DNA of 27,613 bases, from assembly GCA_027623195.1 (NCBI GenBank), contig JAQBUT010000033.1:1-27613 (forward strand), written 5' to 3'. Origin of the DNA: Chloroflexota bacterium. GTDB taxonomy: Bacteria; Chloroflexota; Dehalococcoidia; Lucifugimonadales; JADFKI01. The position numbers and the translations under genes are program-made. Below, one piece after another: positions 1 through 27,613 of the stretch; position 1 is the first letter of the stretch; each line of letters begins with the position of its first letter. The notes below the pieces were generated by a model. The model searched no databases. It worked only from the letters and a program-made list of their open reading frames with translations, and was not told where the DNA came from.

Positions 1-376
1 TTAATTTGGCCTCATTGTTGTTTGAATAAGTAGATCCACCTTACTCAACAGCATTTTCTAACCTCGGACTTATGGCCCATCCGCTGCGTTGAAGTGCGCG
101 CCAGGAAACTTGATACCGATTACCACGGAAAATACCTCAAAGCATCCAAATCTCCTGACCATCCTCTGCATCTAACCATTGATTTTAACTCCAAGCTTGT
201 GGAGGTACGGCGATGCACACTATCTCACCTTGACAGGGTTACCCGATGATTTGGCAGATGTTTATTAAGTGCAGTTCCCGATTTACGTAGAAGGCTACGA
301 ATGACTTGACGTCATAATTTTAGCTGGAGGCATTGATCGCAGTGCAGTTCATTAGAAGGAGAATCCTCACCAGAAC

Positions 377-925
377 ATGAAATCATTCAGAAGTAAGATA
401 CATTTCGATCGGAAGTTGATTATTTCTATTATGGGCGCGCTTATGGCTCTGAGCGCTGCGTGCGGCACTCAAGCGGCCAATCCAAGTGATCAAGTGGAAC
501 AGGTTACCGAGCTCCCGGAAACCGTAGGAAGCGAAGTCTGGGCATACCTTCTCGGGGAGAATTACCAGGAAACCTGGACGCTTTGGCCGGGTAAAGGGGA
601 GAAATACCCGGGCGCAGAACCGCATGGCATGCTGCTGACAACATACCTCAACTCGACGGCACTGGACGCCCTGAACGCCAAAGCTGGCTCAATGCCTGAT
701 GCGTCGATCATCGTCAAGGAGAACTACATGCCGGATGGCACTCTAGCCGCCACAACTGTCATGTACAAGGTCCCTGAATACAATCCGGAGTTCAACGACT
801 GGTTCTGGACCAAGGTCAAGGCTGATGGGTCCATTGAGGCTGAAGGTAAGGTTGCGGGATGCCAGGCTTGCCACGGAGCCAAAAGCAGTAACGACTATGT
901 ATACACTGGCAGCCTCTCTGAGTAG
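377..925 (+). CDS. Cytochrome P460 / c'-beta family lipoprotein
   Basis: SD-like AAGGAG upstream; hydrophobic leader with lipobox-like LSAAC; IVKENY and VMYK..YNPE..DWFW motifs; single C-terminal CxxCH (CQACH, 860-874) followed by DYVY. Confidence 0.8.
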   Translation: MKSFRSKIHFDRKLIISIMGALMALSAACGTQAANPSDQVEQVTELPETVGSEVWAYLLGENYQETWTLWPGKGEKYPGAEPHGMLLTTYLNSTALDALNAKAGSMPDASIIVKENYMPDGTLAATTVMYKVPEYNPEFNDWFWTKVKADGSIEAEGKVAGCQACHGAKSSNDYVYTGSLSE

Positions 926-1099
926 GTTTTTTGACCTGCTACAACGATAACGTAAGCGGCAATGAAAGCACACGTATCAACGGGGTAACCAAAGTCGCAA
1001 TGAGACATCAGGAGCAGCAACACGGGGGCACGATAGCCACGTATCGGGCGGACTCAACGTGCACATCCAAGATTCACTTTGCCTAAATGTACTTAGGCC

Positions 1100-1135
1100 C
1101 GCCGTCGCCAGGCCTGCATTGACCTGACGACGGCG
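1100..1135. terminator. Hairpin between convergent P460 and flavoenzyme genes, probable terminator
   Basis: CGCCGTCGCCAGG...CCTGACGACGGCG, a 13-bp stem with one mismatch (G-U on the - strand); TTCTTTT follows on +. Confidence 0.55.
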
Positions 1136-1183
1136 ACTTCTTTTATCCCAATTGGGTTGTGGGGTATTTCAGCGAATCTCAGG

Positions 1184-2335
1184 CTATTCCACCGGGTCCA
1201 GTCCCAGGGCAATTCGACCGCTGAAGGAGTACTGCTTGCGCTCCTGGAAGGCGTGGAACTTAGCAGCCTGTATGTCTCGGAAGTTGCGTTCCAGTCCCAG
1301 CTTGCGGAAGTACGCCGCGCCGCCTACAGCCTCTATGGCCTTCTCCACCGAGCGTATGGCCGCCTTGGTGATGATGGTCTTGTGGCGATATATCAAGTTA
1401 GAGTTGTCGGCGTTGGGCACGTAATCACTCGACGCCAGGTCCACGATGCTCTGAAGGGACGTCTGCGCGGACAGAAGGTCGGTGTCCATCTCGCCTACTG
1501 CTTCCTGAACGGTGCGATCGTCGCGCTTCTTGGCTACCTGTTCAATCGCCGTCTCCCTGGCAGCTTCAGCAACGCCTACATACGCCGACATCACCAGCGA
1601 CCACGCCAGGGGAGAGATTACATCAAAGAACGGAACCCACTGGCCCTTGGGCCTACGAAGGGTCACGCCTGCTTCAGCAACGAATACGTCTTCGACTATC
1701 AACGAGTTAGAGCCAGTAGCTCGCATACCCATGCTATTCCAGTCGTCGGTCACCGTCACGCCCGGGCTACTCATAGGCACTGCGAAGTGCAGCACTTGTG
1801 CGCCCTGGTCGGGGTCGTCGTAAACGCCGGTGGTTACCAGCAGATGTCCAGCCGGGGAGCCGCTGCTGAAAACCTTGCGGCCACTATATTTGAAGCCGTC
1901 TTCTACCTTGGTCAGCGTACCTGAGCCGTCCAACCAGTCCGAACCACCCGTGCTGACCAGCACAAGCTCCTCTGCGGCTATCTTGCGAAGCGCCGGCTCT
2001 GAGGATGGCGTAAGGCCCTTGTTGACTCTCCAGATAAGCGTGGCCAAGAGATGAGAGTGCATAGAGAAGGCCAATGCCGTGGAGCCATCGTAATGAGCCA
2101 GCTCACGTATCAATGCCGCAATCTCAGTGTGCGTTGCTCCGCCGCCGCCAAGCTCTACAGGAATCCTGGCGGAGAAGAGCTTTTTCTCCCGCATCATTTC
2201 GAAGTTCTCTGCCGCGAACCTGCCGTCGGCGTCGTTGGCTTCGGCCCTAGCCTTAAACTGAGGTCCGATCTCTTTGGCTATGGCTAGTAGGTCCATTTTC
2301 GTCGTTCTCTTAACTGATTCCTTAGTGGGTGCCAT
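1184..2335 (-). CDS. Acyl-CoA dehydrogenase-fold flavoprotein (DszC/SfnB-like hydroxylase subgroup possible)
   Basis: 383 aa; IPVELGGGG, STALAFSMH, GRKVFSSGS, DDWNSMGMRATGS, LERNFRD motifs. Confidence 0.85.
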   Translation of the reverse strand: MAPTKESVKRTTKMDLLAIAKEIGPQFKARAEANDADGRFAAENFEMMREKKLFSARIPVELGGGGATHTEIAALIRELAHYDGSTALAFSMHSHLLATLIWRVNKGLTPSSEPALRKIAAEELVLVSTGGSDWLDGSGTLTKVEDGFKYSGRKVFSSGSPAGHLLVTTGVYDDPDQGAQVLHFAVPMSSPGVTVTDDWNSMGMRATGSNSLIVEDVFVAEAGVTLRRPKGQWVPFFDVISPLAWSLVMSAYVGVAEAARETAIEQVAKKRDDRTVQEAVGEMDTDLLSAQTSLQSIVDLASSDYVPNADNSNLIYRHKTIITKAAIRSVEKAIEAVGGAAYFRKLGLERNFRDIQAAKFHAFQERKQYSFSGRIALGLDPVE

Positions 2336-2655
2336 GTCATTATAAATATCTCCTGATTAGTCTGTGAATGTCTCTTGCTTATGTGACGACAACGTGTCCA
2401 AGTAGTGCCACGCGCATATTTTCGCCAAATCTTTTTATTAACGTCGCTGTCGTCCCTCTTTATTAAGATTCGCATTCGCCGGTGCGACTCGTCTTATACA
2501 TACGTTATCGCCGTACCAGTAAAGGCACATCACCCAATTAGGGGGTTTCTTCATAAGAGGCTTGGCAATGCCGTCTAGCCAACATTGACTACTCGCATCT
2601 CAAATGTGGTCAAAAAAGACCCATTTACCAGATCCAACCCAGCCTTCAGACGCGC

Positions 2656-2684
2656 TTGACGCCCACATAGAGCGTTGCTACACT
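2656..2684 (+). promoter_or_regulatory. Sigma70-type promoter for 2728..3558
   Basis: TTGACG-17 nt-TACACT with extended -10 TG; AGGAG SD before the ATG at 2728. Confidence 0.6.
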
Positions 2685-2727
2685 CGCTGCCTGACGGTTA
2701 CACCAGCAGAACCTAGGAGAGCCAAAG

Positions 2728-3558
2728 ATGATTTACGGTGCGATTACCAATTCGTGGAGGCAGCATTTGGCCGACCACGACTTAACCAGCCTGGTGGCTG
2801 AAGCAAAAGGACGTGGGGCCAAACACATCGAGCTTAGGCAGACCTGCCTGGGAGACTGCGAGACTGGTGAGGGGGAGAACTGGCGACCGGTAATGGCAAA
2901 CCTACAAACACTGGTCTCGGCCTACCCGGACCTGACCTTCAACCTGGCGATGGCGTGGCCGTGCCTGTCGAAAAGCACTGACGCTGCCGGTGAGCAGTTC
3001 CAGGCGGCCCTGGAAGCAGCCAAGCTGGTCAACCCTGAGGCCCCACATCTTCGTATTGTAGACCCCACGCGCTTCGAAAAGGCCTGGGAAACCCCAGACG
3101 ACATCCCCGCGGAGGCCATGAGTCTAGTGGACATGACCAGGGAAGCGGCCCGGCAACAGGTGACCTTTTCCATTGAAAACTCTGGCCAGCCCATACGCAG
3201 CATGGAGCTACTGGTGAAGGAGATACGCTCGCGACTGTCCGAGGATGAGGGCGCGCGTTTGGGGATATGCACGGACGCTACCAACCAGCTCCGGGGCTAC
3301 CCCGACAGCGATCCGGTGGGCGAAATCGAGGCTCTGCCACTGGATATGATAAAGATTGTGCACTTCAAGCAAGCCCGTAACGGCCAGGCGATTCCCACTG
3401 TGGACACTGGCGATGTGGACTGCGCGCGAATGCAACGGGTGCTGACCGACAAGGGATACCAGGGTGCCGCAATAATGGAGATACCCCCTCACGACCAGGT
3501 GTTCGAGAATCTTTCAGCCAGCTATTCGTTCCTCAATGCGGCAGCAACAAATGGGTAG
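2728..3558 (+). CDS. Sugar phosphate isomerase/epimerase (AP endonuclease 2 TIM barrel) family
   Basis: HIELR, SIEN, D.TN, VHFKQ, GDVD, GYQG..IME metal-binding pattern. Confidence 0.75.
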   Translation: MIYGAITNSWRQHLADHDLTSLVAEAKGRGAKHIELRQTCLGDCETGEGENWRPVMANLQTLVSAYPDLTFNLAMAWPCLSKSTDAAGEQFQAALEAAKLVNPEAPHLRIVDPTRFEKAWETPDDIPAEAMSLVDMTREAARQQVTFSIENSGQPIRSMELLVKEIRSRLSEDEGARLGICTDATNQLRGYPDSDPVGEIEALPLDMIKIVHFKQARNGQAIPTVDTGDVDCARMQRVLTDKGYQGAAIMEIPPHDQVFENLSASYSFLNAAATNG

Positions 3559-3630
3559 ACAGGCAAAACGCGACTGGATTTGATTTAGATAACTGGTTGC
3601 GCTCATCTCCTAGAACCAAATGCTTCGCCC

Positions 3631-4083
3631 CTAGGACTCCCTGTGCCTCAGCACCCGATAGACGTAGAGAGCCGCAGCTACAGCATTTCCGCCAAGGGCC
3701 GCCCCAAACATCATGCCCACAAACATGTGGGATAGGGAAAAGACAGGGACCCTCCGAACACCTCCGAACAGTGCATAGTATGTCTCGACTCCCCTTATCT
3801 CGTTGACCAGCCAAGCGCTAACCACGGCTGTCCCAAGTGTAACGACAACTAGCAACAGTTGAATCCTACGGGAGCTCTGCGTGTTCCACCATGCCAATGC
3901 CGTTGGTACTGCCGCTGCAACCCCTACTAACGCTGCCTGTACCAGGAAGAACCAGCCAAGGCTCAAGGTTCGCACGTCAAACGATGCCTCAGCCAGCCTC
4001 CAGGTCAGGAAGCTAAGCACGATAGCGGAAAATATGCCTAATGCGGCACGGGCCAGCAGGTTAACCAGAAGTTCAAACGCCAT
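3631..4083 (-). CDS. Hypothetical integral membrane protein (about 4 TM)
   Basis: 150 aa with four hydrophobic stretches; GAGGA SD before the ATG. Confidence 0.65.
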   Translation of the reverse strand: MAFELLVNLLARAALGIFSAIVLSFLTWRLAEASFDVRTLSLGWFFLVQAALVGVAAAVPTALAWWNTQSSRRIQLLLVVVTLGTAVVSAWLVNEIRGVETYYALFGGVRRVPVFSLSHMFVGMMFGAALGGNAVAAALYVYRVLRHRES

Positions 4084-4146
4084 ACGTCCTCATTGCCATC
4101 AAATGCACTGCCTTCATGATATCGCGTTAATTTCCCCAAGTAATGT

Positions 4147-4188
4147 AAAACACCAGAGGGCCTAGAATTATATCTAAGCCCTCTGGTG
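4147..4188 (-). terminator. Rho-independent terminator of the ABC transporter operon
   Basis: CACCAGAGGGC/GCCCTCTGGTG 11-bp inverted repeat followed by TTTT on -. Confidence 0.65.
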
Positions 4189-4257
4189 TGTATCGCGGCC
4201 GGAATTGTTATCGTGCCGACTCTAAATGACAAAGGTAGAAACTAGGCTAACGCGGCG

Positions 4258-5175
4258 CTAGTCCATCAACTGCCTGAGACGCGGATCCAGCCGGTCTCGA
4301 AGCCAGTCGCCTGTGAAGTTAAGCGACATAACAACCAGGAATATTGCTACGCCCGGGAACACTGTCGGCCACCAAGCTGAGCTGAGGTAGTTTCTACCCT
4401 CGTTGACCATGGCGCCCCAGGTGGGTGTAGGTGACGGCACTCCGGCACCAAGGAAGCTCAAGGCCGCTTCTGCCAGGATAAGGTTGCCTACAGCCAATGT
4501 CGCTATCACTACTGCGGTATTTATCACTCCGGGCAGTATGTGCCGAATGAGAATTCGAGGGGTAGAGCACCCCGCAACGCGTGCCAAGTCCACGTAGGGC
4601 TCGTTCTTTATAGACAGCGTCTGGCTTCGAACCACCCTTACGAACGGGTTCCACGCGAGCAAGGCCATCAGCACCAAAAGCAGTTCAAGACTCTGGCCGA
4701 ACAGCAGCACACACACGAGGGCCACCATCAGGAAGGGTAACGCCTGCCATATGTCTACAATTCTGGATATGACTTCGTCCACCCATCCTCCGACGTAGCC
4801 GCTGACAATGCCCATGGTGGTGCCTATCAAGAAGCCGAAAGTCAGCGCGATGGCGCCGACCACCAGCGATATACGCGCGCCGAAGAGCATACGTGAAAAG
4901 ACGTCGCGCCCGGCATGGTCCGTGCCAAGAAGGTGCTCTGTAGTGCCATCTTCAAAAAAGGCTGGAGCGACATGACGCTCCCGAATGCCTCCAGCATAGG
5001 GGTCATGGGTGGCAAGTACAGGTGCAAAAATACCTGAGATTATCAGGATGGCCAGTACCAACATGGGTAACATAGGCCAGCGTCTCGTGAACGACCATGC
5101 GAACCTTAGTTGTCGAACTACTGGCGGATAATCCCGGATTCCCAGAAAGTCCCGATCAATCGGTGTCATCTGCAT
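4258..5175 (-). CDS. Peptide/nickel ABC transporter permease, DppC/OppC-like
   Basis: HLLGTDHAGRDVFSR, EAA-like loop (EPYVDLARVAGCS), SFLGAG, WGAMV, GDWLRDRLDPR. Confidence 0.93.
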   Translation of the reverse strand: MQMTPIDRDFLGIRDYPPVVRQLRFAWSFTRRWPMLPMLVLAILIISGIFAPVLATHDPYAGGIRERHVAPAFFEDGTTEHLLGTDHAGRDVFSRMLFGARISLVVGAIALTFGFLIGTTMGIVSGYVGGWVDEVISRIVDIWQALPFLMVALVCVLLFGQSLELLLVLMALLAWNPFVRVVRSQTLSIKNEPYVDLARVAGCSTPRILIRHILPGVINTAVVIATLAVGNLILAEAALSFLGAGVPSPTPTWGAMVNEGRNYLSSAWWPTVFPGVAIFLVVMSLNFTGDWLRDRLDPRLRQLMD

Positions 5176-5187
5176 TTGAACAATACC

Positions 5188-6147
5188 TTAACCGTATCGG
5201 ATTCGGGGGTCTATAAAGGCATAAAGAATATCTGCCACGAACGCGAAGCTGACGTAGATACCAATAAAAACGAATACGGTGCCTGCCAGGAGCGGCCAGT
5301 CATTGTCATAGACTGCCTGTTGGAGGGCGACCTGTCCTATTCCCGGTAGTGAGAAGATTATCTCCACAACCAACGCGCCATTCAAGTAGTCGGCGAGCAG
5401 TACCAAAGCCGAGGTCAGCGGTGGGATAACGGCGTTTTGCAGGGCATGCTTCCAAACGACGGTCGTCCTGCTCACCCCTTTGGCGCGGGCAAGTTTTATG
5501 TATTCCGAGTCGAGTATTTCAAGCATAGCCGAGCGGGTGAGGCGCATGATGCCCGCAGATGCCGGCCACCCAAGAACTATGCACGGCAGTATCCAGTACT
5601 TTAGGTTGTCCCACGCCAGTGGAAATCCTTCTTGTCTCCCCAACGTGCCGGCGGGGAACCAACCTAGTATTACGGCGAACAGCAGTATCGCCATGACACC
5701 CGTCCAGAACTGCGGAGTTGCCTGTCCGAACAACGCAAATACCCGGCCGCCATAATCCCAGAAGGTCGCCCTCTTGACTGCCGTCAGCACACCCATTGTG
5801 AGGCCGACCACAATAGCAAATATCCATGCGCCCATCGCCAATCGTAGGGTCACCGTGATGTGGTCGCGGACTATGTCTTTCACCGGCCTCGCGGTGCCTA
5901 TAGACTGACCCATGTCGAAATGTAGAAGGTCCCAGACCCATATTCCGTACTGCTCCGGCAACGATTTATCCAGCCCCATTTCGGCCCGGACCATGGCGAT
6001 GAATTCCTCTGTAACCTCGACCTGGGTATCTCCAAGGTACAGGTCTATCGGATCGGGGCCGAGCCTGCTTAGAATAAATATTATTACGGTGGCCCCGATT
6101 ATGGAGATTATGATCGAGATAAATCTTCTAACTAAAAATCGTGCCAT
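5188..6147 (-). CDS. Peptide/nickel ABC transporter permease, DppB/OppB-like
   Basis: RLTRSAMLEILDSEYIKLARAKG, HALQNA, DILYAFIDPRI. Confidence 0.93.
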   Translation of the reverse strand: MARFLVRRFISIIISIIGATVIIFILSRLGPDPIDLYLGDTQVEVTEEFIAMVRAEMGLDKSLPEQYGIWVWDLLHFDMGQSIGTARPVKDIVRDHITVTLRLAMGAWIFAIVVGLTMGVLTAVKRATFWDYGGRVFALFGQATPQFWTGVMAILLFAVILGWFPAGTLGRQEGFPLAWDNLKYWILPCIVLGWPASAGIMRLTRSAMLEILDSEYIKLARAKGVSRTTVVWKHALQNAVIPPLTSALVLLADYLNGALVVEIIFSLPGIGQVALQQAVYDNDWPLLAGTVFVFIGIYVSFAFVADILYAFIDPRIRYG

Positions 6148-6260
6148 GGTATAAACACTAACCTCGTTGTCGCTCTTGGCCTAGCGGCCTTGGGCAGGGG
6201 AAGGGCACTCTCTCCCACACGGAAGCTTGACCATCATACTGCCCTGCGATGCAATATAAG

Positions 6261-6288
6261 GAGGAGAGGGGGTCACCCCCCTCTCCTC
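6261..6288 (-). terminator. Strong hairpin between the binding-protein and permease genes (partial terminator or mRNA stabiliser)
   Basis: Perfect 12-bp stem GAGGAGAGGGGG/CCCCCTCTCCTC; GTGA (GNRA) loop on -; weak U tract. Confidence 0.6.
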
Positions 6289-6309
6289 AACTCATTCTCT
6301 ACCTAATTC

Positions 6310-8328
6310 TTATTTCACCGGAATGATGGCTTGTGGGCTATGCCAGTATCCACCAGCCGTCGAACGCGCGTTCCATGACGCAACTGTTTCGGGATTACCG
6401 GCGACTCCGCGAGGCGGCTGAGAAATGCCGTTGTAAAGCTGCCAGTAGTAGTAGTAATCTACCATGTCAAGGTGCAACGCCTCCCGGGCGGGCGCCTCTC
6501 TTTCACCGTTAATGCTGATGAACATGTAGTCCAGGAACTTGCTCTCGAAGGCGCAGCCCCAGGCCGGTCGGCTGTAGGTGCTGTCCGAAGGGGGAGGGGG
6601 CCAGTCCATCGGATAGTTGGCCGTCTCAACGCTGCAGTTCTTGACCACGGGCCAAGGCTGCACACGGTCCCTCATGCGGGGTACGACTACGGAGCCATAC
6701 TCCTCAGTAAGAAGCGTGGTCCTGACGCCAAGCTGTTCCCAGCCCACCGCTACTGCGTCGGCCTGCTCCAGGCACACAGGACCAGTCTCACATCGGTACT
6801 TGTTCATGCTGATCTTGAACCTGACGCCGTCCGATCCTTTTGGGAAACCGGCCAGGTCCAACAGGCGCCCGGCCTCATCGTAGTCGGTCGGGACCTCCCA
6901 CGGCCACTCGTAGTTCGGCTCAGCGGCAGGAACGTCATATTCCAACCAGGAAGTGCCCGGCCCAAGAAGCGCATTGTCGCTGTACTTTTCGTGGGCGGCA
7001 TTTATTGTGGCCTGGTTGACGGTTCGGTTAGCATCCCACCCCGGGAATTTGGGACCCATCAACTCCAGGTAGATAGGCGTGCCCATTCCGCCCTGCAGTT
7101 CTTCTACGATTCCCTCCCGGTCGATGGCCATCCCCAGCGCCCAGCGCACCAGTCGGGCCTGTTCCATGTCGGACATCCCGTCCGGGTTGTTGGTGTCCGT
7201 GTAGCGGCACGGCTTGCCGGCGTCACACCATGGATTGCCGATATGGGGAAGGTCCTCATCGAACACGGGCGAAAGCCAGGGCTCTATACCTTCCTCTGTT
7301 TTAGCGTTTGTGTCTGTCCACAGGTTGCCCGGCCAGATAACGCTCAGCGTCATCGTGTCCTTGTCGGACATTGTCGGTATGAACTTCAGTCCAAGACCCG
7401 GCAATTCCCTGATCCTGCCGAAGTCGATCGCTCCGAGGTCGGCCTGGCCGGTCTGCATCATCGCTACACGACTCTGAGTATCCGGCACCTGAATGACGGT
7501 GAAACTGCCGATCTTCGCTGTTTCATCCCAGACGCCCTGCATCGATGCCCAGTGTTCACCGGGCATCGCGACGACTTCCATACGTTCGTTCTCCTTCACT
7601 TCGCTGAAGACCATAGGGCCGGAGCCCACTGGCACGAACTGCATCGCTGCTGCGCCCATTGTTTCAAAGGCAGTCTTGCTGTCGAGTCTGACCGTGGTGT
7701 CGTTAATGTCGAACTCACTTATCGGCATGCCCCAGAAAATTTTGGTTATTATCGGGCACTTTACGGTGGAATCACCCACCGCGTTACATTCTCCGTACGT
7801 GGCTCCCAGCTGGGCTCCATTGGCGGCGCCGAGACTCGGGTTGACCACGGCGTTCTGCCTGTTGAAATTCCAGGCTACGTCTTCAGCGGTAATAAAGCCA
7901 AAGTCGTTCCCAGCAAATACCTCAGGGGTGTTGACCTTCATACCTGAGCGTATTTCCATGGTGAGCTCATTGCCGGCCGTGTTGATGCTCCACTTCTCAG
8001 CAGCCCATGGAGCCAGGGGGTTGGTGCCGTCGTGCACCAGAGGCTGGTCAAAGAAGCCCATATTGGTTTCGCCTGGCTCAGCCCCGTAGGTCTGCACCTC
8101 GAAGTCGCCGAATGGTGAGGTGACCTCTGGAATAGCCATTGTTATGGCTACGTTACTGGCCCCCCCAGACGGCGGTGGAGGGACTGCAGTGGCTGGCGTT
8201 GCAGGGGCGACTGTGGCCACTGGTGCCGGCGGAGCCGCTGGCTCATCTGCGCTGCACGCGAATGCAAACAACCCAACAGCCGCGAGCGCGACTAAGTACA
8301 TTTTTCTGAAACCTTTTATGCTTTTCAC
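6310..8328 (-). CDS. Family-5 ABC substrate-binding lipoprotein (divergent, 672 aa)
   Basis: AAAGGAG SD and GTG start; lipobox AFAC; Pro/Ala linker; ITAEDVAWNF, PVGSGP, VRWALGMAIDRE, AGRLLDLAGF motifs; directly upstream of dppBC-like permeases. Confidence 0.88.
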   Translation of the reverse strand: MKSIKGFRKMYLVALAAVGLFAFACSADEPAAPPAPVATVAPATPATAVPPPPSGGASNVAITMAIPEVTSPFGDFEVQTYGAEPGETNMGFFDQPLVHDGTNPLAPWAAEKWSINTAGNELTMEIRSGMKVNTPEVFAGNDFGFITAEDVAWNFNRQNAVVNPSLGAANGAQLGATYGECNAVGDSTVKCPIITKIFWGMPISEFDINDTTVRLDSKTAFETMGAAAMQFVPVGSGPMVFSEVKENERMEVVAMPGEHWASMQGVWDETAKIGSFTVIQVPDTQSRVAMMQTGQADLGAIDFGRIRELPGLGLKFIPTMSDKDTMTLSVIWPGNLWTDTNAKTEEGIEPWLSPVFDEDLPHIGNPWCDAGKPCRYTDTNNPDGMSDMEQARLVRWALGMAIDREGIVEELQGGMGTPIYLELMGPKFPGWDANRTVNQATINAAHEKYSDNALLGPGTSWLEYDVPAAEPNYEWPWEVPTDYDEAGRLLDLAGFPKGSDGVRFKISMNKYRCETGPVCLEQADAVAVGWEQLGVRTTLLTEEYGSVVVPRMRDRVQPWPVVKNCSVETANYPMDWPPPPSDSTYSRPAWGCAFESKFLDYMFISINGEREAPAREALHLDMVDYYYYWQLYNGISQPPRGVAGNPETVASWNARSTAGGYWHSPQAIIPVK

Positions 8329-8377
8329 AATATCTCCTTTCTGAAATATTTACGTGGGACTTGCCTGAAGTGGGGAT

Positions 8378-8422
8378 TCATTCGTAATGGCTTGTGGGGA
8401 ATCTAATGCTTCTTTGCACCAT
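8378..8422 (-). CDS. Candidate 14-aa leader ORF MVQRSIRFPTSHYE
   Basis: GGAGG SD, 8-nt spacer, ATG at 8422, TGA at 8380-8378; lies in the 5' leader of the binding-protein gene. Confidence 0.35.
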   Translation of the reverse strand: MVQRSIRFPTSHYE

Positions 8423-8527
8423 GCCTTTCTCCTCCAAATGGATTTGATAATTGAAGAGAGAGAACGAGGCTATTGCCATATTCGCCTTATTATCTTGGGG
8501 GCAATATAATTTATTCAAGAGAGCCAT

Positions 8528-8555
8528 ATCTTAGTTAATTTTCAGCATATGTCAA
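8528..8555 (-). promoter_or_regulatory. Candidate sigma70 promoter of the ABC operon
   Basis: TTGACA-16 nt-TAAGAT on - in an AT-rich region. Confidence 0.45.
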
Positions 8556-8763
8556 GAGCTACGAGAGCCAATATGCCGTGTTAAAGGGCTAATTGGGGTG
8601 AAAGTCGTTGGCGGGTGAGGGTTGTTTGTCTGCTCAAAACGGGTAAGGGCACCTGGTCTGAACAACCATTGAAAATTCGATTCCCTCGCAGTCAACACCC
8701 GGAGTTCTTCCACCTATGCGTTTAACCAGTAAATCAAAGTGCCTGGAATGAAAGTGTCATAAG

Positions 8764-8794
8764 GGGGGGTGATAGCTTGAAGCCATCACCCCCC
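8764..8794 (-). terminator. Terminator-like hairpin downstream of 8846..9994
   Basis: On -: GGGGGGTGATGGC-TTCAA-GCTATCACCCCCC, a 13-bp stem. Confidence 0.55.
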
Positions 8795-8845
8795 AAAAGA
8801 TGTCGGTCGGCCGCTCAGACCTATCGGTTTTTAGATCGGGCCCAA

Positions 8846-9994
8846 CTATTCAATTTGCTTGTTGCCGAAAACAACCAGGTGTATTTCCGGTACAGTTACG
8901 TGCTGAATGAGTTCCGTAGGCAACGGATCGGGGTCGAAGCTTTTGTGCACCCCTGTTAGCTGCCAACCATCCAGGGCGACCTCCTCGACCGTGTATTGGC
9001 CCACATCGCCTATGACCCAGATGGGCGTGTAGGACAACTGGGTTACACCCAGAGGGTCTGTTATCAGGAAGGGCCAACCGCCACTCGTGGGGCTAATGCA
9101 GTTCTCATCCAAGTCCCCATTCGCCTCTACGCAGTAGCCAACGACGGTGAGGTCCTCGAATATGTTTCGCCCAAACTGGCTACGGGGTGACTCATCCCAA
9201 ACGCCATTGCCATCTTGGTCAAACCACTTGATAACGTCGAACATCAAGTCGCTGTCGTCCCCCAACACCTTGAAGTTGTCCGTCTTTATCTGGTCCCTAG
9301 AAGGGCCGAAAGCCTTGTCGGCCTTGGCGCAGAAGTCAGGACATGCATGCGGCTTTTGCAGACCGGCCCCAAGCTGGTTTGGAATATGGTTAACGTTGCC
9401 TCCCTTGGCTTCGTAAACACTAAGGGGGGTGACCCAGGCCTTGTAAACCCCGCCCGGGTTGGGAGTCGTGCCATAAGGCATCATCTGAACAAGGATAGAG
9501 CCATCGCTGCCATGGTCCGCATCGACATTGGTGTCGTGCTGACCGGACGCTCCTGTCACTCCAGGGTCCGTGGGATGCGGTGGATCGTCGTCAACATGGC
9601 AAGGTAAGGCCGAACTGGGGCCGCTGTTAGCCCAGTTATCGGTGCTGACGGGATCCGGCTCTGACGGCGGCACCCTGCGTACGATAATCCCTCCCATGGC
9701 TTCTATCATTCTGCACCTTGCAGGGTCTTGCGAAAGCAGAATTTTCCCCGAAGGATCTGTAATCTGAAAAACGTAGATATCGTCGGGTAGACCGGCCGCA
9801 GATGCGGGGGCATTAATTGGAGGGCCTCCGTCCAGATATACTTCTTTCTTGTCGTTGTATTTGACGTTCTGATTAACGAACGAACCATCAGGCGTCGTCG
9901 TGAAAATAGCACCAGACAGCGAAGCCGCCTGGACCGCCGAATTGGCGACAACCAAGACGAGCGCGAAGATTGAGGCGAATAGTACCGCTTTCAA
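8846..9994 (-). CDS. Secreted hypothetical protein with a C-terminal SpaA/SdrD-B-like beta domain; 5' end uncertain (in-frame TAG upstream)
   Basis: Signal peptide ending VQA-A; GAIFTT...VYLDGGP...YVFQITDPSG N-domain; KWFDQDGNGVWD, GQYTVEEV..GW, VVFGN C-domain pattern. Confidence 0.7.
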   Translation of the reverse strand: MKAVLFASIFALVLVVANSAVQAASLSGAIFTTTPDGSFVNQNVKYNDKKEVYLDGGPPINAPASAAGLPDDIYVFQITDPSGKILLSQDPARCRMIEAMGGIIVRRVPPSEPDPVSTDNWANSGPSSALPCHVDDDPPHPTDPGVTGASGQHDTNVDADHGSDGSILVQMMPYGTTPNPGGVYKAWVTPLSVYEAKGGNVNHIPNQLGAGLQKPHACPDFCAKADKAFGPSRDQIKTDNFKVLGDDSDLMFDVIKWFDQDGNGVWDESPRSQFGRNIFEDLTVVGYCVEANGDLDENCISPTSGGWPFLITDPLGVTQLSYTPIWVIGDVGQYTVEEVALDGWQLTGVHKSFDPDPLPTELIQHVTVPEIHLVVFGNKQIE

Positions 9995-10134
9995 CTTCAG
10001 GTTACTCTATAATGCGTTACCTATTAATTTCATGTCTTCCCTCAACTACTTTCTATATAGGTCTATTAAGCCATGCCAGTGAGTATCCTTCCGGACCGCA
10101 CCTAGATTAATCCCCTCCTTTTTCGATTTGATGA

Positions 10135-10163
10135 AGTCTAGCAATACCGGCCCATTGCGTCAA
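10135..10163 (-). promoter_or_regulatory. Sigma70-type promoter for the secreted protein gene
   Basis: TTGACG-17 nt-TAGACT with extended -10 TG. Confidence 0.6.
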
Positions 10164-10319
10164 ATACAAAGCTAAAAAACATATATCCCCCCAAATATGT
10201 GTACCTGACATACGTATCATATCGAATATTAAGGTCCATACACAGAAAGAATGGAGAAGGTCCTTGATAGCACATCCTACAGACAGACGACACCTCTCAA
10301 CGTAGTCATAATTTATGGC

Positions 10320-10350
10320 AAAAAAATACCGCCCATGAAGGTAGGCGGTA
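10320..10350 (-). terminator. Rho-independent terminator closing the 16S-tRNA-Ala unit
   Basis: On -: TACCGCCTA-CCTTCA-TGGGCGGTA then TTTTTTT. Confidence 0.8.
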
Positions 10351-10440
10351 AATGATAAATCTGTTATTGACGAAGACGAAAGAATCGGAATATGCAGTAA
10401 CTACGTTTGCCGTTGGTCGGAAGGGGGCCCAGTGACGGAC

Positions 10441-10516
10441 TGGTGGAGCTGCGGGGACTCGAACCCCGTACCCCCTACTTGCAAAGCAGGTGCTCTCCCT
10501 GATGAGCTACAGCCCC
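10441..10516 (-). tRNA. tRNA-Ala (TGC)
   Basis: 76-nt cloverleaf GGGGCTG...CAGCTCCACCA; anticodon TGC; G3:U70 identity pair; TTCGAGT T-loop; encoded CCA. Confidence 0.98.
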
Positions 10517-10610
10517 ACGTGAGCTATCAGCATCAGGCAATCAGGGATCAGCGGGGTTGGGGAATGGTGCTAACAGCTAATCACTGAAAGCTGGTGCCTA
10601 CAATAAGAAA

Positions 10611-10641
10611 ACCTTAACCACTGGATAGTGAGAGGAAACAC
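10611..10641 (-). repeat. 3' arm of the 16S processing stem
   Basis: Reverse complement of 12340..12370 at 30 of 31 positions. Confidence 0.85.
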
Positions 10642-10837
10642 TTTTTTACTTTACTGAAAAAACGGTAGGTTTTCTCAGGGAGATGACTTTGAGGTTCAAG
10701 GAGCTCCACCCGACGAATCGGGTTCCGACTCTACTATCCGTCTCTATCATCCCGCCTACCGAACGACCTAGGAGCAACACCCATTTGGCTTTGGTCGGTT
10801 ACCCGACTGTTGGCCGCGTGGGCCTTGGTATTCTCCC

Positions 10838-12338
<1,501 letters not shown>

Positions 12339-12339
12339 T

Positions 12340-12370
12340 GTGTTTCCTCTCACTATCCAGTTGTTAAGGT
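12340..12370 (-). repeat. 5' arm of the 16S processing stem, containing a boxA-like ACCTTAACAA
   Basis: Complementary to 10611..10641. Confidence 0.85.
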
Positions 12371-12455
12371 GCTCCAAGGGGATTCATCCTAAACCAAGTA
12401 AAACCTGGTGTCAAGGACGACCGAACCCTCGCGACATTTCTCAATGTCTAAGTAC

Positions 12456-12484
12456 ATGGTAGACGATGGGAACTGGGTCGTCAA
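12456..12484 (-). promoter_or_regulatory. rRNA promoter
   Basis: TTGACG-17 nt-TACCAT, about 115 nt upstream of the 16S. Confidence 0.7.
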
Positions 12485-12573
12485 TAGAATTACACCCACC
12501 AATTTTAAGGCAGGCTAACTGCCCATTTGAACCACACGGCGGCTGTAAAATCAGCCATGCCAGAGGCTAATTT

Positions 12574-13494
12574 CTAGCCTCCAAGCTCCGCCAAAAGGCT
12601 CTGCACATAGTTGAGGCTTCGCTGGTCTTTGTAGAGCTGGTCGCCGGTGTTAGCCCCTTCTATTGCCAGGTAGCCATCGTAACCTGCCTCCAGCATTGCG
12701 CTGATGGCGTAGCGATAGTCGATGTCGCCATCCGGCAGAGGCACGCGCAAAAAGTAGGTATGGTCCACCTCCGGAATATGGATTCTCTGCAAATTCTTGC
12801 AATGCCAATATTTCGATCTCGACGCAACTGCATCTATGCATTGCTCGCTGGACTCCTCAGGTGTTTCGTAAGTCCAGAGCACGTTGCCAAGGTCCGGGTT
12901 TACGTGCACGTATGGGCTGTCGGTTATCTCCAACAGTTGCAGCGTCGTCCAACTGTTGTCGGCGAGGGAGTGCTGGTGCACCTCAATAGTGATGTTAATC
13001 CCGTTGTCACCGGCCTTACCCCCTACTACTTTGAGAGCTTTGGCTGTGCGGGCGTAATCGTCGGCTGTGGCCATCTGGCTGGAGCCGTGGGACTGCGGAG
13101 CGCCATTGGCGCCGGTGCTAATTTTGGGGTTTCTTGCGGGACTGGTTAGGGCCGTGTTCACGATGTCCGCCCCTAACCAGGATGCTATCTCAACGCACTT
13201 CTCCAGTCGTTTTTTGCTCTGGTCCATGGCATCCGGCTGGCAAAGGCTACCGCCCGCGCGAATGGCAACACATGGCACGCCTGCGTCGTCCAGTTCTCGC
13301 TTCAGTTCCAGAACCTGATCTTTGGAAGCCTGCAGACCACCAAAATTGTTCACACCGAGCTCGATGCCATCGAAGCCAATCTCTTTGACTTTGTTGAGAT
13401 AACCCTTGCGGGTCTTGCCGTTAGGCAAAATCCACGCCTCGTCGGCGTAAAAGGGATAAAAGGCGCTGCGCCTGAATGCGTACGCAAATTTCAT
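12574..13494 (-). CDS. Sugar phosphate isomerase/epimerase (AP endonuclease 2 TIM barrel) family, 306 aa
   Basis: GFDGIEL, ITIEVHQ, NPDLGN, WHCKN, GDIDY, GYDGYLAIE; start moved to the ATG at 13494 (GGAGG SD 6 nt upstream). Confidence 0.85.
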   Translation of the reverse strand: MKFAYAFRRSAFYPFYADEAWILPNGKTRKGYLNKVKEIGFDGIELGVNNFGGLQASKDQVLELKRELDDAGVPCVAIRAGGSLCQPDAMDQSKKRLEKCVEIASWLGADIVNTALTSPARNPKISTGANGAPQSHGSSQMATADDYARTAKALKVVGGKAGDNGINITIEVHQHSLADNSWTTLQLLEITDSPYVHVNPDLGNVLWTYETPEESSEQCIDAVASRSKYWHCKNLQRIHIPEVDHTYFLRVPLPDGDIDYRYAISAMLEAGYDGYLAIEGANTGDQLYKDQRSLNYVQSLLAELGG

Positions 13495-13638
13495 ATAATT
13501 CCTCCAGAAATTGGTATTTATTCTGAGCAACTAGTTCATAGTTTGCCTGACGACCGCAACCGTGACCTTGTAATTCATAGCCGAAGACATACCAAGGGGT
13601 GCGTTAAAAAGACTGGTTATTTTCGACGGAGATGCCGG

Positions 13639-14400
13639 TTACCGTGCTACGTAGCCGCCGTCGACGGGCATCGCGTGGCCTGTCACGAATGACGCTGCGT
13701 CCGAGCAGAGCCAAACGACCGTCTCGGCTATTTCGTCCGGCGTGCCGAATCTTCCAACGGGCTGCATCGCCATATACATCTCCCTCCGTCCGGGTTCCCG
13801 TGCCATCAGGCGATCGGTCATCGGTGAGGCAACAGCCCCAGGGCAAACAGCATTCACCCTGATACCGTGAATCGCATACTCAAGAGCGGCCACTTTGGTC
13901 ATCCCGACCACGCCGTGCTTCGCCGCACCGTAAGCGGTTGAGCCTTCCATGCCGATCAGTCCGGCTATCGACGATGTGTTGACGATGGCCCCGCCGCCTT
14001 GTTCCAGCATCTGTGAGATTTCGTACTTCATGCTAAGCCAGACGCCCTTTAAATTAATGGCGATGACGCGGTCCCACTCGTCTTCCGGGAAATCTGCCGT
14101 AGGTACGCGGAGTCCCTCGATGCCTGCGTTGTTGTGGGCTGCATCAAGTCTGCCGTAGGTCTCGACGGTTTTGCTGATGAGCGCCTCTACATGAGCGGTC
14201 CGCGAAACGTCTGCATGTACGAATGTCGCTTCGCCGCCCAAGGCTTTTATCATGCTGACCGTCTCCTCGCCACCCTCGGCGTTGACATCCGAAACTACGA
14301 CTTTGGCTCTGTCTCTTGCGAACGTCAGCGCAGTGGCCCGACCTATACCAGTGCTTCCACCGGTGACCAGTGCAACCTTGCCATCAAAGCCTTCTGCCAT
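13639..14400 (-). CDS. Classical short-chain dehydrogenase/reductase
   Basis: TGGSTGIG, NNAG, YGAAK, IRVNAVCPG, VDGG. Confidence 0.95.
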   Translation of the reverse strand: MAEGFDGKVALVTGGSTGIGRATALTFARDRAKVVVSDVNAEGGEETVSMIKALGGEATFVHADVSRTAHVEALISKTVETYGRLDAAHNNAGIEGLRVPTADFPEDEWDRVIAINLKGVWLSMKYEISQMLEQGGGAIVNTSSIAGLIGMEGSTAYGAAKHGVVGMTKVAALEYAIHGIRVNAVCPGAVASPMTDRLMAREPGRREMYMAMQPVGRFGTPDEIAETVVWLCSDAASFVTGHAMPVDGGYVAR

Positions 14401-14489
14401 ACGGAAGCCTCCTTTGCAGCCAGTTGAGTCGCGGGTCCGTGGGACCGATTCTGACTCAAATTGCTAATAACTATTTACTCGGAAATCTC

Positions 14490-15707
14490 TCACGCCACCA
14501 GTTCAAACGACTTCTCTGCCATATCAACTATGTAGCGGCTAATGGTCAGCGACGACGTAGCGCCCGGTGATGGAGCGCTGAGCACGTGTATGGCGTTCTC
14601 GGTCTCCGAGATCGCGAAGTCTTGTAGAAGATTGCCATTTCTGTCGACGGCCTGGGCACGTACACCACCGCCTGGCTCCGAAAGGTCTTCCATCTGTATC
14701 TCGGGCATCAGTGTTTGCAGAGACTTCAAGAACACCGACTTTCGCAATGAGCGGTACTGCTCATCGACGCCGACCTTCCAGTAGGAGGCTGACATCTTCC
14801 AAAACCCTGGGAAGGTGAACATACCCATAACATCTTTGAAGTTGAAGTTGGTCTTCTTGTAACCCTCTCTTGCCATGGCCAGCACGGCGTTGGGCCCGGC
14901 CTCGACACCGCCCGTGATGCGCTTGGTGAAGTGCACGCCTAGGAACGGCAGGGCAGGATTCGGCACAGGGTAAATCAGACCCTTCACCAGATACTCTCGT
15001 TCCGGTATTATCGAGAAATACTCGCCACGGAAGGGCACAATACGCAAGCCAGGATCGACGCCCATCATTCGGGCCACAGAGTCAGCGTGAAGCCCAGCGC
15101 AATTTATAACCCGTTTGGTCTGAATCTCTCCCTTTGACGTTTCCAGGAAAATCTTGCCGTCGCGACGGTTTATGCTGTGCACAGCTGTGTTGGTGAACAG
15201 GTCGCCACCGTTCTCCCGGTACTCTATGGAATAGGCGTCTGAAACCTTCTTGAAGTCGACGATGCCTGTGTTGGGAGAGAAGATAGCTTTTATCCCGGCG
15301 GCATGAGGCTCCAGCTCTTTCAGTCGCTCAGGGCCGACCATCTCCAGACCCTGTGCGCCGTTGGCCGTCCCCCTCTCTAGCAGATTGTCGAGACGCGGCA
15401 CCTCTTCATCGTTTACAGCAACAATGAGTTTGCCGCACATCTCGTACTCGATGCCGTGCTCGTCACAGAACTCCCGCAGCAGCCTGCCACCGACAGAGCA
15501 GAAATTGGCCTTCTGAGTGCCCGGCGCATAGTAAATCCCGGCATGAATGACTCCGCTGTTGTGACCAGTCTGATGCAACGCCACGTCCCCGTCCTTTTCC
15601 AGAACGGCAATCTTGTAACGCGGATACTCTTTTGCCAGAGTCATGGCCGTGGCAAGCCCGATTATTCCGGCCCCTATAATCGCGATGTCGTACTCCTGAG
15701 AGTTCAT
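14490..15707 (-). CDS. lhgO: L-2-hydroxyglutarate oxidase (FAD-dependent)
   Basis: GAGIIG, HQTGHNSGVIHAGIYY, PFRGEY, IYPVP..PFLGVHFT, GVRAQA, APSPGATSSL. Confidence 0.9.
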   Translation of the reverse strand: MNSQEYDIAIIGAGIIGLATAMTLAKEYPRYKIAVLEKDGDVALHQTGHNSGVIHAGIYYAPGTQKANFCSVGGRLLREFCDEHGIEYEMCGKLIVAVNDEEVPRLDNLLERGTANGAQGLEMVGPERLKELEPHAAGIKAIFSPNTGIVDFKKVSDAYSIEYRENGGDLFTNTAVHSINRRDGKIFLETSKGEIQTKRVINCAGLHADSVARMMGVDPGLRIVPFRGEYFSIIPEREYLVKGLIYPVPNPALPFLGVHFTKRITGGVEAGPNAVLAMAREGYKKTNFNFKDVMGMFTFPGFWKMSASYWKVGVDEQYRSLRKSVFLKSLQTLMPEIQMEDLSEPGGGVRAQAVDRNGNLLQDFAISETENAIHVLSAPSPGATSSLTISRYIVDMAEKSFELVA

Positions 15708-15881
15708 AATCTCGCCTTCTTCCTGCCTCTAAAATTCGCCCCGATTCTACCACGTCCAATTCACTTGGTACAGGCGAGCATGAGTCCGGTCGGTTCCATA
15801 CGAACGGCTGTCGTGCTAATCTAGTCCGGGCGAAACGAAGCTGCGAATGAACGAACTCATGTCTGGCCTAGTTACGCTGAT

Positions 15882-15919
15882 CTCACCCCCGTTCCTCCTC
15901 TACGTCGACGGAGAGGGGG
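15882..15919. repeat. Degenerate REP-like palindromic unit
   Basis: CTCACCCCC...CCTCTAC-GTCGAC-GGAGAGGGG; same architecture as the units at 23016..23094. Confidence 0.35.
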
Positions 15920-16063
15920 CGCACAAGCAAACCTTGTGCGCGGATTTGCGTGGCGTTGAATGCCGTACTATCAAATGCATGTAGCTTAAATGGGGTTCGT
16001 AGGAGTCCTGCAGATGCTTGAACCCATCAAAATCAATCGGAAAAAAACCAACCGGAGGACATC

Positions 16064-17485
16064 ATGCCCGACAACGACATCTGCTTCCTAACCGCCACCG
16101 AGATGGCCCAGGGAATCTTATCCAAGAAATTCTCGGCAGGCGAGGTCATGGAGGCCCACCTGGCGCAGATCGAACGCGTCAACCCCGGCGTTAACGCCAT
16201 CGTGACGCTTATAGCCGACCAGGCCGTTGCCGAAGCCAGGGCGGCTGACGAAGCACTGGCCAAAGGCCAAGAGCTTGGCCCCCTCCACGGCCTGCCTGTT
16301 GTGCACAAGGACCTGCTCCCGACCAAGGGAGTCCGAACAACCTACGGCTCGCCAATCTATAAGGACTACGTTCCGGACCACGATGCGCTCATCGTAGAGC
16401 GTCTCAAGAGCACCGGGGCGATATCTATCGGCAAGTCCAACACGCCGGAGTTCGGCGCAGGCTCCCAGACGTTCAACGAGGTCTTCGGACGAACGTTGAA
16501 CCCGTACGACCTCACCAAGACGTGCGGCGGCAGCAGCGGAGGCGCGGCGGTCTCCCTGGCGTGCGGCATGGTGCCTATTGCCGACGGCAGCGACATGGGC
16601 GGCTCTCTGCGAAACCCAGCCAACTTCTGCAACATCGTGGGCTTCCGTCCGTCCCTGGGAAGGGTTCCCACATGGCCCAACGGGTCCCCCTGGTCGTACA
16701 TGTCGGTGCAGGGCCCCATGGCGCGAACCGTGCAGGACGTGGCCCTCATGTTGAGCGCCATCGCCGGCCCCGACCGTCGTTCGCCCACAGCCAATACCCA
16801 GCCCGGCGATTATTTTAGAAGTACGCCGCTGGCCCGTGATTTCGGCGGAGCCCGCATTGCCTGGAGCATGGACATGGGCGGACTGCCCTTCGACCCACGA
16901 GTGACCTCCACTATCGAGAAGCAACGCGGCGTATTCGAGGCGCTAGGCTGCCAAATCGACGAGGCGGCCCCTGACTTCTCGGGAGCCAACGAGGCATTCA
17001 TGGTCAACCGAGCGGTGGGATTCGCAACCAGCCGCTACCCACTTCTGCAAGAGTTCCGCGACCAGCTCAAGGACACGGTAATCTGGAACGTCGAGGAAGG
17101 CTTGAAACTCACAGCCCTGGAGATAGGCAACGCGGAGGCCAAGCGCGCGGAGGTATTCCATAATGTGCGGCAGTTCATGGAGACCTACGAGTTCATGATC
17201 TTCCCGGTTAGCCAGCACCCGCCTTTCGACGTTATGCAGCCCTACGTGACAGAAGTTAACGGTGTGAAGATGGACACGTACATCGACTGGATGCGCTCAT
17301 GCTACTACGTCACCGTTACGGGACATCCGGCCATCTCCGTGCCCTGCGGCTTCACAGAGGACGGCCTGCCCGTGGGCGTCCAGATCGTCGGACGGCACCA
17401 GGACGACTTCGGAGTGCTCCAGCTAGCCTACGCCTTCCAGGAGGCTACGGGTTTTTGGAAGCAACGGCCGGGCGTTACCGAATAG
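16064..17485 (+). CDS. Amidase-signature family amidase
   Basis: HKD catalytic Lys, GKSNTPEFG, GGSSGG, GSDMGGSLRNPA; GGAGG SD. Confidence 0.95.
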   Translation: MPDNDICFLTATEMAQGILSKKFSAGEVMEAHLAQIERVNPGVNAIVTLIADQAVAEARAADEALAKGQELGPLHGLPVVHKDLLPTKGVRTTYGSPIYKDYVPDHDALIVERLKSTGAISIGKSNTPEFGAGSQTFNEVFGRTLNPYDLTKTCGGSSGGAAVSLACGMVPIADGSDMGGSLRNPANFCNIVGFRPSLGRVPTWPNGSPWSYMSVQGPMARTVQDVALMLSAIAGPDRRSPTANTQPGDYFRSTPLARDFGGARIAWSMDMGGLPFDPRVTSTIEKQRGVFEALGCQIDEAAPDFSGANEAFMVNRAVGFATSRYPLLQEFRDQLKDTVIWNVEEGLKLTALEIGNAEAKRAEVFHNVRQFMETYEFMIFPVSQHPPFDVMQPYVTEVNGVKMDTYIDWMRSCYYVTVTGHPAISVPCGFTEDGLPVGVQIVGRHQDDFGVLQLAYAFQEATGFWKQRPGVTE

Positions 17486-17526
17486 GATTTTGCTACGGGC
17501 CATTGGCCACAAATCGGAGGCACTAG

Positions 17527-18025
17527 GTGAGCTATTCAGCAAAGATAGGCATACCCGTTACCGTGGTCGGGATATTGCTCTTGGTACCGGGCTTCCTCAT
17601 ATTCAACAACACCAGGGCATTTGTGGCAGATTCCCTTTCCACGACAGGCGCCATAGTAGATTTCGATGTGCAGGGCAGGCAAGCGAACTCGACCTATCAT
17701 CCCATCGTCGAATTCACCACTGATGGGGGGGGAAACAGTCAGGTTCACCGTGGGCGTCCATGAAAACCATGACAGCCCTCCAAACGAGACTGTCCCTCCT
17801 GTCGAAACGGTAAATAGTAATGACTCCGAATTCCCAAAGCGCGAGGTTGGGGACTCCGTTAAGGTTCGTTACATGCCGTCGGACCCGGAAAATGCCAGGG
17901 TAGACTCTTTCTTCGAACTTTGGGTTATGCCCATTGGGCCGCTCGGTTTTGCCGTTCTTCTCGCTGTAAGCGGCGGTATATTGGTTTTGATCGGATTTAT
18001 GAACAGTCGACGAAAACGGGCCTGA
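17527..18025 (+). pseudogene. DUF3592-like membrane protein, frameshifted at a G8 tract (165 aa if G7)
   Basis: GGAGG SD and GTG; N-half TM..TTGAIVD..YHPIVEFTTDGG; C-half ETVRF..VGDSVKVRY.PSDPENARVDSFFELW and TM in the +1 frame; junction at G8 17725-17732. Confidence 0.75.
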
Positions 18026-18068
18026 TCATCGTATACCTGAGATTGATTCATCCCTGAAGGAGCGGCAC

Positions 18069-18779
18069 ATGACCGAAATTCTCTGCTACGCCGACAGCTA
18101 CTTGAAAGAGTTCGACGCCACGGTGACTGACGTTACCGCTAAGGGCGTCATCCTGGACAGAACCGCCTTTTACCCTGGCGGAGGCGGCCAGCCGGCAGAC
18201 AGCGGACTGCTCTCCGCCGGAGGCGACGTTTACGAGGTCAAGAAGCTGTCTCGCTCAGACGGCAAACTCGTCCACGAAATCGACGGCGATATGCCAGCCA
18301 TTGGAACGCCAGTCCACGGCGTGATGGACTGGGAACGCCGATACCAGCTTATGCGTACCCACACGGCGTTGCACATCCTCTGCGGAGTGGTGTGGCGCAA
18401 ATACGGTGCGCAGGTCACGGGCGGGAACATGCAGCCCGGTTCAGCCCGCATGGATTTCGAGTTGGAGAGCATGTCCTCGGACTTTGCAGAAACAGTCGAG
18501 GAACTCATTAACAAAGAGGTCGAGGCAGGCCGGGACATAGTAGTGGGCAACGTGCCCAGGGACGAGGCATTCAAGATTCCTGACCTAATTCGCACTAAGA
18601 TAAATCTGCTGCCGCCTGGTATAAAAGAGGTGCGTACCGTGGATATCACTGGGCTGGACCTGCAAGCAGACGGCGGAACACACGTAGCCAATACCGCCGA
18701 AGTAGGCCGTATCCGCGTAGTGGGCCACGAAAGCAAAGGGCGCATCAACAAGCGACTACGGATAGAAATCGATCTGTAG
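18069..18779 (+). CDS. alaX: Stand-alone alanyl-tRNA editing protein (AlaX-M type)
   Basis: LDRTAFYPGGGGQP, MRTHTALH, RMDF, QADGGTHV..TAEVG, KGRINKR. Confidence 0.9.
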   Translation: MTEILCYADSYLKEFDATVTDVTAKGVILDRTAFYPGGGGQPADSGLLSAGGDVYEVKKLSRSDGKLVHEIDGDMPAIGTPVHGVMDWERRYQLMRTHTALHILCGVVWRKYGAQVTGGNMQPGSARMDFELESMSSDFAETVEELINKEVEAGRDIVVGNVPRDEAFKIPDLIRTKINLLPPGIKEVRTVDITGLDLQADGGTHVANTAEVGRIRVVGHESKGRINKRLRIEIDL

Positions 18780-18815
18780 AACTGCATTCACTCTGGGATT
18801 ACAGGAGGGCTGATC

Positions 18816-19436
18816 ATGGTTGACCTTACTCAGCATCAGGAGCTGGTGGTAACCCAGCAGGTGGAGCACTTGGAAGCGTTCACCGGATTCGAGACTGCCA
18901 ATCGCTACAACATAATGACCGCAGAAGGCCAACACCTGCTATACGCCTTCGAAGAGTCAGGGACGATCAGCCGCCAATTCCTGGGCAACCATAGACCCCT
19001 AAGCATCCACATAGTTGAGGACGGAAGCCGAAAACTGCTTACAGCCCAGCGCGGCTTCTTCTGGTTCAAGTCGCACCTGCATGTACGAGACGACTCCGAC
19101 AACCACCTTGGCTCTCTGCAACGCCAAATAAAGTTCCTGGGCCGACGTTTCACGTTGGAAGGTCCCAAAGGGCAACCGATAGCTGAAGTTCGCGGGCGCA
19201 TGCTAAGACCACACACCTTCATGGTCCACGAACCCCAAGGCGAAGAAGTCGCACGAGTGACCAAGAAGTGGAGCGGCCTCCTTCGCGAAGGCTTCACCGA
19301 CGCCGACACCTTCCGATTACAGTTCCACAAGGAGTTGGACCAGGGTTTTCGCATGCTAATGCTAGCTACGGCATTTGCCATGGACCTGGACTTCTTCGAG
19401 AACAACAACAAGCGCTCGGGTTTCAACATCGGCTAG
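18816..19436 (+). CDS. Phospholipid scramblase / LURP-one-related protein
   Basis: EAFTGFETANRY, A.VTKKWSGLLREGFTDADTF, D.DFFE motifs; AGGAGG SD. Confidence 0.8.
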   Translation: MVDLTQHQELVVTQQVEHLEAFTGFETANRYNIMTAEGQHLLYAFEESGTISRQFLGNHRPLSIHIVEDGSRKLLTAQRGFFWFKSHLHVRDDSDNHLGSLQRQIKFLGRRFTLEGPKGQPIAEVRGRMLRPHTFMVHEPQGEEVARVTKKWSGLLREGFTDADTFRLQFHKELDQGFRMLMLATAFAMDLDFFENNNKRSGFNIG

Positions 19437-19684
19437 CCACCTGAGTCTCGACCCTGAGCGACGCAAGAAAGCGGCCTTCATAACCACTTTCGGCCAGAAG
19501 AAACCAACAATCTCACGGTTTTCACTCTAAACCTATGGTGTAATCCGTTTACAATCTGTCCACTTAACTTTCAGTATGTCCATAAGTAACGTTTCCGTAA
19601 CGATGGCTTAGTATTGGCCACATTTCGAGTCAACATCTACGCCCTCAGCCGGGAAACCGCCATATCAAATATGTAAGGAAATCC

Positions 19685-20293
19685 ATGAATAGCATTTGGG
19701 ACCAATCGGTCGCGGGACACAAGCACATGATTCGTCAGTACATTATCGACGCCATGCTGGACATGGTGTCCGAGAAGGGCGTTTCCCAGGTGTCCATGAG
19801 CCATCTGGCTAAGGCCGCCAAGGTGTCCAGGCAGACGCTATACAACTACTTCCCAGATGTCGAGAGTGTGCTGGTGGCCTGGATGGAACAGGAGGCCGAC
19901 ATGCTTTACCACGATATTCGCGAGAAGACGGCCAGCCTGGAAGACCCTCTGGAACAGCTATTTGTTTACGTAGTTACTTCGCTACAGTCCTGCGCAGCCC
20001 GGCAGCACCCGACAGGCGTTGAGGCTGCCATGAGCATGCAGGCCACGGTCGGCGCAGAGCTTAGAATGCGTATCGCAGAACACACTTCGTCGCTAGAGGA
20101 GCACTTGCGCCAGATCCTGGAGCGCGGCGTCTTGGCAGGCAAATTCCGGCAAGACCTGGACATCGACGCTCAGACTAAGATCATATTCCGGCTGACGGCC
20201 AGCCTACACACCATCATGACCGATCCCAAATACGATATCGAGCGCACAACCAAGGCCATAATGGATCTGGTCATGAACCGGCTCACGGTGTAA
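19685..20293 (+). CDS. TetR/AcrR family transcriptional regulator
   Basis: N-terminal HTH (VSMSHLAKAAKVSRQTLYNYF); ILERGVLAGKFR. Confidence 0.92.
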   Translation: MNSIWDQSVAGHKHMIRQYIIDAMLDMVSEKGVSQVSMSHLAKAAKVSRQTLYNYFPDVESVLVAWMEQEADMLYHDIREKTASLEDPLEQLFVYVVTSLQSCAARQHPTGVEAAMSMQATVGAELRMRIAEHTSSLEEHLRQILERGVLAGKFRQDLDIDAQTKIIFRLTASLHTIMTDPKYDIERTTKAIMDLVMNRLTV

Positions 20294-20329
20294 ATACCCG
20301 CCTTACCGGTTCCTAAGAGTCACTAAAAC

Positions 20330-20368
20330 AAGAGGCCTCCTCTGGATTCATGTCAGAGGAGGCCTCTT
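20330..20368. terminator. Probable bidirectional terminator between tetR and the UGSC gene
   Basis: Perfect 15-bp inverted repeat AAGAGGCCTCCTCTG/CAGAGGAGGCCTCTT. Confidence 0.75.
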
Positions 20369-20389
20369 TAGTTACAGGACTACGGCGTA

Positions 20390-22081
20390 TTAAGCCGTGC
20401 CGTTCACCGACGTCCGGTGTTCAATCTCCGCAGTGCCTGGTGTGGATGCTGCGAAAATCAGATCCTTGGCCCGGTCGTTGGCGCCCACGCACACCAGCCA
20501 GTAGCGGTCCGGCGTCTCGTGGGTATGCAGAAGTGTCTGCTCCTGCTCCCTGGGGCTAAGGTCGTACAGCCACTTCCAGCCCCACTTGACCTTCTCCAGC
20601 ACCTGGAAATTGTTGATTAACTCTCGCGCAGGCCTCTTGCTGTGGGCATGGATGAAACTCTTGGCGGCCTTCTTGCTGAAGCCATCATTGAAGATCGGGA
20701 TGGCATGAGCAGGCGCAATCAGCATGAGCTTGCCGCCCCGAGGACGATCATCGTACTCGCCATGCAGGTTGGCTATGTGCTCGCCTCCTCCCATGTTGCC
20801 GGCGTAGGCTATGGTCCGCAGGATGCCCGGGCCTGTGCTGTTTCCCTGGTCTCCCACGTCCATCTCGGCCCTGGTGCCGAACACCGTTACGGTGCTGGCG
20901 TCCCTTCGGAAGCCTTGCTCTACGTGAAACGGTTCCCACGGGGAGTCCTCTTCGTTCTCCGCAATCAGCGTGGGGAATTTCCGAGTGGTGCCGATGGTGT
21001 CCATATCCAGATGGCCCGTGTACCAGTGGCCAACGTTCTTGAGCATCAGCAAAAGGCCGCGCCCTATGGTGATGTTAACCTGAGAGCGCTTGCCCGGGCC
21101 CAGTGTTGCCCGCTTGGAGTTTATGCCCAGCTCATTGGCAATGGGGCCGTTCACCATCCAGAGCGGCGCGTGGGCGCTGGTGGACATGAGCCAGCCACGA
21201 GCATCCTGCGGGTCAATGCTCGCCAGTGCGCGAGCCCCAGCCATAATTACGGGCAGGTGTTCTGGCTTGCAACCGGCCATGACGGCGTTGATAGCGATTT
21301 TGCGGACGGTAGCGTAGCCCGTGCCAGGAGGCAGCAGGCAGACCAACTCGTCTGGGCCTTGGCTGGTGCCTGTCAACATCTTTTCGACTCGTTCAGGCGT
21401 CGGAGGAATCAGGGGGAACCCGTCGCCCCAGTCCCGGTCCATGAATGCTGCGTTGAATGCGTCAGCCGCGCCGAACTGGTCTTCACCCTCGAACGTCTCT
21501 ACGCTGCCGTCACCCCTGGCATCAAGGACAGCCCCCTCATGGGCGTGGCCATTCACGGATGTGGTAAGAATCCTGATAATTTCATCCATAGCCGGATCCG
21601 TCTGGGCTATGGTCTCCTCAACCGTGATGTTGTTGTAAACCTTGGGGACAACAGCAAACTTGATATCGCCCATACCAAATGCCTTGGCGCTGGCGAATGC
21701 GTCGTCCTGAAAGCCCTCGGAAAGAATCGTAGCAGTGGGAACTCCAGCCTTCTCCAAAGAGACCATGTCGTGGATCATCCACGACGTGCATGACCCTCAA
21801 TCAGCGGTGCAGCCAATGGCTACATCCACCTCCTGCTTGGCCCTGTCCATAATGAACTCAGGCGTGGGGAGCGCCCCACTATAAAACTTCACCGTGACGC
21901 CGGGAACTCGTTGCACCAACAACTCTCCTGCCCTGCGAAGGGCTACGTCGCCGTTGGCCTTACCGTTCCAGACCAGGCCAATAGTCTTGCCCTCCAGACT
22001 GGAGGGTCGTGGCGCCAGCGGCGTGGCTTCCACCTCCCCCAGCACCGGCGCGACGGGATTCAATACTTCTAGCTGATACAT
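20390..22081 (-). CDS. UGSC-motif selenoprotein, 563 aa, Sec at codon 95 (TGA 21799-21797), fused to a DGxPxxPPT-type C-terminal domain
   Basis: AGGAGG SD and ATG at 22081; reads ...IGCTAD-TGA-GSCTSWMIHD in frame into the 462-aa ORF; SECIS-like hairpin directly 3' of the UGA. Confidence 0.88.
21759..21796 (-). promoter_or_regulatory. Candidate bacterial SECIS element
   Basis: UGA, 11 nt, then perfect 8-bp stem GTCGTGGA/TCCACGAC with loop TGA (G in second position); lower stem GGGTCAT/ATGGTCT with G-U pairs. Confidence 0.7.
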
Positions 22082-22248
22082 TCTCGCCTCCTCTAAGAAT
22101 TCCTTTGGAAGGGGTCCAGAGTCAGCACTTAGACTGAATATTCCAGCCCTTCTTTCGGTTCCATTTCCGTCTCAATCGGGGTTCTATTATAATCCCAATG
22201 TTCAGAATTTTTACAAGTACCAGAAAAAGTTAAAAACGGGGAAGAAAT

Positions 22249-23013
22249 ATGGTTAACCAAAAGAAGGTATTAATAACAGGCGCATCGGGACTGGTAGGCG
22301 GCGTGCTGCGCAACGGTTTGGGCGATAAGTATCAGCTCAGCGGCGTGGACAGGCATGTCATCCACGACTTTGATCTGCTGGTGGCGGACTCCTCCGACCT
22401 GGGAGCGGTGCAGCCTGCATTCGAGGGCAAGGACGTGGTAATCGACCTGGCGTCCAATCCCAGCGACAAGATTCCCTGGGAGATTGCCTACGAGAACAAC
22501 ATCCGATGCACGTACAACGCTTTGCAGGCGGCCAGTGAAGCCGGGGTGAAGCGGTTGATATTCGCCAGCTCCAACCACGCGACGGGCATGTACGAAAACG
22601 ACAAGCCCTTCTCGGACATCGTGGCCGGTCGCTACGACGGACTGGACCCACGGAGCATTCCTCGTATCGAGACAACATGGCCTGTGCGCCCGGACGGCCC
22701 CTACGGCATCGTGAAGGCCTTTGGAGAGGCCGCAGGCCGCTACTTTTCAGACGAGTTCGGGCTATCGGTTATCTGTTTAAGGATTGGCACGCTAAACAGC
22801 GAGAGCAGACCGCAATCGCCGCGCCACTTTTCGACGCTGCTAACGCACAGGGACCTGGTGCACCTAGTAGACATGTGCATCCAGGCCCCTGATGAGCTTG
22901 AGTTCGGTATCTTCTATGGCGTGTCCAACAACACCTGGCGCTTCTGGGACATCTCCAACTCGGAGAAGCTCATCGGCTACCAGCCCCAGGACGACGCCGA
23001 GCAGTGGCGGTAA
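22249..23013 (+). CDS. NAD-dependent epimerase/dehydratase, uronate-dehydrogenase-like extended SDR
   Basis: TGASGLVG, IFASSNHA, RPDGPYGIVK, CLRIG, YGVSNN..WD, GYQPQDDAE. Confidence 0.85.
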   Translation: MVNQKKVLITGASGLVGGVLRNGLGDKYQLSGVDRHVIHDFDLLVADSSDLGAVQPAFEGKDVVIDLASNPSDKIPWEIAYENNIRCTYNALQAASEAGVKRLIFASSNHATGMYENDKPFSDIVAGRYDGLDPRSIPRIETTWPVRPDGPYGIVKAFGEAAGRYFSDEFGLSVICLRIGTLNSESRPQSPRHFSTLLTHRDLVHLVDMCIQAPDELEFGIFYGVSNNTWRFWDISNSEKLIGYQPQDDAEQWR

Positions 23014-23015
23014 CT

Positions 23016-23094
23016 ACCCTCTCTAGCTCTTCCCCGTGACGGGGGAGAGAACCAAACCCTTTCCCCCGTGGATGGGGAAGATTAGGATGGGGGT
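23016..23094. repeat. Pair of inverted REP-like palindromic units between convergent genes
   Basis: Unit 1 ACCCTCTCTAGCTCTTCCCCGTGACGGGGGAGAG; unit 2 reverse complement ACCCCCATCCTAATCTTCCCCATCCACGGGGGAAAGG. Confidence 0.55.
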
Positions 23095-23100
23095 TTTCCG

Positions 23101-23367
23101 TTACGCCGTCAAATGCGCCTCTTCGCCGAATTTCAGCGCCGCCTCGATCTTCACGATGAGGGCTCGGGCCGACTCTGCCGTGAGCTCCACCGCGACACGA
23201 GCGTTGATGCCCTGGTTCTCATCTACGAAATCGATATTCAGCGTATGGTCTTCCATTGTATGGAACGGGTGGTCGAAATAGACACGAGCCTCCGTCAGTG
23301 GTATCCAGCCTTGCGAGGACTTACCGCTGCCGGAAATCTTGGTTTTTTCTGTGACGTAATTGCACAT
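23101..23367 (-). CDS. Small conserved protein, DUF6295-like
   Basis: MCxY..GSGK..GW..A.VYFDHPFH..HTLNIDF..ARVAVEL..ESARAL; GGAG SD. Confidence 0.75.
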   Translation of the reverse strand: MCNYVTEKTKISGSGKSSQGWIPLTEARVYFDHPFHTMEDHTLNIDFVDENQGINARVAVELTAESARALIVKIEAALKFGEEAHLTA

Positions 23368-23413
23368 CGTTTCTCTCCCATTGTTACCGTTATCGAATTG
23401 AATAAGAAACTAA

Positions 23414-23453
23414 GGCTATCTCGCAATCAGTGAATCATGATTGCGAGATAGCC
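23414..23453 (-). terminator. Terminator or attenuator hairpin between the hydrolase and DUF6295-like genes
   Basis: Perfect 16-bp inverted repeat GGCTATCTCGCAATCA/TGATTGCGAGATAGCC, then TTAGTTTCTT on -. Confidence 0.65.
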
Positions 23454-23460
23454 AGGCCGC

Positions 23461-24204
23461 TTACGAAAGGTGCTTGCCGAAAAATTTAAATACCTTCTCA
23501 TAGCCGTCCAGCGTCTGCTCCACGCGGTAGCTAGGCCGATGCGCCGCGAAGAAACCGTGGCCCGCGCCGTCGTAGCGATAGAACTCGTAGCTCTTGCCGG
23601 CGGCCTTCAACGCTTCCTCCTGCTGGTCTACCTGTTCAGGTGGGGGCGCCTGATCCTCGTTGCCGAAGATACCCAGCACCGGGACCTTAATCTCGGATGT
23701 CATATCTATAGGAGCAACGGGCTGCTTATCGTTCAGGGACTCTGGAGCCATAATTACGTTCCCGCCCCAGCAGTCCACCGCAGCGTCCAGGCCCGTCGCC
23801 TTTGCCGCTGCCATGTAGGCCTGGCGTCCGCCGGAGCAGAAGCCAATGCAGCCTACTTTGCCATTGTGATTGGGCTGCGCGCGAAGGTAACTGATACCGG
23901 CGTTCATGTCACCAATAACCTGCGCGTCGTCCATGCCGCCCGAAGTCCGTACTGCCGCCATAACGTCGTCTAGGGAGCCTGGCCCCATTCTGTGGTGCAA
24001 GTTAGGCGAGATAGCAAGGTAGCCGTGAAGCGCGAACTTGTTCACGACCTCCCTGGACCACTCATCCCAACCGGGCATGTGATGAATTACAAACACGCCT
24101 GGGAATGGCCCGGCACCCAGCGGTTTCGCAACGTAGGCGTCGATCATGTCTCCGTTGTTACCTGCTATCTGAATAGTTTCCGCAGTTAATCCTTCTAAAG
24201 CCAT
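23461..24204 (-). CDS. Dienelactone hydrolase family protein
   Basis: GFCSGG nucleophile elbow, GNED, YDGAGHGF; AGGAGG SD. Confidence 0.92.
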   Translation of the reverse strand: MALEGLTAETIQIAGNNGDMIDAYVAKPLGAGPFPGVFVIHHMPGWDEWSREVVNKFALHGYLAISPNLHHRMGPGSLDDVMAAVRTSGGMDDAQVIGDMNAGISYLRAQPNHNGKVGCIGFCSGGRQAYMAAAKATGLDAAVDCWGGNVIMAPESLNDKQPVAPIDMTSEIKVPVLGIFGNEDQAPPPEQVDQQEEALKAAGKSYEFYRYDGAGHGFFAAHRPSYRVEQTLDGYEKVFKFFGKHLS

Positions 24205-24261
24205 AGTAGTCCTCCTCCTGTAGCATGTAGCCCGCCGAGGCGGGCCTAGTTTAGTGGTGGA

Positions 24262-24290
24262 AGGGTACTATCGGGTGCCGGTGGTGTCAA
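24262..24290 (-). promoter_or_regulatory. Sigma70-type promoter for the dienelactone hydrolase
   Basis: TTGACA-17 nt-TACCCT. Confidence 0.6.
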
Positions 24291-24305
24291 CTTGTAGCAT
24301 AAACA

Positions 24306-24337
24306 AAGAAGGGGCGTCCAGACGGACGCCCCTTCTT
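24306..24337 (-). terminator. Terminator after the molybdopterin subunit gene
   Basis: 14-bp stem AAGAAGGGGCGTCC/GGACGCCCCTTCTT with a U-rich tail on -. Confidence 0.75.
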
Positions 24338-24362
24338 ATGAATTCTCGTTCCCTCAAGAAGC

Positions 24363-26684
24363 CTATTTATCGCCCATTGCCGCGACGATCTTGGCTGGCG
24401 TCATGGGTAGCTCGGTCATACGGACGCCTATGGCATGGGACACAGCGTTTGAGATGGCGGCCATGGGTGGCACGATGCACGCCTCCCCTACCCCGCGTAC
24501 GCCGAAGGGATGGCCGGGGTTGGCTACCTCCACTATGACCGTGTCGATCATAGGCAGGTCCAGCGCGGTTGGCATACGGTAGTCCAGGAACGAAGTGTTC
24601 ATAAGCCTGCCCTCGTCGTTGAAGAAGTACTCCTCGTTTAGCGCCCAGCCTATGCCCTGAGCGGCTCCGCCCTGCATCTGGCCCTCCACGTAACCGGGGT
24701 GAATGGCCTTTCCTACGTCCTGAACGGCTGTGAAGCGAAGAATCTCCACTTTGCCCGTTTCGGCATCCACTTCTACGTCAACCATGTGCAGCGCAAAAGC
24801 GTTGCCAACGCCGCCGGGGTTGACGGTTGCGCGGCCCACAATAGGTCCGCCAGTACCATTTAGTCTCGGCGCAAGAGCCTGGAACGTAATGCTAAGCTCG
24901 CTGTCCGACTTGTGGCGAATGGTGCCGTTATCGTACTCCACGTCACCAGGCTCCACCTCCCATATAAACGCCGCCCGTTCTATCACCTGGCGCTTCACGT
25001 CCTGGGCCGCCTCGTAGCATGCCCTGCCCGTCTTGAACGTAACGCCGCTTCCGCCTGCGCCTGAGCAGTAGCCAACAGAGTCCGTGTCCACGACCGCGGG
25101 CTTAATGGTCTCCACCGGGATTCCCAATACCTCGGCGACGTGCTGCGCCATGACGACACGGCTGCCGCCGATGTCCGGCGAGCCTTCGATGAGGCTTATC
25201 GTGCCGTCTGGGTTGACGCTGGCCACTGCACTGGATGGGCCACTGCCGTTGAACCATGCCCCGCTGGCAACGCCACGTCCCCGAAGCTTGCCCTTCACTG
25301 GGGTGCCCAGAGGAGTGTTGTAGTGCGCGTGGCTCTTACCAGCATCCAGCGTCTCTATGTTGCCAATCTTGTTGAAGACTGGGCCTGTGGGCTGACGGGT
25401 GCCCTCTTTCGCGCCGTTTATCAGCCGAAGCTCGATGGGGTCGATGCCCAGCTTCTCTGCCAGCTCGTCGATGGCCGACTCGGCGGCGTAGGCTGCCGCA
25501 GGAGAGCCTGGCGCCCTATAGGCAGATGACTTCTGAGTGTTAACGACCACATCGTAGCCCTCTATCAGGGCGTTGGAGATGGTGTAGGCCGCGAACATCG
25601 TTCGGCAACCTGTGGGCACGGGCGAGCCTGGGAAGGCTCCCGCTTCGTAGACAAGCCCAGCCTGAACGCCTGTGATCTTGCCATCGTTGGTAGCCCCTAT
25701 CTTCACTTTGATGTGTGTTGCGGAGGTCGGGCCGGTCCCCTCGAATACCTCGGGGCGAGTCAGATTAATCTTGACGGGTGCGGCAGCCTTCTTCGACAGC
25801 ATGGCCACAACCGGTTCAAGGTAGAGGCCGCTCATGCCCTTGCCCCCAAAGCCGCCACCGATCTCCATCGGGATGACCTTGATGCGAGACACCGGGATAC
25901 CCAGAACTATCGAGGTGTGGTCTCGAAACGCGAAGAGCTGCTGGGTGCTACACCAGATTGTTACGTAGCCGTCAGCGTCCCAGAAAGCCGTGGACGCTTG
26001 TGGCTCTATGTATCCCTGGTGCACCGCCTTGGTATGATACTCGCGCTCCACAATGGCGTCGGCCTGGCTAAAACCCTCGTCGATATCCCCAGACCGGAAC
26101 TCGAAGTGGTTGGAGACGTTTGTTGGCTTCTGAGCGTCTCCCCAAGCGCCGGCACGAAAGGCCGGGCTGGTCATCGTGATAAGTCGATCGTGCAGGATGG
26201 GGGCGTCAGGCTTCATGGCGGCGAATGCGTCCAACACCGGCGGAAGTATCTCGTATTCCACATCAATGAGCGACAACGCCTCTTCAGCTAAATGCGGATT
26301 GGTCGCCGCCAGGGCCGCCACGGCGTGGCCTTTGTACAAGGCCTTCTCTCTAGCCATGATGTTGCGGCTGTAGAAACCGAAGTTAGTGGCTGCGCCCTCT
26401 TCCTGGTCCACAAACTCCGCCGAACTCTCGGGGAAGTCGGCCGCCGTGATAACAGCCTTAACGCCTGGGTGTGCCAGGGCGCGACTATAGTCGATGGATT
26501 TTATGACCGCGTGCGGATGCGGGCTTCTTAAGACCTTTCCAAAAAGCATTCCAGACATATGAACGTCTGCCCCGTAACGTGCTCTGCCTGTCACCTTGTC
26601 CAGACCGTCATGACGTATAGGTCTCTTCCCTACGAAGTTGAATTCCTCGTTCACCAGTACGATGTTTGGCTGGTAATCAACCAT
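24363..26684 (-). CDS. Xanthine dehydrogenase/aldehyde oxidase family molybdopterin-binding (large) subunit
   Basis: KVTGRARY, LRSPHPHA, HQGYIEP, GGGFGGK, AYRAPG, EGQMQGG, RGVGE; start set at ATG 26684 (GGGGGTG SD). Confidence 0.93.
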   Translation of the reverse strand: MVDYQPNIVLVNEEFNFVGKRPIRHDGLDKVTGRARYGADVHMSGMLFGKVLRSPHPHAVIKSIDYSRALAHPGVKAVITAADFPESSAEFVDQEEGAATNFGFYSRNIMAREKALYKGHAVAALAATNPHLAEEALSLIDVEYEILPPVLDAFAAMKPDAPILHDRLITMTSPAFRAGAWGDAQKPTNVSNHFEFRSGDIDEGFSQADAIVEREYHTKAVHQGYIEPQASTAFWDADGYVTIWCSTQQLFAFRDHTSIVLGIPVSRIKVIPMEIGGGFGGKGMSGLYLEPVVAMLSKKAAAPVKINLTRPEVFEGTGPTSATHIKVKIGATNDGKITGVQAGLVYEAGAFPGSPVPTGCRTMFAAYTISNALIEGYDVVVNTQKSSAYRAPGSPAAAYAAESAIDELAEKLGIDPIELRLINGAKEGTRQPTGPVFNKIGNIETLDAGKSHAHYNTPLGTPVKGKLRGRGVASGAWFNGSGPSSAVASVNPDGTISLIEGSPDIGGSRVVMAQHVAEVLGIPVETIKPAVVDTDSVGYCSGAGGSGVTFKTGRACYEAAQDVKRQVIERAAFIWEVEPGDVEYDNGTIRHKSDSELSITFQALAPRLNGTGGPIVGRATVNPGGVGNAFALHMVDVEVDAETGKVEILRFTAVQDVGKAIHPGYVEGQMQGGAAQGIGWALNEEYFFNDEGRLMNTSFLDYRMPTALDLPMIDTVIVEVANPGHPFGVRGVGEACIVPPMAAISNAVSHAIGVRMTELPMTPAKIVAAMGDK

Positions 26685-27064
26685 AGTGTTCACCCCCAAG
26701 ACGCGGCCTGTAATGCAGAGCCTCGTCTAAAATTTTGCATGGCGTAATGTACCACAATTCTCCAAGGTCGTTAATTTTCATATCGAGAGGCTGGGCGCTT
26801 TGATCCCCAGTAATCGATTATACAAAGGCGAAATGGAATGTCAGCAAGTTGTGAGGGTGAGGTCAGGAAAAAAAGAGGTCACTGGCTATAGATTGAAATA
26901 ACGACTTCGAAAGCTTATGGCCAGCGGCGCCAACGTAGCTGCGCCCTGGCCAGACCGCGCCACGAGCCCTCAGTTGGAACGAGTAGGCGTAACAGGTTGT
27001 CCGACCTTTAACGGTACCTCGAGACAGGGCTGGAAAGCGCAGGTCAAAGGAGAGAGATCGGCAT

Positions 27065-27421
27065 ATGACCACGACGTCATTCTTGCCCCGAATGATCGCC
27101 CTGCTGGAGCGCCATAGACAAGACCTATGCTCCAGTTTCTACACACGAGATGACCTTACGCCCACCAATCATTGCTTATTGGGATGGATGGCCGAGGATG
27201 CCAGGGTTGCTCTACCGCCGGCCAGATACAACACCCACGTCATAGGCATGAAGGGCACCGGCCGCTTTTCAGCCGACCTCCAGGAGGAGTACGGCCTGAC
27301 ATTGCAGCAGCTTCAGCAATTGCAGTTGGCCAATGACGACGCCCGAACAATGCAGGAAATGACAGAGATGCTGATACGGCTGGCCAGGGGTTGGCACGTA
27401 GGGTTTGATTTGGCTGCATAG
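27065..27421 (+). CDS. Hypothetical protein, 118 aa
   Basis: AAAGGAG SD and ATG; protein-like composition; no recognised family. Confidence 0.6.
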   Translation: MTTTSFLPRMIALLERHRQDLCSSFYTRDDLTPTNHCLLGWMAEDARVALPPARYNTHVIGMKGTGRFSADLQEEYGLTLQQLQQLQLANDDARTMQEMTEMLIRLARGWHVGFDLAA

Positions 27422-27547
27422 ACTGGTAAACAGGCGTTTCCTGCGAGGGCAGGGGCCGCAGGTAACCAGCGTTTCAGCCCCAATTACAAACGTCCATACT
27501 TTCCATAGGACGCTCGCGTTCGCGAAGGGCAAGACAGAGGTGGAGCG

Positions 27548-27574
27548 TGTAGACCGTCAGCGAAAGTGGGACAC
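27548..27574 (+). mobile_element. Possible IS3-family terminal inverted repeat at the window edge
   Basis: TGTAGACCGTCAGCGAAAGTGGGACAC resembles the TG...GGACA pattern of IS3-type ends; no transposase or partner repeat visible. Confidence 0.25.
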
Positions 27575-27613
27575 AAATGGACCTGAAATTAGTGGAGACT
27601 ATAGGCAGGTAGA

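Follow-up and report, generated by a model that had tools for sequence, protein, structure and literature searches.

The UGSC family of bacterial selenoproteins has been without a function since 2007, and in aquatic metagenomes few uncharacterised selenoprotein families are as abundant. In the GOS marine dataset it accounts for 8.2% of 4324 selenoprotein genes (PMC9402790), and those sections of PMC1976440, PMC9312934, PMC9402790 and PMC13188914 that name the family assign it no function. A fusion of the UGSC domain to a second domain, 'Unknown_1', has been in print since 2008 (PMC2398784, text and Fig. S1A). There, a thioredoxin-like (Trx-like) fold is described as likely for UGSC, and a redox cysteine is proposed in Unknown_1. 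The selenoprotein B enzymes, i.e. GrdB, GrdF and GrdH of glycine/sarcosine/betaine reductase (TIGR01918, PF07355) together with PrdB of D-proline reductase and FarB of fluoroacetate reductase, have a strand-Sec-helix-strand core that is probably homologous to that of the UGSC domain, with the selenocysteine (Sec) in the same column. In the parts of PMC10838667 that treat protein B enzymes, Sec is the nucleophile that acts on a polarised C-N or C-F bond, and the electrons are supplied by thioredoxin (same parts, and the corresponding part of PMC13188914). Selenoproteins with a thioredoxin fold also resemble UGSC proteins, in that their UxxC motif stands at the start of a helix.

The window, i.e. 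the whole stretch of 27,613 nucleotides that was analysed, contains two open reading frames on the minus strand that the initial annotation had joined into one 563-aa protein with an in-frame UGA. The first, of 94 aa (22081-21797), stops at a TGA at 21799-21797, and the same frame stays open past this codon into the second, of 462 aa (21778-20390). Reading the TGA as Sec gives a single predicted CDS, a UGSC/Unknown_1 fusion selenoprotein of 563 aa (20390..22081, minus strand), that runs ...IGCTAD-U-GSCTSW... at the junction, with U95 as the sole recoded step. The predicted Sec95 (21797..21799) is the first residue of the U-G-S-C (UxxC) motif and is placed in the structure model at the end of strand 3 and the start of helix 96-111. 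A Shine-Dalgarno sequence, AGGAGG, is present at 22087..22092 on the same strand, 5 nt 5' of the ATG at 22081, and it is complementary to the 3' end of the 16S rRNA encoded in the window itself. The ATG of the second frame, at 21778, has no Shine-Dalgarno sequence at a normal distance and is located at the apex of an 8-bp hairpin (21785-21767); for both start codons the initial annotation had read the sequence in the same way.

The UGSC domain, PF24696, covers residues 6-173 (21563..22066, minus strand) and scores 123.3 bits on the read-through protein, well past the gathering score of 25 bits, which places the protein in the recognised bacterial family to which it had been assigned. The two halves left by splitting at the TGA score 42.9 and 41.0 bits. 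Thus, the TGA lies inside one domain, and the joining of the two frames stands. The NCBIfam model NF041046 gives 104.6, below its curated cut-off of 125; one stand-alone Cys homolog reaches 149.4 and one fused Cys homolog 95.8, so this cut-off seems to favour stand-alone UGSC forms. Residues 174-563 match no Pfam or NCBIfam model. They include the Unknown_1 domain (20417..21496, minus strand), about 360 aa with the segments DGxPxxPPT ... AxNAVMAGCxP ... ENEExSPW. Cys271 of its MAGC motif (21269..21271, minus strand) is the conserved cysteine noted in 2008; it is Cys in 127 of 150 aligned rows and Ala in 21.

By eye, the Fig. S1A alignment of PMC2398784 has the same UGSC motif, the same domain order and the same AxNxVMAGCxP segment with its conserved Cys. 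There is no difference of kind; the present subfamily falls under the NF041046 cut-off and carries an additional upstream Cys. The fusion of UGSC to a DGFPLIPPT domain therefore holds as first described, but it was already in print, and the protein is one more member of a published fusion and not new in itself. The splitting of the gene is a routine annotation error in a known family. The upstream Cys, four residues before U, is present as pointed out (C91); it is however clade-specific, being found in two of 71 TGA matches in distant genomes and in 5 of 28 fused copies of the family, this one included.

The organism was expected to decode selenocysteine, and its genome (87% complete) contains selA, selB and selD above cut-offs as well as tRNA-Sec. 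Its selD has an in-frame TGA of its own, and each of its three UGSC domains contains one TGA. In the phylum sample of 121 genomes (one of which, G064, is marked unpublished; no claim depends on it), all 11 UGSC-positive genomes have selA against a base rate of 91/121, p about 0.04 for genomes that are related and hence not independent. Conservation of the codon was followed in two sets. The first consists of 28 fused copies from 27 genomes of the family, the source genome among them and two copies being cut by contig ends; all 28 have TGA at the motif. The second draws on named genomes from many phyla and consists of the 80 best loci among 596 confirmed ones. Here, 69 loci contain a UGSC match, 77 matches in total, and the codon at the Sec site is TGA in 71, TGC or TGT in five (one of them misaligned) and TCG in one. 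A Cys stands at +3 of the Sec (UxxC) in 69 of the 71. In neither set, i.e. 28 family copies and 77 distant matches, is TAA or TAG found at the site, a finding that the initial annotation had named as evidence against its proposal. It had also suggested looking for Cys or a conserved TGA in homologs, and both occur: among 120 protein matches listed of 3567, all 59 that span the site have Cys there, and four genes with a Cys codon are seen at the DNA level among the distant loci. A loss of conservation after the codon would likewise have spoken against recoding, and amino-acid identity to five close relatives is equally high on both sides of the codon.

The hairpin that follows the codon (21767..21785, minus strand) is of the SECIS type, with an 8-bp stem at +12..+30 and a 3-nt loop, UGA, whose second letter is G, at 19 nt from the UGA codon. 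The bacterial SECIS model, as given in the Fig. 2 legend of PMC13188914, has a loop of 3-9 nt, a stem of 4-16 bp, a G in the first two loop positions, a distance of 16-37 nt from the UGA and a minimum free energy of at most -7.5, and the hairpin falls within each of these limits. It folds at -12.6 kcal/mol (z -2.67, 4/200 shuffles). In longer windows the folding energy does not stand out from that of shuffles (z -1.78 to 0.07), and the case for a SECIS element thus rests on conservation. After removal of duplicates from the 67 TGA matches with a UGxC pattern, 61 distinct genes keep on average 6.95 of the eight pairs, versus 4.70 after synonymous recoding, and the observed value is the higher one in 59 of the 61. 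Several pairs show changes on both sides, and the four Cys-codon genes keep 5, 6, 5 and 6 of the eight. Among the five close relatives, none of the 35 hairpin codons (25 of them degenerate) differs synonymously, compared with 114/266 in the next 59 codons.

A TGA that is a true stop would leave either two separate proteins or a gene broken by a nonsense codon. Gene callers do split the gene here, and 58 of the 120 listed protein matches begin at residues 101-106, i.e. after the Sec codon, as such a stop would have it. However, the codon interrupts a single Pfam domain, is always TGA and never TAA or TAG in the 28 family copies and the 71 distant matches, is replaced by Cys in intact homologs and is followed by a constrained hairpin, in genomes that have the Sec machinery (complete here, selA in all 11 UGSC-positive genomes). 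A true stop is thus most improbable. The constraint on the hairpin, the conservation of the codon and the Sec machinery together make it nearly certain, as far as sequence can tell, that this is one gene in which UGA95 is recoded as selenocysteine with the help of an adjacent SECIS hairpin, and that UGSC is fused to Unknown_1.

Both domains, for which the initial annotation had proposed structure prediction, could be modelled (whole chain, pLDDT 92.6, pTM 0.92). The UGSC domain is predicted to have a flavodoxin-like alpha/beta/alpha fold, and the structural matches listed for it are flavodoxin-like or Rossmann-like; Unknown_1 has no clear match among solved structures. Profile comparisons agree with a link to protein B. 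Using hhalign, the UGSC profile aligns to the Sec domain of GrdB/PrdB at 95.8% (E 7e-9, 87 columns) with Sec on Sec, while the controls give 2.3% (E 0.02) for thioredoxin, a shallow set of nine thioredoxin-like sequences from the source genome, and 0.3% for receiver domains. With the four motif columns masked the value is still 89.0%, and the best of 30 column shuffles reaches 0.75%. Taken separately, eight GrdB-type sequences give 96.5% and 16 PrdB-type sequences 85.3%, and an independent alignment against the GrdB of the source genome gives 73%. The similarity to GrdB starts at the Sec strand and is limited to about 87 columns; the UGSC protein has no match to the N-terminal half of GrdB (0.5%). 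The 563-aa protein has no match to PF07355, TIGR01918 or TIGR04483 at E <= 0.1 (Pfam) or E <= 0.01 (NCBIfam), and the GrdB of the source genome has none among PDB sequences at E <= 1.

These comparisons, which rest on models and profiles, support a distant homology of the UGSC domain to the catalytic Sec domain of protein B (glycine/sarcosine/betaine/proline reductase) and not to thioredoxin, in disagreement with the likely Trx-like fold given in the text of PMC2398784. Common ancestry of a UxxC domain leaves the chemistry unfixed. The systems also differ in their other parts. In place of a GrdE-like partner, as in the GrdB/PrdB systems, the partner here is Unknown_1, which is unrelated to GrdE (0.06%, eight GrdE-like sequences), and, unlike in grd systems, no grdA or grdC lies beside the fusion gene in the window.

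In the phylum sample Unknown_1 is found in 14 of the 121 genomes, including all 11 with UGSC; leaving out the source genome and G064, it is found in 12 of 119, nine of which have UGSC. The two domains are fused in 43 of the 71 distant TGA matches and not fused in 28, some of which may be frameshifts, and three proteins have the reverse order, Unknown_1/UGSC. The source genome has three of each domain, i.e. the fusion in the window, an adjacent pair on contig C1 and two lone genes on C42 and C44. In Unknown_1, the polar residues D220, T228, T258, N265, N336, R341, N349, D359, E375 and E377 are invariant or nearly so, which, we infer, fits a small-molecule enzyme more than a protein-disulfide reductase.

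A complex was predicted for a natural two-gene pair in which UGSC has Cys (L085). The score is 0.86 while the best of three controls is at 0.00; of 157 solved complexes 116 reach the mark used for this score, and of 215 mismatched pairs 2 do, counts that apply roughly with our own alignments. At least 92% of the contacts agree between runs, and the pLDDT of the partner is at least 90. The paired alignments were taken from fused proteins and are thereby biased towards a pass, and fusion halves tend to pass. The predicted interface includes the N-terminal arm and the equivalents of U95, G96, S97, T99-W101 and H104 and, on the facing side, the equivalents of 357-360, N349 and 293-302 (with the conserved T301); the residues named do not include the counterpart of Cys271. 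The best-defined contacts in the model are those of the N-terminal arm, not of the Sec loop. The model supports binding between UGSC and Unknown_1, and together with the co-occurrence it supports Unknown_1 as a dedicated UGSC partner, fused in either order or separate, that is predicted to dock over the Sec loop. What may be new here is the link of the modelled UGSC domain to GrdB/PrdB, and not to a thioredoxin-like fold, and the predicted presence of a partner at the Sec interface.

The genomic surroundings say little about the substrate. The upstream neighbour, an NAD-dependent epimerase/dehydrogenase-like gene, is divergent, and 3' of the stop codon a 15-bp inverted repeat (20330..20368, no strand assigned) precedes a convergent TetR gene. 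This repeat is a probable intrinsic terminator (-29.7 kcal/mol, z -7.07, 0/200 shuffles), and a terminator-like site is also listed there. The fusion gene appears to stand alone. Among named genomes, the nearest relatives are from Dehalococcoidia, the best at 72% identity; the upstream neighbours are kept in three close relatives and are different in the other family loci that were read. Among the 80 distant loci no neighbour family besides the gene's own recurs in more than 15. The initial annotation had placed the fusion among genes of organic-matter catabolism, and on this point the surroundings are uninformative, given the divergent and convergent neighbours, the terminator-like hairpin and the change of neighbours beyond the closest relatives.

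We tentatively suggest, by analogy and with somewhat less than even confidence, that UGSC/Unknown_1 is a self-contained two-domain reductase of a small organic substrate. Unknown_1 would bind and orient the substrate at the interface, in the role of GrdE/PrdA but with an unrelated fold. The selenolate of Sec95 would attack a polarised C-N, C-S or C-halogen bond, a step of the type known from protein B in the parts of PMC10838667 and PMC13188914 that describe it. Cys98 would then resolve the adduct to a selenenylsulfide, to be re-reduced by thioredoxin/thioredoxin reductase. Several points count against this mechanism. The homology to GrdB is partial and remote, and a grdE-grdB-grdC-grdA cluster exists separately in the source genome. 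Of 52 diverse full-length homologs, about 10 have a residue other than Cys where Sec would stand. Thioredoxin-reductase-like genes are found in only 6 of the 80 distant loci, and the neighbours point to no substrate. A more far-reaching version, which we regard as possible but doubtful, is that UGSC/Unknown_1 is a third branch of protein B, in which the GrdE/PrdA partner was replaced by a domain of possibly new fold for stand-alone, thioredoxin-driven cleavage of C-heteroatom bonds in dissolved organics; the paralogs, three UGSC and three Unknown_1 in this genome, would then handle different substrates.

The same selenoprotein could instead be a thiol-type oxidoreductase acting on disulfides, peroxides, sulfoxides or persulfides, or in a sulfur relay, with Unknown_1 conferring specificity or, via Cys271, transferring electrons. 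The literature implies such a role, with the Trx-like fold and the redox Cys proposed in the text of PMC2398784, and the UxxC motif is kept in nearly all distant TGA matches (the 69 of 71 above). Thioredoxin-reductase-like genes occur in 6 of the 80 distant loci and adjoin the UGSC gene in four, which fits this reading and the proposed reductase equally well, and the family is also present in Proteobacteria and Actinobacteria genomes. However, the profile similarity to the nine thioredoxins is slight compared with that to GrdB/PrdB, the UGSC model is flavodoxin-like, Cys271 is replaced by Ala in 21 of the 150 rows, and the conserved polar residues of Unknown_1 look more like those of a small-molecule enzyme. 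With this evidence on both sides, we consider a thiol-type oxidoreductase rather doubtful, if conceivable. Alternatively, Sec95 and Cys98, with Cys91 in this clade (C-x3-U-x2-C), could bind an Fe-S cluster or a metal in a hydro-lyase, an isomerase or a cluster-handling enzyme working on organic acids. The radical-SAM motif is CxxxCxxC, which the spacing here resembles. Unknown_1 has weak Foldseek matches to class I fumarate hydratase (E 9e-4, TM 0.20), an N-terminal extension in three homologs is labelled 'NfuA' by the source, and MmgE/PrpD, CoA-transferase III and TctC occur in 5, 5 and 15 of the 80 loci, respectively. Even so, we regard such a cluster or metal enzyme as unlikely.

The link to GrdB/PrdB and the predicted Sec at a partner interface replace 'probably thioredoxin-like' by a testable enzymatic hypothesis. 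Culturable genera contain natural Cys versions, both fused and as two genes, whose expression does not require the Sec machinery. If the proposed two-domain reductase is real, protein B chemistry would extend past Stickland fermenters to aquatic degraders of organic matter.

Several further loci were seen in the source genome. On contig C37 (41342-46025; L163, L053, L164) there is a complete grdE-grdB-grdC-grdA-like cluster, in which both GrdB and GrdA contain Sec; the motif of this GrdB is U-G-T-S, with the first Cys after Sec missing, and the protein scores below the cut-offs of the substrate-specific models. On C56 (159636-160865; L054) a PrdB-like gene with a long C-terminal extension is split at an in-frame TGA (UPNC motif) and is probably another hidden selenoprotein. 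The adjacent pair on C1 (46069-47637; L020), an Unknown_1 gene followed by a stand-alone UGSC gene with TGA, lies within a catabolic cluster with a peptide-type ABC transporter, a flavin oxidoreductase and an esterase and, by reading of translations, look-alikes of an FAH-family hydrolase, CoA-transferase III, a deacetylase, an aldolase and dihydropyrimidinase. For guessing a substrate this locus is better than the one in the window.

Some arrangements were also noted in other genomes. Among 12 distant loci read gene by gene, one (L057:2727-5448, a Dehalococcoidia genome) has grdB- and grdE-like genes adjoining the UGSC fusion on the opposite strand. A UGSC/Unknown_1 fusion and selA are arranged head to head at G039:C134:1791-4813, and in four of the 80 loci (L081, L092, L094, L127) a DUF6282 amidohydrolase-like gene either separates the UGSC and Unknown_1 genes or directly follows them. 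The NfuA-labelled extensions are those of P0090, P0110 and P0113, and small similar-looking genes are located just upstream of Cys-form genes at L068:5584-5925 and L073:5687-5995; Pfam gave no match for those of these extensions and small genes that were scanned. Six proteins of about 710-740 aa (P0156, P0168, P0182, P0201, P0255, P0265) have two matched stretches, probably tandem Unknown_1 domains, and the two proteins of this type that were scanned have no UGSC match.

Elsewhere in the window, a 16S rRNA gene is followed by tRNA-Ala (10444-12338) with no 23S rRNA match alongside, i.e. the rRNA genes are unlinked. A secreted-looking protein of 382 aa without Pfam or NCBIfam match is encoded at 8846-9994, and a putative lipoprotein at 377-925 has a weak match to cytochrome P460 (35.6 bits, cut-off 27).
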